Below are positions 1 to 64,000 of a stretch of DNA of 64,000 nucleotides, piece by piece. Each line of letters begins with the position of its first letter. The first letter of the stretch is position 1. A program made the position numbers and the translations under genes. The notes under the pieces were generated by a model. That model saw only the letters and a program-made list of their open reading frames with translations. It was not told where the DNA came from and made no database searches. Source of the DNA: Alphaproteobacteria bacterium. Lineage in GTDB: Bacteria; Pseudomonadota; Alphaproteobacteria; UBA6615. The stretch covers positions 15,193 through 79,192 of the forward strand of contig CBDHDN010000029.1 of NCBI GenBank assembly GCA_965261585.1, in the 5' to 3' direction.

Positions 1-347
1 TCGGCGGCGAGCCGCGCGAACAGGTACATGAACGAGCCGTAGAAGAACGGGTCGCCCTCGCACAGCACGGCGACGGGGCGGCCGTCAACCAGGTGCCCGG
101 CGATGTCGGCCGCGGCGGCGTCGTAGATGCCGGCGGCCGGGAAGCGCGCGGCGGCGATCGGCATGCGAATGGCGATCTCGATCTTGTCGGCGGCGATGTG
201 CGCGGCGGCGATGGCGCGGGCGACGCTGGCGCCGTCGAGCGGCGCCGGGTAGGCGACGACCGGGCAGGCGGCGAGCAGCCGGGCGCCCTTCAGTGTCATC
301 AGCTCCGGATCGCCGGGGCCGACGCCGATGCCGTAGACGCGGCTCAT
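1..347 (-). CDS. cobI: precorrin-2 C20-methyltransferase, N-terminal part (gene runs off the left edge)
   Basis: Not in the ORF track because there is no stop in the window. Manual minus-strand translation from ATG at 347 gives MSRVYGIGVGPGDPELMTLKGARLLAACPVVAYPA...CEGDPFFYGSFMYLF. This is the GVGPGDPELxT N-terminus of CobI/CbiL-type methylases. ATGA overlap with the cobL stop (344-346). Confidence 0.75.
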   Translation of the reverse strand, partial: MSRVYGIGVGPGDPELMTLKGARLLAACPVVAYPAPLDGASVARAIAAAHIAADKIEIAIRMPIAAARFPAAGIYDAAAADIAGHLVDGRPVAVLCEGDPFFYGSFMYLFARLAA

Positions 348-1546
348 TTGGTTGCCGCCCACTGGGTCACCGGCATCGCCGGGCGCCAGCCGAGCTGGGT
401 GCCGACGGGCTTGGCATGGCTGACGGCAATGCGGGTGAGCGTGCCGCCGAGCGCCGCGTGGTGCCGCAGGACGGCCGCTTCGCCGGCGACCGTGACCACG
501 TTGGCGACCAGGCGGCCGCCGGGCTTGAGCGCCTGCCAGCAGGCCTCGACCAGGCCGTCGCTCGTGATGGCGCCGCCGATGAACACGGCGTCCGGCGGGT
601 CGAGGTCGGCGAGGGCGCGGGCGGCGTCGCCGACGACGATGTCGAGCGCCGGCACGCCGAGGGCGCTGGCGTTGTGGGCCATCATGGCGCAACGGCCGGG
701 CGCGCGCTCGACCGCGTGGGCCTTGGCGCCGGGCGCGGCACGCAGCCACTCGATGGCGACCGAGCCGCAGCCGGCGCCGAGGTCCCACAGGATCTGGCCG
801 GCCAGCGGTGTCAGGGCGGCCAGGGTCGCCGCCCGTACGATGCGCTTCGTCAGCTGGCCGTCGTGGACGAAGGCGTCGTCGGGTAGGCCGGGCACGGCCG
901 CGTGGACGCGGGCCGCCGGCCCGGCCACGCAGGCGACGGCGATCGTGTTGAGCGCCGCCGTCGGCGCGTCGTCCCAGGCGGCGGCGGTGCCGTCGCGGCG
1001 CGCCTCGGCCGGGCCGCCCATGTGCTCCAGCACGGTGATCGTGCTGGGGCCGTAGCCGAGCGTGCGCAGCGACGCCGCGAGTTGCGCCGGCGTGTCGCCG
1101 TCCTCGCTCAAGACCAGCAGCCGCGCGCCCGGCGCGACGTGCAGGTTGACGAGCTCCAGCGGCCGGCCATGCAGGGTCAGGCGGATCGTCTCCTCGAGCG
1201 GCCAGCCGAGGCGCGCGCACGCCAGGGAGAAGGCGCCGGCGGCCGGCAGGATCAGCGTCTCCTCGCGCGTGAAGTGGCGCGCCAGGGTCACGCCGATGCC
1301 GAACGACATGGGATCGCCGCTGGCCAGCACAACGACGCGGCTGCCGGCCCGTGTGGCGATGTCGGACACCGTCTCGCCGAGCGGCCGGCGCCAGGTCAGG
1401 CGCTCGGCGTCGCCCGCGGGCACCATCGCCAGGTGACGGGTGCCGCCGACCAGCACCTCGGCCGTCTCGATCATCGTGCGCGTCGCCGGCTGCAGTGCGC
1501 CAACGCCGTCGTCGCCGATGCCAATGACCGTCAGCCATGCCGTCAT
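344..1546 (-). CDS. cobL: precorrin-6Y C5,15-methyltransferase (decarboxylating), fused CbiE/CbiT type
   Basis: ORF 344..1885. The plausible start is ATG at 1546 (MTAWLTVIGIGDDGVGAL...). The N-terminal tetrapyrrole-methylase half is followed by a SAM-MTase half (ILWDLGAGCGSVAIEW). The residues upstream of 1546 are Arg/Gly-rich junk. ATGA overlap with the cobH stop. Confidence 0.9.
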   Translation of the reverse strand: MTAWLTVIGIGDDGVGALQPATRTMIETAEVLVGGTRHLAMVPAGDAERLTWRRPLGETVSDIATRAGSRVVVLASGDPMSFGIGVTLARHFTREETLILPAAGAFSLACARLGWPLEETIRLTLHGRPLELVNLHVAPGARLLVLSEDGDTPAQLAASLRTLGYGPSTITVLEHMGGPAEARRDGTAAAWDDAPTAALNTIAVACVAGPAARVHAAVPGLPDDAFVHDGQLTKRIVRAATLAALTPLAGQILWDLGAGCGSVAIEWLRAAPGAKAHAVERAPGRCAMMAHNASALGVPALDIVVGDAARALADLDPPDAVFIGGAITSDGLVEACWQALKPGGRLVANVVTVAGEAAVLRHHAALGGTLTRIAVSHAKPVGTQLGWRPAMPVTQWAATK

Positions 1547-2199
1547 GGCGCGGGCCGGGCGAGGGCGTTGACGGCGGCGGCGGCCGTGGCGCTGCCGCCA
1601 CCGCGGCCCGCGAGCGTGACATAGGGCACGTCGCCGGCCCGTTCGCCGAGCGCCGCCTTGGCCACGGCCGCGCCGACATAGCCGACCGGGAAGCCGAGGA
1701 TCAGCGCCGGCCGCGGCCAGCCCGCCGCCAGGCCTTCCAGCAGCCGGAACAGCGCCGTCGGTGCGTTGCCGATGGCGACGACGGCGCCGCCGAGCCATGG
1801 CGGCCACAGCTCCACCGCCGCGGCCGACCGCGTCGTGGCGCGGCGCCTTGCCAGGCCCGCGACGGTGCCGAGCCCGAGCGTACACATGACCGTATTGGCG
1901 GCCGGCAGGCGCGACCGCGTGATGCCGTCGGCGACCATGGCCGCGTCGACGAGGATCGGCGCACCGGCGGCCAACGCGGCGCGGCCCCGGGCGCCGGCGT
2001 CGGGCGACCAGCGCAACGCTGCGAGGAGGCCGGGCTGGGCGCTGGCATGCACGAGGCGCAGGGCGACGTCGGCCAAGTCGGCCGGGACGTTCGAGACGTC
2101 GACCTCGTCGGCGATCATGGCGAGGGATTGCCGGGTGATCGCCTGGGGGTCGCGCTCGTAGTCGAGCGGTGGTGCCTGGCGTTCGGGTTGCGTCGTCAT
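1543..2199 (-). CDS. cobH: precorrin-8X methylmutase
   Basis: ORF 1543..2238. ATG at 2199 gives MTTQPERQAPPLDYERDPQAITRQSLAMI...VAIGNAPTALFRLLE...GFPVGYVGAAVAK, the CobH/CbiC signature. The start could be 2238 instead. Confidence 0.85.
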   Translation of the reverse strand: MTTQPERQAPPLDYERDPQAITRQSLAMIADEVDVSNVPADLADVALRLVHASAQPGLLAALRWSPDAGARGRAALAAGAPILVDAAMVADGITRSRLPAANTVMCTLGLGTVAGLARRRATTRSAAAVELWPPWLGGAVVAIGNAPTALFRLLEGLAAGWPRPALILGFPVGYVGAAVAKAALGERAGDVPYVTLAGRGGGSATAAAAVNALARPAP

Positions 2200-2278
2200 T
2201 CGCACATCAGTTGTGCCCGCGACCGGTGCGCCCCTCACGCTCCCGCCGCCGCGCGCCGGGCCGGCGCAGCGGCGCCCA

Positions 2279-3289
2279 TCACTCGACCGCCCGCTTCAGG
2301 CTGCGCGGCCCGTGCGGATGATCGGCGTGGGGATAGGGATGGTGGCCGTGGCCGCGCGCGTGGGAGTGCCCATGGTCGCGCGCGGGGTCGGGGTCCTCGG
2401 GTCCAAGCCCGAGGATGCCCTCGAAATGATGGTGATGGCTTTCCTGCCGCAGCCCGACCTCGGCCTCAAAGCCGAGCACGTGTTCGCGGTACTTGCAGAG
2501 CTGGCAGTTCATCGTGTTGCGGCCGTCGACGATCTCGTCGATGCGCTCGACGAACGCGTCGAGCACCAACGGGTGATCGTTCAGATAGGGCGCCTTGACG
2601 AACTCGATCGCCGGGCGGGCGGCGGCGGCGGCCTCGACCGCGTCGTAGATGCGGCGCACCAGGACGCCGGTGAACAGGAAATAGGGAAACACGACGATGC
2701 GCCGGTAGCCGAGCCGCGCCGCGTGTTCCAGTGCCGGGCCGACGAGCGGGAAGGTGACGCCGGAATAGGCCGTCTCGCCCCAACCGAAACCATGGCCCTC
2801 GCACAGCATGCGCGAGACCTTGGCGACGTTCGCGTTGGCGTCGGGATCCGACGTGCCGCGGCCGACGACCATAAGCAGCGTGTCGTGGCGGGCAACCGCG
2901 CCGGCCGTGTCCGCGGCGCGCACGGCGGCGTCTATGCGGTCGCCGGCGGCTCGCACCATGCGCATGTCGAGGCCAAGGTCGCGGCCGTAGCGCAGCGTCA
3001 TCTCCGGATGCCGGGCGGCATAGGTGTTGAGCACGGACGGGATGTCGTTCTTGACGTGGCCGGCGGCGAACAGCATGCCCGGCACGGCCAGCACGTTGCG
3101 GATGCCGCGCGCGCGCAGGTCGTCCAGCCCGTCGCGAATGATCGGCCGGGCGAACTCCAGGAAGCCGTGGGCGAGCGGCCGTGGGGCGACGCGTTCGCGC
3201 AACGCCGCGGCGACATGGCCGAACTCGGCGACCGCGGCAGCGTCACGGCTGCCGTGGCCGCAGACCATGATGCCCCTGCCTTCGTCCAT
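2279..3289 (-). CDS. cbiX: long-form CbiX-type (sirohydrochlorin) cobaltochelatase with MxCxxC motif and His-rich tail
   Basis: ORF 2279..3364, start taken at ATG 3289. Two CbiX-like halves (MVCGHGSRD..., LLMVVGRGTSDPDAN...). MNCQLCKY motif, then HHHHFEG...DHGHSHARGHGHHPYPHADHPHGP. Confidence 0.75.
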   Translation of the reverse strand: MDEGRGIMVCGHGSRDAAAVAEFGHVAAALRERVAPRPLAHGFLEFARPIIRDGLDDLRARGIRNVLAVPGMLFAAGHVKNDIPSVLNTYAARHPEMTLRYGRDLGLDMRMVRAAGDRIDAAVRAADTAGAVARHDTLLMVVGRGTSDPDANANVAKVSRMLCEGHGFGWGETAYSGVTFPLVGPALEHAARLGYRRIVVFPYFLFTGVLVRRIYDAVEAAAAARPAIEFVKAPYLNDHPLVLDAFVERIDEIVDGRNTMNCQLCKYREHVLGFEAEVGLRQESHHHHFEGILGLGPEDPDPARDHGHSHARGHGHHPYPHADHPHGPRSLKRAVE

Positions 3290-3377
3290 CCCCGCTTGCC
3301 CCCGCGCCTGCGACGATGCAATAGAGCACGGCGGTGCGCCGAGGCCAAGCGCACGCGGGTGCACTTAGGAATGAACC

Positions 3378-3922
3378 GTGCCTATCCGGTTAACGCACAC
3401 ACCCACAACATGTAGTGTTGCGGTGATAGAAAATTCGGGGCCATCAGATCTTGAAGGAATTGTAGAGTTCGAGTGCCGAATTATTCACAAATGACCCTGG
3501 GAACTGGTTTTCAAGGTCGCTCAATACGTCATATGGAGCACGTCGGTTGAGAACCACACACCTGCGTGTCGCTTCGTCTTCGCTGCGGATCAGAGTGCGC
3601 AGAAGAGTAACAGGAGCAGACGGGTTTTTCGCAACGATCCGCGCCAATATGGCGCTTTCTTCGGCTAGTGCCATCAATCGCTGAGGCGATGTCTTTTCAT
3701 CAGCAGGTTCCCGTCTGGCCGTGGGTTTCTTCTTTTTTTCCTTGGTCTTCATCAATCTGTCCCCCGATGTTCAGTGCGTAAAGTGAATCAAACCCACGTT
3801 CGGACTTCAGCACAATCAGAAATTTGCCAGATCGAATTCCCCTTGCGGCCGCGACTACCCTTCCCTGCCGTGCGACAGGATACACTACATGTTGTGGGTG
3901 TGTGCGTTAACCGGATAGGCAC
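3378..3922. mobile_element. transposase-less TIR-bounded cassette (MIC/MITE-like) carrying one passenger ORF
   Basis: GTGCCTATCCGGTTAACGCACACACCCACAACATGTAGTG at 3378-3417 has its exact reverse complement at 3883-3922 (40/40). The direct repeat GGAATGAACC lies at 3368-3377 and 3923-3932. The interior is visibly AT-richer than the flanks. Confidence 0.65.
3444..3752 (-). CDS. hypothetical small protein with leucine-rich-repeat-variant (LRV)-like NPxxP...L motifs; passenger of the cassette
   Basis: ORF 3444..3755 (TTG), with ATG at 3752 preceded by GGGGGA. The Lys-rich N-terminus (MKTKEKKKKP) is followed by IVAKNPSAPVTLLRTLIRSEDEATRRCVVLNRRAPYDVLSDL. Codon usage is atypical for the window. Confidence 0.5.
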   Translation of the reverse strand: MKTKEKKKKPTARREPADEKTSPQRLMALAEESAILARIVAKNPSAPVTLLRTLIRSEDEATRRCVVLNRRAPYDVLSDLENQFPGSFVNNSALELYNSFKI

Positions 3923-3930
3923 GGAATGAA

Positions 3931-4028
3931 CCACAGAGGCACAGAGGCATAGAAGTGCAGGTCAAGTTGCGTCACCCCTGATCGAATTGATTCCTTCTGC
4001 TTCTCTGAGTGTCTCTGTGCCTCTGTGG
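3931..4028. repeat. palindromic REP-like element, family A (CCACAGAGGCACAGAG arms)
   Basis: CCACAGAGGCACAGAGGCATAGAAG at 3931 is matched by the inverted CTTCTGCTTCTCTGAGTGTCTCTGTGCCTCTGTGG ending at 4028. The same arm sequence recurs at 63152-63170 and, inverted, at 63372-63390. Confidence 0.55.
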
Positions 4029-4059
4029 TGATCCTTTAACCCTCGACCTGCGAGGGCTG

Positions 4060-5064
4060 ATGCTGCTTCCCGACCTCTATGCGAACGGCCTGGTGACGCT
4101 GCCGGCGATCCTGTTGCTGGCGCTGATCATCGACGCCGTCGTCGGCGACATGGGGCGGGTGTTCCGCATCGTGCCGCATCCGGTAGCGCTCGTCGGCGGC
4201 ACCGCGGCCTGGCTCGAGCGGCGGCTCAACCGGCCGCGGCGCAGCCGGCGCGCCCGGGCCATCCGGGGCCTCGTGGTCGCGGTCGCGCTGCCGGCGTTGG
4301 CCGCGGCGGTGGGCTGGGGCATCGCCGCCGGCGCGGCGCGGGTGCCCTACGGGCAGGCGATCGAGCTCGCCGTCGTCGCCGTGCTGGTCGCCCAGCGCAG
4401 CCTGTTCGATCATGTGCGCCGCGTCGGCCGGGCGCTGACACGCGACGGCTTGGGCGGCGGGCGCGCGGCCGTGCGCCACATCGTCGGCCGCGACCCCGAT
4501 GGCCTCGACGAACATGGCGTCGCCCGGGCGGCGATCGAGAGCCTGGCCGAGAACTTCGCCGACAGTGTCGTCGCGCCGGCCTTCTGGTACCTGCTGTTCG
4601 GGCTGCCTGGGCTGCTGGCCTACAAGTGTGTCAATACGCTCGACAGCATGCTGGGCCACCGCTCGCCGCGCTATGCGGCGTTCGGCGCCGCGTCGGCGCG
4701 GCTGGACGATGTGATGAACCTGGTGCCGGCGCGCATCGCCGCCGCCATGATCGCCGGCGCGGCGCTGTTCGCGCCGCAGGGCCGGCCGGGCCGCGCCGTC
4801 ATAGTGATGGTGCGCGACGCGCGCAAGCATCCCTCGCCCAACGCCGGCTGGCCCGAGGCGGCGATGGCCGGCGCGCTGGGCGTCGCCCTGTTGGGCCCGC
4901 GCCGCTATGACGGCGAGGTCGCCGACGGGCCCTGGCTGGGCGCCGAGTTCACGGCACGGGTGACGCCGGTGGACATCGGGCGCGCGCTCTACGTCTTCAC
5001 CGTCGCCTGCCTCCTCGACGGCGCCCTGATCGTCGCACTGGCGGTGTTAGTGCGGTTCTCTTGA
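4060..5064 (+). CDS. cobD: adenosylcobinamide-phosphate synthase (CobD/CbiB)
   Basis: ORF 4009..5064 with ATG at 4060. Polytopic membrane protein with GRDPDGLDEHGVARAAIESLAENFADSVVAPAFWY and HPSPNAGWPEAAMAGALG motifs typical of CbiB. Confidence 0.9.
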   Translation: MLLPDLYANGLVTLPAILLLALIIDAVVGDMGRVFRIVPHPVALVGGTAAWLERRLNRPRRSRRARAIRGLVVAVALPALAAAVGWGIAAGAARVPYGQAIELAVVAVLVAQRSLFDHVRRVGRALTRDGLGGGRAAVRHIVGRDPDGLDEHGVARAAIESLAENFADSVVAPAFWYLLFGLPGLLAYKCVNTLDSMLGHRSPRYAAFGAASARLDDVMNLVPARIAAAMIAGAALFAPQGRPGRAVIVMVRDARKHPSPNAGWPEAAMAGALGVALLGPRRYDGEVADGPWLGAEFTARVTPVDIGRALYVFTVACLLDGALIVALAVLVRFS

Positions 5065-5123
5065 GGGCGCCGCGTGCGGGGTGGCTGGCGGGATTCCGCG
5101 CGATTTCCTACACGGCGGCCTGA

Positions 5124-6659
5124 TCAACGAACGCTGACGTCAGCACCGGACGGCTGCCGCGCGATGGCGAGCAGACGGTCCAGATCGAGGTGGCGTTCCA
5201 AATGGTCGGCGAGGGCGTCGAGGGTCGTCTCGATCGTCGCCTCGTAGGCCGTGTCGGCGGCGTGGGCCGGGTCGAGGGTGGCGAGGAAGGCGTGGCGGAA
5301 GGCGTCGGCGGCGAACAGGCCGTGGATCGTACAGCCGGCGACGCGGCCGTCGGCGGAGCGCGCGCCCTCGGGCCGCGCGGCCTCGGGCCGGGGGGCGGCG
5401 CCGTCGGCGATGCGCAGCAGGGGGCGGGCACAGTCGGGGCCGGTCGTGCGGCCGACGTGCATCTCATAGCCGGTGAAGCGCGCGTCGTGGTGGAACGCCG
5501 TGCCGCTGACCTGGCGCAGCATCTTGTCGGCGCTCATGACGGTCGCGACGTCGAGCAGGCCGAGGCCGGCGGTCGTGCCGGGCGGGCCCTCGACGCCGTC
5601 GGGGTCGGCGACGCTGCGGCCGAGCACCTGGTAGCCGGCGCAGATGCCGAGGATCGTGGCACCCTGGCGGTGGGCGGCGCGGATGTCGATGTCCCAGCCC
5701 TGGGCGCGCAGGTGGTCGAGCTCCGCCCGGGTCGATTTCGAGCCCGGCAGCAGGATCAGATCGGCGTCCATCGGCAGCGGCCGGCCGGGCTCGACAATGT
5801 CGAGGGCGACGTCGGGCTCGGCGGCGAGCGGGTCGAGGTCGTCGAAGTTGGCGATGCGCTGAAAGCGTGGCACGGCGATCTTGATCGGGGCGGCCGCGCG
5901 CCGAGCAGCCGGCGTTGCGGGGTGGAGGGCGAGGCTGTCCTCGGCCGGCAGGCGCGCGGCGGCGGCGAAATAGGGAACGACGCCGGCGCAGGCGAGGCCC
6001 GTGTGCGTCGCGATGACGCCCAGGGCGCCGTCGAACAGGCGTGCGTCGCCGCGGAACTTGTTGACGATGTAGGCGGCGATGCGGGCGTGCTCGGCCTCCG
6101 GCAGCACGGCCATGGTGCCGACGAGGCTGGCGATCGCGCCGCCGCGCTCGACGTCGGCGATCAGCACGACCGGCACGTCGGCGGCCTCGGCAAAGCCCAT
6201 GTTGGCGATGTCGCCGGCCCGCAGGTTGACCTCGGCCGGGCTACCGGCGCCCTCGACGACGACCAAATCGGCGGCCGTGCCGAGGCGGTGGAAGCTCTCC
6301 AGCACGGCCGGCAGCAGCCGTGGCTTCCAGCCGTGATAGTCGCGCGCCCCGGCATGGCCGAGGACGCAGCCCTGGACGACGACCTGGGCGCCGCCCTCGC
6401 TTTCAGGCTTCAGCAGCACCGGGTTCATGTCGACCGTCGGGGCGACGCCGCAGGCGCGGGCCTGCAGCGCCTGGGCGCGGCCGATCTCGCGGCCGTCGTT
6501 GGTGACGGCGGCGTTGTTCGACATGTTCTGCGGCTTGAACGGGCGCACGTTCAGGCCGCGCCGGGCATAGGCCCTGCAGAGCCCGGCAACGATCAGGGAT
6601 TTGCCGACGTCCGAGCCGGTGCCCTGCAGCATCAGGGCCGGCGTCGACCGGCCGGTCAC
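5124..6659 (-). CDS. cobQ: cobyric acid synthase
   Basis: ORF 5124..6767. [21 protein letters not shown]-loop and a C-terminal GATase ([12 protein letters not shown]). The start is either GTG 6659, which makes a GTGA overlap with the upstream stop, or ATG 6632. Confidence 0.9.
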
Positions 6660-7360
6660 AGCGGGCTTATCGATGCTCTCAGGGCGTCGGCGCCGGGGTT
6701 GTTGACCGCCGGGTCCGAGACGATTGCCTGCGAGTCGACGGCGCTGCCGTAGTACAGCTGGTTCCACGAATCGCGGGTCTCGATGACCGCGCCCTCGAAG
6801 GCGCCGCCGGCGGACAGCCCCTGGCTGAGCGCATAGGAAAAGATGTCGGCGCCGGCCGCGGTCGTCGTCGAGGCCTCGATATTGCCGCCGATCGGGCCAG
6901 CGGCGATGGCCAGGTCGGCGCCAAGCTTGACCTTGTTCCTGACCACCGCGTCGACGCCGCGGTCGGTCATGATCGTGAACACGACCTCCGAGACCGTGCC
7001 GCCGATCTGCAGGCCGAAGGATGCCGCTGCCAGTGTCACGAACACTGGCGAGCTCCAGGTTCCGTCGTCGCGGCGGGCCAGCAGGACGCCGCTGCCGCCC
7101 TCGGCGCCGAATATGAAGCTGCCCTTGACCAGGGCCGGGATGATCATGACGCCGTAGGATTTCTCTATGGCGGCGTCCAGCGGCTCGCCGACCTGTGGCT
7201 GGCGGCGGATCGCCGCCAGGGTCAGACGGGCCTTCTCCACCAGCTCCTGCTGCTTGCTGACCGCCTGCGCCGCGCTGGGCGACGCCGTCCAGACAAGCGC
7301 CAGCAAGGCGAGCAATCCCGCCGTCGGCAGGCCGAGCCGGCCGGTTGATATTGCGCGCAT
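6656..7360 (-). CDS. secreted SYLF/Ysc84-like (DUF500) lipid-binding domain protein
   Basis: ORF 6656..7408 with ATG at 7360. Signal peptide [33 protein letters not shown]. Gly-rich beta repeats follow ([28 protein letters not shown]...ASFGLQIGG...[12 protein letters not shown]). Confidence 0.65.
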
Positions 7361-7445
7361 GAATAGGGTCCCTTCACGCTGATGCCTATGGCCGGAAGTG
7401 TATCGCAAACCGGCCCTCGCCGAAACGCCGGTGGCTGGCGGCGTT

Positions 7446-8069
7446 CTAGAACTCGATCCCCGGCTGCGCCTTGACGCCGGCGCGGAACGGGTGCTTGACG
7501 AGGGACATGTCGGTCACCAGGTCGGCCGCGTCGATCAGCGCCGGCTTGGCGTTGCGGCCGGTGACGACGACGTGCTGATCGGCGGGCCGCGCGGCCAGGG
7601 CGCGCAGCACCTCGGCCACGTCCAGATAGTCGTAGCGCAGCACGATGTTGAGCTCGTCGAGCACGACCAGGCGATAGGCCGGGTCGGCCAGCATGGCCGC
7701 GGCGGCCGCCCAGGCGCTGTGCGCCGCGGCGATGTCACGCTGACGGTCCTGGGTCTCCCAGGTAAAGCCCTCGCCCATCACCTCGAGCGTGACGAGCTCG
7801 GGGAAGCGGCCCAGGACGTGGCGCTCGCCGGTCTGCCACTTGCCCTTGACGAACTGGACGATGCCGATGCGCAGGCCGTGGCCGAGGGCGCGCATGACGA
7901 GGCCCATGGCCGCCGTCGTCTTGCCCTTGCCCTTGCCGGTGTGGACCATCAGCAGGCCCTTCTCGATGGTCTTGCCGGCAAGGATCTTGTCGCGCGCGGC
8001 CTTCTGCTTGCGCTTTTTCTCGGCGTGGCGGCGGTCGAGCTCGGCCTCGCTCGGGTGGTCGGTCGTCAT
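7446..8069 (-). CDS. cobO: cob(I)yrinic acid a,c-diamide adenosyltransferase
   Basis: ORF 7446..8135 with ATG at 8069. HTGKGKGKTTAAMG P-loop and VVLDELNIVLRYDYL. ATGA overlap with the cobN stop. Confidence 0.9.
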   Translation of the reverse strand: MTTDHPSEAELDRRHAEKKRKQKAARDKILAGKTIEKGLLMVHTGKGKGKTTAAMGLVMRALGHGLRIGIVQFVKGKWQTGERHVLGRFPELVTLEVMGEGFTWETQDRQRDIAAAHSAWAAAAAMLADPAYRLVVLDELNIVLRYDYLDVAEVLRALAARPADQHVVVTGRNAKPALIDAADLVTDMSLVKHPFRAGVKAQPGIEF

Positions 8070-11000
8070 GGTGTCTCTCCCGTGCCGGCCAGGGCGTCGA
8101 GGCGCCGGTGGGCCGAGTTCGTGCGCGGCCTCCACAGGCCGCGGTCCAGCGCCTCGCGGAAGCGGGCCGCCATCTCAGCCAGTGCGTCCGGGTTGTGCGT
8201 CGCCATGAACTCGCGCACGGCGTCGTCCTCGACATAGGCGGCATAGACCATGTCGAACTGATCGTCGCGCACACAGCGTGCGGTCGCCGCGAAGGCGAAC
8301 AGATAGTCGACGGTCGCGGCCAGCTCGAACGCGCCCTTGTAGCCGTGGCGCATGACGCCGGCGAGCCATTTCGGATTGACGACGCGGGCGCGGATGACGC
8401 GCGAGACCTCGTCCTCGAGGCGGCGCACCTGGGGCGCGAAGGGGCGCGAGTGATCGTTGTGATAGACGGCCGGCTGGCGACCCGAGGCATGGCGCGTCGC
8501 TGCGGCGAGGCCGCCCTCGAACTGGTAGTAGTCGTCGCTGTCGAGCAGGTCGTGCTCGCGGTTGTCCTGATTGTGGATGACCGCTTGCGTGCGGGCGAGG
8601 CGGCGGGTGAACGCGGCGTGGGCCGGTCGCCCGTCGGCCTCGGCGCCGTAGGCGTAGCCGCCCCAGTGGATATAGGCGCGCGCCAGATCGGCGTCGGACT
8701 GCCAGCCGCGCTCGTCGATCAGCGCCTGCAGGCCGGCCCCATAGGCGCCGGGCTGGGCGCCGAAGACACGCCACAGCGCCGCCTCGGCGCCGTCAGCAGT
8801 GCTCTCCGCCACGACCTGGGCGGCCAGCGGGTTCTCGGCCGGCGGCTCGTCGGCGCGCGCGGCGATGGCCCGCACGGCACCATCGAACAGAGCAATCAGG
8901 TTGGGAAAGGCGTCGCGGAAGAAGCCGGAGACGCGCAGGGTCACGTCGACCCGCGGGCGGCCCAACTCGGCCAGGGGCAGGACCTCGAACCCGGTCACCC
9001 GGTGCGAGGCGGCGTCCCAGAGGGGCCGGGCGCCGATCAGCGCCAGCGCCTGGGCGATATCGTCGCCGCCGGTGCGCATGTTGCTAGTGCCCCAGGCGGA
9101 CAGGGCCATGGCGCGTGGCCAGTGCCCGTGCTCCTGCGCATAGCGCTCGACCAGCAGCCTCGCCGACTTCCAGCCGAGCTCCCACGCCGCCGCCGTCGGC
9201 ACGGTGCGGGTGTCGACCGAATAGAAGTTGCGGCCGGTCGGCAGCACGTCGGCGCGGCCACGGGTCGGCGCGCCGGACGGGCCCGGCGGCACGAAGCGTC
9301 CGTCGAGGCCGCGCAGCAGGCCGGCGATCTCGGCCGTGCCGCAGCCGGCGACGGCGGGCCGGATGGTCGCGGCGATGCGGTCCAGCACGGCGCCGGTATG
9401 CGTCCAGGCCGGATCCGCGGCGCGGTGCTCGCCGACCAGGGCCGCGGCCAGCGCCTCGAGGCGCTCGACGGTATCGCCGGCGGTGCGCCACGGGTCGGCG
9501 GCGATGGCCGCGAGCGCCGGCGGGCGGGGGCCGGACCAGGGTGCCGCCATGGCGCAGTCCAGGGGATCGAACGGATCCTCGCCGGTGGCGAGGCCGAGGT
9601 CCGCCGCGAGGGCGCGGGTGAGCGACGCGTCGCCCGGGAGTGGCGGCTGGCGCGCGCCGTGGCGCGGCGTTCGGGTCAAGGCGACCAGCAGGTCGGTCAG
9701 CAGTTCGCCCTGGGGCGCGCTGCCGAAGACATGCAGGCCGTCGCGGATCTGCATTTCCTTCAGCTCGCAGAGATAGGCGTCGAGCCGGGTCAGGGCCGCC
9801 ACCGGATCCTCGTCGCGGGTCATGCCGAGGTCGCGGTCGAGGCCGGCGGCCTCGGCTGCCTCGAGGATGCGACGGCGCAGGACGGGCAGGCGCCGCGGGT
9901 CCAGATTGGCGGCCTCGTAGTACTCGTCGACCAGGCCCTCGAGCGCACGCAGCGGGCCATAAGCCTCGGCGCGCGTCAGCGGCGGCGTCAGGTGGTCGAT
10001 GATGACGGCCTGGCTGCGCCGCTTGGCCTGGCTGCCCTCGCCCGGGTCGTTGACGATGAACGGATAGAGGTGGGGCAGCGGCCCGAACGCGGCCTCGGGA
10101 AAGCACGCGCCGGACAGCGCGACGGCCTTGCCCGGCAGCCATTCCAGATTGCCGTGCTTGCCCATGTGGACGACGGCGTGGACGTCGAGCGCGGCGCGCA
10201 GCCAGGCGTAGAACGCGAGGTAGCCGTGCGGTGGCACGAGCGCCGGGTCGTGATAGCTCCGGACCGGGTCGATGTTGTAGCCGCGCGCCGGCTGCAGCCC
10301 GATCACGACGTTGCCGCAGCGCAGGGCGGGGATGGCGAACGCATCCCGCTCGGCCAGGAAGAACGAGTCGCCGGTGGGTGGCCCCCAACGGTCCGTGACG
10401 CGGTCGCGCACCGCCGTCGGCAGTGCCGCGAACCAGGCCGCGTAGACCGCGCGCGGCAGCGTCTCGCGAACCTCGCGGCCGGTGACGCCGGCGTTCGTCG
10501 GGCCGGCCAGCAGTGCCGCGATCAGGGCGGCGCCGTCGTCGGGCACGTCGGCAAGCGTGTAGCCGGCGGCAACCAGTGCGGCGAGTACGTTCAGCGTGCT
10601 GGCCGGCGTGTCGAGGCCGACGCCGTTGCCGATGCGGCCGTCGCGGTTGGGGTAGTTCGCCAGCACGATGGCGACGCGGCGGCCGGCGGCCGGTGTGCGC
10701 CGCAGCCGGCACCAGTTGGCGGCGAGGGCGGCGGTGAAGCGGACCCGGTCGGCGACCGGCCGGTAGCAGACGATGTCGGCCTGGGTCGCCTCGTCGCGGC
10801 GGGCGAGACCCTTGAACGAGACGGCGCGGGCGAGGATGCGGCCGTCGACCTCCGGCAACGCCACGTTCATGGCGATGTCGCGGGCCGTCAGGCCGTTCGT
10901 GCCGGCGCGCCAGATGTCCTCGTTCGTGGCGGCGAAGACGACCTGCAGCACCGGCGCCTCGGTCGCGTCGAACGGCGTTTCGGCGACCGCCGCGCCGGGC

Positions 11001-11833
11001 CGCGAGAGCGCGAAGGCGGTGGCGTTCAGGATGATGTCCGGGGGCGCCTCGGCGAACAGGCCGCGGATGGTCTCGGCCGCCACCGGGTCCCGGAGGCTGG
11101 CGGCGTAGACCGGCAGCGCATTGAGGCCGGCCCCGCCCAGCGCCTCGATCAAGGCGTCGACGACGGCCGTGTCCGCCGCCTGCACGAGGGCGCGATAGAA
11201 GACCAGCGCCGCGACCGGTGCGTCGGTGGACCAATGTGTGGCGACGTCCGCCAGCATCGGCCGGGCCTGCCCGGGCCAGTAGAGGCCGGCGCGCAACAAG
11301 GGCGCCGGCTCATGCCAGGCGTCGGTGTCGTGCGCCGCGCCGGCCGTGAGCGAAGCCGCGTAGGCGAGGAACGCCGCCGCGTTGTCGACGCCGCCATGCA
11401 CGAGATACTGCCAGAGCCGATGGGCGGCTTCGGCCGGCACGGTCGCGAGCGCCGCGAGTTCGGCATCGGGCTGGTCGTCGCCGGGCAGGAAGGCGATCGG
11501 TATGGCCGCGTCGCGGCATGCGGCGGCGACTTCGTCGACGCCGTAGGGCCAGTAGCCGCGCCCGCCGAGCAGCCGCACGATGACGAGCCGGGCGTGCCGG
11601 ACGACCCGGTCGACATAGAGGTCGACGGACATGTTGTGGCCGAGCTGCAGCAGGTTGGCGAGCCGCAGGCCCGGCGTCGGGCCGACCGCGTGCCGCGCCG
11701 CTTGTGCGGCGGCCAGACAGGCAATCTCGGTGTCGGCCGCCGTCAGCACGACGATGTCGGCCGGCGTCTGGCCGAGGTCGACGGCCTCCGTGCCGTCGGT
11801 CGCGAGCCCGGGTGCGGTGGCGAGCAGGTGCAT
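8066..11833 (-). CDS. cobN: cobaltochelatase large subunit
   Basis: Uninterrupted 1255-aa ORF. CobN-type sequence throughout (MHLLATAPG...YHDPALVPPHGYLAFYAW...HMGKHGNLEWLPGK...). Confidence 0.95.
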   Translation of the reverse strand: MHLLATAPGLATDGTEAVDLGQTPADIVVLTAADTEIACLAAAQAARHAVGPTPGLRLANLLQLGHNMSVDLYVDRVVRHARLVIVRLLGGRGYWPYGVDEVAAACRDAAIPIAFLPGDDQPDAELAALATVPAEAAHRLWQYLVHGGVDNAAAFLAYAASLTAGAAHDTDAWHEPAPLLRAGLYWPGQARPMLADVATHWSTDAPVAALVFYRALVQAADTAVVDALIEALGGAGLNALPVYAASLRDPVAAETIRGLFAEAPPDIILNATAFALSRPGAAVAETPFDATEAPVLQVVFAATNEDIWRAGTNGLTARDIAMNVALPEVDGRILARAVSFKGLARRDEATQADIVCYRPVADRVRFTAALAANWCRLRRTPAAGRRVAIVLANYPNRDGRIGNGVGLDTPASTLNVLAALVAAGYTLADVPDDGAALIAALLAGPTNAGVTGREVRETLPRAVYAAWFAALPTAVRDRVTDRWGPPTGDSFFLAERDAFAIPALRCGNVVIGLQPARGYNIDPVRSYHDPALVPPHGYLAFYAWLRAALDVHAVVHMGKHGNLEWLPGKAVALSGACFPEAAFGPLPHLYPFIVNDPGEGSQAKRRSQAVIIDHLTPPLTRAEAYGPLRALEGLVDEYYEAANLDPRRLPVLRRRILEAAEAAGLDRDLGMTRDEDPVAALTRLDAYLCELKEMQIRDGLHVFGSAPQGELLTDLLVALTRTPRHGARQPPLPGDASLTRALAADLGLATGEDPFDPLDCAMAAPWSGPRPPALAAIAADPWRTAGDTVERLEALAAALVGEHRAADPAWTHTGAVLDRIAATIRPAVAGCGTAEIAGLLRGLDGRFVPPGPSGAPTRGRADVLPTGRNFYSVDTRTVPTAAAWELGWKSARLLVERYAQEHGHWPRAMALSAWGTSNMRTGGDDIAQALALIGARPLWDAASHRVTGFEVLPLAELGRPRVDVTLRVSGFFRDAFPNLIALFDGAVRAIAARADEPPAENPLAAQVVAESTADGAEAALWRVFGAQPGAYGAGLQALIDERGWQSDADLARAYIHWGGYAYGAEADGRPAHAAFTRRLARTQAVIHNQDNREHDLLDSDDYYQFEGGLAAATRHASGRQPAVYHNDHSRPFAPQVRRLEDEVSRVIRARVVNPKWLAGVMRHGYKGAFELAATVDYLFAFAATARCVRDDQFDMVYAAYVEDDAVREFMATHNPDALAEMAARFREALDRGLWRPRTNSAHRRLDALAGTGETP

Positions 11834-11864
11834 CGTTCCCGCCTGCTACCGGGCCGGCGCCGTC

Positions 11865-11968
11865 TCACCCCCCACCCCAGCCCTCCCCCACAAGGGGGGA
11901 GGGAGCACTTTCCAGTGCCGGCGGTATCTCCCTCCCCCCTTGTGGGGGAGAGTCGGGGTGGGGAGTGG
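11865..11968. repeat. REP-like nested palindrome, family B (CCCACCCC / CTCCCCC..GGGGGAG motifs)
   Basis: TCACCCCCCACCCCAGCCCTCCCCCACAAGGGGGGAGGGAG...CTCCCTCCCCCCTTGTGGGGGAGAGTCGGGGTGGGGAGTGG lies between cobN and cobW. A sister copy is at 53784-53877 and related units are at 63100-63450. Confidence 0.6.
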
Positions 11969-12000
11969 AAACGCCGTCATTGGATTGTGCGAGCCTGCCT

Positions 12001-13080
12001 TCAAGCCGCCCAGGGCCGCAGCGCGGCGGCGATGGCGGCGCGGTCGAGACCGGCGCGGTCGAGGCCGGCGCGGTCGGGGCCAGAGCGGTCGGGGCCGGCG
12101 CAGCCGATGAATACGAGCTCGGTTGCGCGCGCTTCGTCGTCGGCCCAGGGGCGGTCGTAATAGCGCTGAAAGCGGGCGCCGACGCCTTGCACGATGTGGC
12201 GCAGCGGGCGGTCGGGCACGTCGAGGAAGCCCTTGACGCGCAGCACATCATGGTTCGCGACGATGGCGATCAGCGCCGCCTCCAGCGCCGCCGGGTCGGC
12301 GACCGGGCCGAGCGCCAGGGAGAAGCTGTCGAAATCGTCGTGGTCGTGGTCGTCCGCGTCGTCGTGGTGGCTGCGCCGGCTATCGACGTCGTCCTCGGCC
12401 GCCGCGTCGAGGCCCAACAGAATGGCGGGGTCGAGGCGGCCGTGGCTCGCCGCCACCGTCTTGACACCGGGGCGGAGGTGGCGGCCGAGCCCGTTGGCGA
12501 TCGCGGCCGCGGCGGCGGCGTCGAGCTGATCCGTTTTGTTCAGGACGACCAGGTCGGCGGCCGCCAGCTGATCCTCGAACAGCTCGGCCAGCGGGCTGTC
12601 GTGGTCGAGCGACGCATCGGCACTGCGGGCCGCCGCGATGGCGGCCGGGTCCTCGGCGAAGCGGCCGGCGGCGACGGCCGGCGCGTCGACAACGGTGACG
12701 ACGCCGTCGACCGTGACCCGGCTGCGGACTTCCGGCCAGGCGAAGGCCTTGACGAGCGGCTTCGGCAGCGCCAGGCCCGAGGTCTCGATGACGATGTGGT
12801 CGGGCGGATCGGCCCGCTCCAGAAGCGCGGTAATCGCCGGCAGAAAGTCGTCGGCGACGGTGCAGCAGATGCAGCCGTTCGTCAGCTCGACGATGTCGCC
12901 GTCGGCGCAGCCGTCGATGCCGCAGCCGAGCAGCAGCTCGCGGTCGATGCCCAGATCGCCGAACTCGTTGATCACGATGGCGATGCGGCGTCCGTTCGCA
13001 TGCTCGATCTGGTGCCGCACCAGGCTCGTCTTGCCGGCACCGAGGAAGCCGGTGACGATCGTCGCCGGGATCCGCTTCAT
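12001..13080 (-). CDS. cobW: CobW (COG0523 G3E GTPase metallochaperone)
   Basis: Inside ORF 12001..13755, with ATG at 13080. MKRIPATIVTGFLGAGKTSLV P-loop, GCICCT motif and an acidic/His stretch SRRSHHDDADDHDHDD. ATGA overlap with the cobU stop. Confidence 0.9.
   Translation of the reverse strand: MKRIPATIVTGFLGAGKTSLVRHQIEHANGRRIAIVINEFGDLGIDRELLLGCGIDGCADGDIVELTNGCICCTVADDFLPAITALLERADPPDHIVIETSGLALPKPLVKAFAWPEVRSRVTVDGVVTVVDAPAVAAGRFAEDPAAIAAARSADASLDHDSPLAELFEDQLAAADLVVLNKTDQLDAAAAAAIANGLGRHLRPGVKTVAASHGRLDPAILLGLDAAAEDDVDSRRSHHDDADDHDHDDFDSFSLALGPVADPAALEAALIAIVANHDVLRVKGFLDVPDRPLRHIVQGVGARFQRYYDRPWADDEARATELVFIGCAGPDRSGPDRAGLDRAGLDRAAIAAALRPWAA
12037..12096. repeat. in-frame 15-bp tandem repeat x4 (plus a partial fifth) in the cobW 3' end
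   Basis: The units are GGCGCGGTCGAGACC, GGCGCGGTCGAGGCC, GGCGCGGTCGGGGCC and AGAGCGGTCGGGGCC. They encode PDRSG-PDRAG-LDRAG-LDRAA near the CobW C-terminus. Confidence 0.85.
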
Positions 13081-13655
13081 GGGCGATGCTCCTGGGTTGT
13101 GCCGGTTGCGGCCGGCTTGAGGATGAGCGGCAGGCCGGCGGCGACGAGGACGACCCGCTCGGCAATGGCGGCGACGGTCTGGTTGAGGCGCCCGGCGGCG
13201 TCGCGGAAACGACGGCTGAGGGCGCTGTTCGGCACGATGCCCAGGCCGACCTCGTTGGCCACCAGCACTGTCGGGGCCGGGCGGTCGCGCAGGGCCGCGA
13301 TCAGCGTGTCCGTTGCGGCCTCGGGCGCGTGCGCCGCGGCCATGAGGTTCGCGAGCCACAGGGTGAGGCAGTCGACGAGCATGGGACCGGCGGCATTCGC
13401 GGCGATTGCGGCGGCGAGGTTGAGCGGCGCCTCGACGGTGCGCCAGTGCGCATCGCGGCGCGCCCGGTGCGCGGCGATGCGCGCCGCCATCTCGGCGTCG
13501 CCGGCCTCGGCGGTCGCGACATAGGTGGCCGTGGGGTCGGCAGTGCGGTCGAGGTGGGCGGCGACGAGCCGTTCGGCATAAGCGCTCTTGCCCGAGCGGG
13601 CGCCGCCCAGGACCAGTGTCGTCGCCGGCAGCGTGTCGTGATCGTTCGCGGTCAA
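13077..13655 (-). CDS. cobU: adenosylcobinamide kinase / adenosylcobinamide-phosphate guanylyltransferase (CobU; CobP in P. denitrificans naming)
   Basis: 192-aa ORF with a TTG start at 13655. TLVLGGARSGKSAYAERL P-loop and VANEVGLGIVP motif. Confidence 0.9.
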   Translation of the reverse strand: MTANDHDTLPATTLVLGGARSGKSAYAERLVAAHLDRTADPTATYVATAEAGDAEMAARIAAHRARRDAHWRTVEAPLNLAAAIAANAAGPMLVDCLTLWLANLMAAAHAPEAATDTLIAALRDRPAPTVLVANEVGLGIVPNSALSRRFRDAAGRLNQTVAAIAERVVLVAAGLPLILKPAATGTTQEHRP

Positions 13656-13699
13656 TGCCGAACCTCCCCCCCGAGGTCGCAGGACATGGGCCAGCCGCG

Positions 13700-13912
13700 C
13701 CGAAGAGGTCTCCTGGCTTCGGGTCGACGGTTGCGACCGGCCTTCCCGGCGGCATGCCGCCAGTGGCGCCCCGAACGCGGGGCCGTGGTCACACCCTCGC
13801 CGTCACAGTTGCGGGGGCAGCGCCGGTTTTGGCCGGTCGCTTTGTGTCGCGACAGCGGCCGCACCGGACTTCCCTGTCTCGACGCGGGCGCGACGTTAGC
13901 ACGGCAGCCCGC
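13700..13912 (-). promoter_or_regulatory. cobalamin (B12) riboswitch leader of the cobU-cobW-cobN-cobO...cobQ array
   Basis: The minus strand reads ...GAGACAGGGAAGTCCGGTGCGG...GCGCTGCCCCCGCAACTGTGACGG...GCGCCACTGGCGGCATGCCGCCGGGAAGGCCGG...GAAGCCAGGAGACCTCTTCG. All conserved cobalamin-riboswitch blocks are present, including the B12 box (AGCCAGGAGACC), and in the right order. It lies about 45 nt upstream of the cobU start. Confidence 0.85.
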
Positions 13913-13942
13913 GCGCATGCCAGCGCGCTCGCCCGGATGATG

Positions 13943-14245
13943 CTATGCGACGCGCGTTGCTTTGATACGCCTAGCGTCTCCGACGCTCAGGTTCTTGCGC
14001 GCCAACTTCAGGTCGTAGTGGGTTTGCAGGTTCATCCAGTACTCCGGGCTGGTGCCGAAGTAGAGCGCGATGCGGAGCGCCGTGTCTGCCGTAATGCGGC
14101 GCCTATTGTTGACGATTTCGGCAATGCGATTGGGCGAGACACCCATCGCCTTTGCGAGCCGGTTTTGTGACAGCCCGTACTCGGCGAGAAACTCCTCCCT
14201 CAGCATCTCCCCCGGCGTTACCGGTGCGAACTCGCCGCGGGCCAT
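13943..14245 (-). CDS. higA: HigA-family antitoxin (XRE-type HTH)
   Basis: ORF 13943..14296. ATG at 14245 is preceded by AGGAGA. MARGEFAPVTPGEMLREEFLAEYGLSQNRLAKAMGVSPNRIAEIVNNRRRITADTALRIALYFGTSPEYWMNLQ is the canonical HigA/VapI pattern. Confidence 0.85.
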   Translation of the reverse strand: MARGEFAPVTPGEMLREEFLAEYGLSQNRLAKAMGVSPNRIAEIVNNRRRITADTALRIALYFGTSPEYWMNLQTHYDLKLARKNLSVGDARRIKATRVA

Positions 14246-14255
14246 CGCATTCTCC

Positions 14256-14534
14256 TCAATGATAGTCCACGATCCGGACTCCGTGGGCGTGACCATCGAT
14301 CCATTTGAAGACTATGCGCCACTGATTGTTTATCCAGATCGAATAGTGGCCCCGCAAATTTCCCCTCAGCTTTTCGAGTCGGTTGGAGGGCGGCACCATC
14401 AGGTCTCCCAATTGAGCAGCCGCATTGACGGCTTCGAGTTTGCGTTTGGCGCGCCGAGCGAAACCGCGAAAATCTTTGACAACCTGATCGTCGGCCAGTC
14501 GCTCCGATCTACGATCTCCAAACGACTTTATCAT
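14256..14534 (-). CDS. higB: HigB-type toxin (RelE/ParE superfamily, plasmid-maintenance killer)
   Basis: 92-aa ORF directly upstream of higA, in toxin-first order. MIKSF...LRGNLRGHYSIWINNQWRIVFKWIDGHAHGVRIVDYH. Confidence 0.85.
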   Translation of the reverse strand: MIKSFGDRRSERLADDQVVKDFRGFARRAKRKLEAVNAAAQLGDLMVPPSNRLEKLRGNLRGHYSIWINNQWRIVFKWIDGHAHGVRIVDYH

Positions 14535-14543
14535 TTCGATTAC

Positions 14544-14563
14544 ACCGAATACCGGTATACGGT
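14544..14563. promoter_or_regulatory. imperfect palindrome upstream of higB, candidate HigA operator
   Basis: ACCGAATACCGGTATACGGT with a perfect 10-bp ATACCGGTAT core, 10 nt upstream of the higB ATG. Confidence 0.3.
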
Positions 14564-14602
14564 CAAGGCTGTGCCTTGCTGGTTTTATTGCTGGAGCCGA
14601 CC

Positions 14603-15232
14603 CTATGTCCCGTCGATCGTGTAGTTGGCGCGGTTGAGGGACCAGGTGCCGCCGGTCGCGTTGGCGTGGTGGTCGAGGCGGGTGACGGCGCAGTTGTCGA
14701 TGTGGAACGCCAGGGCCGTTTCGGGCTCGAGGCCCAGGGTGTGGGCGATGGCGGCGCGGATCGTGCCGCCGTGAGCCACGGCGACGACGTCGCGGCCGCG
14801 CAGTCGCTCGGTCAGCCGGTCGATGACGGCGGCGACGCGGGCGACGACATCGATGAAGCTCTCGCCATTTGGCGCGCGGGTGTGCGCCGGGGCGAGCCAG
14901 AACGGATGGCGCTCGCCGAGCTCCTCACGCACCGCGTCGGCATGGCGGCCCTGCCAGTCGCCGAGATGCTGCTCGGCCAGGTCGGCCTCGACGATCGGCT
15001 CGGGCAGGCTTAGGCCGGCGGCTTGAATGGCGGCCGCGGTCTGGTGCGTGCGCCGCAGGTGGCTGGTCGCCAGCACGGCGCCCTCGGGCAGCAGGCGGGC
15101 GAGCCCGGCGAAGGTTGCCGCGTCGGAGGTGTCGGCGGGCATGTCGAGGGCACCGTAGATGCGCCCGCCACTGGCGCTCTCCGGCACCGGGGCGTGGCGA
15201 ATCCACCACCAGCGCGTCGTCGTGTCCGTCAT
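14603..15232 (-). CDS. cobC: histidine-phosphatase family protein, probable alpha-ribazole-5'-phosphate phosphatase
   Basis: 209-aa ORF. WWWIRHAPV (RHG-type motif) and VAVAHGGTIRAAI. 4-nt overlap with the cobS stop and a location inside the nucleotide-loop gene set. Confidence 0.7.
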   Translation of the reverse strand: MTDTTTRWWWIRHAPVPESASGGRIYGALDMPADTSDAATFAGLARLLPEGAVLATSHLRRTHQTAAAIQAAGLSLPEPIVEADLAEQHLGDWQGRHADAVREELGERHPFWLAPAHTRAPNGESFIDVVARVAAVIDRLTERLRGRDVVAVAHGGTIRAAIAHTLGLEPETALAFHIDNCAVTRLDHHANATGGTWSLNRANYTIDGT

Positions 15233-16062
15233 ACCGCAACCCGCGCCAGCACGGCCGACAGGGCCAGGAGGATCGTCGTCTCGGAGGCCTGCTGCGCGGC
15301 GCCGAGCACATCGCCGGTGTAGCCGCCGATCTGCCGCCGGGCGAGGACCGCGACGGCCCAGGAGGCGGCGAGGCCGGCGGCCAGCGCCACGATGACGGCG
15401 GCGGGTCCGAGCCGGAGATGGACCGCCGCCGCGATGACCGCGCCGAGCAGCAGCGCGGCGACGACGACGGCGGTGGCCGGTCGCCCGGCGTCGGCGCCGA
15501 GGCCGCTATCGCGGGCCGGTGCCAGGGTGACCATGACGACCGACATGGCGGCGCGGCTGAACGCCGCCGCCGCGACGATGGCGGCGACGGCCCCGACGGT
15601 ACCGGCCGTGGCACCGATGGCGGTCAGTGCGAAGATCTTCCCGGCGACGACGAAGATCAGCGCCAGTGCGCCGAACGCACCGATGCGGCTGTCGCGCATG
15701 ATGGCCAGCTTGGCGGCGCGGTCGGCACCGCCGCCGAAGCCGTCCGCCGTGTCGGCCAGTCCGTCCTCGTGCAGCGCGCCGGTCGCCAGCGCCATCGTCG
15801 CGAGCGCCAGGATCGCGGCGACGGCGACCGGCAGGCCGACGAGCGTCGCGACGACGTAGACGCCGCCGCCGGCCAGGCCGACGAACGCGCCGACGATGGG
15901 AAAGGCCCACGTCGCCGCCGCCAGCCGGTCGTGTTCAACAGCCCCGGCACGGGGCAGCGGCATCCGCGTCAGGAACACCGCAGCCAGATGGAGCGCGCCG
16001 AGCGGCCCCGGCGGCGCGGCGTGGTCCGTCCGCCGGGCTTTGTGATTGTCGCTGGTGTCCAT
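15229..16062 (-). CDS. cobS: adenosylcobinamide-GDP ribazoletransferase (cobalamin synthase; CobV in P. denitrificans naming)
   Basis: Inside ORF 15229..16407, with ATG at 16062. Polytopic protein with FLTRMPLP, GALHEDGLADTADG and GGYTGDVLGA motifs. Confidence 0.9.
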   Translation of the reverse strand: MDTSDNHKARRTDHAAPPGPLGALHLAAVFLTRMPLPRAGAVEHDRLAAATWAFPIVGAFVGLAGGGVYVVATLVGLPVAVAAILALATMALATGALHEDGLADTADGFGGGADRAAKLAIMRDSRIGAFGALALIFVVAGKIFALTAIGATAGTVGAVAAIVAAAAFSRAAMSVVMVTLAPARDSGLGADAGRPATAVVVAALLLGAVIAAAVHLRLGPAAVIVALAAGLAASWAVAVLARRQIGGYTGDVLGAAQQASETTILLALSAVLARVAV

Positions 16063-16124
16063 GGGCGGGTTATAGGACAACTCGAACCGACCCGGCAAAA
16101 GGTGGGTTGAGAGAAGGTGGCACG

Positions 16125-17153
16125 ATGAACGACCTCGGCAGCGTTGCCAGTCTCGAGGAAATGCGGGCCTTGCTGCGCATGCTGCCTGGCCCCGATGTCG
16201 CCAGCGCCGCGGCCGCGGCGGCCCGCGAGCCGAACCTGACGAAGCCGCCGGGCTCGCTCGGCCGCCTGGAAGCCATCGCCCAGTGGGTCGCGGCCTGGCA
16301 GGGCCGGCATCCGCCGTCGCTGGAACGGCCGCGGATCTGCGTGTTCGCCGGCAATCACGGCGTGGCCGCGCGCGGTGTGTCCGCCTACCCGGCGGCGGTG
16401 ACCGCACAGATGGTGCAGAACCTTACCGCCGGCGGCGCCGCCGTCAACCAGTTGAGCCGGGTCGCCGAGGCCGAGCTGCGGGTCTATGAAATGGCGCTCG
16501 ACGAGCCGACCCGGGATTTCTGCGACGGCCCGGCCTTGAGCGACGAGGCCTGCGCGCGCGCCATGGCCTACGGCATGATGGCGGTCGAGGACGGGATCGA
16601 CCTGTTGGCCCTGGGCGAGATGGGGATCGCCAACACGACGGTGGCGGCGGCCCTGTGCCATGCGCTCTATGGCGGCGCCGCGGCGGACTGGACCGGCCCC
16701 GGGACCGGCGTCGATGCGACGGGGCAGGCGCACAAGGCCGTCGTCGTCGCCGACGCCGTCGAGCGCAACCGGGCGCTGCTGGGCGACCCGCTCGAAGTCC
16801 TGCGCTGCCTCGGCGGGCACGAGATCGCGGCGATTGCCGGCGCCGTCGTCGCCGCCCGCATGGCGCGCGTGCCGGTGTTGCTCGACGGCTACGTCTGCAC
16901 TGCCGCCGCGGCGGTCCTGCATGCGGTCGATCCGGCGGCCCTCGACCACTGTCTGGTCGCGCACCTGTCGGCCGAGCCGGCACACGCGGCGCTCGTGGCG
17001 CGTTTGGGGCAGCGGCCGCTGCTTGACCTCGGCATGCGGCTGGGCGAGGCGTCGGGCGCGGCGCTGGCGATCAATGTGGTAAGGTCGGCGGTGGCCTGCC
17101 ACACGGGCATGGCGACGTTCGCCGATGCCGGGGTCAGCGGCAGGGGCGGGTGA
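16125..17153 (+). CDS. cobT: nicotinate-nucleotide--dimethylbenzimidazole phosphoribosyltransferase
   Basis: ORF 16107..17153. ATG at 16125 follows GAAGGTGG. LTKPPGSLGRLEAIAQWVAAWQG, FAGNHGVAARGVSAYP and GEMGIANTT motifs. Confidence 0.9.
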   Translation: MNDLGSVASLEEMRALLRMLPGPDVASAAAAAAREPNLTKPPGSLGRLEAIAQWVAAWQGRHPPSLERPRICVFAGNHGVAARGVSAYPAAVTAQMVQNLTAGGAAVNQLSRVAEAELRVYEMALDEPTRDFCDGPALSDEACARAMAYGMMAVEDGIDLLALGEMGIANTTVAAALCHALYGGAAADWTGPGTGVDATGQAHKAVVVADAVERNRALLGDPLEVLRCLGGHEIAAIAGAVVAARMARVPVLLDGYVCTAAAAVLHAVDPAALDHCLVAHLSAEPAHAALVARLGQRPLLDLGMRLGEASGAALAINVVRSAVACHTGMATFADAGVSGRGG

Positions 17154-17201
17154 GCCGGCCGTGCCCGGTGGTCTGACTAGCTGTCGGTGGATGGTGGGAT
17201 C

Positions 17202-18557
17202 ATGAGCGTCGCACAGGACCGGGATACGACCGTCGTGCGGGCCGACAGCCGCGTGCGGCCGGCATCGCGACGCGCGGCGCCGGGGCTGGCCGGCCGGGTC
17301 AGTCTGCGCACGCTGACCTTCATTCGCTGGGTCGCTATTGCCGGACAGCTGGCGGCGCTCCTGGTCGTCCGCTACGGGCTGGGCTTCGACCTGCCGTTGG
17401 TCCCGGCGCTGGCGGTCGTCGGGGCGTCGGTCGTGCTGAACCTGCTGGTCAGTATGCGGCGGCCGGGGCGGGTCCGGCTGCGCGACACCGAGGCGGCGCT
17501 CTACCTGGCGTTCGACGTCGTTCAATTGACGGCGCTGCTTTACCTGGCCGGTGGGTTGAACAACCCGTTCGCGCTGATGATCCTGGCGCCGATCACGGTC
17601 TCGGCGACGGTGCTGACCCGGCGCAGCACGCTCGCCCTGTGCATCCTGGCGGTCGTTTGCGCGACGGCCATCGGCGTGCAGCACCACCCGTTGCCGTGGA
17701 CCGGGGCCGGCCTCGACCTGCCGCTTCTGTACACCGCCGGGATCTGGGCGGCGGTCGTCCTCGGCACCGTCTTCGCGGCGGCCTATGCCGGCAGCGTCGC
17801 CGAGGAAGGGCGGCGCATGTCCGATGCGCTAAGCGCGACCCAGTTGGGGCTGGCGCGCGAGCAGCGGCTGTCGGCGCTTGGCGCCCTGGCCGCGGCGGCG
17901 GCGCACGAGCTGGGCAGTCCGCTGGCGACGATCGCGGTGACGACGAAGGAACTGGCACGCGAGGTGCCGGATGACAGCCCGTTCGCCGACGACATCCAGA
18001 TCGTACAGGCGGAATCGGACCGGTGCCGCGATATCCTGGCCAGGCTGACGCGGCGCGGCGACGCCGACGACGACGATTCGCCTTTCTCGGTGATGTCGGT
18101 GGCGGCGCTTGTCGAGGCGGTGGCGGCACCCTATCGGTCCGACGATGTGGCGCTGGTGTTCGACGCGCGCGGCACGGAGAATGCAGCTGAGCCGTCGGCA
18201 ATGCGCAGCCCGGAACTTGTCCATGGGCTCGGCAATATCATCCAGAACGCCGTCCAGTTCGCGCGCCGCGCCGTCCATATCGAGACCGTGTGGGGCACCG
18301 ATAGGGTGCGCGTGACGGTGCGTGATGATGGCCCGGGCTTCCTGCCGGCGACGCTCGACCGGATCGGCGAGCCCTATGTGTCGACACGCGGACAGACGGG
18401 TGAGCATATGGGGCTCGGCATCTTCATCGCCCAGGTGCTGCTGGAGCAGACCGGGGCGGTGCTGCAATTCGGCAACAATCGCGGGGCCGAGGTTGGCGTG
18501 GCTTGGCCACGGGCCCTTCTAGAAGTGCAGAGACAGACGCGTCCGGAGGCGACATGA
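17202..18557 (+). CDS. regB: redox-responsive sensor histidine kinase of the RegB/PrrB/ActS family
   Basis: ORF 17187..18557 with ATG at 17202. Six TM segments. GGLNNPF quinone-site heptapeptide, H-box AAAAHELGSPLATI, redox Cys context ESDRCRDIL, and a C-terminal HATPase. Confidence 0.85.
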   Translation: MSVAQDRDTTVVRADSRVRPASRRAAPGLAGRVSLRTLTFIRWVAIAGQLAALLVVRYGLGFDLPLVPALAVVGASVVLNLLVSMRRPGRVRLRDTEAALYLAFDVVQLTALLYLAGGLNNPFALMILAPITVSATVLTRRSTLALCILAVVCATAIGVQHHPLPWTGAGLDLPLLYTAGIWAAVVLGTVFAAAYAGSVAEEGRRMSDALSATQLGLAREQRLSALGALAAAAAHELGSPLATIAVTTKELAREVPDDSPFADDIQIVQAESDRCRDILARLTRRGDADDDDSPFSVMSVAALVEAVAAPYRSDDVALVFDARGTENAAEPSAMRSPELVHGLGNIIQNAVQFARRAVHIETVWGTDRVRVTVRDDGPGFLPATLDRIGEPYVSTRGQTGEHMGLGIFIAQVLLEQTGAVLQFGNNRGAEVGVAWPRALLEVQRQTRPEAT

Positions 18558-19117
18558 GGCACAGCCTGGCCGCGGCCGAGGCCGCCGCCATTGCGAACAC
18601 GCTGCTGATCGTCGACGACGAGGTGAACCTGCGACGCCAGCTGGCCAAGGCAATGGAGCGGCGCGGCTTCACGGTGACGACCGCCGAGGGCGTCGGCGAC
18701 GGGGTCGAGGCGGCTCGGGCCGCGCCACCGGCCTACGCGATCGTCGATTTGCGACTCAACGACGGCAGCGGGCTGGAGGTCGTGCAGGCGTTGCGCGAGG
18801 CGCGACGCGACGTGCGTATCATCGTGCTGACCGGCTATGGCAACATTGCGACGGCCGTCGCGGCGGTCAAAGCCGGCGCCGTCGACTATCTGACGAAGCC
18901 GGCGGATGCCGACGCGGTCGAGGCGGCGCTGCTGGCCGAGAGCCGCCCCCTGCCGGCGCCGCCGGAGCAGCCGATGTCGGCCGACCGGGTGCGGTGGGAG
19001 CACATCCAACGTGTCTACGAGCAGTGCGACCGCAATGTCTCGGAAACGGCGCGGCGGCTGAAAATGCACCGGCGCACGCTGCAGCGCATCCTGGCCAAAC
19101 ACGCGCCGCGCGAATAG
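18554..19117 (+). CDS. regA: response regulator RegA/PrrA/ActR
   Basis: ORF 18503..19117. ATG at 18554 makes an ATGA overlap with regB. Receiver domain (LLIVDDE...AIVDLRLNDGSG...DYLTKP) plus the highly conserved Fis-type HTH NVSETARRLKMHRRTLQRILAK. Confidence 0.9.
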   Translation: MRHSLAAAEAAAIANTLLIVDDEVNLRRQLAKAMERRGFTVTTAEGVGDGVEAARAAPPAYAIVDLRLNDGSGLEVVQALREARRDVRIIVLTGYGNIATAVAAVKAGAVDYLTKPADADAVEAALLAESRPLPAPPEQPMSADRVRWEHIQRVYEQCDRNVSETARRLKMHRRTLQRILAKHAPRE

Positions 19118-19150
19118 GCCGCCAGTCTATTGGTTCTGTGGGCTGATTTG

Positions 19151-19178
19151 CCTAACGCTTGGGGTGCCAAGCGTTAGG
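19151..19178. terminator. perfect 12-bp stem / 4-nt loop hairpin between convergent regA and the EAL-like gene
   Basis: CCTAACGCTTGG-GGTG-CCAAGCGTTAGG. There is no clear U-tract on either side. Confidence 0.4.
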
Positions 19179-19252
19179 ATCAGACCACCAGCAGCCTACG
19201 AGCGCCGGCCGCGTGAGGCTGGCGCGAGGCGGGATGGCGAGGCTGGCTTGGC

Positions 19253-20558
19253 TCAGCTGGGTGGGCGCTTGCGGGCGCCCATCGCGCGGGCTTGGCGGAA
19301 CGTCATGTTCGTGCCCTGCTGCTCGGCAGCCGCACGCAGCAGCTCGTCGACATAGCGGCCCTGGAACAGGCAAATGCCGATCTCGCGGCCGAAGTTGACC
19401 GCGTCGACGTTGTCGCATCGGCACAGCACGATATTCGTCCGGCCGGCCGCCTTGACGGCAGTCGCCAGGATCTCGCGCTGGCTGGGCTCCTCCAGCATCT
19501 GTGGGCTCCAGTAGACCTTCACCATGTCGGCGCCAAGCTGCTCGCGGTTGACCAGCGGCGCAGTATGGTGGGTCACGCCGTCGATGCAGATGCGGTAGTT
19601 GCGGTCGTGCAAGAAGTCGCGCGCGAAGGTGTAGGCCGCCATGTTGGAGAAAATGTCCACGATCGACACTTCCAAGAGGATCGTGCCGCGAGCGCTGGCG
19701 CGCAGGTCTTCGTCGAAACGCAGGAACTCCGGCGACAACATAGACGACACGTTCAGGTTGATCGACAGGTACTTGCTGACGGCCGTGTCCTCATGCTTGA
19801 GGATCAGCGCCAGCATGCGCCGGTCGAGCAGCTGCGTCAGCCGCTGGAACAGCCAGCGGTCGGTCGTCAGGTCGATCGACGGCATCATCTGCCGCTGCAT
19901 GTCGGCAATCGAGACGTAGACTTCCTGGATGACCGGCTTGGGCGGCTCGTCGTCACTGGTGATGGCACAGATCGGCTGGCGGCGCATCAGGCTCGTCAGG
20001 TCGGCCTTTTCCAGGCTGCGCTCGATCTCGCTCAAGGTCGCCGGCGTCATCGGCTGCAGCTCGACCGGGGCGTCGACATCATCGCGCCCGGTGACCTCCG
20101 CGCGCTCCGCCGTGAGGCGCTGTTTGTACTCTGCGTAGAGGCGCTCCGCTTCCTTCTGCAGATCGACGTATTCGTGCTCGAGCCGATACCAGGTGCAAAA
20201 GCGCGGCTCGGCGGCCGGGTCGTGCAGGTGGGCCAGCGGATCATCGTTGAACAGGTAGCAGACCTTGAGGACCGCTTCCTCCGCCGCCTTGGCATCGTCG
20301 TCGCGGCAGAGGAAGAACAAGTCGCCGTTGCTCAGGGCAAAAAACTGGCCGTCGACATGGTTGATGAGCCCGTGGAACGTGTTCGCGGCGATGCGCAGAT
20401 GGTGCAGCAGGCGGTTCTGTGGGCAGCTGCGACAGGTGGATCTGGGCGCCGCGGCGCCCGTCACGGTGCCGCTGCAGCCGCTGGATGTAGTCGCAGAGTT
20501 GGGCTTCCGGGCTGCTGGCGGTCTCCTCATGCCAGGCTTTCGCAGCACTTGTCAGCAT
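19253..20558 (-). pseudogene. degenerate EAL-like domain protein, broken by one frameshift near codon 46
   Basis: ATG at 20558 with GGAGGA upstream gives MLTSAAKAWHEETASSPEAQLCDYIQRLQRHRDGRRGAQIHLSQL. This stays protein-like until about 20420-20424, where the long ORF 19253..20548 takes over in another frame (QNRLLHHLRIAANTFHGLINHVDG...). The C-terminal half follows the EAL layout with substituted residues: LLEVSIVD, ICIDGVTH, VKVYW, VLCRCDNVD, LFQGRY. Confidence 0.5.
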
Positions 20559-20693
20559 CCGGGAAATCCTCCAAGCGTGCGCGGCAGCGCTCAGGGAAAG
20601 AGAAGACGCGCGTTGAGAAATAGTTACCTTTTGCCGCTTACCGTTCAGTTAACCGCCAACGAAGGGCGGCCCGCGGTTGAGGGACGCGCCGAG

Positions 20694-21547
20694 ATGCGCT
20701 GTTGTCTTGCCTACCCGGCGCTCGAGGGCGAGCTCGTCGTGGCCGGCGTCGAGGCCCTGCATGCCGCGCTGCGTGACGGCCTGCCGGGGTGGCCGCCCCA
20801 CGAACCGGCTACTGTCTGTACACCCGACATCGATGCGCGGCTGACCGAGCAGGGGTGGGCCGTGCGGGCGCGCAGCGGTGCCGAGCAGCTTGTCGCGACC
20901 GGCGATGCGGCCGAGGGTGCCAACGCGGTCATCGGCATGCTGGTCGTCAGTGTGCTCGAGCGGCGGCCGCAGATGGTCTGTCTCCATGCCGCCGGCATTC
21001 AGGTGGGTGCCGGCGCGATCCTGTGCGCCGGACCATCGGGGCGCCGGCAAGAGCTCGCTGGCGCTGCACCTGGCACGACGCGGCTACCGGTGCCTGGGCG
21101 ACGATCAAATCCTCGTCGATGTGTCCGGCCGTCCGCAAGCCGTGGCGCTGGGCCTGGCCCTCAAGGCCCGGCTGCCGTTGCCGCCGAGCGGCGGGTCTCG
21201 CCCGCTTCGTCGCCGGACGGATTGCCTCGACCGACGCCAATGTCGCCTATCTGCATCTGCACGATGACGAGGTCGCCCCGTTCGCGACGGCCGTGCCGGT
21301 CCGTGCCATCGTCGTGGTGCGGCGTCGGTGCGAACGGGCGGGGGGCGATTGTGCGCTGGTGCCGCTGTCCGCCGGCGCCGGCGTGGCTCGCCTGCTGGAA
21401 CAGACGACCGCACCCGGCGCTTCGGCGCCGGCACTGATCGCCCTGCTGTCGCGGCTGGTCGATGCCGTGCCGGTCGCGTCGCTCGACTACCACGACAGCG
21501 ATCATGCAGCGGAGCGGGTCCTGGCGGCCCATGGTGGCGATGCCTGA
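20694..21547 (+). pseudogene. HprK-related kinase (HPr-kinase C-terminal-like P-loop protein), two frameshifts
   Basis: Three consecutive frames join into one protein. The first is MRCCLAYPALEGELVVAG...GAILCAGPSG, running to about 21040. The second is AGKSSLALHLARRGYRCLGDDQILVD...ARLPLPPSGG, running to about 21192. The third is LARFVAGRIASTDANVAYLHL...LDYHDSDHAAERVLAAHGGDA*. The P-loop GPSGAGKS is split by the first shift. Confidence 0.65.
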
Positions 21548-21833
21548 CGGGACGCCGCGATATCGACGTAACCCGGCCGTGCGCGAGGCGCCGGTGGACG
21601 GGGAGGTCTTCCTCGTCGTGCCCGACGGCGAGGACGTGTTCTACCTGGATGCGCTGTCGAGCGGCCTCTGGCGGGCGCTCGCCGATCCGCTCGGCGGGGC
21701 GGAGCTGGCGGCCCTCTACGGCGCTGCGTTCCCCGACGTTGACCGGGCCGCGATCGACGCCGATGTCGCGGCGGCGCTGGCCGTGCTCGCGGCCAAGGGG
21801 CTGGTCGTGAGCGCGGACGATGAGCCGGCGTGA
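21540..21833 (+). CDS. PqqD-family peptide-chaperone-like protein (RRE fold)
   Basis: ORF 21462..21833. ATG at 21540 overlaps the kinase stop by 8 nt. MPDGTPRYRRNPAVREAPVDGEVFLVVPDGEDVFYLDALSSGLWRAL...LAALYGAAFPDVDRAAIDADVAAALAVLAAKGLVV is the classical PqqD pattern. Confidence 0.75.
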   Translation: MPDGTPRYRRNPAVREAPVDGEVFLVVPDGEDVFYLDALSSGLWRALADPLGGAELAALYGAAFPDVDRAAIDADVAAALAVLAAKGLVVSADDEPA

Positions 21834-22059
21834 CGGGACCGCCCAGGGGCTTCCTTAACGCCTTATTAAGCGCGGGTTCCGACAATCCGTACCCTGTCGA
21901 TAGGTGCCGCAAACCGACGTGGCGCGCGCAACATGGGGCCAATGGGTACGCAATTGATCGCAAGGGTTCCAGCCAGCCCGACGGCCGGGCGGGACGTGCC
22001 TGACCGCTGCCCGGCAGGGCAGCGCTAGCGGGCCGGACCCCGGTGGCCGCCGGCGCCCA

Positions 22060-23425
22060 TTGGATGCTCTAGCGCCAGCGCGACGGTCCCGGCGCCCTGC
22101 CGGCTCGCTATTGCGGCGCGGGTGCGTTGTTGCGTCCGCGCTGCTTGCTATTGGCGCGATGGGGTCCGCGGCGGCGCAACAGGCGTTGGAAGAGAGCGTG
22201 CGCCGGCAGCCCCGACCCGAGTTCAGTCCGCTCGGGCTCGAGCTCGACCGTCTGCTCAGCCTGCCGGGGCGGTTGCTTGGGCGGGCCGACGGGGTCGACC
22301 CGGAAACGGAGCGAGGCGCTCTGGGCAGCTTCGTTCTGCTGCCGCGCGCGCAGGTCAGTACGGAGTACACGAGCAACTTGTTTCGGGCCCCGGATAACGA
22401 AACTGACGACGTCATCACGACGATCGCACCTGAGCTACGCGTCGTCTCGGACTGGGACAGGCATGCGTTGGGCGCCCGCTTGAGGGCCAATATTGGCCGC
22501 TATGCCGAGACCGTGCGTGAGGACTTCGAGGATTGGGACGCGGGCGGTCAGCGGACGGCTCGACGCCAGCGGCAATTTGTTTTTGCGGGCCGTCGCGGCC
22601 TACCAGCACGGGCACGAGGAGCGCGGCGAGATCGACGACCCGGGCGAAGGCTTCGAGCCGACGCTGGTCAGCGTGATCGAGACGACGGTCGAGGCCGAGT
22701 TCAGCCGCGACGAGGGCGTCCTCGTGCGGCCGCGCCACATGCTGCGGCGGCTCCGCTTCGAGAATACCGGCACGATCGACAACGCCGACCGTGAGCGCGA
22801 CGAACATCGGATCGGGCTCCGCCTCGGCTACGAGACCACACCCGGGACGACGTTCTTCATCGACCCGGTGGCCAGCCTGCGGCGCTATCGACGCCAGTTC
22901 GACGACAACGGCTTCGAGCGGGATTCGAACGGGTACGAGATACTGGCCGGCGTCGATTGGGACGCCTCGGCCGCGACCTATGCAGAGGTTGCGGCCGGTT
23001 ATTTCGAGCAGCATTCCGCGGATTCCAGCTTCGGCGACGTCGGCGACTTCATCGTGCGCGGTCGCGTCCTGTGGAACGCGACACCGGTGGTTACCATTAC
23101 GGGCGAGGCTGACCGCCGCCTGCGGGAGACCGCAACGCCCGCTTCCGCCGGCACCCTGGATACGTCGGTCGGTGTCAGCGCCGACTGGGAGGCGCGCGAC
23201 AATCTCATCGTCTCCGGCGGCTATCGGTTTCGCGACGAGCGGTTCGAGTCGGCGATACCGGCTACCAGCAGGCAGACGCACCGGTTCGACTTCGGCCTGC
23301 AATGGCTGATCAACCGGGTGCTGTCGGCGCGGCTGGCCGTGCGGCAGGAGACGCGGCAGGCAACGGACCGCAACGACGAGTTCGATTCGACGTCGGTGTT
23401 GCTGCGGCTAGAGGGGCAGCTGTAG
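22060..23425 (+). pseudogene. putative EPS-associated outer-membrane beta-barrel protein, one frameshift
   Basis: ORF 22060..22794 is protein-like only to about 22545 (signal peptide ...ALLAIGAMGSAAAQQ). ORF 22493..23425 continues in the next frame (SGRLDASGNLFLRAVAAYQHG...), with an alternating beta-strand pattern to the end. Confidence 0.45.
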
Positions 23426-23431
23426 GTCGCG

Positions 23432-24046
23432 ATGGTGGAAAAGCGGCGGCGCAGGCATGGGTCATTCCGCCCGGCGCGAGCCGGGGTGCTGGCGCTCGCC
23501 GTGGCGCTGGCCGCCTGTGCCCCCGCCGATCATGGGGTAACGGACAGCATCGAGATTGCCAGTGGAGCCGCGGCCGAGGCCAGCCTGGCGGTCTATCCGC
23601 TGGGTCCGGGCGACCGGTTGAAGATCACGGTGTTCGGTCAAGCGGAGCTGTCCGGCGAGTTCGACATCGATGTCAATGGATCGATCGCCTATCCGTTGCT
23701 GGGCGACGTGCCGGCCAGCGACCGCTCGTTGCGTCAACTCGGGCGTGAGGTGGCTGCGGCGCTTGATCGCGACTTCGTCGTCGATCCGCGGGTGATCGTC
23801 GAGGTCGTGCGGTTCCGGCCGTTCTTCATCCTCGGCCAGGTCAACCGGCCCGGCAGCTATCCCTACGTCGTGGGGCTGAACGTACGCCAGGCCGTCGCGA
23901 TTGCCGGGGGCTTTACGCGCCGCGCCAGGGAAACGGGGATCGTGCTCGTGCGGCGCACCGTCGATGGCGAGACCCTGCGACGGGTGCCGCAAGGTGCCCC
24001 GATCCTGCCCGGCGATACGCTCGAGGTCCGGCGCCGGCTGTTCTAA
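23432..24046 (+). CDS. polysaccharide export periplasmic/outer-membrane protein (Wza/GumB family: Poly_export + SLBB)
   Basis: 204 aa. Lipoprotein-like signal (LAVALAACAP). YPLGPGDRLKITVFGQAELSGEFDIDVNGSIAYPLLGDV and FFILGQVNRPGSYPY motifs. Confidence 0.85.
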   Translation: MVEKRRRRHGSFRPARAGVLALAVALAACAPADHGVTDSIEIASGAAAEASLAVYPLGPGDRLKITVFGQAELSGEFDIDVNGSIAYPLLGDVPASDRSLRQLGREVAAALDRDFVVDPRVIVEVVRFRPFFILGQVNRPGSYPYVVGLNVRQAVAIAGGFTRRARETGIVLVRRTVDGETLRRVPQGAPILPGDTLEVRRRLF

Positions 24047-24150
24047 GAGCTCGCTTGCCCGGGTCCGCGGCGGTGCCGCGGCACACAAGCGAAATCTTAG
24101 AGAATTCAGGCGCTAGTCGATATTCCTCGCTCCCTGTCTGTCCTCGCGCC

Positions 24151-26464
24151 ATGAGCTCGATCTCGCAGTTTCCAGCGTCCGACGACGACGGCCTGGAAGA
24201 CGCCGGCTGGTTCTCGCCCGGCGGCGATGCCGGCGGGTTGAACCTGCGCTTCCTGCTGGGTGCCCTGCGCCGCCGCAAGTTCATGATCGCCGGCGTCATG
24301 TTGGCGATCACGGGGACCGCGACGATTTTCGTGAGTCGGCTGACACCGCTCTATTCGGCGGAGGCGCTGATCGTCGTCGAGCCGGATCGACAGAACGTCG
24401 TGGATATCGAGTCCGTGGTCCAGGGCCTCACGCCGGACTTCTACACGAACGAGACGGAAGCGGCCGTGATCGGCAGCCGCGCGCTGGCCGAGCAAGTCGT
24501 CGACCGGCTGCGCCTGACCGAGGATCCGCGGTTCAATCCGTCGCTGCGCGAGCCCGCGGCGCGGCGCGACGATGGCACCGTGGGTGGCGCCCGCGGCTGG
24601 CTGCTAGAGAAGCTGATCCGACCCGGCGATGACGAGCTGCTGGCCGCCGTGCCGGAGGCGCGTGAGCCGCATCCGCTGGAGCTGCTGCCCGAACCGGAGC
24701 GGCGGCAGGTGCTGCGCGAGATCGCAACGGATCGCTACCTCGGCGGACTGACTGTCGTGCCGTCCTCGCGCTCTCGCGTCATCTCGGTCAACTATTCCTC
24801 GCCGGATCCGGAATTTGCGGCGCTGGCCGCCAACGCCACCGCCGATACCCACATCCTCGATCAGCAGTCGGAGAAGGGCGAGGCGACCAGCCGGGCGACG
24901 GAGTTCCTGGCCCGACGGGTCAACGACTTGCGCGAGCAGGTGATCGCCAGCGAAAAGGACATCGCGGAGTTTCGGCGTCGCGTCGGCCTGACCGATACCG
25001 ACGGGGCGACGCTGTATCAGCGCCAGATCACCGAGCTGAACGAGCAGCTGCTGACGGCGCGGGGGTCGCTCAGCGAGGGCCGGGCGCGGCGCCACCAGGT
25101 CGACGAGCTGATCCGCGAGGGTGCCGGACCGGAGACCATCGCCGCAGTGCTCGATTCCGGCCTGATCTCGCGCCTGCGCGAGCAGGAGGCGGTGGTCATT
25201 CGCAAGCTTGCCGAGTTGAGGACGACGTTCCGGTCCGGCCACCCCCACCTGCGGCTGGCCCAGAACGAGCTGGTCGATCTGCGCCAGGCGATCGGGCACG
25301 AGGTCGACAAGGTCGTGCGCAGCCTCGACAACGAGCTGGAAATCGTGCGCGTGCGCGTCGAGAACCTGGTGACGGAGGTTGCCCGGGTGCAGGCTGCTCG
25401 ACGCCCAGAACGACGCCGGGGTGACGCTGGCGTCGCTGGAGAACGAGCAGGAGGCGAACTGGTCGCTCTATGAGACCTTCCTGGAACGCCTCAAGGAGAC
25501 CGATATCCTGGAGGATTCCGAACAGCAGGCCGATGCGCGGATCATCTCGCGCGCCACCGCGCCGGGCGGCCCGTACTATCCCAACCGGCAGCTGATGATC
25601 GCGGCGGCGCTGGTGATCAGCGCCGCCATCGGCATTGTCCTGGCGTTCGTGATCGAGTTCCTCGACAACGGCTTTCGCTCCGCCAGCCAGCTCGAATCGC
25701 AAAGCGGGCTGCCGGCGTTGGGCATGGTACCGGCCTTGCCCAAGGCCAGGGAGGAAGGAAACCGGCCGCACCAGATCGCCCTGGCACAGCCGAATTCCGC
25801 CTATGCCGAGGCCGTCCGGTCGCTGCGGACGGCACTGATGCTGTCGTCGGCGGAACGGCCGCCCCGGTCGATCCTGGTCACGTCGTCGGTGCCCGGCGAG
25901 GGCAAGACGACGATGGCGGTCGCCCTGGCGACGACCGCGGCGAAGGGCGGCCAGAACACGATCATTCTCGACTGCGACTTCCGCCACTCGTCCCTTCACG
26001 TGCAGCTCGACGCGCCCAACCGTGAGGGGCTGAGCGACCTGCTGGCCGGGCGGGCGGTGCTCGACGACGTCGTCGACGTCGACCCGCAGTCGGGCACCCA
26101 CTACATCACCGCCGGTAGCCGCGTGCCCAGTCCGACCGACCTGTTGGCGTCGGAGGCGATGCGCAAGGTCCTGCACCAGCTGGCCGAGACCTACGATTTG
26201 GTGATCCTCGACACGCCGCCGCTGCTCGTCGTCTCCGACGCCCTGGTCCTGGTGCGCGCCGTCGACAAGACGGTCTTTGCGATCCGTTGGGAGCGGACGC
26301 GACGGGTCATCGCCCTGGCCGGGCTGAAGCACCTGGTGGAGGCGGGCGCCAACGTCGCCGGCTCGGTCCTGACGCGCGTCGACGTCAAGCGGCACGCCCA
26401 GTACGACTATGCCGACAGTGGCAGCTACTACCTCGGCAGCTACCGCAAGTACTACAGCGACTAA
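24151..26464 (+). pseudogene. polysaccharide co-polymerase (GumC/Wzz chain-length domain) fused to a BY-type tyrosine autokinase, one frameshift
   Basis: ORF 24055..25473 (ATG 24151) is sensible to ...RVENLVTEVARVQ at about 25390. ORF 25379..26464 continues in the next frame (LLDAQNDAGVTLASLENEQEANWSLYETFLERLKET...). Walker A VTSSVPGEGKTT, ILDTPPLL, and a Tyr-rich tail YDYADSGSYYLGSYRKYYSD. Confidence 0.8.
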
Positions 26465-26476
26465 CCTTCCGGGGTA

Positions 26477-26965
26477 TCAGCGGAGCAGCAGGATGAGCTG
26501 CTTGCGCAACCCTTCGATGGTCGCGTGCACGCCGTCGGTCGGCAACAGATTGATGCCGAGCGCCGACTTCATGCCATAGGCGACGAGGCCGAGCGGCGCG
26601 ACGATGACCGCGATGAACAGCAGCGCGGCGAAGATGTTGCCGAGGGTGGTCAGGGGGTAGCGCTTGCGGTCGTCGGTGCGCCGCTTCGGCGAGCGCCGCT
26701 CCGGCCCGATCAGCAGCACGACGTAGAAACGGCGCAGTAGGATCGGGATCGACAGCCGCATGTCGATGGTGTGCATGCCCCAGGTGCGCGCGCCAAACGC
26801 CATCTTGATCGCGATCAGCTGGTCGGGGGTGAACGTGCGCGCGGTCTTCTCCGGAATGCGGGTGAAGAACTCCTCGAGGAACGGGTCGCCGCCGGCCGGG
26901 TCGCCGGGCGTCGCGGGCAGCGTCTCCCGGGTGTCCAGCGTCGGCTCGTCAGTATGCGTTGTCAT
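26477..26965 (-). CDS. hypothetical two-TM membrane protein
   Basis: 162-aa ORF with normal codon bias. It lies immediately downstream of the priming transferase, overlapping it by 17 nt. No family recognised. Confidence 0.45.
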   Translation of the reverse strand: MTTHTDEPTLDTRETLPATPGDPAGGDPFLEEFFTRIPEKTARTFTPDQLIAIKMAFGARTWGMHTIDMRLSIPILLRRFYVVLLIGPERRSPKRRTDDRKRYPLTTLGNIFAALLFIAVIVAPLGLVAYGMKSALGINLLPTDGVHATIEGLRKQLILLLR

Positions 26966-28382
26966 GCATGAACCCGACGAACAGCGTCATCACGAGGATG
27001 CGGAGGTCGAACAACAGCGACCAGTTGTCGATGTAGTGCAGGTCGTAGTGCACGGGCCGGCGCATCTTTTCGGCAGTCTCGGTCTCGCCACGCAGGCCGT
27101 TTACCTGGGCCCAGCCGGTGATCCCGGGCTTCACCCGGTGGCGTTCGAGGTATTCGTCGATGAGCGCGGCGTACTGCTCGTTGTGGACGATGGCGTGGGG
27201 GCGGGGGCCGACCAGCGACATCTCGCCGCGCAGCATGTTCAAGAGCTGCGGCAGCTCGTCGATGCTGGTCCGGCGCAGGAAGCGCCCGACCCGGGTCACC
27301 CGCGCGTCGCCTTGTGTCGCCTGCCGGACGCCGGTGCCGCCGTCGGTGTCGACATGCATCGTGCGCAGCTTGAAGACGGTGAACTCGTTGTTGTTGAAGC
27401 CATAGCGCTTCCGCCGGAAGAACGTCGGACCCGGGCTGTCAAAACGCAGGGCCAGCGCCGCCAGGAGGATGATAGGCGTGGTCAGCAACAGCAGCGCCGC
27501 GGCGCCGAACCGGTCCTCGGCTGCCTTGATCAGCAGCTTGCGGCCCGACAGCGGCCGGTCGAATATACTGACCATCGGCACGCCGGCCACGTTCGACAAG
27601 CTGCGCACAGGAAGCTCGAAGCCGATCGCTTCCGGACACCACTTGACGTTTACCGGTGCCGTCTTCAACAGGCGCAACAGGTAGCTGAGCGTGCCTTCGA
27701 CGCCCCAGGGCAGCGCGACGATGATCTCGTCGACGCGGTTGGCACGGATAAAGCGCACCATATCGTCAAAGTCGCCAAGCACGGGCACGCCGGCAATCCG
27801 GGTCGGGACGCGCCGCGTGCGGCGGTCGAAGATCCCTATGATCTCGAGGCTGCCGTCGGAGTTCTCGACGAGCTGCCGGACCAGGCGTTGGCCATAGTCG
27901 CCGGCGCCGACGATGACAACCTGCTGGCGGAAGCGGCCGGCGTCGCACAGGTGGCGAAGCGTCAGCGCCGCGCCGAGGCGCAGCGCCACGAAACCGGTGA
28001 ACGATACGGAGAACCACACCAGAAGCCAGCTGCGGGAGAATGCATCCGACGTCTTCGTCAGGAAGGCGATGGCGATCAGCGCGAGCATCACCGCCGACCA
28101 GCCGCCGCTCAGGCGGCTGATCTGTGGCATCACATGGAGCAGGCGCTGAAACTCGTAGCGCTCCGTGCTTTGCAGGAACTGCGCGGTCAGCGCCACTGCC
28201 AGTACGATAGCCGCCAGGTAGTTGCCGGGCAGGATGAACGTGTCGTGACGCAGCCAATAGGCAACGATGGCGACGAGCGCGACAAGGGCGCAGTCGGCAA
28301 ACCGGATGGCGATGGAAACCGTGGATTGCAGGTCGGCGGCAAAGCGCGACCGGACGGCGGTTCCGTGGGTGCTATCGGTCAT
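26949..28382 (-). CDS. undecaprenyl-phosphate hexose-1-phosphate (priming) transferase, WbaP/ExoY-type
   Basis: ORF 26949..28586 with ATG at 28382. N-terminal TM block, a Rossmann-like middle ([10 protein letters not shown]) and a C-terminal bacterial sugar transferase domain ([18 protein letters not shown]...[21 protein letters not shown]). Confidence 0.85.
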
Positions 28383-28633
28383 TGCAGCTGGATTGCGCGG
28401 ATTTCGCCGGCGCAGGGCCAACCGCGAGGTCGGAGGGCGCTGCACTGACCATGATCGGGGGCAAGCGTTAAGACATAACAAAGACCGCGCCGTTAGAGTC
28501 AGCCGCACATATCGGCGCGCCCGGCCGCTTGGCCGGATGCCGCGCGCCCTGCCCCCGTTGCAGCGGACGAGCCTCGTCATGCGCATTTTCGCCGCCGTCG
28601 CCGCTCCGGCAGGAGTGTGTTAGAAAGGGCTCC

Positions 28634-29410
28634 ATGCTGACCTGGTTGTTGGGTTCCAAGAGCCCGCGCGGCCGCGCCGTACCGGACGACTGGCTGCCGC
28701 GGGTCCCGCCCGACACAACCGTCTACGCGATCGGCGACGTGCACGGGCGGCTCGATTTGTTGGAGAACCTGGAAGAGCAGATCGTCCGCGACGCGGCCCG
28801 GCAGGCGACGGCGCGCAACGTGGTCGTCTATCTCGGCGACTATGTCGACCGCGGCTACGACTCGTTGGGCGTTGTCGAGCATCTGATCGACAAGCCGCTC
28901 AAGGATTTCGAGCAGGTCTACCTCAAGGGCAACCACGAGGATTTCCTGTTGCAATTTCTCGACGACCAGAGGGTCGGCCCGGTCTGGATGGCCAATGGCG
29001 GCCTCGAGACGCTGATGAGCTATGGCGTTCGCCTGCCCCACGGCCAGCCGCAGCAGGAACGGCTGGCCGCCGCCCAGGCCGGGCTGCGCGAGGCGCTGCC
29101 GGCACGGCATCTGAAGTTCATGCGGGGCCTGAAGCTGACGCACAGAGAGGGCGACTATCTGTTCGTCCACGCCGGCGTTCGGCCAGGCGTCGCGATCGAG
29201 GAGCAGCAGCCCGAGGATTTGATTTGGATCCGCGAGGAGTTCCTGAACGACGAGTCGTTCCACGACTGCATCGTCGTACATGGCCACACGCCGATGGCGG
29301 TGCCGCAGGTCATGGCTAACCGCATCGGCATCGATACCGGCGCGTTCGCGACCGGGTGCCTGACCAGCGTGGCGCTCGAGGGCGGCGCCCAAGACTTCCT
29401 CGACACCTAA
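28634..29410 (+). CDS. PPP-family metallophosphoesterase (Ser/Thr protein phosphatase, PrpA/ApaH-like)
   Basis: ORF 28529..29410 with ATG at 28634. Motifs AIGDVHG, GDYVDRG, GNHE and VHGHT are all present. Confidence 0.8.
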   Translation: MLTWLLGSKSPRGRAVPDDWLPRVPPDTTVYAIGDVHGRLDLLENLEEQIVRDAARQATARNVVVYLGDYVDRGYDSLGVVEHLIDKPLKDFEQVYLKGNHEDFLLQFLDDQRVGPVWMANGGLETLMSYGVRLPHGQPQQERLAAAQAGLREALPARHLKFMRGLKLTHREGDYLFVHAGVRPGVAIEEQQPEDLIWIREEFLNDESFHDCIVVHGHTPMAVPQVMANRIGIDTGAFATGCLTSVALEGGAQDFLDT

Positions 29411-29420
29411 GGCGCGCGGA

Positions 29421-30464
29421 ATGCCGTCGGCGACCTCCTCGGGGGACGACGGGGCCCGTGCCGGCGCGCGCCTGTGGCGTGCCGTGGCGAGCGGAGAGCG
29501 CGATGGCGTTGCCCAGGACGCGGCCCAGCGGTTTGCCGCGCTGGTGTCGCCGGCGTTGGCGGAGCATGTGCTCGGCGGGGACGGAATCGACGCCGATCAG
29601 GCGGCCCACAGCCGGCTCAACAACCGCCTGAACGGCGGCGTTCAGCGCCGCTGGGCCGGCGATATCGGCGGCCTCGGCATTCCGCTGGTCTATCTCAAGG
29701 GCTTTGCCCTGGCCCATACGCTCTACGACGACCCCGACGTGCGCACGATCGGCGATCTGGACGTGCTCGTCCGGGCCGCCGACCGGGACCGGCTGATCGC
29801 GGCGTTGGCCGATCGCGGCTTTAATTTTCAACCGCAGCCACGAGCGCCCTGGGGCTTCATATCGCGCGCCAGCTATATGCCGTTCGTTTCGGCCGACGGG
29901 CTGTGCAACCTGGATATCCACATCCACCCCGACTGCTATCCGGCCTATCGGAGCCTGACGACGGAGCTGGTCTTTGCAGCCGCCGACGCCGTTCACGTCG
30001 GCGATACGACGATCCGGGTGCCCGATGCCGGCCACAGCTTTCTGCTGTGCGTGACCAACGCGGCCAAGGACAAGTTCGGGCCCTACGCGATCCGCAAGCT
30101 GGTCGATGCCGCGATGCTCGTGCGCCGCCGGCGGCTGGATTGGGACGGCCTCGCGGCGCTTGCCCGCGCCGGTCGTTTCTGGACGCCCTATGCGGTGGTC
30201 CTGACGGTGCTGGCGCGGCTCGGCGTGCCGGCCAGCCGTTTGCCCGCACCGCCGCGCCTGCCGCGTCGCGCGGCGTGGGCTTTGCCCGGCCTGGTGCACG
30301 CCATCGAGGCGCTCGATGCGACGGAGCCGGGGCTTGGCCGGACCGCCTGGCGCGAGCTGACGCTGTGTACGGAGCCGCTCGTCGGTCTGCACAATTTGTG
30401 GCTGCGGGCCCACGGCCTGGTCCGGCCGGGTCGCGGGATCCCCGAGCATGCGCCGGTCCAGTAG
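29421..30464 (+). CDS. uncharacterised nucleotidyltransferase-family protein (NTP_transf_5-like)
   Basis: 347 aa. YLKGFALAHTLYDDPDVRTIGDLDVLVRAADRDR...NLDIHIHP matches the GDxD-type motif I recall for this uncharacterised family. The gene sits in the EPS locus. Confidence 0.55.
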   Translation: MPSATSSGDDGARAGARLWRAVASGERDGVAQDAAQRFAALVSPALAEHVLGGDGIDADQAAHSRLNNRLNGGVQRRWAGDIGGLGIPLVYLKGFALAHTLYDDPDVRTIGDLDVLVRAADRDRLIAALADRGFNFQPQPRAPWGFISRASYMPFVSADGLCNLDIHIHPDCYPAYRSLTTELVFAAADAVHVGDTTIRVPDAGHSFLLCVTNAAKDKFGPYAIRKLVDAAMLVRRRRLDWDGLAALARAGRFWTPYAVVLTVLARLGVPASRLPAPPRLPRRAAWALPGLVHAIEALDATEPGLGRTAWRELTLCTEPLVGLHNLWLRAHGLVRPGRGIPEHAPVQ

Positions 30465-31791
30465 CCGGCCGGCCGCCGACGCGCCGGGCTTCGGCCTGAC
30501 CGGGCTGCGGCGGCGCCTGTTGAAAGGCCTCGCCGGGCACGCCTTCAACCAGCCCCTGGGTATCCTGATCCAGCTGGTCAGCGTGCCGCTGCTGCTCGCC
30601 GCCTGGGGCGTGCAGATGTATGGCGAGTGGCTGATCGTGATGGCCATTCCGGCCTATTTGGTGCGCAGCGACATCGGCTTCACGACGGCCGCCTACAACG
30701 AGATCGCCATGCAGTCCGGGCGTGGCGACCGGGCCGGTGCCGGCGCCACGTTTCAGACCTGCTGGTTGGTCGTCACGGCAAGCTCGCTGGTCGCGGCGCT
30801 GCTAGTCATCGTGGCGGCGCATGTGGTGCCGGTCGGCGCGTGGTTCGGGTTCACCGCGCTGGTGCCGGCGGCCGTCGCCTGGATCGTCGTCGCCCCGGTC
30901 GTGCGGGTCGTGATCAACATCCAGACCGAGCTCCTGAACGCCGGTTTCGTCAGTGCCGGTGCCTACGGACGCGGCGCGTTCATGCAGGGACTGATCCGCC
31001 TGCTCGAATTCCTGCTGCGGGTCGGCGCCGTCGTGATAGTCGTGGCGATGCGGCGCGTCAGCCCGTGGCTGCACCATGGCGTGGCCGCGGCCAACCGGCG
31101 GACGGCGCGTCGGCTGCTCGGCCCCGGCCTGGGTTTTTGCGGCATGACGGTGGCCAACATGCTGAAGATCCAGGGCATGGTGCTGGTCGTCGGCGCGGTC
31201 CTCGGTCCGGCGGCCGTCGTCGTCTATTCGACGCTGCGCATGCTGACCCGCTCGCTCGAGCAGATCCTGAGCACGTTCCACTCCACCGTGCAGCCCGAGA
31301 TCGCGGCCGCCCACGGGCAAGGTAACATGCCCCTGATGCGCCAGCTCCACGGCGGCGCCTGCCGGGTCGCCCTGTGGCTGGCGCTTGCCGCCGCCGCCGG
31401 GCTGGCCGTCGCGGGCCCCTGGTTCGTCGGTGTGTGGACAGGCGGCGCGGTCGCCGTGCCGGGGCCGCTGTACGCGGCGCTGATTGCCGTCATGGTGCTC
31501 AACAGCATCTGGATCGCCACGCTGCTCGTGCTCCACGGCCTGAATCGCAGCCGCCGGCTCGCGGTTGCCAACCTCGCCATCGTCGCCGTCGGCCTGGGCG
31601 CCGCGGCGGTGTTGGGTGGCACCATGGGCCTCACCGGCGTCGGCCTGGCGCTGCTCGGCGTCGAGGCGGGCATGACGGGCACCATCGTCAACCGCACGCT
31701 GCGCCTGCTGGAATCGCCGCTGTTCGGGTTTGCGCGGGCGCTGGCGCGGCCGCCGGTCGATATCCTGCGGCATGCCCGCGGAGCGGCCTGA
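30448..31791 (+). CDS. polytopic membrane protein, probable oligosaccharide flippase (MOP/Wzx-like)
   Basis: 447 aa with about 12 hydrophobic segments, located between the nucleotidyltransferase and the GT4. Called from topology and context only. Confidence 0.5.
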   Translation: MRRSSSRPAADAPGFGLTGLRRRLLKGLAGHAFNQPLGILIQLVSVPLLLAAWGVQMYGEWLIVMAIPAYLVRSDIGFTTAAYNEIAMQSGRGDRAGAGATFQTCWLVVTASSLVAALLVIVAAHVVPVGAWFGFTALVPAAVAWIVVAPVVRVVINIQTELLNAGFVSAGAYGRGAFMQGLIRLLEFLLRVGAVVIVVAMRRVSPWLHHGVAAANRRTARRLLGPGLGFCGMTVANMLKIQGMVLVVGAVLGPAAVVVYSTLRMLTRSLEQILSTFHSTVQPEIAAAHGQGNMPLMRQLHGGACRVALWLALAAAAGLAVAGPWFVGVWTGGAVAVPGPLYAALIAVMVLNSIWIATLLVLHGLNRSRRLAVANLAIVAVGLGAAAVLGGTMGLTGVGLALLGVEAGMTGTIVNRTLRLLESPLFGFARALARPPVDILRHARGAA

Positions 31792-32623
31792 TGCAGCTGA
31801 TCGTCTCCAACGGCCACGGCCTGTTCCCGCTGCGCACCGCGGCGGCGGAGGCCATCCGCAACGGCATTCCGGCGGCGTTCGTGACCGGCGCCTACCCCAT
31901 GCCGTGGCTGAAACGGCTGCTCGTAGGCGCCGGCCTGGCCGGCGGCCGTCGGGTCGGGCGGCTGCTGGCGCGCGAGGAGGCGATCCCGCCCGAGCGTGTC
32001 CATGCGATGTGGCTCTCGGAGCCGCTGGCCCAGTTCGGCAGCGCCCTGGCCCAGCTGCCGGCGGCACGACGGCTGGGCGACCGCACGACCGAGCTCGCCC
32101 GGGCGGTCTATGCAGGCCGGGCGACGGCGGTCATGCGGCGGGTCTCGGCGGCGGCGCCCGGGATCTACCACTACCGCTCGGGCTATGGCGGTGGCTCCGT
32201 GGCGGTGGCCAAGGCGCGCGGCCTCGTTGCCCTGTGCGACCATTCGATCGCGCACCCGGCGGTGCTCGACCACCTGGTGGAGAATAACGGCCGGCTGCCG
32301 CCCGTCGGCCAGGCGGGGCCGGTGCGCGGCAGCTGGCGTGGGGTCGCCGCCGACTTGGCCCGGGCCGATCATGTGCTGGTCAACTCGCACTTCGTGCGCG
32401 ACACGTTCCGCCACCAGGGCTGGGAAGAGAAGCGCCTGCACGTCCTCTATTCCGGCGTCGATCGGCGCTTCCTCGAGGCCCTGCCGCCGCGGCCCGCCGC
32501 GGCGGTCACCGACGGGCCGCCGCGCCTGCTGTACGCCGGGGCGTTCAGCAGACGGAAGGGCGCACCGGACCTGGCCGCGGCCCTGGCCGGCCTGAACGAC
32601 GTCGAGTGGCGGCTGGAGATCTG
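31791..32623 (+). pseudogene. GT4-type glycosyltransferase, 3'-truncated at a group II intron junction
   Basis: ATG at 31791 (TGATG junction with the flippase) gives MQLIVSNGHGLFPLR...VNSHFVRDTFRHQGWEEKRLHVLYSGVD...PRLLYAGAFSRRKGAPDLAAALAGLNDVEWRLEI. It then runs into GTGCG at 32624. The C-terminal Rossmann half with the EX7E region is missing. Confidence 0.65.
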
Positions 32624-34536
32624 GTGCGCCAGGCGAACTGGCAGAAGGTAGGGGGTGCAAGTCCCCCGGAACGAAGGAGTAACCGAACCACGTTTCTCCG
32701 CGAGCCGTGCGTTGGCTCCCGTGAGGGGGCAGGCGAAGCGTCGGTAGCGGCATGGATGGGCAGGGCTATTGAGCACCGTAAAAGCGATGGTCCGGGGTGC
32801 CGAGGCTTTCAGATCGGTCGAAGGCAATATTGCAGGCGTCGTTTTGGTGAGATGTCGGCGAGCCCCGCGGTGTCAGAGAACCCATGCACGTTCGCACGCC
32901 TTCTGTTGGGACCCTGGGAGGTCTTCAAACTGCCCCGGTTGTCGTAAAGGGGCCGCGTAGGGAATGGAGAAAACCGAAGCCTCTGATGAACGGTTTGAAG
33001 AAGTCGGATGAGGCCGTACGACCTGTGAGGGCGGCGAACAAGGGAGCGCGAGCTTCTGCGGAGTCGCCGGAGGAAAGGGCCTCAACCAAGGGGAATCCGG
33101 ATTGCCAAAGCACGCGCCGAACCCAGTGTCGGGTAAGCGTGCCACAGGCGGCGGCCCGGATACGGAAAGCTGCAGAGAGAAACCCGAAGGAACGTCTCAC
33201 TGCGCTCTTCCACCACATTACGCCGGACGCGCTCGGTGCGGCCTACTTCGCATTGAAGAAGGACGCAGCAGCCGGTGTCGACGGCGTTACGTGGGACATG
33301 TACGGCGAGGGTCTGGATGAGCGCCTGCTCGACCTGCACCGGCGCCTGCACAGAGGGGGAGCGTACCGGGCGCCACCGGTTCGGCGGGTAGAGGTACCCA
33401 AGCCGGACGGGGGGACACGACCGCTCGGGATCGCGGCGCTGGAGGACAAGGTCGTCCAGAAGGCGGTTGTGGATGTGATCCTGACACCGATCTACGAGGT
33501 GGTGTTTCTTGGCTTCAGCTACGGGTTCCGACCGGGGCGGGGGGCGCACGATGCGCTCGATGCCCTGGCCTTCGGGATAGAACGGCGCAAGGTCAGCTGG
33601 ATAGTCGATGCAGACCTCCGGGCGTACTTCGACACGATCCCGCGGGATTGGTTGATCACGTTCCTAGAGCACCGCATCGGAGACAGGCGGGTCATCCGTC
33701 TGATCCGGAAATGGCTGAGCGCCGGCGTCATAGAGAGTGGGTCATGGGCAGATACGGGTATGGGCACGCCGCAGGGGGCAATAGTCTCCCCCGTCTTGGC
33801 GAACGTGTTCCTGCATTACGTGCTCGACGTGTGGTTCCACAAGAAATGGCGCCCGAACGTCCCGGATGGCGAAGCGATCATCGTCCGTTACGCTGACGAT
33901 ATCGTTGTCGGGTTCCAACACAAGCGGGATGCGGAGCGGTACCTCCGCGACGTTCGGGAGAGGCTGGCCCGGTTCGGTCTCAGCCTCCACCAGGACAAGA
34001 CCCGCCTCGTGGAGTTTGGCCGGTTCGCGGATTTGAACCGGCGCCAGCGCGGGGTGGGCAAGCCGGAGACTTTCGACTTTCTGGGCCTCACGCACTATTG
34101 CACGACGACCCTGAGAGGACGCTTTCGGCTTGGTCGCAAACCGGTTGCCAAACGGGTCAACAGGACCCTGGCGCGCATCGACGAGGTGCTTCGCAAGCGC
34201 TGGCACCACGACATCTGGGAAGTTGGTAGGTGGCTGGGGAGAGTCTGCAATGGCTGGCTCAACTACTTTGCCGTCCCAGGGTCAGGCCGGTTCATCCGTG
34301 CGTTCCTCCGCAGGCTGCAACGCCGGTGGATGCGGGCGCTACGCCGCCGGTCCCAGCGAGCCCGATTTAGTTGGAAGCGACTGGAGCGCATGACCGAAAT
34401 CCTGTGGCCACGCGCCTCCATCCGCCACCCATGGCCGGACCAGCGGTTCGCCGTCAAGCACCCGAGGTAGGAGCCGGATGGTTCAACGACCACGTCCGGA
34501 TCTGCGCGGGGGGTGCGCAGCAATGCGCATTCCTAC
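32624..34536 (+). mobile_element. group II intron (about 1.9 kb) with intron-encoded protein
   Basis: 5' GTGCGCC at 32624. RT/maturase ORF in domain IV. Domain V-like hairpin GAGCCGGATGGTTCAACGACCACGTCCGGATC at 34471-34502, directly after the ORF stop. Domain VI-like hairpin GGTGCGCAGCAATGCGCATTCCTAC with a bulged A 8 nt from the proposed 3' end (34536). The 3' boundary is inferred, not proven. Confidence 0.75.
32986..34470 (+). CDS. ltrA: group II intron reverse transcriptase/maturase
   Basis: ORF 32884..34470, likely ATG at 32986 (MNGLKKSDEAVRP...). RT blocks are PKPDGGTRPLGIAALEDKVVQ, ADLRAYFDTIPRD, QGAIVSPVLANVFL and YADDIVVGF. A maturase X domain follows (WLNYFAV). Confidence 0.9.
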   Translation: MNGLKKSDEAVRPVRAANKGARASAESPEERASTKGNPDCQSTRRTQCRVSVPQAAARIRKAAERNPKERLTALFHHITPDALGAAYFALKKDAAAGVDGVTWDMYGEGLDERLLDLHRRLHRGGAYRAPPVRRVEVPKPDGGTRPLGIAALEDKVVQKAVVDVILTPIYEVVFLGFSYGFRPGRGAHDALDALAFGIERRKVSWIVDADLRAYFDTIPRDWLITFLEHRIGDRRVIRLIRKWLSAGVIESGSWADTGMGTPQGAIVSPVLANVFLHYVLDVWFHKKWRPNVPDGEAIIVRYADDIVVGFQHKRDAERYLRDVRERLARFGLSLHQDKTRLVEFGRFADLNRRQRGVGKPETFDFLGLTHYCTTTLRGRFRLGRKPVAKRVNRTLARIDEVLRKRWHHDIWEVGRWLGRVCNGWLNYFAVPGSGRFIRAFLRRLQRRWMRALRRRSQRARFSWKRLERMTEILWPRASIRHPWPDQRFAVKHPR

Positions 34537-34737
34537 CGTAACTGGGGGGAGGGGCTCGGCAACGACCCCTCCTACCCGGCCGCTGCCAGTTTGGCCGGGT
34601 AGCCGACCTCCGCCTCCAGCTAGCCGGCTGGATCCGCGCTACCGCCCGTCGGCGCGATCTGCGCCTCGTCGCGCGCACCCCGCAGGCGGTCAATCCCGCC
34701 CGCGTCCGCCCCGAGCGCCGGCGTCAGCGTGGCTGAA

Positions 34738-35261
34738 CTACCGATAAGCCGAGGCATGGGGAAGACTTTCCCGGATGTCCGGGATACCGGTCAGAAAGAT
34801 CACCTCATCTTTATGACCCGAATAAGCGCAGAAGATGTATTCGTTCCAATGGTTGGGATCCGGACCGTACTTCATCAGACGGCCGTGCGCGTCATCCGTC
34901 CCGGGTGGTCTCTTCTTCGCCTTCATCCGCGCGAGCTCGCGCTCCAGATAGTCGACAAAGGCCGTTCGGGATAGTCCCGGATTACGTAGGGCGTGTTGAA
35001 CACGATATGGTGGCGGCACAGGCGGTTGGGCGGCGGCAGCACGCGCACGAACCAGATCTGCCCCTCGCGCCCGGTATAGCCGGCTGGAACCGTGCAGGAA
35101 ACGATCTCCCGCGTGCCGACTTCGCGCAGCAGAACCCCGTCGCCCTCGCTGCCGCACCGCACGTAGAAGCCCATCCTCGACTGCTGCATCCGCTCCACGG
35201 TGTCCATCAGCCAGGACGGGCTATCGAACGCGGGCGCGATGCGCAGAATGCAGCTGCCCAT
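34738..35261 (-). pseudogene. hypothetical protein, frameshifted; IS3 element abuts its start codon
   Basis: ORF 34923..35261 (MGSCILRIAPAFDSPSWLMDTVERMQQSRMGFYVRCGSEGDGVLLREVGTREIVSCTVPAGYTGREGQIWFVRVLPPPNRLCRHHIVFNTPYVIRDYPE) continues sensibly only in the frame of ORF 34738..35157 (RTAFVDYLERELARMKAKKRPPGTDDAHGRLMKYGPDPNHWNEYIFCAYSGHKDEVIFLTG...). The switch is at about 34958-34972. Confidence 0.4.
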
Positions 35262-35315
35262 GGTTGGTCTTGCTTCGCAAAAGTGGAGAGCACCTACTGA
35301 AACAGGAGGTGTTAA

Positions 35316-35600
35316 ATGGGGCGAGGAATCAGGTTTACGACGGAGTTCAAGCGCGAGGCGGTGCGCCTAGTGCTGAGTAGTGGCCGGCCGCGGACAGAGA
35401 TCGCGGAGGACCTTGGGGTCGGGCTGTCATCGCTGACACGCTGGATCGGTCAATATCGCGGTGAAGAGATGCCGCCAGAGTTCCGGGACGACCTGCAGGC
35501 CGAGTTGAAGCGGCTGCGCAAAGAGAATGCGGTTCTCCGGCAGGAGCGTGACATTCTAAAAAAAGCCGCGGCCTTCTTCGCGAAGGAGGGAAGTCGATGA
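35316..35600 (+). CDS. IS3-family transposase OrfA (HTH)
   Basis: MGRGIRFTTEFKREAVRLV...LGVGLSSLTRWIGQYRG...LKRLRKENAVLRQERDILKKAAAFFAKE is the typical IS3/IS407-group OrfA with a leucine zipper. Confidence 0.9.
   Translation: MGRGIRFTTEFKREAVRLVLSSGRPRTEIAEDLGVGLSSLTRWIGQYRGEEMPPEFRDDLQAELKRLRKENAVLRQERDILKKAAAFFAKEGSR
35558..35565 (+). promoter_or_regulatory. A7G slippery run, candidate programmed -1 ribosomal frameshift site producing OrfAB
   Basis: CTA AAA AAA GCC in orfA. orfB is in the -1 frame, and slipping here gives ...DILKKSRGLLREGGKSMRFALID. Confidence 0.6.
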
Positions 35601-36457
35601 GGTTCGCGCTCATTGATGCCGAGAAGGCCGAATTTCCCGTGAGGACGATGTGCCGGGTTCTGGATGTTAGCGAGAGCGGGTTCTTTTCATGGAAAGGGCG
35701 GCCTGCCAGTCAGCGTCAGCGGGACGATATGATCTATCTGGCTCATATTCGCATCGCCTTCGAGTTATCGAACCGAACCTACGGCAGCCCGCGCATGCAC
35801 CGTGATCTTGTGGATGAGGGTCTGTCCATAGGACGCCGCCGGACAGCCCGCCTGATGCGCGAGAACGGCCTGGCCGCGCGCCAGAAGCGTCGTTTCAAAC
35901 GAACCACGGACAGTACGCACGCCTGGCCGGTCGCGCCCAATCTGCTGGACCAGGACTTCGCGGCAGAGGCGCCAGACCAGAAATGGAGCGCCGACATCTC
36001 CTACATCTGGACCGCCGAGGGATGGCTCTATCTCGCCGTGCTCATCGACCTCTTCTCACGGCGTGTCGTCGGCTGGGCTGTCAGCGATAGGCTGAAGAAG
36101 GATTTGGCGCTGCGTGCCCTGCGTATGGCGCTTGTCACGCGACACCCACCCAGTGGTCTGATCCATCATTCCGACCGCGGCAGCCAGTATTGCTCAATCG
36201 ACTATCAGGCGGTGCTGAGAAAACATGGCTTGCTGATCTCGATGAGTGGAAAGGGCAACTGCTACGACAACGCTGTGGCCGAGACGTTCTTCAAGACCAT
36301 CAAGTCCGAACTGATCTGGCCGGTCTCCTGGCAGACCCGCAGCCAGGCCGAGAACGCGGTGGCCAGATACATCGACGGGTTCTACAATCCGATCCGCCGC
36401 CACTCGACGCTCGGCTACCAGAGCCCGGTCCACTTCGAGATGGCGGGCCGAGAGTGA
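35597..36457 (+). CDS. IS3-family transposase OrfB (DDE integrase core)
   Basis: YGSPRMHRDLVDEGL, WSADISYIWTAEGWLYLAVLIDLFSRRVVGW, HHSDRGSQY and YDNAVAETFFKTIKSEL. ATGA overlap with orfA. Confidence 0.9.
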   Translation: MRFALIDAEKAEFPVRTMCRVLDVSESGFFSWKGRPASQRQRDDMIYLAHIRIAFELSNRTYGSPRMHRDLVDEGLSIGRRRTARLMRENGLAARQKRRFKRTTDSTHAWPVAPNLLDQDFAAEAPDQKWSADISYIWTAEGWLYLAVLIDLFSRRVVGWAVSDRLKKDLALRALRMALVTRHPPSGLIHHSDRGSQYCSIDYQAVLRKHGLLISMSGKGNCYDNAVAETFFKTIKSELIWPVSWQTRSQAENAVARYIDGFYNPIRRHSTLGYQSPVHFEMAGRE

Positions 36458-36749
36458 GCAATCAGCTCTCCACTAAACCGAAGCAAGACCATCCCTTGGT
36501 TATGACGTCAAATGCCCGCTCATCGCGCATCCATTGGCGATATCTGATGCAAGGACTTCGAAAGCCGGTTCTAACCGTACGTTGGCCGCTGTTCCACGAC
36601 CAGGAACCCCGCCGGTGTACGATTCGCCGAAAATCTTGGCTGTGATTCGGGGTGTAGTTTCGACTCCCTTAAACGCAAAGACTCTCCACCTGGCATGCGG
36701 ATTCATACGCGCTGGTGCACCCGCATATCGCGAGGGTGCAGATCGGCGA

Positions 36750-37433
36750 TTAGCGGCATAACGGCCAGACTTGATACCAGGAGTCGCACCGAAAGCGGGA
36801 TTCACATTGCGTAAGCTGCGCTCTGTAACGATCCGCGGTCGCAGCGACCCGCCGGGCAGCACGCTGCACCTTCGGTTTGTCCCTCCAGGTGCCCCGCCGA
36901 TAACCGCCCTGCCCTTCGTGGTAGGCGAGGTAGAGGTGCTGCGCGTCGGTGAGGGATATGCCGAGCTGACGCCGGGTTCGGTGGTTGTACCAGCCGATGA
37001 AGTCCAGGGCATCTTCCATGTCGCCGCGGCTGCGGAACAGACGTCCCCGCTCCGCTTGGTATTCGTTCCAGACCGGATCCTGTGCCTGCGCATAACCCTT
37101 GGCAGAAGACGGACGTCCGAGAGGTATGAACCAGAGCCATTGGCGCGGCGGCCGGGCATCGCCCCGGTAACTCGATTCGTGGCGCACGAACGACATCTGC
37201 ACGTGGATCGGTGTTCCCCAGCGGCTTGCGGACTTCCGAGCATAGTCATACCAGTCGGGGTACTGCCGGAACACCTCGCAGATATCCGCCTGTCGTGTCG
37301 GCGGCGATGCGGTGCCACAACCAGCGAGCGGTATCAATGCGGCCAACAACATGGCCGCGACCAATTTGGGCGAATCACAGATCCCTGTCCGCAAGCCGGA
37401 CAGCCGGAAAGACAATCGCACTAGCTGCTGCAT
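36750..37433 (-). CDS. lipoprotein with SLT-like (lytic transglycosylase) domain
   Basis: 227 aa. Lipobox LIPLAGC. YARKSASRWGTPIHVQMSFVRHESSYRGDARPP...SSAKGYAQAQDPVWNEY...LYLAYHEGQGGY resembles a conserved transglycosylase-like lipoprotein family. The surrounding DNA has lower GC. Confidence 0.5.
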   Translation of the reverse strand: MQQLVRLSFRLSGLRTGICDSPKLVAAMLLAALIPLAGCGTASPPTRQADICEVFRQYPDWYDYARKSASRWGTPIHVQMSFVRHESSYRGDARPPRQWLWFIPLGRPSSAKGYAQAQDPVWNEYQAERGRLFRSRGDMEDALDFIGWYNHRTRRQLGISLTDAQHLYLAYHEGQGGYRRGTWRDKPKVQRAARRVAATADRYRAQLTQCESRFRCDSWYQVWPLCR

Positions 37434-37607
37434 GCGGTCCTCTTACTGATTTCCCCCGCCTCAAATTCTTCCTCGGCGCCCGGACGATCGCCCACACCGG
37501 CCAATCACAACATTCTATATTGGTGACGCGTGCATTGAGGCACATCACAAACTTCCGCTAGCTGACATGCAGCCCGGACACCGGCGATCTGAAGGCCCTT
37601 CAGCGCC

Positions 37608-38885
37608 TAGTACATCGATTCCATGAAACGGATCATTTTGTGTGGGGTTCCTGACTGCCTACCAGATTTGGTAGGGTGAAGGCGTGTATTGGCAGGGAGA
37701 CATGTCATGGCGGCGCCTCGGCGGTCGGTTGATTTGCGGATGACGGAAGAAGAGGTTGAGCAGCTTCGGGCGATCGCCCGGTCGCGCACGGAAGCGGCGT
37801 GCCGGGTGACGCGGGCGCGCATGCTGCTGCGCTATCGCGATGATGCGTCGTACTTCGCGGTTGGCCGGGCGCTGGGCGTTCACCATCAGACGGTGCAGCG
37901 CTGCGTCGAGCGAGCGCTGCGCCATGGCTTGATGGCGGCCTTGGCGGACAGTCCGCGGCCCGGACGCGAGCCGCGGATCACCGAGGCGGCGCGCGCCTGG
38001 CTGGTCGATCTGGCCTGCCGCAAGGCGAAGGACTTGGGTTATCCGCATGAGCTGTGGACGACGCGGCTGCTGGCGCGGCATGCGCGCTCCCACGGCCCGG
38101 CGGCAGGCCATGGGTGTCTTGCCAAACTGGCCCAGGGCACTGTGTGCAAGCTGCTCGACCAGCACGCGGTGAAGCCGCACAAGGTGCGCTACTACCTGGA
38201 GCGCCGTGACCCCGAGTTCGAGCAGAGGATGGCCGAGGTGTTGTGTGTCTACCGCGAGGTCGAAATGCTCAAGCGAGCCGCCGCGGCGAACCCGCAGGCG
38301 CCGATCGAGGCGGTGGCGATCATCTCCTACGACGAGAAGCCGGGCATGCAGGCGATCGGGACGACGGCGCCCGACCTGCCGCCTGCGCCCGGTCGCCATG
38401 CCGGCTTCGGGCGCGATCACGAATATGTCCGCCACGGGACGATCAGCCTGCTCGCCGGCATCGATCTGCTGACCGGCAAGGTTCACGCCAGCGTCGAGGA
38501 TCGCCATCGCTCGCGCGAGTTCGTCGCGTTTCTCAAACGCCTCGACGCGGCCTATCCACCGAGCACTGCGATCACGCTGATCCTCGACAATCACTCCGCG
38601 CATATCTCCAAGGAAACCCGAGGCTGGCTCGCCGACCAGCGAGAGGGCCGCTTCAGTTTCGTCTTCACTCCCAAGCACGGCTCCTGGCTCAACCTCATCG
38701 AGGGCTTCTTCTCCAAGCTCGCTCGCTCGGTGCTCCGGCACATCCGCGTCGCCTCCAAGCAGGAACTCAAGGACCGCATCATCGCCGCCATCGACTACAT
38801 CAACCGACATCCCGTCGTCCACACCTGGTCCTACAAACTAAACGAGGTCGCCTGATATGATTCGATCCTTGGAAACGCTGAACTA
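37608..38885 (+). mobile_element. IS630-family insertion sequence flanked by TA
   Basis: TA|GTACATCGATTCCATGAAACGGATCAT on the left. The right end reads ATGATTCGATCCTTGGAAACGCTGAAC|TA. About 21 of 29 positions match as inverted repeats. Confidence 0.7.
37689..38855 (+). CDS. IS630-family transposase
   Basis: 388 aa. N-terminal HTHs, then DEKPGMQA...DNHSAHISKE...TPKHGSWLNLIEGFFSKL (DDE of the IS630/Tc1 type). Confidence 0.85.
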   Translation: MAGRHVMAAPRRSVDLRMTEEEVEQLRAIARSRTEAACRVTRARMLLRYRDDASYFAVGRALGVHHQTVQRCVERALRHGLMAALADSPRPGREPRITEAARAWLVDLACRKAKDLGYPHELWTTRLLARHARSHGPAAGHGCLAKLAQGTVCKLLDQHAVKPHKVRYYLERRDPEFEQRMAEVLCVYREVEMLKRAAAANPQAPIEAVAIISYDEKPGMQAIGTTAPDLPPAPGRHAGFGRDHEYVRHGTISLLAGIDLLTGKVHASVEDRHRSREFVAFLKRLDAAYPPSTAITLILDNHSAHISKETRGWLADQREGRFSFVFTPKHGSWLNLIEGFFSKLARSVLRHIRVASKQELKDRIIAAIDYINRHPVVHTWSYKLNEVA

Positions 38886-39071
38886 GTGTACGGTCGCGCC
38901 GACCGCGATGTACACCGAGTTCACCTCGTGGTTGCGGCCTGAAGCAGGCCATCATCGAGATTGAGTCAGACCCAAATTTCCGCGCCGAATAACAACCTGA
39001 TGGAGAAATGCCGAAACCAGCCTACAATCAGCTAACTTGACAAAGCCACTGTTAGTGTGACGGGCACCGGT

Positions 39072-39611
39072 TTACGGCCTGTAGACTCCCACGCCGAAGA
39101 TATGGCCGTCATGCGCCACGATCCAGCTTGACTTCTGCTCGATCTCCCCGCTGACCGGGTTCTTCCACTTGTAGTCGACCCAAGCCCCCTCCGCCGAGGC
39201 CATCAAACCTATCTCCTCGCCGAACTCCTTGCCGTCGGCATCGACGAAGCTCGCCAGGGCAACTCCCAGAAGCGAGGAGTCGACGCCGTGGGCGACGACG
39301 GTTCCTTCGGGTCCGCTAACGAAGATGTAGAGATCGCGGTCCAGGAGCTCCGGAGCCGGGTCGGCGTTGAACCTCGCCACCGCCGCCTCGGCCCCCATCT
39401 CGTCGTAGTAGGCGATCGCGCGCGCAACCATGTCCTGAGCCTCTTCGGCCGAGCCGCGGTTGTCGCCTGCCGCGGCGGGCGCCGCGAGCGCCAGGACCAG
39501 TACGGCAACAAGGGCGGCGACTCCCGACGAAAAAAGAGTTGGATGATTTGTGTCTGTATTGGACTGTTCGCCCGTGATGAACCCTCTGAACCGGGATTTC
39601 CCATGTGGCAC
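39072..39611 (-). CDS. secreted single-Cache (sCache_2-like) domain protein
   Basis: Signal/TM segment VAALVAVLVLALAAPAAAG. AEEAQDMVARAIAYYDEMG...DRDLYIFVSGPEGTVVAHG...GAWVDYKWKNPVSGEIEQKSSWIV..IFGVGVY follows. The start codon is uncertain. Confidence 0.65.
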   Translation of the reverse strand: MPHGKSRFRGFITGEQSNTDTNHPTLFSSGVAALVAVLVLALAAPAAAGDNRGSAEEAQDMVARAIAYYDEMGAEAAVARFNADPAPELLDRDLYIFVSGPEGTVVAHGVDSSLLGVALASFVDADGKEFGEEIGLMASAEGAWVDYKWKNPVSGEIEQKSSWIVAHDGHIFGVGVYRP

Positions 39612-39709
39612 CCTTCAGCCAAGTTGAGCGTGGCTCGAAATCGCTCAAAGGGCAAGTCCGATGGGTTCTGCCACCAAGATCATGCCCGACAACACGAAAT
39701 TGAGAGTGA

Positions 39710-40420
39710 ATGGGACATGGTGGCATTCGATATTGCCGGAACGGCTTCGGCCTGAACGACCCCGACGTCAACTTCCACGGCCTCACCGTCTCGGTCCGCC
39801 TGCCGAGCGTCGAGACGGTGGCAGGCGCGCGCTGGTCGGTCGCCGCCGACATCGTGGACTGCCCCGAGCTGGAGCTCGTGCTGCCCGCGCGAAAGGAGGC
39901 CGTCGAGACCCCGCTCCTCGACGAGATGCGCGAGGCCGGGCGGCTCTGCATTTACCGCGCCATGGCTGCCGACCCGGATCCGCGCCCGGCCTATGAAGAC
40001 CGGAAGCGGGCGCACGAGGCCGACATCGACATCGCCCCGCCGCCGGCCGAGCTGCGGCCCTGGCGTCCCGGCCTCGCCTACGTCGACGACTGGCGCGAGC
40101 CCCCGAAGCGCCAGCCGGTCGGCGCCGACGCGCTCCTCATGGCGTGCGACCCCGAACCGCCCGAGGCGCAGGCGTTCTGGCGCGCCGCCGAGCGTAATGG
40201 CATCGCCGACCGGCTGTTCGAGGTCGACCGCCGCCTGGAGGGCTACGCCTGGTACGACGCGATCGCGCGCGTCGCCGCCATCCACATCGAGGTCACGGCC
40301 GACGGCAGGACCTGCGCACTCGACGCGTACGCCCCGGCCGGCGGCATCCACAGGCGCGCGGAACCCGTACAGCAGCGGCCCGAGGCGATCCGCATCGGCC
40401 TCGCCCTCATACCGCGCATG
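39710..40420 (+). pseudogene. fragment of an unidentified conserved hypothetical gene (island remnant)
   Basis: ORF 39710..40465 is protein-like (…PELELVLPARKEAVETPLLDEMREAGRLCIYRAMAADPDPRPAYEDRKRAHEADIDIAPPP…RLFEVDRRLEGYAWYDAIARV…). It has no credible N-terminus or RBS, and it runs into the IS110 fragment. Confidence 0.3.
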
Positions 40421-40745
40421 ACCTCACGCTTGGACAGCCCTTCCTGGGTTCTGCGCGCGACGTAGGCTCGAGTTCGTTGGTCGGTGCGCATTCGGCACAC
40501 GACGACCATGTGCAGGGCGGAGTTGGCTTGGCGGTTGCCGCCACGGTTGAGACGGTGGCGCTGCGTCTTCCCACTCGATGCGGGGATCGGGCAGACGCCG
40601 CACATCATGGCGAAGCTCGCCTCGGAGCGGAGCCGGTCCGGGTTGTCCCCAACGGCGACCATGACTGCGCCTGCGTTTTCGGTGCCCACGCCTTCGAGTT
40701 CGAGCAGACTGGGCGCGAGCTCCTCGACCAATGGAACGATGAAGC
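40413..40745 (-). pseudogene. C-terminal fragment of an IS110-family transposase
   Basis: Within ORF 40243..40818. LVEELAPSLLELEGVGTENAGAVMVAVGDNPDRLRSEASFAMMCGVCPIPASSGKTQRHRLNRGGNRQANSALHMVVVCRMRTDQRTRAYVARRTQEGLSKREVMR is the Transposase_20 region. The N-terminal catalytic domain is absent. Confidence 0.6.
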
Positions 40746-40782
40746 ATACACACGCCGAACAACACTTTAAGGAGCCCCCACC

Positions 40783-40887
40783 GTGACAACCCGATACAGC
40801 TACCCCATTGACCTCCATAAGGAACGCGAAGGCGGCTTTTCGATCACCTTTCCCGACTTTGAGGAGGCATTTACCGATGGCGATACA
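40783..40887 (+). pseudogene. N-terminal fragment of a HicB-family antitoxin
   Basis: AAGGAG followed by GTG at 40783 gives VTTRYSYPIDLHKEREGGFSITFPDFEEAFTDGDTE (HicB N-domain pattern), then Arg-rich junk. Too short for the ORF track. Confidence 0.35.
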
Positions 40888-41098
40888 GAGTGGAGACGGC
40901 CGAGTGCCCGACGACCGCGCGGCTCTCCCAGGCAGCGGGGTCGTCGTTTACGAAACATCTGACGGCGAGGCGCGCGTGGACGTGCGCCTCGACCGCGAGA
41001 CGGTCCGGCTGACTCAACGGCAGAAGGCCGAGGTGTTCCAGACTTCGACCGCCAATATCGACCTCCATCTGAAAACATTTTCACGGACGATGAGTTAA
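40877..41098 (+). pseudogene. N-terminal fragment of a RhuM-family protein
   Basis: GVVVYETSDGEARVDVRLDRETVRLTQRQKAEVFQTSTANIDLHLK resembles the RhuM N-terminus. The reading frame decays at about 41070 and ends before the IS21 element. Confidence 0.4.
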
Positions 41099-41217
41099 GA
41101 GTCGGTTTCGAAAGTCATGATGGGCGCGCCATTCTGCGGATGAGGAGCATGACGGAGGCGGCGTAGAGGACGGTTGAATCGATCCCCGCCGTTCCGGCGG
41201 GGGCAAGCGGATGCCGC

Positions 41218-41985
41218 TCAGGCGCTTTTTGCGGGTTTCTGTTTTCTTCGGCTCTGCTTGAGGCGGAAGCTTTCGCCGTTCATTTCCAGGATATGGACGT
41301 GGTGGGTCAGGCGGTCCAGCAACGCCCCCGTCAGGCGTTCTGAGCCGAAAACCTCCGTCCACTCGTCGAATGGCAGGTTGGAGGTCACCAGGATCGAGCC
41401 ACGCTCGTAGCGCTGGCTGAACACCTCGAACAGCAACTCGGCGCCGGTCTTGGAGAGCGGCACGAAACCCAGCTCGTCGATGATGAGGAGCTTGAGGTTG
41501 GCGAGCTTCTTCCGGAACCTCAGCAGCTGTCTGTCATCGCGCGCCTCCATGAGCTCGTGGACCAGGGCGGCGGCGGTGGTAAAGCCGACCGACAGGCCCT
41601 TCTGGCAGGCGGCAAGGCCGAGGCCGAGCGCAATGTGACTCTTGCCGGTGCCGGAATTGCCCAGAGCGATCACATTCTCCCGGCGCTCGATGTACTCGCA
41701 TCGTGCCAGCTCGAGGACCAGCGCCTTGTTGAGCGAGGCGATCGCTTTGAAGTCAAAGCTGTCCAAGCTCTTGACGGTCGGGAACTTCGCTTGCCTGATT
41801 CGCCGCTCGACCATGCGGCGCTCGCGGTCGATCAGTTCCAGCTCGGCCAGGCGGAGCAGGTAGCGCACGTGGTCGGCGCCCTCGCTGGCACACTGGCGAG
41901 CCAGCTTGTCGTACTCCCTGAGGAAGGTCGGCAGCTTGAGGGCCTTCAGGTGATGGGCCAGCAACACCTGCGGCGTGTCGCTCAC
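41218..41985 (-). CDS. istB: IS21-family helper ATPase IstB
   Basis: Inside ORF 41218..42105, with GTG at 41985. LKLPTFLREYDKLARQCASEG, Walker A GNSGTGKSHIALGLG and Walker B LLIIDELG. Confidence 0.9.
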   Translation of the reverse strand: MSDTPQVLLAHHLKALKLPTFLREYDKLARQCASEGADHVRYLLRLAELELIDRERRMVERRIRQAKFPTVKSLDSFDFKAIASLNKALVLELARCEYIERRENVIALGNSGTGKSHIALGLGLAACQKGLSVGFTTAAALVHELMEARDDRQLLRFRKKLANLKLLIIDELGFVPLSKTGAELLFEVFSQRYERGSILVTSNLPFDEWTEVFGSERLTGALLDRLTHHVHILEMNGESFRLKQSRRKQKPAKSA

Positions 41986-43481
41986 GGCGCCGCTCCGCCC
42001 AGCAGGCTCATGTAGCTGGCGGCGGATGTGGTGGTCACCTGGGCCCGCGGCAGATAGGGATAAACGTTCAAGTCGAGCCGGGGGGGTCGACGCTCGACGC
42101 GACACAGCACCAGGTGCTTGACCGCATCATAGCCGATGGCGCCTAACCGCAGGGCATCGCGGATGGCACCGTGCACCTCCTCAAGGGCAAAGGTCTCCAG
42201 AAGACGGAGCACTTGCACGTACTCCCGCTTGCCGGCCTTGCCCATGCGGGCTTCAAGCAAGCGGCGCAGGTTGGCGTACGCCTCGGGCAGCTTCCAACCG
42301 GCCAGCGGGGCGGCTTGATCGAGGGCACCGATCTTCCGCTCCAGCAAGGCCAGATAGTGGATCGGCTCGAAGATCAGGTCCTCTCGTTCGTAAGAGCGTG
42401 GGTGCCGGGCGATGACCTCGGCGGCGCAGCCGATGACCACCTCGTGCACGTAGCCACGGACCCAGACCTCTTGGTGACCGTAGGCGACGGGCACCGAGTA
42501 GTCGTTGCCCCGATAGCGCACCAGGGAGAGCGAATTGACCCGCGTGCCCTCCTTGTCGCAGGCCTCGAAAGGCGCCGGCGGCAATTCCATCAGCTTCTCC
42601 CGGTCGCATCCGAACCGCTCGCCGATGGTCTCGCGATGGCCGCGCAAGACGTCGCTTTCCCGTCTCCGACATTGATGTTCCAGGTGAGCGTTGAAGGCGT
42701 CCCAGCTCGCAAACCGGGGGATGGGAACCATGAAGTTCCGGCGGGCGTAACCGACCAGCCCCTCCACCTTGCCCTTATCATTGCCCTTGCCGGGGCGGCC
42801 ATATCGATCCTGGAACAGATAATGGGATTGAAGCCCGCTGAACGCTCGCGTTCGTTGCCGCGTGCCGTCCGGCAGGATGCGCGACACCAGGCACTTGTCA
42901 TTGTCGTAGAGAATCGATTGGGGAATGCCGCCGAAGAAGGCGAAGGCCCCGTTGTGGCCGTCCAGCCAGGCCTCCGTCGCCGCCGCCGGGTAGGCCGCAA
43001 CGAAGCAGGCATCGCTGTGGGGAAGGTCCATGGCGAAAAAATGCGCCCGCCGCTTGACGCCGGCGATGATCGCATCCGCCTCGCCAAAGTCCGCCTGAGC
43101 GTGACCCGGAGGGTGCGCCAGCGGCACGAACATCTCACGCTGGCGACGGCGCCGTTCCCGGACGTAATCCTTGACGATGGTCTGTTTGCCCGCAAAGCCA
43201 TGCTCGTCGCGAAGACGCTCGAATATCCGCTTCGCCGTGTGGCGCTGCTTGCAGTGAACCGTTCGGTCCTCTTCCAGAATACGGTCAATGATATCCCTGA
43301 AGGGGTCCAGCTTCGGGCGCTTCGGTGGCTGGCGGCGGCGGTAGCCAGGCGGCTCCGAGTGCCCGAGCATCTTCCTCACCGTCTCTCGCGCTATGCCAAA
43401 CCGACTCGCCGCCTCTCGCTGACTCAGCCCATCAACATGGCACGCCAGCCGAACGCGTAGATAAAGGTCCACGGTATACAT
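41982..43481 (-). CDS. istA: IS21-family transposase IstA
   Basis: ORF 41982..43496. ATG at 43481 is preceded by GGTGGGAGGA. MYTVDLYLRVRLACHVDGLSQREAASRFGIARETVRKML HTH, and a DDE core (HAQADFGEA...FFAMDLPHSDA...YDNDKC). Confidence 0.9.
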   Translation of the reverse strand: MYTVDLYLRVRLACHVDGLSQREAASRFGIARETVRKMLGHSEPPGYRRRQPPKRPKLDPFRDIIDRILEEDRTVHCKQRHTAKRIFERLRDEHGFAGKQTIVKDYVRERRRRQREMFVPLAHPPGHAQADFGEADAIIAGVKRRAHFFAMDLPHSDACFVAAYPAAATEAWLDGHNGAFAFFGGIPQSILYDNDKCLVSRILPDGTRQRTRAFSGLQSHYLFQDRYGRPGKGNDKGKVEGLVGYARRNFMVPIPRFASWDAFNAHLEHQCRRRESDVLRGHRETIGERFGCDREKLMELPPAPFEACDKEGTRVNSLSLVRYRGNDYSVPVAYGHQEVWVRGYVHEVVIGCAAEVIARHPRSYEREDLIFEPIHYLALLERKIGALDQAAPLAGWKLPEAYANLRRLLEARMGKAGKREYVQVLRLLETFALEEVHGAIRDALRLGAIGYDAVKHLVLCRVERRPPRLDLNVYPYLPRAQVTTTSAASYMSLLGGAAP

Positions 43482-44000
43482 CCTCCCACCTTCCATCCCG
43501 AAAAGGATCGAAGGCTACAGGTGGCAGAGTTTTACTCCGCCCGCAGCCGGGCAAATCTCGCCGCTTCCGTGGTCTAATTTGTCACCGCCGCACACACGTC
43601 CGAGGGCGGACCCGACATGCTGCGCCTGGGACTGGGCGCCGGTTATCGCGGTTGGACGATCACGGACATAGGCCCCCAGAATGTGACCTTCACACGAGAA
43701 AACACCGTGCGGAAGCTCGAGCTCGAATTCCATAGCCAGGCACTGGGACAGCCAAGGCCGCGAACGCCGGTACAGTGAAACGCCGGCATCTCGGGCTCCA
43801 AAAAACCAACAACGTCAACCCGTTGGGCTCTGTTCAGGGAGCCACCAAACCAAGTCAACCCTACTTGCGCTGCTTGACGCTCACTCCGTTTGCTCGTCGG
43901 AGTTGGGCAATGCGTCGTTGTCTTTGGTCGGTTCACCCTCTTGCGGTGGCTTTGTTAGGCTGTCAAGACCTGGGACCCGTTGCAAGTACTGATGCACGCG

Positions 44001-45405
44001 CTGTCGGTAACACGCGATATGTCCGGTTTATGTACCAGATGATCTGTCCGGTTTTAGAACGCCTCCAAGCCATGGAGGGAGGCGATGCGTCGGACGGAGC
44101 AGGTACAGGGACTGAGATTGATGAAGTTCGAGGAGGTTTACGGGCGCACCCATCGGGGTGGCTTGAGCCAGGCGGAGGCGGCGGAGGTTCTGGGTGTCTC
44201 GGAGCGCACCTTCCGGCGCTGGCGCGACCGCTACGAGGCGGAGGGAGCCGACGGTCTCTACGACCGCCGCCTGGGCCGCCTCTCGGCGCGGCGCGCGCCG
44301 GTGGACGAGGTGGCGCGGGTACTGGAGTTGTTCGACACCCGCTACTGGGGCTTCACGGCCAAGCACTTCCACGAGAAGCTGGTGGCCGATCACGGCTTCA
44401 AGCGCAGCTACAACTGGCTGCGGCTGAGCTTGCAAGCCCATGGGCGCAGGCGCGCGGCGCCCAGGCGTGGGGCGCACCGGCGCAAGCGGCCGCGCCGTGC
44501 CCTGCCCGGCATGATGTTGCACCAGGACGGCTCGAGCCACGAGTGGGTCCCCGGTCGAGGGTGGGACCTGATCGTCACCATGGACGATGCGACCAGCGAT
44601 ATCAACTCGGCCTTCTTCGTCGCCGAAGAGGGCACCATGTCGAGCTTCCAGGGGGTGTCCGAGGCGATCCGGGCCAAGGGCCTGTTCTGCTCGCTCTACG
44701 CCGACCGCGCCAGCCACTACTGGAACACGCCCGAGGCCGGCGGCAAGGTGGACAAGGACACCCCGACCCAGGTCGGCCGCGCCCTGGCGCAGCTCGGCAT
44801 CGAGTTGATCCCGGCCTACTCGCCCGAGGCAAGGGGGCGCTTGGAGCGCATGTTCGGCACCTTGCAGAAGCGCCTGCCCCAGGAACTCAGGCTCGCCGGC
44901 ATCACCGACATGGTCGAGGCCAACCGCTTCCTCAAGGAGGTCTTCCTGCCACAACACAACGCCCGCTTCGCGACCCCGGCCGAGGACCAGGGCACCGCCT
45001 TCGTCCCCTTCACCGGCGCGCTCGACGACATCCTGTGCATCCACGAGGAACGCACCGTCTCAAACGACAACACGGTGCGCTACAAGCGCCTGGCACTTCA
45101 GATCCCCGCCGGCCGCCACCGCCGCCATTACGTCAAGGCCAGGGTCCGCGTCCACGAATACCCCGACGGCACAATGGCCGTCTTCCATGGACCGCGATGT
45201 CTGGCGCGATACCACGCCGATGGCCAACCGATCGACAGCCAAACCCGCGAGGCCGCGTGACCCGCTTCGACGCGACCGACCGGCGCCCTGTGGACAAGTG
45301 GACAGCCGCTCCGCGACCGACCACTTCCCCACAGGGCCAGAAACCGCAACAGAAGCGGTCAACTCATATGGTACATAAACCGGTCAACTCAGAATGTTCT
45401 CGACA
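44001..45405 (+). mobile_element. ISNCY-like (IS1202-group-like) insertion sequence, copy 1 (1405 bp)
   Basis: Near-identical to 54342-55746. Imperfect IRs of about 50 bp with a shared CCGGTTTATGTACCA core. Flanked by the 15-bp direct repeat GTACTGATGCACGCG (43986-44000 and 45406-45420). Confidence 0.85.
44085..45260 (+). CDS. ISNCY-family-like DDE transposase
   Basis: 391 aa. HTH (LSQAEAAEVLGVSERTFRRWRDRY) and an rve-type core (HQDGSSHEW...DDATS...YADRASHY...GIELIPAYSPEARGR.ERMFGTLQ). Confidence 0.8.
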   Translation: MRRTEQVQGLRLMKFEEVYGRTHRGGLSQAEAAEVLGVSERTFRRWRDRYEAEGADGLYDRRLGRLSARRAPVDEVARVLELFDTRYWGFTAKHFHEKLVADHGFKRSYNWLRLSLQAHGRRRAAPRRGAHRRKRPRRALPGMMLHQDGSSHEWVPGRGWDLIVTMDDATSDINSAFFVAEEGTMSSFQGVSEAIRAKGLFCSLYADRASHYWNTPEAGGKVDKDTPTQVGRALAQLGIELIPAYSPEARGRLERMFGTLQKRLPQELRLAGITDMVEANRFLKEVFLPQHNARFATPAEDQGTAFVPFTGALDDILCIHEERTVSNDNTVRYKRLALQIPAGRHRRHYVKARVRVHEYPDGTMAVFHGPRCLARYHADGQPIDSQTREAA

Positions 45406-48352
45406 GTACTGATGCACGCGCTCCATGCGCCGCCGCATCTCCGCGGTGATGATCTTCGCTTCCGCGGCGTTGCGCACGACCGTCGGTGTCAGCAGCACAA
45501 TCAACTCGGTACGGCGGATCTTTTCCTCGGTGGACCGGAACAGCGCACCGAGAATCGGAATTTTCATAAGCAACGGCACGCCTGTTTGTGTGTTTCGCGT
45601 GCTATCCGAGATCAGCCCGCCGAGGGCAACGGTTTCGCCGCTGTTGACCGCGACCGTGCTGCGGATCGATCTTTGAAAGATGGTTGGCGTCACCGTCGGC
45701 GTCGTCGAGGGCGCCACATCGCTCACCTCCTGTTCGATGTCCAAGGAGACCAGGCCGCCGGCGTTGACACGCGGTGTGACCCGCAAGATGACCCCGGTGT
45801 CGCGGAACTGGATGCTGTTGATGACGGGCGCCTGGCCGTCCGTCACGCTCTGCTCCTGACGCGTCGCCACAGGTACTTGGTCGCCCACCTGAATCTCGGC
45901 GGTCTGGTTGTCCAGCACCAGCAATTCGGGGGACGACACGAGCCTGAGATCGGTAATGGTCGCCAGCGCCTGGAGCGATCGCGCGAAATTCGCGCTGCTG
46001 AAGGCGTAGGAGAAAGTGGGCGTCCCTACCGGGAGGGCCTCGATCAGGAGGGAACGGCGGCCGCTTTGCAGGAAGTAGCGGACGCCGAAGGCAAGGTCGT
46101 CTGTCAAGGTGACTTCGACGAGGGTCGCCTGGATGAGAACCTGCAGCGGGACCGTGTCCAGTTGCCGCAGGGTGGCTTCGATCATGCGATAGGCCTGTTG
46201 CGTCGCCACGACGATGATCGCGTTGTGCTCGGTGTCCGCTATGATCCGCACCCCGCCCGTAGGCGACAGGGCAATGCCGTCACGGCCGGTGCCGGCCGAG
46301 GGCGTCGACGGCGGCACAGGAGGCTCCAGCGCCGGCGGTCCGTCCGCTCCCGCAACGGCCGGTTCAGGCGGCGCGTCGATCTGGATAAGGTCCCGCGGTG
46401 TGGGCCGCGCCGTGTCTGCCCCATCGTCGATGAAGACCGCCTGCAGGGCCGCCGCCAGGTTTTCCGCCCTTGAGTTCTGGACGCGGTACACGAAAGCGCG
46501 ACGTTGCGTGCCGCCCACGCTTTGGTCCAGCCGCTCGATCCATTCCCGCGCCCGCTCCGCCGGCTGATCACGAGAACCGCGTTCACGCGCTCGATCGGCA
46601 CGAACTGGACCAGGCCGGGCCCGGAATCGCCGCCGGATCGAAAAAATATCCGCTCGAGGGTCTCGATGATCGTCAGCGGATCTACGAAACGCAGACGGAA
46701 CAGACCGAACGACATGCCGCTGAGCCAATCGACATCGAAGATGTCGATGACGTCTTGCAGCGCCTCCAGTTCGTCCTCCGTCCCGGACAGCACGAGGACG
46801 TTGCGCACTTCATCCACGCGCAGGATGTTTTCCGTGAGTGCCACCGGCGCCAGAATCTTTTCCATCTCGGCGGCGGACACGTACCTCAGCGGCGCGATGA
46901 GGACACTAAAGCCGTGCCCGCGAACGGGCGAGCGGGCCCGCACCGGAACCCCCGAGTCGGTTGCCTTGGACAGCGGCACGATCTTGTAAAGACTATCGGT
47001 TTGCACTATTGCGGCATTGTTCAACCGCAGGGCCGCCTCCAGGGCGGGCAGCAGCGCATCCCGCGGCAGCGGGCGGCTGGTCTGTATCGTTATCGATCCC
47101 GTTACCTCGGGGTCGATGATGTAGTTGCGCTTCAGGTAGTCGCCAAGTATGGCGGCGGCCACACCGTCGATCTCGGTGCGCACGAAATTGAGCATGACCC
47201 CGTCCTCGGTGTCGAGGATCTCCCCGGACGCCCGATCGCTGGGCGGCCCCAGAAAAATGCCCGTACCGGGGAACACCTCGGCTTGCCGGACGGGGGCCGA
47301 TCGGTCGGCGCGACCGACGGTTCTCGTTGGCTGCGCTTCGGCCGCCTCCGTGGAGGGCCCCAAGCCGCGGTCGCTGCCGGCCACCTGGCCAGCATTAACC
47401 GAGCCATTCTCCACAGGTCTCAGCTGCGATAGCAACGTGCAGCCAGAGAGCGGGACAAGGACCAAGAGAGCCAGGCAGACTGGAGATCTCTTCACGTCGT
47501 CCGATACTCCGTGAAATGCTCAATCGATGATATTTGCGCCACGCTTCTTCGGCGTCGCTTGCCGTAGACGCCCGTCTTTCGCCGCCGTGTCATTGCGCCC
47601 AACCCGGAGGAGTGCTCACTCGTGTCCCCCCACGTTATGCAAGAGCCGGACCAGAAGCCAGCGACCTGTTCCGGTGGCCGTGTCAGACACTTGGGTCGCC
47701 CTCGCCCGCGCAGGCGTGCTTGCGCCGGGCTCTTGCTTATGCCGCAGTGAGCGGGGAGAAATCCGAACCGTGCCAGCAACTCAGCCCCCGCCCCTTACGG
47801 GACAGGTGGCCGGGACGCAGCCCACGGGTGAGTGTGCCAGCCGGATGATCCGCACCACCAGCTACGCGCCAATTGGTGAGAGGTCCGCACCGCACCTGTA
47901 AGAATGTCCGACAGTGCAAAGTGTGGTTAACGAGCAATCGGTCCCAGTGGTCGAGGGAAAATCATTGATTCTTCGGGCCTATTTCCACTTTTTTGGTTTA
48001 CGCCCGCGTTCCGACCACCTGTGAGCGGTGTAAAGTCTACCGACAACGGCTCCGCCCCTGCGTTGCTCTATGTACCAATCGAGACACATCAGGGCGGTGG
48101 CGGCGTAAGCATTTCCGACACCCCGGCGACGGCGGGTGGTCCGTCGCACGGCCGCCGAGCGCCGCGCCTCGTGTTCATCACCCGCGACATCCCAAAGGCT
48201 TCGATCGAACAGTACCTCGCGGAAAGGAAGCGAGGGCCGCAACGCCGGCAGCCGCGCGCTCGGACCCGCGGTAGCTGCAGGTCGAGATCAAACTGTTGAA
48301 CACCCTTGGCGCCTCACCCTCGCCGCCGCAGCATTGTGGGGTTGGGGTGCGC

Positions 48353-48640
48353 CTACTGGCGCGGCAGGGTTTGGGGGTTGGCGAACGGCGGCATGCGCGC
48401 GGCGTCGAGTACGGGCGCGATCTCACCCCCGACCCCGTTGACCGAGTGACAGACGACGCACCCCTTGTCGACGAACAGCGCCCGGCCACGCGCCGGATCC
48501 AATAGCGGGAACAGGATGCTTGGCCCTGCCCGGACCAGCGAGGTGCCCGCATCCTGAGCCGACGCTGGCGGCACAATCGTGGCTGCGGCAAGCGCGGCCG
48601 CCACGATCGTGGCTCGGGCGAAACCGGTTGAGCGTGTCAT
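48353..48640 (-). CDS. small periplasmic c-type cytochrome, possibly 3'-truncated
   Basis: Inside ORF 48353..48751, with ATG at 48640. Signal peptide ending PPASAQD, a single CVVCH haem motif and GGEIAPVLD. The product is only 95 aa, and no convincing gene follows downstream. Confidence 0.4.
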   Translation of the reverse strand: MTRSTGFARATIVAAALAAATIVPPASAQDAGTSLVRAGPSILFPLLDPARGRALFVDKGCVVCHSVNGVGGEIAPVLDAARMPPFANPQTLPRQ

Positions 48641-49101
48641 GCGTTGGCGCGGCGAAGCCTGGAAGGCACGGTCCGCCTTTCTCGGCGGCGAACCCGGCCG
48701 GCGCGGCCTCGGCGGCAGTCTGTGAGGTATTGACCTGAGTCCTGATTTCATCGAGTTGCGCGCTGCTGGCGCAGCCTGCCCGCGCCGAGCAGGACCGGCT
48801 TGATCAGCTTCGTTGTTCTTGCGGGCATGGCGTGCCGCCGACGTTGCTTGCGGGGTCGAAAATCGGCCATGGCCCCGATGGGCGCCTTGATGCGCATCAA
48901 TCGCGCGGTCGCCATGCGGCAGCGCAGGCGCGCCGGATCAAGGCCCCCCGCTTCGCGGTACCGCACAACCAGGCGTGGGCTACTACGTGGTTTCGCCGGC
49001 CGGCCGGCGCGAAAAATCCCTGAAAGTACGGGTCTTAGGCCGGGGTAAAGGAACCTGTCGGACGATGCGGGTGAACGCCACAATCGTCCGAGGCCCATGC
49101 C

Positions 49102-49539
49102 ATGCCACGGTTCCGCATCGAGACGGCGGGCTTGATCGTGCTCGCGGCGGCGCTGTCGGCCTGTGCATCGGCGCCGCCCGCCGGTATCGCCGGCCAGCGC
49201 ACGGCCGCGGCCGGCCCCGGCGAGGTCAGGCCGGCATCGCTGTATAGCGAACGCGGGCTGGCCTCGTGGTATGGCGAGCGCTACCACGGCCGCACGACGG
49301 CCAGCGGTGCCCGCTCCGACATGAACGCGATGACCGCGGCCCACCGCATGCTGCCCTTCGGCACCCGCGTCAACGGCACGAACCTGGAGAACGGGCGCGC
49401 GGCCGTCGTGACGATCAACGACCGCGGGCCGTTCATCGCCGGCCGCATCATCGACGTCTCCCGCCGGGCCGCCGGGCACTTGGGCTTCAGGCACCAGGGC
49501 CTCGCCCGTGTTGGTGTCGAGGCCCTGGCCGGCAGCTGA
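49102..49539 (+). CDS. rlpA: septal-ring lytic transglycosylase RlpA-family lipoprotein (DPBB domain)
   Basis: Lipobox AAALSAC. GLASWYGERYHGRTTASGARSDMNAMTAAHRMLPFGTRV...VVTINDRGPFIAGRIIDVS. Confidence 0.8.
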   Translation: MPRFRIETAGLIVLAAALSACASAPPAGIAGQRTAAAGPGEVRPASLYSERGLASWYGERYHGRTTASGARSDMNAMTAAHRMLPFGTRVNGTNLENGRAAVVTINDRGPFIAGRIIDVSRRAAGHLGFRHQGLARVGVEALAGS

Positions 49540-49603
49540 CGCGCCACGTGCGCCTCCCCATCCGTGCTACGGTCGTGGTCAGGCGGCACGAGCGGGGGCG
49601 ACG

Positions 49604-51820
49604 GTGATCCCATTGACCGGCTACGGCGACCGCCTGTCGGCGCGGCCCGGCGAGAGCATCGCGTTCAAGGTTTCCAGCACCGCGGTTGAGCCCTACACGG
49701 CGCGGCTCGTCCGCAGCGTCTGTGCCGATCCCAATCCGGCCGGCCCCGGGCGGATCGAGGAGGCCGTCGAGGCCGCGTTCGCCGGCACCTATCCGTCGCG
49801 CATCCAGCCGTTCCATCCCGGCTCGTACGCCCGGACTGAATCGGACAAGCCGCTGCCGGCGGTCGAGAGCTTCACCATTGTCGCGACGATCTGGCCGACG
49901 ACGCCGGCCCACGGCGAGCAGGCGATCGTTGCCCATTGGGACGCGGCGACGGAGGCCGGCTTCGCGCTGCTGATCGGCGCCGGCGGCGACTTGACGGCGC
50001 GCATCGGCAGCGCCGACGGACCGGCTGAGTTGGGCCTCGGCATCCCGCTGCGCGTGCGCCAGTGGTATCGCGTCTGGGCCAGCTATGACGCGGCCAGCCG
50101 GACCCTCGCGGTCGGCCAGATGCCGCTCGCCAACCCGCTGGCCGTGGCGCAAGCCGGCGCGGCCAGCCAAGCCATCGCGGCCGCGCCCCGCCTGGCGGCC
50201 GCCGGCCCGGTGATGATTGCCGCGCTGGCCGGCCACACCGCCTACTTCAACGGCAAGATCGAGGCGCCGGCGATCTTCGATTGCGCCCTCGCCGGCGCCG
50301 CGTTGGACGCCGCGTGCGCGGGTGCCCCGGGCGCGGGCGGCGCCGCTTCGGGCCTCGTCGCGCGCTGGGATTTCTCCCGTGACATCGACACGCTGCGGGT
50401 CGAGGATAGCGGCCCCAACGGCCTTCACGGCCACATCGTCAACCTGCCGGCGCGCGGCATGACCGGCGCCGCGTGGACGGGGCATGAGACCTGCTGGCGC
50501 CACGCGCCGGCCGAATACGGCGCCATCCATTTCCACGACGACGACATCTACAACTGCAACTGGGCGACCGACTTCGTCTTCACGATCCCTGCCGACCTCG
50601 ACAGCGGCGTCTATGGCGTGCGCCTGACCTGCGGTGACGACGAGGATACGATCCCGTTCTACGTCTGCCCGCCGCGGGGCGAGCGCACCGCCGATCTTTG
50701 CGTCCTCGCGTCGGTCTTCACCCACGTCGTTTACGGCAACTACGCGCGCCCCGACTTCGGGCCGCTTTGGCGTGAGCGCGCGGCCGCCTGGGACGCCTAT
50801 CCCCACAACCCGTGGGACCACCCGGAATACGGCTTCTCGACCTACAACTTCCACAGCGACGGCAGCGGCATCTGTCACGCCTCGCATCTGCGTCCGCTGA
50901 TGAGCCTGCGGCCCGGCTACTTCAATTTCAGCACCGGCGACGGCTCGGGCCTGCGCCATTTCCAGGCCGACAGCCATTTGATCGCCTGGCTGGAACGCAT
51001 GGGCTACGCCTATGATGTCGTCACCGACCGCGAGCTGCACGAGGACGGCGCGGCGGTGCTGGCCGGCTACCGCGCGGTGACGACGGGCAGCCACCCCGAA
51101 TACCACACCGCCGCGACCCTCGATGCGCTCGAGGGCTACCGTGACCGCGGCGGCAACCTGCTCTACCTCGGCGGCAACGGCTTCTATTGGAAGGTCGCGC
51201 TGCACCGGGAGGAGCCGGGAGCGATCGAGATCCGCCGCGGCGAGGGCGGCATCCGCGCCTGGGCGGCCGAGCCCGGCGAGTACTTCAACGCCTTCGATGG
51301 CGAATATGGCGGCCTGTGGCGGCGCAACGGCCGCCCGCCGCAGCGCCTGGCCGGCGTCGGCTTCTCAGGCCAGGGGCTGTTCGAGGGCACTTACTATCGC
51401 CCCCGGCCGGCGGCCGCGGACCCGCGCGTCGCCTGGATGTTCGCCGGCATCGACGACGAGCGCCTCGGCGATTTCGGCTTCTCCGGCGGCGGCGCCGCGG
51501 GCTTCGAGCTCGACCGCGCCGATAGCCGCCTCGGCACGCCCGAGAACGCCATCGTCGTCGCCTCCTCGGAGGGCCACCAGGACCATTTCGTGCTCGTGCC
51601 CGAGGAGCACCTGACCCACGTCAGCACCTGGAGCGGCGAGCGAGAGGACGAGCTCATCCGCGCCGACATGACCTATTTCGAGACGCCCAGCGGCGGCGCC
51701 GTCTTCGCCACCGGCTCGATCACGTTCTGCGGCAGCCTGCCGTGGAACGACTTCGACAACAACATCTCGCGCCTGCTGGCCAACGTGATGAACCGCTTCC
51801 TCGGCCGTGACGGCGCCTGA
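49604..51820 (+). CDS. N,N-dimethylformamidase large (beta) subunit-like protein
   Basis: ORF 49508..51820, likely GTG at 49604. VIPLTGYGDRLSARPGESIAFKVSS...YTARLVRSVCADPNPAGPGRIEE resembles the DMFase large-subunit N-terminus. Length is about 738 aa. Substrate unknown. Confidence 0.55.
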   Translation: MIPLTGYGDRLSARPGESIAFKVSSTAVEPYTARLVRSVCADPNPAGPGRIEEAVEAAFAGTYPSRIQPFHPGSYARTESDKPLPAVESFTIVATIWPTTPAHGEQAIVAHWDAATEAGFALLIGAGGDLTARIGSADGPAELGLGIPLRVRQWYRVWASYDAASRTLAVGQMPLANPLAVAQAGAASQAIAAAPRLAAAGPVMIAALAGHTAYFNGKIEAPAIFDCALAGAALDAACAGAPGAGGAASGLVARWDFSRDIDTLRVEDSGPNGLHGHIVNLPARGMTGAAWTGHETCWRHAPAEYGAIHFHDDDIYNCNWATDFVFTIPADLDSGVYGVRLTCGDDEDTIPFYVCPPRGERTADLCVLASVFTHVVYGNYARPDFGPLWRERAAAWDAYPHNPWDHPEYGFSTYNFHSDGSGICHASHLRPLMSLRPGYFNFSTGDGSGLRHFQADSHLIAWLERMGYAYDVVTDRELHEDGAAVLAGYRAVTTGSHPEYHTAATLDALEGYRDRGGNLLYLGGNGFYWKVALHREEPGAIEIRRGEGGIRAWAAEPGEYFNAFDGEYGGLWRRNGRPPQRLAGVGFSGQGLFEGTYYRPRPAAADPRVAWMFAGIDDERLGDFGFSGGGAAGFELDRADSRLGTPENAIVVASSEGHQDHFVLVPEEHLTHVSTWSGEREDELIRADMTYFETPSGGAVFATGSITFCGSLPWNDFDNNISRLLANVMNRFLGRDGA

Positions 51821-51828
51821 CCGTAGGC

Positions 51829-52575
51829 TCAGCCGTCGCGCAGCTTCAGCGCCAGCACCGGATCGTCGGTCGTGAGCGTGGTGAGCCCGAGGTCGAGGCA
51901 CCGCCGGATCGCCGGCGCGTCGTGGGCCGACCAGGCGCCCAGTGCGAGACCCGCATCGCGGCAGGCGGCCTGCGCGGCCGCGCCTATCGTGTCCGCCCGC
52001 AGGCCGAGCTCCGGGATCGCCGCGTCCCGCGCCAACCCGATCAGCCGCGGCAGGCCGACCGACGCCAGCACCGGTGGGTTGATCAGCCAGATCAGCCGTC
52101 GCGGGACAGCCGCGCGGCGAAACGTGACAAGGGTGTCCAGCAGGAACGAGGTCACGACCGTGCGGTCCAGCATGCCGTGCGCCCGCAGGATCGCCGCAAC
52201 CCGCCGCTCCAGGCCGTCATAGCGCCGGAAGTCCGGCCCGGCCTTGATCTCCAGCCGCAGGTCGATTGCTGTCCCGGTGAAGATCGCGATCACCTCGGCC
52301 AGCGTCGGGATACGCTCGCCATCGGTGCCGTTCAGCGTCACTTGCTGCACCTCGGCCCAGTCGTGCGCGGCGATCGCGCCGCCGCCGCTCGTCGTCCGCT
52401 CGAGCGTCGGGTCGTGATGCACGACGACGCCGCCGTCGCGCGTCTGGTGCACATCGAACTCGACCAGCTCGACCGTCAGCCGCGCCGTTTCGCGAAACGC
52501 CGTCGGGCTGTTCTCCGGCCACAGCGCGGTGCCGCCGCGGTGGGCCGCGATCGCCGTCCGCGTGGCGCCGGTCAT
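51829..52575 (-). CDS. glycerophosphodiester phosphodiesterase family protein
   Basis: ORF 51829..52674 with ATG at 52575. IAAHRGGTALWPENSPTAF, VEFDVHQTRDGGVVVHHDPTL and IPTLAEV are GDPD motifs. Confidence 0.8.
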   Translation of the reverse strand: MTGATRTAIAAHRGGTALWPENSPTAFRETARLTVELVEFDVHQTRDGGVVVHHDPTLERTTSGGGAIAAHDWAEVQQVTLNGTDGERIPTLAEVIAIFTGTAIDLRLEIKAGPDFRRYDGLERRVAAILRAHGMLDRTVVTSFLLDTLVTFRRAAVPRRLIWLINPPVLASVGLPRLIGLARDAAIPELGLRADTIGAAAQAACRDAGLALGAWSAHDAPAIRRCLDLGLTTLTTDDPVLALKLRDG

Positions 52576-52736
52576 GGCGCGGCCAACGGATCGCTTGTTT
52601 GCTCCATCGGGCAGCACTACCACATCGGCCCGCCGCCCGGGCTGCGGACACAATCGCGCGAGGGGCTTGCACACCGCCGCCGCGGCTGGAAGGGTGCGGC
52701 GACACTGGGCAAGGCACGAACGACACGAGGGGAGCC

Positions 52737-53253
52737 ATGGAAGCCGAAGCGTTACGGGAAATGCAGGCGCCGTTGAAGGCGCACTACGCCGAAGTGCCGC
52801 AAGCCGCGGTCATCACCCTGAAGGCCAGCGGCGAACTCGGCTCCGAGACGCTTACCTGCAAGGTCGACACCGGCCGCGCCATCGCCGAGGCCGGCCTGCA
52901 CCCGGCGACCGGCGGCAGTGGCGCCCACCTGTGCTCCGGCGACATGCTACTCGAGGCGCTCGTTGCCTGCGCCGGCGTCACCATGGCGGCGGTCGCCACG
53001 GCCATCGGCGTGCCGATCCGCAGCGGCACGGTCAGCGCCGAGGGCGACCTCGACTTCCGTGGCACGCTCGGCGTGGCCAAGGACGCCCCGGTCGGCTTCC
53101 GCGAGATCCGCCTCGCGTTCGCCCTCGACACCGACGCCGGCGAGGAGCAGCTGCAGACGCTTCTGAAGCTGACCGAGCGCTACTGCGTCGTCTTTCCAGA
53201 CCATCAACGCGAAGCCGACCCTCAAGGTCAGCCACACCGCCACGAACGGCTGA
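52737..53253 (+). pseudogene. osmC: OsmC-family peroxiredoxin-like protein with a frameshift 18 codons before the natural stop
   Basis: ATG at 52737 follows GAGGGGA. Typical OsmC body (GSGAHLCSGDMLLEALVACAGVTM...LTERYCVVF). After 53195 the given frame becomes Arg/Pro junk. Dropping one base at 53196 gives QTINAKPTLKVSHTATNG* with the stop at 53251-53253. Confidence 0.6.
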
Positions 53254-53277
53254 CGCCGGTCAACCGGCGGCGCCGCG

Positions 53278-53751
53278 TCACTCGTCCCACAACCCGTGCC
53301 GGCGGTGCCACTGCTCGATCGACTCCGACGGGTATTCATCGAACCGGTCGATAGTGTCGCCGTCGTGCGGCGCCGCCCAAGGCGCGGCCGAGGCCAGCAT
53401 GATATCGACAAAGGCCGGCGGCCGAGCCAGCGGCGTATCGATCGCCGACGCGTGCGGATGCACGAGTTCCGGCCAGCGCGGATCGAACACCCATAGGGGC
53501 GAGCCGCAGGTCTTGCAGAAGTGCCGCCGGGCCGGGCTGACCTGGCCGTCGATGCGCGCCTGGTAGACGCCGATGTTCTCATCGCCGGTAACGTTCAGCG
53601 TCGGCGCAGCGGCGCTCAGGTTGATCGCGAAGCCGCCGGCGCCGGCCGTCTTGCGGCAGATCGAGCAATGGCAGCGCATGTAGGGCGCCGGCCCGTGCGA
53701 CTCCACCGTGAACGTCACGGCACCGCAATGGCAGGACCCCTCAAGCCGCAT
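53278..53751 (-). CDS. GFA (glutathione-dependent formaldehyde-activating/CENP-V) family zinc protein
   Basis: Inside ORF 53278..53919, with ATG at 53751. MRLEGSCHCGAVTFTV...RCHCSICRK...HFCKTCGSPLW carries the Cys ligand pattern of the GFA fold. Confidence 0.75.
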   Translation of the reverse strand: MRLEGSCHCGAVTFTVESHGPAPYMRCHCSICRKTAGAGGFAINLSAAAPTLNVTGDENIGVYQARIDGQVSPARRHFCKTCGSPLWVFDPRWPELVHPHASAIDTPLARPPAFVDIMLASAAPWAAPHDGDTIDRFDEYPSESIEQWHRRHGLWDE

Positions 53752-53783
53752 CAGCGATCCACCGTTGGCATGTGGCGCGTTGC

Positions 53784-53877
53784 CCCCCACCCCGACCGTC
53801 CCGCCTTTGGGGGGAGGGAGCAGAGTGCTGCCCCGATTCTCCCTCCCCCAAGGGCGGGAGGGTCGGGGTGGGGGGTG
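53784..53877. repeat. REP-like nested palindrome, family B
   Basis: CCCCCCACCCCGACCGTCCCGCCTTTGGGGGGAGGGAG...CTCCCTCCCCCAAGGGCGGGAGGGTCGGGGTGGGGGG. Same architecture as 11865-11968. Confidence 0.6.
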
Positions 53878-54341
53878 AAACGATAGTGCGCACTGGCCGC
53901 CCCCTGAGCATTGTTTCAATGCGCCGTGCCTAGAGCCGGGGCTCGATGCGCCGAGGCGGCCCCGCGACGGATTCAGGCTTAGGTTCCGGTTCCCGCCCAG
54001 GGCCCTGTTCGGATGGTCGGCGCCGCAGCAGAAGATAGCCGGGCACGAGGAAGATCAGGCCGCCAAAGCCGAACAGCACAGCCGCCCCGATGTTGTCGGC
54101 CGCGGCGAACGGCTCGTTGCCGGGTTGGCCGAGGTCCAAAATACCGGCCACGGCAAATGTGATCAGGCGAGCCAGCAGAGCCAGACTCACAAGACCGCAG
54201 AGCAGCATCCCGCGGCCCCACGCCACCGCGGGGCGCCGGGCGGTCAGGCCCAACGCCAGCACGACGGCGAGCACGATCAACGGCGCGACCGTCGCAGCGG
54301 CGGCCGTATCCCACTCGACCGACAGCGCAAGCAGCGTGCTG

Positions 54342-55746
54342 CTGTCGGTAACACGCGATATGTCCGGTTTATGTACCAGATGATCTGTCCGGTTTTAGAA
54401 CGCCTCCAAGCCATGGAGGGAGGCGATGCGTCGGACGGAGCAGGTACAGGGACTGAGATTGATGAAGTTCGAGGAGGTTTACGGGCGCACCCATCGGGGT
54501 GGCTTGAGCCAGGCGGAGGCGGCGGAGGTTCTGGGTGTCTCGGAGCGCACCTTCCGGCGCTGGCGCGACCGCTACGAGGCGGAGGGAGCCGACGGTCTCT
54601 ACGACCGCCGCCTGGGCCGCCTCTCGGCGCGGCGCGCGCCGGTGGACGAGGTGGCGCGGGTGCTGGAGTTGTTCGACACCCGCTACTGGGACTTCACGGC
54701 CAAGCACTTCCACGAGAAGCTGGTGGCCGATCACGGCTTCAAGCGCAGCTACAACTGGCTGCGGCTGAGCTTGCAAGCCCATGGGCGCAGGCGCGCGGCG
54801 CCCAGGCGTGGGGCGCACCGGCGCAAGCGGCCGCGCCGTGCCCTGCCCGGCATGATGTTGCACCAGGACGGCTCGAGCCACGAGTGGGTCCCCGGTCGAT
54901 GGTGGGACCTGATCGTCACCATGGACGATGCGACCAGCGATATCTACTCGGCCTTCTTCGTCGCCGAAGAGGGCACCATGTCGAGCTTCCAGGGGGTGTC
55001 CGAGGCGATCCGGGCCAAGGGCCTGTTCTGCTCGCTCTACGCCGACCGCGCCAGCCACTACTGGAACACGCCCGAGGCCGGCGGCAAGGTGGACAAGGAC
55101 ACCCCGACCCAGGTCGGCCGCGCCCTGGCGCAGCTCGGCATCGAGTTGATCCCGGCCTACTCGCCCGAGGCAAGGGGGCGCTCGGAGCGCATGTTCGGCA
55201 CCTTGCAGAAGCGCCTGCCCCAGGAACTCAGGCTCGCCGGCATCACCGACATGGTCGAGGCCAACCGCTTCCTCAAGGAGGTCTTCCTGCAACAACACAA
55301 CGCCCGCTTCGCGACCCCGGCCGAGGACCAGGGCACCGCCTTCGTCCCCTTCACCGGCGCGCTCGACGACATCCTGTGCATCCACGAGGAACGCACCGTC
55401 TCAAACGACAACACGGTGCGCTACAAGCGCCTGGCACTTCAGATCCCCGCCGGCCGCCACCGCCGCCATTACGTCAAGGCCAGGGTCCGCGTCCACGAAT
55501 ACCCCGACGGCACAATGGCCGTCTTCCATGGACCGCGATGTCTGGCGCGATACCACGCCGATGGCCAACCGATCGACAGCCAAACCCGCGAGGCCGCGTG
55601 ACCCGCTTCGACGCGACCGACCGGCGCCCTGTGGACAAGTGGACAGCCGCTCCGCGACCGACCTCTTCCCCACAGGGCCAGAAACCGCAACAGAAGCGGT
55701 CAACTCATATGGTACATAAACCGGTCAACTCAGAATGTTCTCGACA
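54342..55746 (+). mobile_element. ISNCY-like insertion sequence, copy 2 (1405 bp)
   Basis: Flanked by the 16-bp direct repeat CGCAAGCAGCGTGCTG (54326-54341 and 55747-55762). It differs from copy 1 at only a handful of positions. Confidence 0.85.
54426..55601 (+). CDS. ISNCY-family-like DDE transposase
   Basis: 391 aa, with five amino-acid differences from the copy at 44085..45260. These are YWGF/YWDF, GRGWD/GRWWD, DINS/DIYS, GRLER/GRSER and FLPQH/FLQQH. Confidence 0.8.
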   Translation: MRRTEQVQGLRLMKFEEVYGRTHRGGLSQAEAAEVLGVSERTFRRWRDRYEAEGADGLYDRRLGRLSARRAPVDEVARVLELFDTRYWDFTAKHFHEKLVADHGFKRSYNWLRLSLQAHGRRRAAPRRGAHRRKRPRRALPGMMLHQDGSSHEWVPGRWWDLIVTMDDATSDIYSAFFVAEEGTMSSFQGVSEAIRAKGLFCSLYADRASHYWNTPEAGGKVDKDTPTQVGRALAQLGIELIPAYSPEARGRSERMFGTLQKRLPQELRLAGITDMVEANRFLKEVFLQQHNARFATPAEDQGTAFVPFTGALDDILCIHEERTVSNDNTVRYKRLALQIPAGRHRRHYVKARVRVHEYPDGTMAVFHGPRCLARYHADGQPIDSQTREAA

Positions 55747-55967
55747 CGCAAGCAGCGTGCTGCTCGAGAGCGCCGCGAAGACGCCCATCAGCAGACCGGC
55801 GAGGAATTTGCCCATCATCCGCGGCGAGAACACTATCTCCCAGAATCCAGGCATAGTGCGGCGGCGACTCGCGCCGGATCAACAGTGACGTGGCACCGGG
55901 GCGCTGGGCGACCCGGCCGCCCGTATGCTAACTCTTGGGCGTCGCAACGGGGGCGGACCACGACGCA

Positions 55968-58145
55968 ATGACGCAAATGATCGAGCAGGGCGGCCTTACG
56001 GTCGCCAAGGAGCTCCACGACTTCATCAACGAGGAGGCGCTGCCGGGCACGGCGGTCGAGCCGGCGGCGTTCTGGGCGGCGCTCGATGGCATCGTCCACG
56101 ACCTGGCACCGCGCAACCGGGCGCTGCTGGCCCGCCGCGACGAGCTGCAGGCGCAGATCGACGCCTGGCATCGCGAGCGGCGCGGCCACGTCTTCGATGC
56201 GGACGCCTATACCCGTTTCCTGCGCGACATCGGCTACCTGGAGCCCGAGGGCGCCGACTTCGCGATCGCGACCGAGCACGTGGATCCGGAGATCTCGGCG
56301 ATCGCCGGCCCGCAGCTCGTCGTGCCCGTGACGAACGCCCGCTTTGCGCTGAATGCGGCGAACGCCCGTTGGGGCAGCCTCTACGACGCGCTCTACGGCA
56401 CCGACGCCATTGCCGAGGCCGACGGCGCCGCCCGCGGCGGCGCCTACAACCCGGTGCGCGGCGGCCGCGTCGTCGCCCGGGCGCGTGCCTTCCTCGACCA
56501 GGCCGCGCCCCTGGCCGAGGGCTCGCACGCCGACGCGACAGGCTACACGGTGGTCGAGGGGCGCCTCATCGTCGCGCTGGGCGATGGCGCCGTGACCGGC
56601 CTGGCGCGGCCGGACTGCTTTGCCGGCCATCAGGGCGCCGCCTCGGACCCGTCCACCATCCTGTTCGTCAACAACGGCCTGCATTTCGAGATCCGCATCG
56701 ATCGCGACCATCCGATCGGCCGCGAGGACGCCGCACACATCTGCGACGTCGTGCTCGAGGCCGCGGTGACGACGATCATGGACTGCGAGGATTCCGTCGC
56801 CACGGTCGACGCCGCGGACAAGGTCGTCGCCTACCGCAACTGGCTGGGCCTGATGAAGGGCGATCTCGCGGCGACGTTCGACAAAGACGGCCGCACGACC
56901 GACCGGCGGCTGAACCCGGACCGCACCTACACGACGGCCGAGGGTGCCCAGATGACGCTGCCCGGCCGTAGCCTGATGCTGGTGCGCAATGTCGGCCACC
57001 TCATGACGATCGACGCGGTTCGCGACGGCGACGGCAACCCCGCGCCCGAGGGCATCCTCGACGCCGTGTTCACCAGCCTGATGGCGGTCCACGACCTGCG
57101 CAGCCGGGGTCCGCTCCGCAACAGCCGCACCGGCTCCGTCTACATCGTCAAGCCGAAGATGCACGGGCCCGACGAAGTCGCCTTCACGGACGAATTGTTC
57201 GGCCGCGTCGAGGACGCGCTCGGCCTCGCCCGGTTCACGCTGAAGGTCGGCATCATGGATGAGGAGCGGCGCACGACGCTCAACCTCAAGGAATGCATCC
57301 GCGCCGCCAAGGACCGCGTCGTCTTCATCAACACCGGCTTCCTCGACCGCACCGGCGACGAGATCCATACCTCGATGGAAGCCGGGCCGATGATCCGCAA
57401 GGGCGACATGAAGGCGGCCGACTGGATCCAGGCCTACGAGGACTGGAACGTCGACACCGGCCTCGCCTGCGGGCTGCGCGGCCGGGCCCAGATCGGCAAG
57501 GGCATGTGGGCCATGCCGGACAAGATGGCCGACATGCTGGTGGCCAAGATCGGCCATCCCATGGCCGGCGCCAACACGGCCTGGGTGCCGTCGCCGACGG
57601 CGGCGACCCTGCATGCCATGCACTACCATCAAGTCGACGTCGCCGCCCGGCAGGAGGCGCTAAGATCGCGGCCACGCGCGGCGCTCGAACGGCTGCTGAC
57701 GATCCCCCTGGCCGACCGGCAGAACTGGCCGCCGGACGTCGTCCAACAAGAGCTCGACAACAATGCCCAGGGCATCCTCGGCTACGTCGTGCGCTGGATC
57801 GACAGCGGCGTCGGCTGTTCCAAGGTGCCCGACATCAACGACGTCGGGCTGATGGAGGACCGCGCCACCCTGCGCATCTCGAGCCAGCACATCGCCAACT
57901 GGCTGCACCACGGCGCCTGCTCCGACGAGCAGGTGACGGCGACGATGCGCCGCATGGCCGCCGTCGTCGACGCCCAGAATGCCGGTGACCCGGCCTACCG
58001 CCCGATGGCCCCCGACTTCGACGCCTCCATCGCCTTCCAGGCCGCCTGCGACCTCGTCTTCAAGGGCAGCGCCCAGCCCAACGGCTACACCGAGCCGATC
58101 CTCCACGCCCGCCGGCTCGAGGCGAAGCGTAAGCTTGATGGCTGA
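55968..58145 (+). CDS. glcB: malate synthase G
   Basis: ORF 55935..58145 with ATG at 55968. About 725 aa. [54 protein letters not shown] and [13 protein letters not shown] are hallmark GlcB motifs. Confidence 0.95.
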
Positions 58146-58414
58146 TTCGCAAGCCGGGTCACTAAGAGGAGTTGGACAGTTCTCTAACTCGCCCCATGTG
58201 GCAAAAAAAAGCGCTCGCGCTCGCATGGCGTGAGGTCGCGCGGCACAACGGCCTTGGCGTGGTCGACCAGATCCTGGGTGGCGGGGGCCGCGCCTGGGAA
58301 TCTGTGCTCATCTTACGTCTGATTTACCATTGGTTGCTTATGGTGGCGCAACCATCACCGGCGATGTCCGAATCGATTCGGTAATCTTCCGAGGCCAAAT
58401 ACGAAGGAAAAGCC

Positions 58415-58783
58415 ATGACCGTAACCAAGACCCAGCTTGCCGACGCATACTCCACGGCCCTGAACGAGGGCCTCGGCGACGAGTGGGATTGCAATTTCAC
58501 CCGCAGGGACGCGAACAGGTTCCTCGATCTCATGTGGCCGGTCGTCTCCGGGCTCGCTCTCAAGGACACCTTGAAGAGCAAGCCGGGCAGCGTGCCGCTC
58601 GGCAATCTCGGCCGTCTCAAGATGCGCTACAAGTCGGCCACCAAGGCCCGCAAGGGCACCAACCCGTTCAACGGCGAGCCGACCACCTTCAAGGCCAAGC
58701 CCGCGACCCTGCAGCCGCGCTTCAGCGCCGGCAAGGCGCTCAAGGACGAGGCCAGCAGCTACTTCAGGAAGAGGATGAACTAG
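58415..58783 (+). CDS. divergent HU/IHF-fold DNA-binding protein
   Basis: 122 aa, with GAAGGAAAA before the ATG. C-terminal arm PLGNLGRLKMRYKSATKARKGTNPFNGEPTTFKAKPATLQPRFSAGKALKD matches the HU beta-arm pattern (R.G.NP.tGe...i.a.......F..gk.lK). The N-terminal helical part is longer than in canonical HU. Confidence 0.55.
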   Translation: MTVTKTQLADAYSTALNEGLGDEWDCNFTRRDANRFLDLMWPVVSGLALKDTLKSKPGSVPLGNLGRLKMRYKSATKARKGTNPFNGEPTTFKAKPATLQPRFSAGKALKDEASSYFRKRMN

Positions 58784-60438
58784 CCCGGATTTCTCACACG
58801 GAGTAGTGCATCGGGGCCCCGAATCAGCGAAAGTGATTGTTGCAACAAGAACTTAAGCTGAGACGGAGGATCTCCCCGATGCCAACAGAGTGTATCTCGG
58901 ATCTGTTCGGATTTGCACGCGTTGAGAGCCGGCGCGTTGAGGCAGCGTTTGACGGCGGTGCGGTGACGTCGAACGGCGGCGCGCTTTTGCTGGGGGCCAC
59001 GGAGCGGGCGATTGGCCTGGTCGCGGGTTTTGCGCGATGTTTCCAGGACGGCCGCGATCCGGCGTTGACGGAGCACAGCGTCGCGACGCTGGTCGGCCAA
59101 CGTGTGTTCGCCCTGGCGCTGGGTTACGAGGACCTGATCGACCACGACGAGCTGCGCCATGATCCGGTGATGGCGGTGCTCGCCGGCAAGCTCGAGGCGC
59201 GGCGGGCGGACTGCGCGCCGCTCGCCGGCAAGTCGACGCTGAACCGGCTGGAGCACGCGCCGTCGGGGGCGCCGTCGCGCTATCACAAGATCGGCCACGA
59301 CGCGGCGGCGATCGAGCGCCAGTTCGTCGCGCTGTTCTTGGCCGCGCACCGGCGGCCGGCGAAGCAGATCATCATCGACCTCGACGCGACCGACGATCCG
59401 TTGCACGGCGAGCAGGAGGATCGGTTCTTCCACGGTTACTACGATTGTTACTGCTATCTGCCGCTGTACATCTTCTGTGGCCGGCATCTGCTGGCGGCGA
59501 AGCTGCGGCCGGCCAATATCGACGGCGCCGCCGGCGCGATCGAGGAGCTCGCCCGGATCGTCGAGCAGATCCGCGACGACTGGCCGGACGTGCGTATTCT
59601 GGTGCGCGCTGATTCCGGCTTCGCCCGCGAGGCGCTGATGGCGTGGTGCGAAGCCAACCGGGTCGACTACGTCTTTGGGCTGGCCAGGAACAAGCGGCTC
59701 AGCGGCGCGATCGAGAACGCTCTCGCCGCCGCCGCCGCCGCCGACAGCCGGCGCACCGGCAAGCCGGCCCGCCGCTACCAGGAGCTGGTGTGGACGACGC
59801 GGAAGAGCTGGAGCCGCGAACGCCGCGTCGTCGCCAAGGCCGAATGGACCCACGGTAAGGCCAATCCGCGCTTCGTCGTCACCTCGCTCGGCACCGGCGA
59901 GGTCAAGGCCCGCCGGCTCTATGAAAAGGTCTATTGCGCCCGCGGCGACATGGAGAACCGCATCAAGGAATGCCAGGCCGATCTGTTCGCCGACCGCACT
60001 TCGGCTGCCACCATGCGGGCCAACCAGCTGCGCTTGTGGTTCGCCGCCATGGCCTATGCGCTGCTCTGCGCGCTGCGCCGCATCGCCCTCAAGCACACCC
60101 GCTTCGCCCGCGCCACCTGCGGCACCATCCGCTTGAAGCTGTTGAAGATCGGCGCCCAGGTGCGCCGCTCCGTCCGCCGCGTCAAGTTCGCAATGGCGTC
60201 TTCGTTCCCCTACCAGCAGGAATACCGCCTGGCTCACCATCGATTATGCAACGCCACCGGCTGACCCCAGCAGCCGGCCTCCGCCCGTCCCGTCAACCAC
60301 ACAGGATCAACTCCAGCCTCAGACCACCGCCAGCAGCCGGCGGAACCCTCCAGCCTGCCTGCTTCACAGCAACCCATCAACAGCGCCGAAGATGAACTGG
60401 CTCTCGGCCACCACCAATCCCGCTGTGAGAAATCCGGG
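58784..60438 (+). mobile_element. IS1380-family insertion sequence (1655 bp) with 4-bp CTAG duplication
   Basis: IRs CCCGGATTTCTCACA at 58784 and TGTGAGAAATCCGGG ending at 60438. CTAG lies at 58780-58783 and 60439-60442. Confidence 0.85.
58879..60264 (+). CDS. IS1380-family transposase
   Basis: ORF 58837..60264 with ATG at 58879. SNGGALLLGATERAIGL, IIIDLDATDDPLHGEQE, FFHGYYDCYCYLPLYIF and YCARGDMENRIKE are typical IS1380 (DDE_Tnp_1_assoc) blocks. Confidence 0.85.
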   Translation: MPTECISDLFGFARVESRRVEAAFDGGAVTSNGGALLLGATERAIGLVAGFARCFQDGRDPALTEHSVATLVGQRVFALALGYEDLIDHDELRHDPVMAVLAGKLEARRADCAPLAGKSTLNRLEHAPSGAPSRYHKIGHDAAAIERQFVALFLAAHRRPAKQIIIDLDATDDPLHGEQEDRFFHGYYDCYCYLPLYIFCGRHLLAAKLRPANIDGAAGAIEELARIVEQIRDDWPDVRILVRADSGFAREALMAWCEANRVDYVFGLARNKRLSGAIENALAAAAAADSRRTGKPARRYQELVWTTRKSWSRERRVVAKAEWTHGKANPRFVVTSLGTGEVKARRLYEKVYCARGDMENRIKECQADLFADRTSAATMRANQLRLWFAAMAYALLCALRRIALKHTRFARATCGTIRLKLLKIGAQVRRSVRRVKFAMASSFPYQQEYRLAHHRLCNATG

Positions 60439-60441
60439 CTA

Positions 60442-61564
60442 GTACCGGGAATCACAAATCGCGATGACGTGGTTTGAGCCTCTTCTGATGGATTTTGGTG
60501 CTGACCCAACGGAAAGGCTTGGCGGTCTTGTTGTGGGCGTGGATGAAGGCATCGATGGCGTCCCTGAGTTGTCGGGGCGAAGTGAAGCTGGCGCCGTGCA
60601 GGGCGGCGCGGCTGAGGATCGAGAACCAGATCTCGATCTGGTTGAGCCAGCTGGCGTAGTTGGGCGTGAAGTGGAAGTGGACATGGGGATGCGCCTTGAG
60701 CCAGCGGTCGCGCTTGGGCTTGTGGGTGTTCAGGTTGTCGAGAACGACATGGATCTCGCGGTCGGGATAGGCGGCCACCACGCGGTTCATGAAGTCGAGG
60801 AACTCACGGCGGCGCCGCCGTTCGTAGTGTCCGGCCTGAACCTCGCCGCTGGCGACGTTGAGAGCGGCAAACAGCGTCGTCGTGCCGTGTCGCTTATAGG
60901 TGTGGCCATGGCCGATCAGGGCGCGCCCGTTCGGCAGCTTCAGATAGCCCTGGGCGCGCTCCAGCGCCTGGATGTGCGGCTTCTCGTCGACCGCCAGCAC
61001 GATGGCGTCCTCCGGCGGGTGCAAGTAGAGGCCGACGATCTCGGCCGCCTTGGGGACGAACTCGGGATCGTTGCTCTGGCACCAGGATTTACGGCCGGCC
61101 AGGTCGATCTTTTGCCGGCGCAGGAAGCGCCAGATGTACTGGTCCGACACATCGCCCAGCGCCCGGGCCAGCAGTGGCGCCGTCCAGCGAGCGAAGCCGG
61201 CGGGCGGCGGCTCGTCCAACTGCGCCAGGATGCGCCGGCCCGTCTCGGCCGTGTAGATCGGCGTCGCCCCCGGCCGCGCTCGATCCGACAGCCCGGCCAG
61301 CCGTTCCGCCGCGAAGCGCGTGCGCCAGCGGCTGACCCGCCCCGGCCAGGTGCCAAGCGCCGCCGCAATGGAGCGCGTCGAGCGGCCGTCCGCCGCCAAC
61401 AACACCATGTGGGCGCGCTCGCTCACGCCCTGTTCCGTCTTCGGAGATCGGACCATGCTCTCAAGCACCGCCCGCTCCTCCTCCGTCAATATGATCGGAG
61501 TCGCGTCCTGGATGTTCATCCATCCTTTGAATCACGACTCCGCCGCCAGCGATAGAGCCGGTAC
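60442..61564 (-). mobile_element. IS630-family insertion sequence flanked by TA
   Basis: TA(60440-60441)|GTACCGG...CCGGTAC|TA(61565-61566). Only the terminal 7 bp are a perfect inverted repeat, so the ends are moderately supported. Confidence 0.65.
60452..61519 (-). CDS. IS630-family transposase
   Basis: 355 aa. HTH N-terminus, DEKPHIQALER, DNLNTHKPK and TPNYASWLNQIEIWFSIL. Confidence 0.85.
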   Translation of the reverse strand: MNIQDATPIILTEEERAVLESMVRSPKTEQGVSERAHMVLLAADGRSTRSIAAALGTWPGRVSRWRTRFAAERLAGLSDRARPGATPIYTAETGRRILAQLDEPPPAGFARWTAPLLARALGDVSDQYIWRFLRRQKIDLAGRKSWCQSNDPEFVPKAAEIVGLYLHPPEDAIVLAVDEKPHIQALERAQGYLKLPNGRALIGHGHTYKRHGTTTLFAALNVASGEVQAGHYERRRRREFLDFMNRVVAAYPDREIHVVLDNLNTHKPKRDRWLKAHPHVHFHFTPNYASWLNQIEIWFSILSRAALHGASFTSPRQLRDAIDAFIHAHNKTAKPFRWVSTKIHQKRLKPRHRDL

Positions 61565-61663
61565 TAGGGCGCCTCAACCGAGACTCCGAACTGACGCCTG
61601 CGTCTCATTTGGGTTCGTGGGCGGCCGCCCGACCGCTGGGTGGCCTCGGCATCGCAGTTATGG

Positions 61664-62902
61664 TCACAGCTCCCGTTCGGCGAGTTCGCGGAACGCGTCG
61701 GGGACGGTACGGCGCGCGCCCAACGCGACCGACCCGTATCCAATCGACTCCCGACCGAAGCGGTCACGTATCGCATCGACGGCGCGATCAACCGCCCAGC
61801 GCGCCGCGCCCCTCGCGGTGCCTGGGTGGCGCGCTTCGTCTGCTCGTTTGAACGGGAGCTCCAGTTGCAGCACCGTGTCGTCCTCCAGATGCGACACCGA
61901 GATTGCCAGCAGCGAGATGGCCAGTTCCCCAGGGTGATCCGCCAGGGCGGCGCGCACCAGGTCCTCGGCGATCTCGGCCAGGATCGCGGTCGACGAGATC
62001 GCCGCCGGCAGCGTAACCGAGCGCGTTACGGCGCGGAGGTCGGCGAACCGTACCCGCACCGTCACGGTTCGAGCGGCCCGGGCCTTGGCCCGCAGCCGGG
62101 CGGCAACCCGGTCGGCGAGATGGCGCAGCGTGGGCCAGAAAACGTCCTCGACGGCAGGTTTCCTGCCGAGCGCCGACTGCGCCCCCACCGACCGCGCGCG
62201 AAGGTGCGTCACGACCTCCCGTGGATCCCGATTGCGGGCCAGCGCCGCCAGCTTGCAGCCCATCGCCCGACCCAGCAGCCGCTCCAACAACCACTCCGGG
62301 GTCTGCGCCATCTGGCCGATGGTGAACACGCCCATATCGGCAAGCCGCGCCCTCGCGACCGGGCCCACGCCCCACATCAGCTCGACCGGCAGATCGCGAA
62401 GGAAATCAGGCTCGGTCCCGGGAGGGACGACGACCAACCCGTCGGGCTTGGCCACTTGCGAGGCGATTTTCGCGAGGTGTTTGGTTTGCGCGACACCCAA
62501 CGAGATCGGCAATCCCACCTCCGCGGCCACGCGCCTCCGAATCGTCTTCGCCATGTCTTCCGGCGGCCCGAAGAGATGGACCGAGCCGGCGACGTCGGCA
62601 AAGGCCTCGTCGATCGAGATCCGCTCGACCGCCGGCGTGAAATCGCCCAGTACATTGATGGCGGCATCACCCAGCCGCTGGTAGTCCTCGAAGTGCCCAC
62701 TGACGAACTGCAATTCCGGGCAGAGCGCGCGCGCCCGCCGTCCCGGCATCCCACTGCGAACCCCGAAAGCCCTGGCCTCGTAGGAAGCGGCAAGCACGAC
62801 CCCGCCACCGACGGCGATGGGCCGGCCGCGCAACGACGGGTCGAACAGCTGCTCGACCGAGGCGTAGAAGGCGTCCAGGTCCGCGTGGAGGATGGTGGCC
62901 AT
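61664..62902 (-). CDS. dinB: Y-family DNA polymerase IV
   Basis: ORF 61664..63001. ATG at 62902 gives MATILHADLDAFYASVEQLFDPSLRGRPIAVGG...SIDEAFADV...ISLGVAQTKHLAKIAS. An alternative ATG is at 62947. Confidence 0.85.
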   Translation of the reverse strand: MATILHADLDAFYASVEQLFDPSLRGRPIAVGGGVVLAASYEARAFGVRSGMPGRRARALCPELQFVSGHFEDYQRLGDAAINVLGDFTPAVERISIDEAFADVAGSVHLFGPPEDMAKTIRRRVAAEVGLPISLGVAQTKHLAKIASQVAKPDGLVVVPPGTEPDFLRDLPVELMWGVGPVARARLADMGVFTIGQMAQTPEWLLERLLGRAMGCKLAALARNRDPREVVTHLRARSVGAQSALGRKPAVEDVFWPTLRHLADRVAARLRAKARAARTVTVRVRFADLRAVTRSVTLPAAISSTAILAEIAEDLVRAALADHPGELAISLLAISVSHLEDDTVLQLELPFKRADEARHPGTARGAARWAVDRAVDAIRDRFGRESIGYGSVALGARRTVPDAFRELAEREL

Positions 62903-63099
62903 CGCCGCCCGGCCGCCGGTTCGGTCGAACCTGCGTTCGGAAATCATCAGCCGCTGCGCCCTTTGACATCCTCGGCCATGAGAACATAAAGAGAACACCA
63001 TGGGTGATTGTCAAGCCACCGGCGCGCTGCGGTTGAGCGCGGCAACACCGCCCGGAGCATCCTCGGCTACGTCGTGCATTGGGAGGGAGATGGGCACGC

Positions 63100-63450
63100 G
63101 GTCTATGCCCCCTCCCCCAAGGGGAGACCCTTGCGCAAACGCGGCTGGATTGAACCACAGAGGCACAGAGACACAGAGAAGGCACTGAGTTGGAGAAAGT
63201 GCCCCCTCACCCTCCATCGCTGCGCGATGGGTCCTCCCTCTCCCGCCAGGGGAGAGGGAGATGCTAGCGCTCGCAGAAAGCCCCTCTCCCCCTGCGGGAG
63301 AGGGGTTGGGGTGAGGGGAACCATCGCCACGAGATGGCAACTCGTGGGCTGAACGACGTCAGAAACGCTTACTCTGTGCCTCTGTGGTTCGACCTTCTGC
63401 CCTGTTTTGCAAAGGTCTCCAAGGGGGGCAGGGCCGGAGAGGGGGGTGAA
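63100..63450. repeat. composite block of nested palindromic REP-like units (family A arms enclosing family B-like hairpins)
   Basis: GAACCACAGAGGCACAGAG at 63152-63170 has its inverted copy at 63372-63390. Between them lie CCCTCACCC...CCTCCCTCTCCCGCCAGGGGAGAGGGAG...CCCCTCTCCCCCTGCGGGAGAGGGGTTGGGGTGAGGGG. Extra CTCCCCCAAGGGGAG-type hairpins lie at about 63108 and 63416. Confidence 0.6.
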
Positions 63451-63466
63451 ACGAAAGACTCCCGCC

Positions 63467-64000
63467 TCAGACCACCCGTCGTTCGCGCAGCCTGTCGCGC
63501 AGCTGCCCGGCCCAGTAGGTGAGCTGGGCCGCCGCCGGGCCGACGATGCCGCCGTTCCAGGTCAGGCCGAACGGCGCGAACAGGCGGTAGCGGTCGTCGC
63601 CACCCGTGATCGCCGCGCCGATCAGGCGGCCGCCGACGGCCGTCGTGTTCAGGCCGTGGCCGCCGAACGCGGTGGCATACCAGACGCCGTCGGCGAGCCG
63701 CCCGATCTGCGGCATCCGGTGCCGGGCATAACCCATCAGGCCGGACCACGCGGCGTCGATCCGGACGTCGCCGAGCTGCGGGTAGACGCTCAGCATGTCG
63801 CGCCGCAGTACCGTGGCGAGCCGCCGCGGCGGCGTGCGCCGGGCGCTGATGCGGCCGCCCCACAGCAGCCGGTCGCCGTCGACGATGCGGTAGTAGTCGC
63901 TGGCCCGGCGGTCGTCCCACACGGCGGCGGGGGTGCGCACGGCCGTGGCCAGCCGCGCGCCCAGCGGTGCGGTCAGTATGACGTGGGTCGCGATCGGCAG
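63467..64000 (-). CDS. FAD-dependent (DAO-family) oxidoreductase, C-terminal part (gene runs off the right edge)
   Basis: ORF 63467..63940 stays open to the window end (LPIATHVILTAPLGARLATAVRTPAAVWDD...). The tail motif is YATAFGGHGLNTTAVGGRLIGAAITGGDDRY. Confidence 0.6.
   Translation of the reverse strand: MPIATHVILTAPLGARLATAVRTPAAVWDDRRASDYYRIVDGDRLLWGGRISARRTPPRRLATVLRRDMLSVYPQLGDVRIDAAWSGLMGYARHRMPQIGRLADGVWYATAFGGHGLNTTAVGGRLIGAAITGGDDRYRLFAPFGLTWNGGIVGPAAAQLTYWAGQLRDRLRERRVV

Follow-up and report, generated by a model that had tools for sequence, protein, structure and literature searches.

A long palindrome interrupts the vitamin B12 gene cluster in the 64-kb stretch of alphaproteobacterial DNA analysed here (the window), and raises the question of what it is, how it came to lie there and which enzyme would have moved it. 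It sits in the spacer between two divergently oriented genes: cbiX, for a sirohydrochlorin cobaltochelatase (2279–3289, minus strand; Pfam CbiX, 1e-48), which starts 87 bp from the element, and cobD/cbiB (4060–5064, plus strand; Pfam CobD_Cbib, 3e-93), which starts 136 bp from it on the other side. The original prediction read the segment as a non-autonomous cassette without a transposase, inserted between these divergent cobalamin operons and bounded by perfect 40-bp inverted repeats and a 10-bp target duplication. The position is as stated; the nature of the element, its exact ends and its source are addressed below.

Boundaries of the cassette

Repeat detection returned two 43-nt arms (3376–3418 and 3882–3924) with 100% complementarity and 463 nt between them. 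A 40-mer of the inverted repeat occurs at two sites only in the window and in none of 100 dinucleotide-preserving shuffles. The 10-mer GGAATGAACC is found in the window only at 3368–3377 and 3923–3932, against an expected count of 0.02, and two copies of it were seen in 0 of 100 shuffles. Both the inverted and the direct repeats are therefore far beyond chance. The interior is AT-richer than its surroundings, as had been noted, with a GC content of 0.50–0.55 compared with 0.70–0.74 in the flanks.

The termini were set by comparison with other copies. In three cassettes carrying a 94%-identical ORF (L004, L005, and L006) and in the ~1.1-kb plasmid elements described below, GTGCC... is invariably preceded by C and ...GGCAC invariably followed by G, and the direct repeats beyond these two bases are 8 bp long (e.g. 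CGTTATTG, GAATCAAC, GAAGAAAG, and CAAGAAAG). A larger collection, built with a degenerate end pattern over one genome per species and an ORF profile over metagenome contigs, yielded 112 end-paired elements from plasmids, genomes, and metagenomes, most of them alphaproteobacterial; the inverted repeat thus recurs many times, at different sites and with different duplications. All but three have C...G termini, and the three exceptions differ at the right-hand base. A perfect 8-bp duplication flanks 55 of the 112 elements (chance expectation 1.5e-5 per site), including 34 of the 54 isolate or long-read loci, with 51 distinct perfect sites overall. Matching duplications are absent from about half of the related elements, presumably because some short-read contigs are chimeric and some copies have recombined with each other.

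On this basis the cassette spans 3377–3923 (547 bp; minus strand, after its gene), with a C at 3377 and a G at 3923. Its terminal inverted repeats are a cbiX-side arm of 42 nt (3377–3418, plus strand), starting CGTGCCTATCCGGTTAACGC, and a cobD-side arm of 42 nt (3882–3923, minus strand) that is its perfect complement; the repeats are exact, as first described, and two nucleotides longer. The target-site duplication is the 8-bp GAATGAAC, present at 3369–3376 and at 3924–3931, and not a 10-mer. The two extra matching bases of the latter are the terminal C and G of the element, which happen to coincide with flank bases. Reading the structure as a 10-bp duplication around 40-bp repeats is ruled out, since the other copies fix both the C...G termini and the 8-bp duplication; of the 51 distinct perfect sites, no more than 3 would allow a 10-bp reading as well.

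A palindromic target preference, G-W-W-N-N-W-W-C, emerged from 50 unique duplications: position 1 is G in 39 and position 8 is C in 36, and positions 2, 3, 6, and 7 are A/T in 39–44 of them. The duplication GAATGAAC of the window agrees with this motif, and is also the target of an unrelated copy (L146) in an AT-rich context.

An empty site in relatives and recent movement

On its cobD side the cassette adjoins a REP-like palindrome (3927–4031, no strand assigned; arms CCACAGAGGCACAGAGGCA) whose outer end overlaps the right copy of the duplication, as the original prediction had it. A second REP copy lies at 63150–63390, and it too has GGATTGAACC before it. Exact matches to the CobD and CbiX proteins were found on two more assemblies (L199 and L200), and both have the same 770-bp spacer with the same cassette at 0–1 base differences. 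Next in similarity are the CbiX proteins of contigs L203 and L205 (92% and 91% identical), where the cobD–cbiX spacer measures 223 bp. In the alignment, both spacers have the left flank, one copy of ...AAGGTTTGACCACAGAGG..., and the complete REP-like palindrome, and the cassette is precisely absent. Because the palindrome is present at this empty site, it preceded the cassette, and the insertion postdates the split from the relatives with 91–92% identical CbiX.

Near-identical copies at different sites show that movement of the cassette is recent. In another sample, a copy identical at 546 of 547 positions occupies an unrelated site with the duplication CAATCTAT (L206), and two of the cassettes mentioned above (L004 and L005) share the same 15 differences from the window copy (532 of 547 identical) at two different sites and are, on that evidence, identical to each other. 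These observations also bear on whether there was an insertion at all. If the palindrome were an ancestral part of the spacer, or had arisen as an error of assembly, a single copy in the window that adjoins another palindromic repeat could be understood. However, neither possibility accounts for a locus identically occupied in independent assemblies, for its clean absence from the two relatives, or for near-identical copies at unrelated sites with duplications of their own; we count this explanation as already refuted, and its probability as negligible.

A further relative (L204) carries a different insertion sequence (IS), with a 468-aa HTH-type transposase, ~20 bp away in the same spacer, so this spacer tolerates insertions. 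The cassette had also been proposed to split a control region shared by cbiX-cobHLI and cobD. Its position fits that proposal, but neither a promoter-like site nor a riboswitch came to light: a promoter scan of 3200–4150 gave no sigma-70-like site, and the search for a regulatory RNA or riboswitch in the cbiX–cobD spacer gave none, with sub-threshold noise from miRNA models on the REP palindrome only. The cobalamin riboswitch of the window is located elsewhere (13706–13875). The gene within the cassette reads towards cbiX, and three weak terminator-like hairpins on the non-coding strand within its ORF were judged not meaningful.

Ends shared with IS1595-family insertion sequences

In a BLASTN search against plasmid DNA the cassette interior showed no similarity, and matches were confined to the ends. 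These fall on ~1.1-kb elements of sphingomonad plasmids, among them an element of Tardibacter pHSL3 with an annotated IS1595-family transposase. The ends of the cassette are 88–93% identical over 30–42 nt to those of transposase-bearing ISs of 1.09–1.15 kb, which encode a protein of 327–342 aa. Two of these transposases (from L010 and L083) contain Zn_ribbon_IS1595 (PF12760, E 7e-15) and DDE_Tnp_IS1595 (PF12762, E 3e-36) domains, and the transposases found between such ends are of the IS1595 type only. Since the same ends bound ISs with an IS1595 transposase, IS1595 is the family of the cognate enzyme. The window itself holds no IS1595-family transposase (tblastn with an IS1595 transposase) and no additional copy of the cassette ends, which confirms that none of its own ISs matches. 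The transposase had been described as elsewhere or unknown; its family can now be named.

The ISSod11 group has ends of the form nnnGcnTATC and the transposase signature DDHK+ER4R7; the IS1595 family and the criteria for ISSod11 were reportedly set out by Siguier, Gagnevin, and Chandler in 2009. The end CGTGCCTATC agrees with that end consensus, and the transposases, with ...IHHGVSAKH...NEFTFRFNRR (E, R+4, R+7), appear to have the signature. On this end and motif consensus of ISfinder we tentatively take the elements to be ISSod11-like. The cassette and these ISs share the ends CGTGCCTATCC..., a duplication of 8 bp, and a palindromic target rich in A/T. They differ in that the ISs encode the Zn-ribbon and DDE_Tnp_IS1595 transposase, whereas the window element has no transposase and an interior without DNA similarity to that of the ISs beyond the ends. 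In published descriptions, IS1595-family elements duplicate 8 bp and have one transposase gene, whose product combines an N-terminal zinc finger with a DDE domain (PMC8101967). Their 8-bp repeats are also described as A/T-rich (PMC12561309), and elements of the ISSod11 subgroup are reported from sphingomonads (PMC5737581).

An origin in another transposon family was also considered, either as a Tn3-family TIME or as a mobile insertion cassette of the IS4/IS231 type. TIMEs have ends of ~38 bp (GGGG...) and a 5-bp duplication, and IS231 produces 10–12-bp duplications, so that repeats of ~40 bp resemble the former and a duplication of 10–12 bp would fit the latter. Both were rejected on the end sequence, which begins CGTGCC and not GGGG, and on the 8-bp duplication found across the cassette family; with IS1595-type transposases the only ones found between such ends, we give this origin practically no weight.

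It is also very unlikely that the cassette moves by itself, through the protein it encodes or through a host recombinase that recognizes the long perfect repeats, and needs no IS1595 transposase. The absence of the cognate transposase from the window would suit such autonomy, as would the very wide distribution of the cassette and the better match between its arms (a mean of 4.2 mismatches over 41 nt, compared with 8.6 in the ISs). The encoded protein, however, is a 102-aa all-helical repeat protein that has neither the fold nor a motif of a nuclease or recombinase, and in its ends, termini, duplication length, and target motif the cassette matches the ISs that encode a transposase. One contig (L161) even carries an intact IS 32 bp from a cassette.

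A passenger gene under purifying selection

The single long ORF that had been described, with 102 codons, its own Shine–Dalgarno sequence, and no transposase, was recovered at 3444–3752 (minus strand, ATG start). The Shine–Dalgarno-like GGGGGA was read from the sequence at 3760–3765 (minus strand), 7 nt upstream of the ATG. An alternative TTG start at 3755 would give 103 aa; the 102-aa ATG form is on record and the exact TTG-start protein is not. The product is a helical protein that consists of LRV_2 (leucine-rich-repeat variant) on its own and has a basic tail at its N-terminus. Pfam found no transposase domain in the cassette, the only match being a weak one to LRV_2 (PF25591, E 1.2e-5), and two further ORFs in the cassette had no Pfam match.

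Homologues of this protein, 69 in number and 63–94% identical, are nearly all ~102 aa long and lie mostly on contigs of 0.5–0.9 kb, as is characteristic of a repeat at which assemblies break; about 50 contigs of one Rhodospirillaceae MAG end in the cassette repeat. Under a strict filter, 40 of 53 unique cassettes contain the intact full-length ORF, while several of the remaining 13 differ only in their start and about 6–7 are truly disrupted. The median dN/dS is 0.27 (Nei–Gojobori, 768 pairs; 5–95%: 0.17–0.48), and variation is highest at third codon positions (0.131, 0.078, and 0.186 for positions one to three). Across 40 aligned cassettes, column conservation is 0.90–0.91 in the repeats and 0.87 in the coding sequence, and falls to 0.77 across the leader (130 nt) and to 0.67 across the tail; the block around the Shine–Dalgarno sequence is conserved at 0.85. 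From dN/dS, the codon-position pattern, and the conservation of the coding sequence above leader and tail, it follows that the gene is under purifying selection in the cassette family as a whole. The window copy may itself be decaying or drifting, given its dN/dS of 0.6–1.9 against its nearest relatives; it has substitutions at otherwise nearly invariant residues (A17P and P93S).

These data speak against an ordinary MITE, that is, a decayed and functionless IS whose 102-codon ORF is fortuitous or dead. True MITEs with the same ends do exist: two members of 297 bp and 132 bp (L013 and L026) have kept the coding sequence for the C-terminus of the transposase, as expected after an internal deletion. 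The state of the window copy just described points in the same direction, and none of the library searches for a function (Foldseek, PADLOC, NCBIfam, and PHROGs) gave a significant match. A decayed IS would nevertheless not be expected to have an interior without DNA similarity to the IS, nor an ORF of constant length that is intact in most unique copies, varies most at third positions, is conserved above the non-coding interior, and resembles both a domain in Pfam and thousands of LRV proteins at their N-termini. We consider a MITE improbable, and the assignment to that class was rejected on the selected ORF and the unrelated interior; the genuine MITEs with these ends are built differently.

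The resemblance to larger proteins indicates what the gene product is. A profile search over 1.8 billion representatives gave 4079 matches, mostly proteins of 500–2200 aa that match best at their N-terminus and contain many further repeats. Ten large matches were checked and all are repeat proteins of the LRV, LRV_2, or HEAT type, one of them with an N-terminal WGR domain. By BLASTP, the cassette protein is 40–46% identical to the first ~90 residues of large LRV-repeat proteins, a likeness that covers the basic tail and the ...QFPE..NNP.L.. ending. On the strength of this sequence identity to the N-termini of large LRV proteins, the cassette protein is assigned as a stand-alone N-terminal LRV_2 module. 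The AlphaFold2 model is all-helical (pLDDT 79) with a disordered basic N-terminus, and Foldseek against the PDB returned non-significant alpha-solenoids only (best E = 1.1).

The LRV protein is assumed to play no part in transposition. Most likely it serves as a module for protein–protein interaction, presumably to the advantage of the cassette or of its host. More speculatively, and with rather less than an even chance in our estimate, the protein could be a factor acting for the element itself, either a decoy or adaptor (e.g. against a host LRV-protein system) or a helper of transposition, with the IS1595-type ends serving as a modular platform for cassettes. If so, this would explain why no other non-autonomous derivative of its IS group is as common as the LRV cassette, and the same platform would also carry TnpB, a LAGLIDADG endonuclease, and PTH2. 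TnpB in a DDE-type element with terminal inverted repeats would then be the bacterial counterpart of eukaryotic Fanzor, which is associated with DDE transposons.

The cassettes concerned were found between the same ends, with PTH2 in an element of 583 bp (L089), TnpB in one of 1178 bp (L046), and the LAGLIDADG endonuclease in one of 2639 bp (L125). No match to an omega-RNA-like family was found in the TnpB cassette with Rfam. Another relative, of 755 bp (L149), joins the LRV cassette to 125 bp from the right end of the IS and could plausibly represent an intermediate in the replacement of the transposase gene.

Classification and proposed mechanism

Taken together, the element is very probably a mobile insertion cassette (MIC) whose parent was an IS of the IS1595 family, putatively of the ISSod11-like group; it keeps terminal inverted repeats of ~42 bp and has an LRV_2 gene where the IS has its transposase gene. 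The original reading as a non-autonomous cassette of this kind is borne out by the further copies, by the ISs of 1.09–1.15 kb with the same ends and an IS1595-family transposase, and by the empty site. As in other MICs, the terminal repeats match those of a known IS, no transposase gene lies between them (the sole long ORF encodes the LRV_2 protein), and the duplication has the length made by the parent, here 8 bp as in the transposase-bearing ISs. The passenger, with the dN/dS and the share of intact copies given above, is a coding sequence whose unrelatedness to transposition we assume. Derivation from IS1595 in particular is indicated by the 8-bp duplication together with the Zn-ribbon and DDE_Tnp_IS1595 domains of the same-ended transposases.

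We propose that the cassette originated when an LRV gene replaced most of the transposase gene of such an IS. A Zn-ribbon and DDE_Tnp_IS1595 transposase, supplied by a full-length IS elsewhere in the cell, would bind both 42-bp ends and move the cassette in trans into a target resembling G-W-W-N-N-W-W-C, with cuts staggered by 8 bp. Repair of the gaps would leave the duplication GAATGAAC. The cassette landed at the junction of the REP-like palindrome and the spacer between the divergent cbiX and cobD operons.

Among the closest known systems is MIC231, a group of mobile insertion cassettes from IS231 (IS4 family) in the Bacillus cereus group (De Palmenaer et al., 2004, as cited in PMC3129680 and PMC3281130). 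In both, terminal inverted repeats of an IS type and a duplicated target surround an interior that has no transposase but holds a passenger gene not related to transposition. MIC231 is considered to be mobilized in trans by its parent IS, and the present cassette would be as well; the indirect evidence for this consists of the dispersed near-identical copies, the empty site, and the IS beside a cassette on L161. Both are modular, the ends described here carrying LRV, PTH2, TnpB, or LAGLIDADG genes. Compared with MIC231, the present cassette differs in its parent (IS1595, not IS4), its 8-bp duplication, its occurrence mainly in Alphaproteobacteria, and its LRV_2 cargo.

Transporter ISs (tIS), known from the IS1595 family and others, carry passenger genes beside the transposase and have been placed at the “frontier between IS and transposons” (PMC3129680). 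Passenger genes inside IS ends are thus a known trait of the family, but tIS retain their transposase, which the cassette has lost entirely. MITEs resemble the cassette in being non-autonomous, bounded by terminal inverted repeats, flanked by duplications, and present in multiple copies; they are non-coding deletion derivatives, unlike the cassette with its selected gene unrelated to the IS interior. The searched literature, which did not extend to ISfinder, held no transposase-less LRV cassette of the IS1595 family, and full-text searches gave no paper linking LRV proteins with insertion sequences. The LRV cassettes are thus a widespread and apparently undescribed family of a known class, the MICs.

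Significance

An unexplained palindrome in a B12 gene cluster thereby becomes a dated insertion with an assigned, if inferred, mechanism and an identified transposase family. The cassette family to which it belongs comprises 69 clusters at the protein level and over 50 distinct copies at the DNA level, mostly on contigs of 0.5–2 kb because assemblies break at the repeat. Its value lies in this wide spread, in the selected cargo, and in the modular sister cassettes. Annotation usually misses the small gene or lists it as hypothetical; recognizing the cassette would improve the annotation of alphaproteobacterial genomes and MAGs, and would account for a class of contig breaks. Since two different elements have inserted within ~20 bp of each other in related strains, the question arises whether the expression of cbiX-cobH... 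and cobD is affected. Beyond this locus, the cassette offers a tractable system for studying why a non-autonomous element retains a gene under selection.

Cargo cassettes with IS1595-type ends

IS1595-type ends also bound cassettes whose cargo differs from the LRV_2 gene carried by the window element. The sole gene of a 1178-bp element in a Parvibaculum MAG (JBAQNC010000311.1; L046:951–2128), which is flanked by a perfect 8-bp duplication (GAAGCATC), encodes TnpB (Pfam OrfB_IS605 and Cas12f1-like_TNB), and an Rfam search of this cassette matched no RNA families. The TnpB gene takes up almost the whole interior, and IS200/605-type ends would not fit. A DDE-type cassette with terminal inverted repeats and TnpB as cargo is unusual. 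Two further cassettes with these ends are a 2639-bp element in a Terracidiphilus MAG, an acidobacterial bin (L125:1541–4179; target-site duplication CATCCTTC), carrying a 534-residue LAGLIDADG_2 endonuclease-like ORF, and a 583-bp element at L089:3478–4060 (duplication GGGTGAAC), carrying a PTH2 peptidyl-tRNA hydrolase of 113 residues.

On a single 1.9-kb metagenome contig, an intact IS with a 339-residue transposase lies 32 bp from an LRV cassette (L161:90–1772). This pair could be a co-resident helper and cassette, or else a chimeric assembly.

Terminal repeats and copy number

In related ISs, the transposase gene runs into the terminal repeat at the right end, and the repeat codes for the final residues of the protein (...HVVGVCVNRIGT*). 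This C-terminal frame persists in the window cassette as the tail of a spurious 51-residue ORF (window:3774–3929, plus strand).

In the uncultured Rhodospirillaceae MAG SRP200020_co5_209 (CAZPWJ01; L007–L124), the terminal repeat forms the exact end of ~50 contigs, which implies a very high copy number and an assembly fragmented accordingly. Among the MAGs besides CAZPWJ01 (CAVZWU01 and CAVYIZ01), one holds ~15 copies of the 1093-bp IS and the other at least seven copies of the 297-bp MITE with these ends.

RNA features and the cbiX-cobD spacer

Rfam matches in the window comprise group II intron domains D1–D4 at 32658–32882 on the plus strand (RF02005, 161.7 bits, E = 9e-47) and a cobalamin riboswitch aptamer at 13706–13875 on the minus strand (RF00174, 63.4 bits). 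It is this riboswitch, outside the cbiX-cobD spacer, that is the region's B12-responsive control element.

REP-like palindromic elements with CCACAGAGGCACAGAG arms occur twice in the window, spanning ~100 bp at 3927–4031 and ~240 bp at 63150–63390, each preceded by GGA(A/T)TGAACC; the copy at 3927–4031 is conserved in relatives at the orthologous site. In a relative whose CbiX is 92% identical, the cbiX-cobD spacer holds a different IS of ~1.4 kb (L204:1377–3000) with a 468-residue transposase of HTH_23/28/29/32 type. Since this IS adjoins the REP palindrome, ~20 bp from the position of the cassette in the window, the spacer next to the REP is suggested to be an insertion hotspot.
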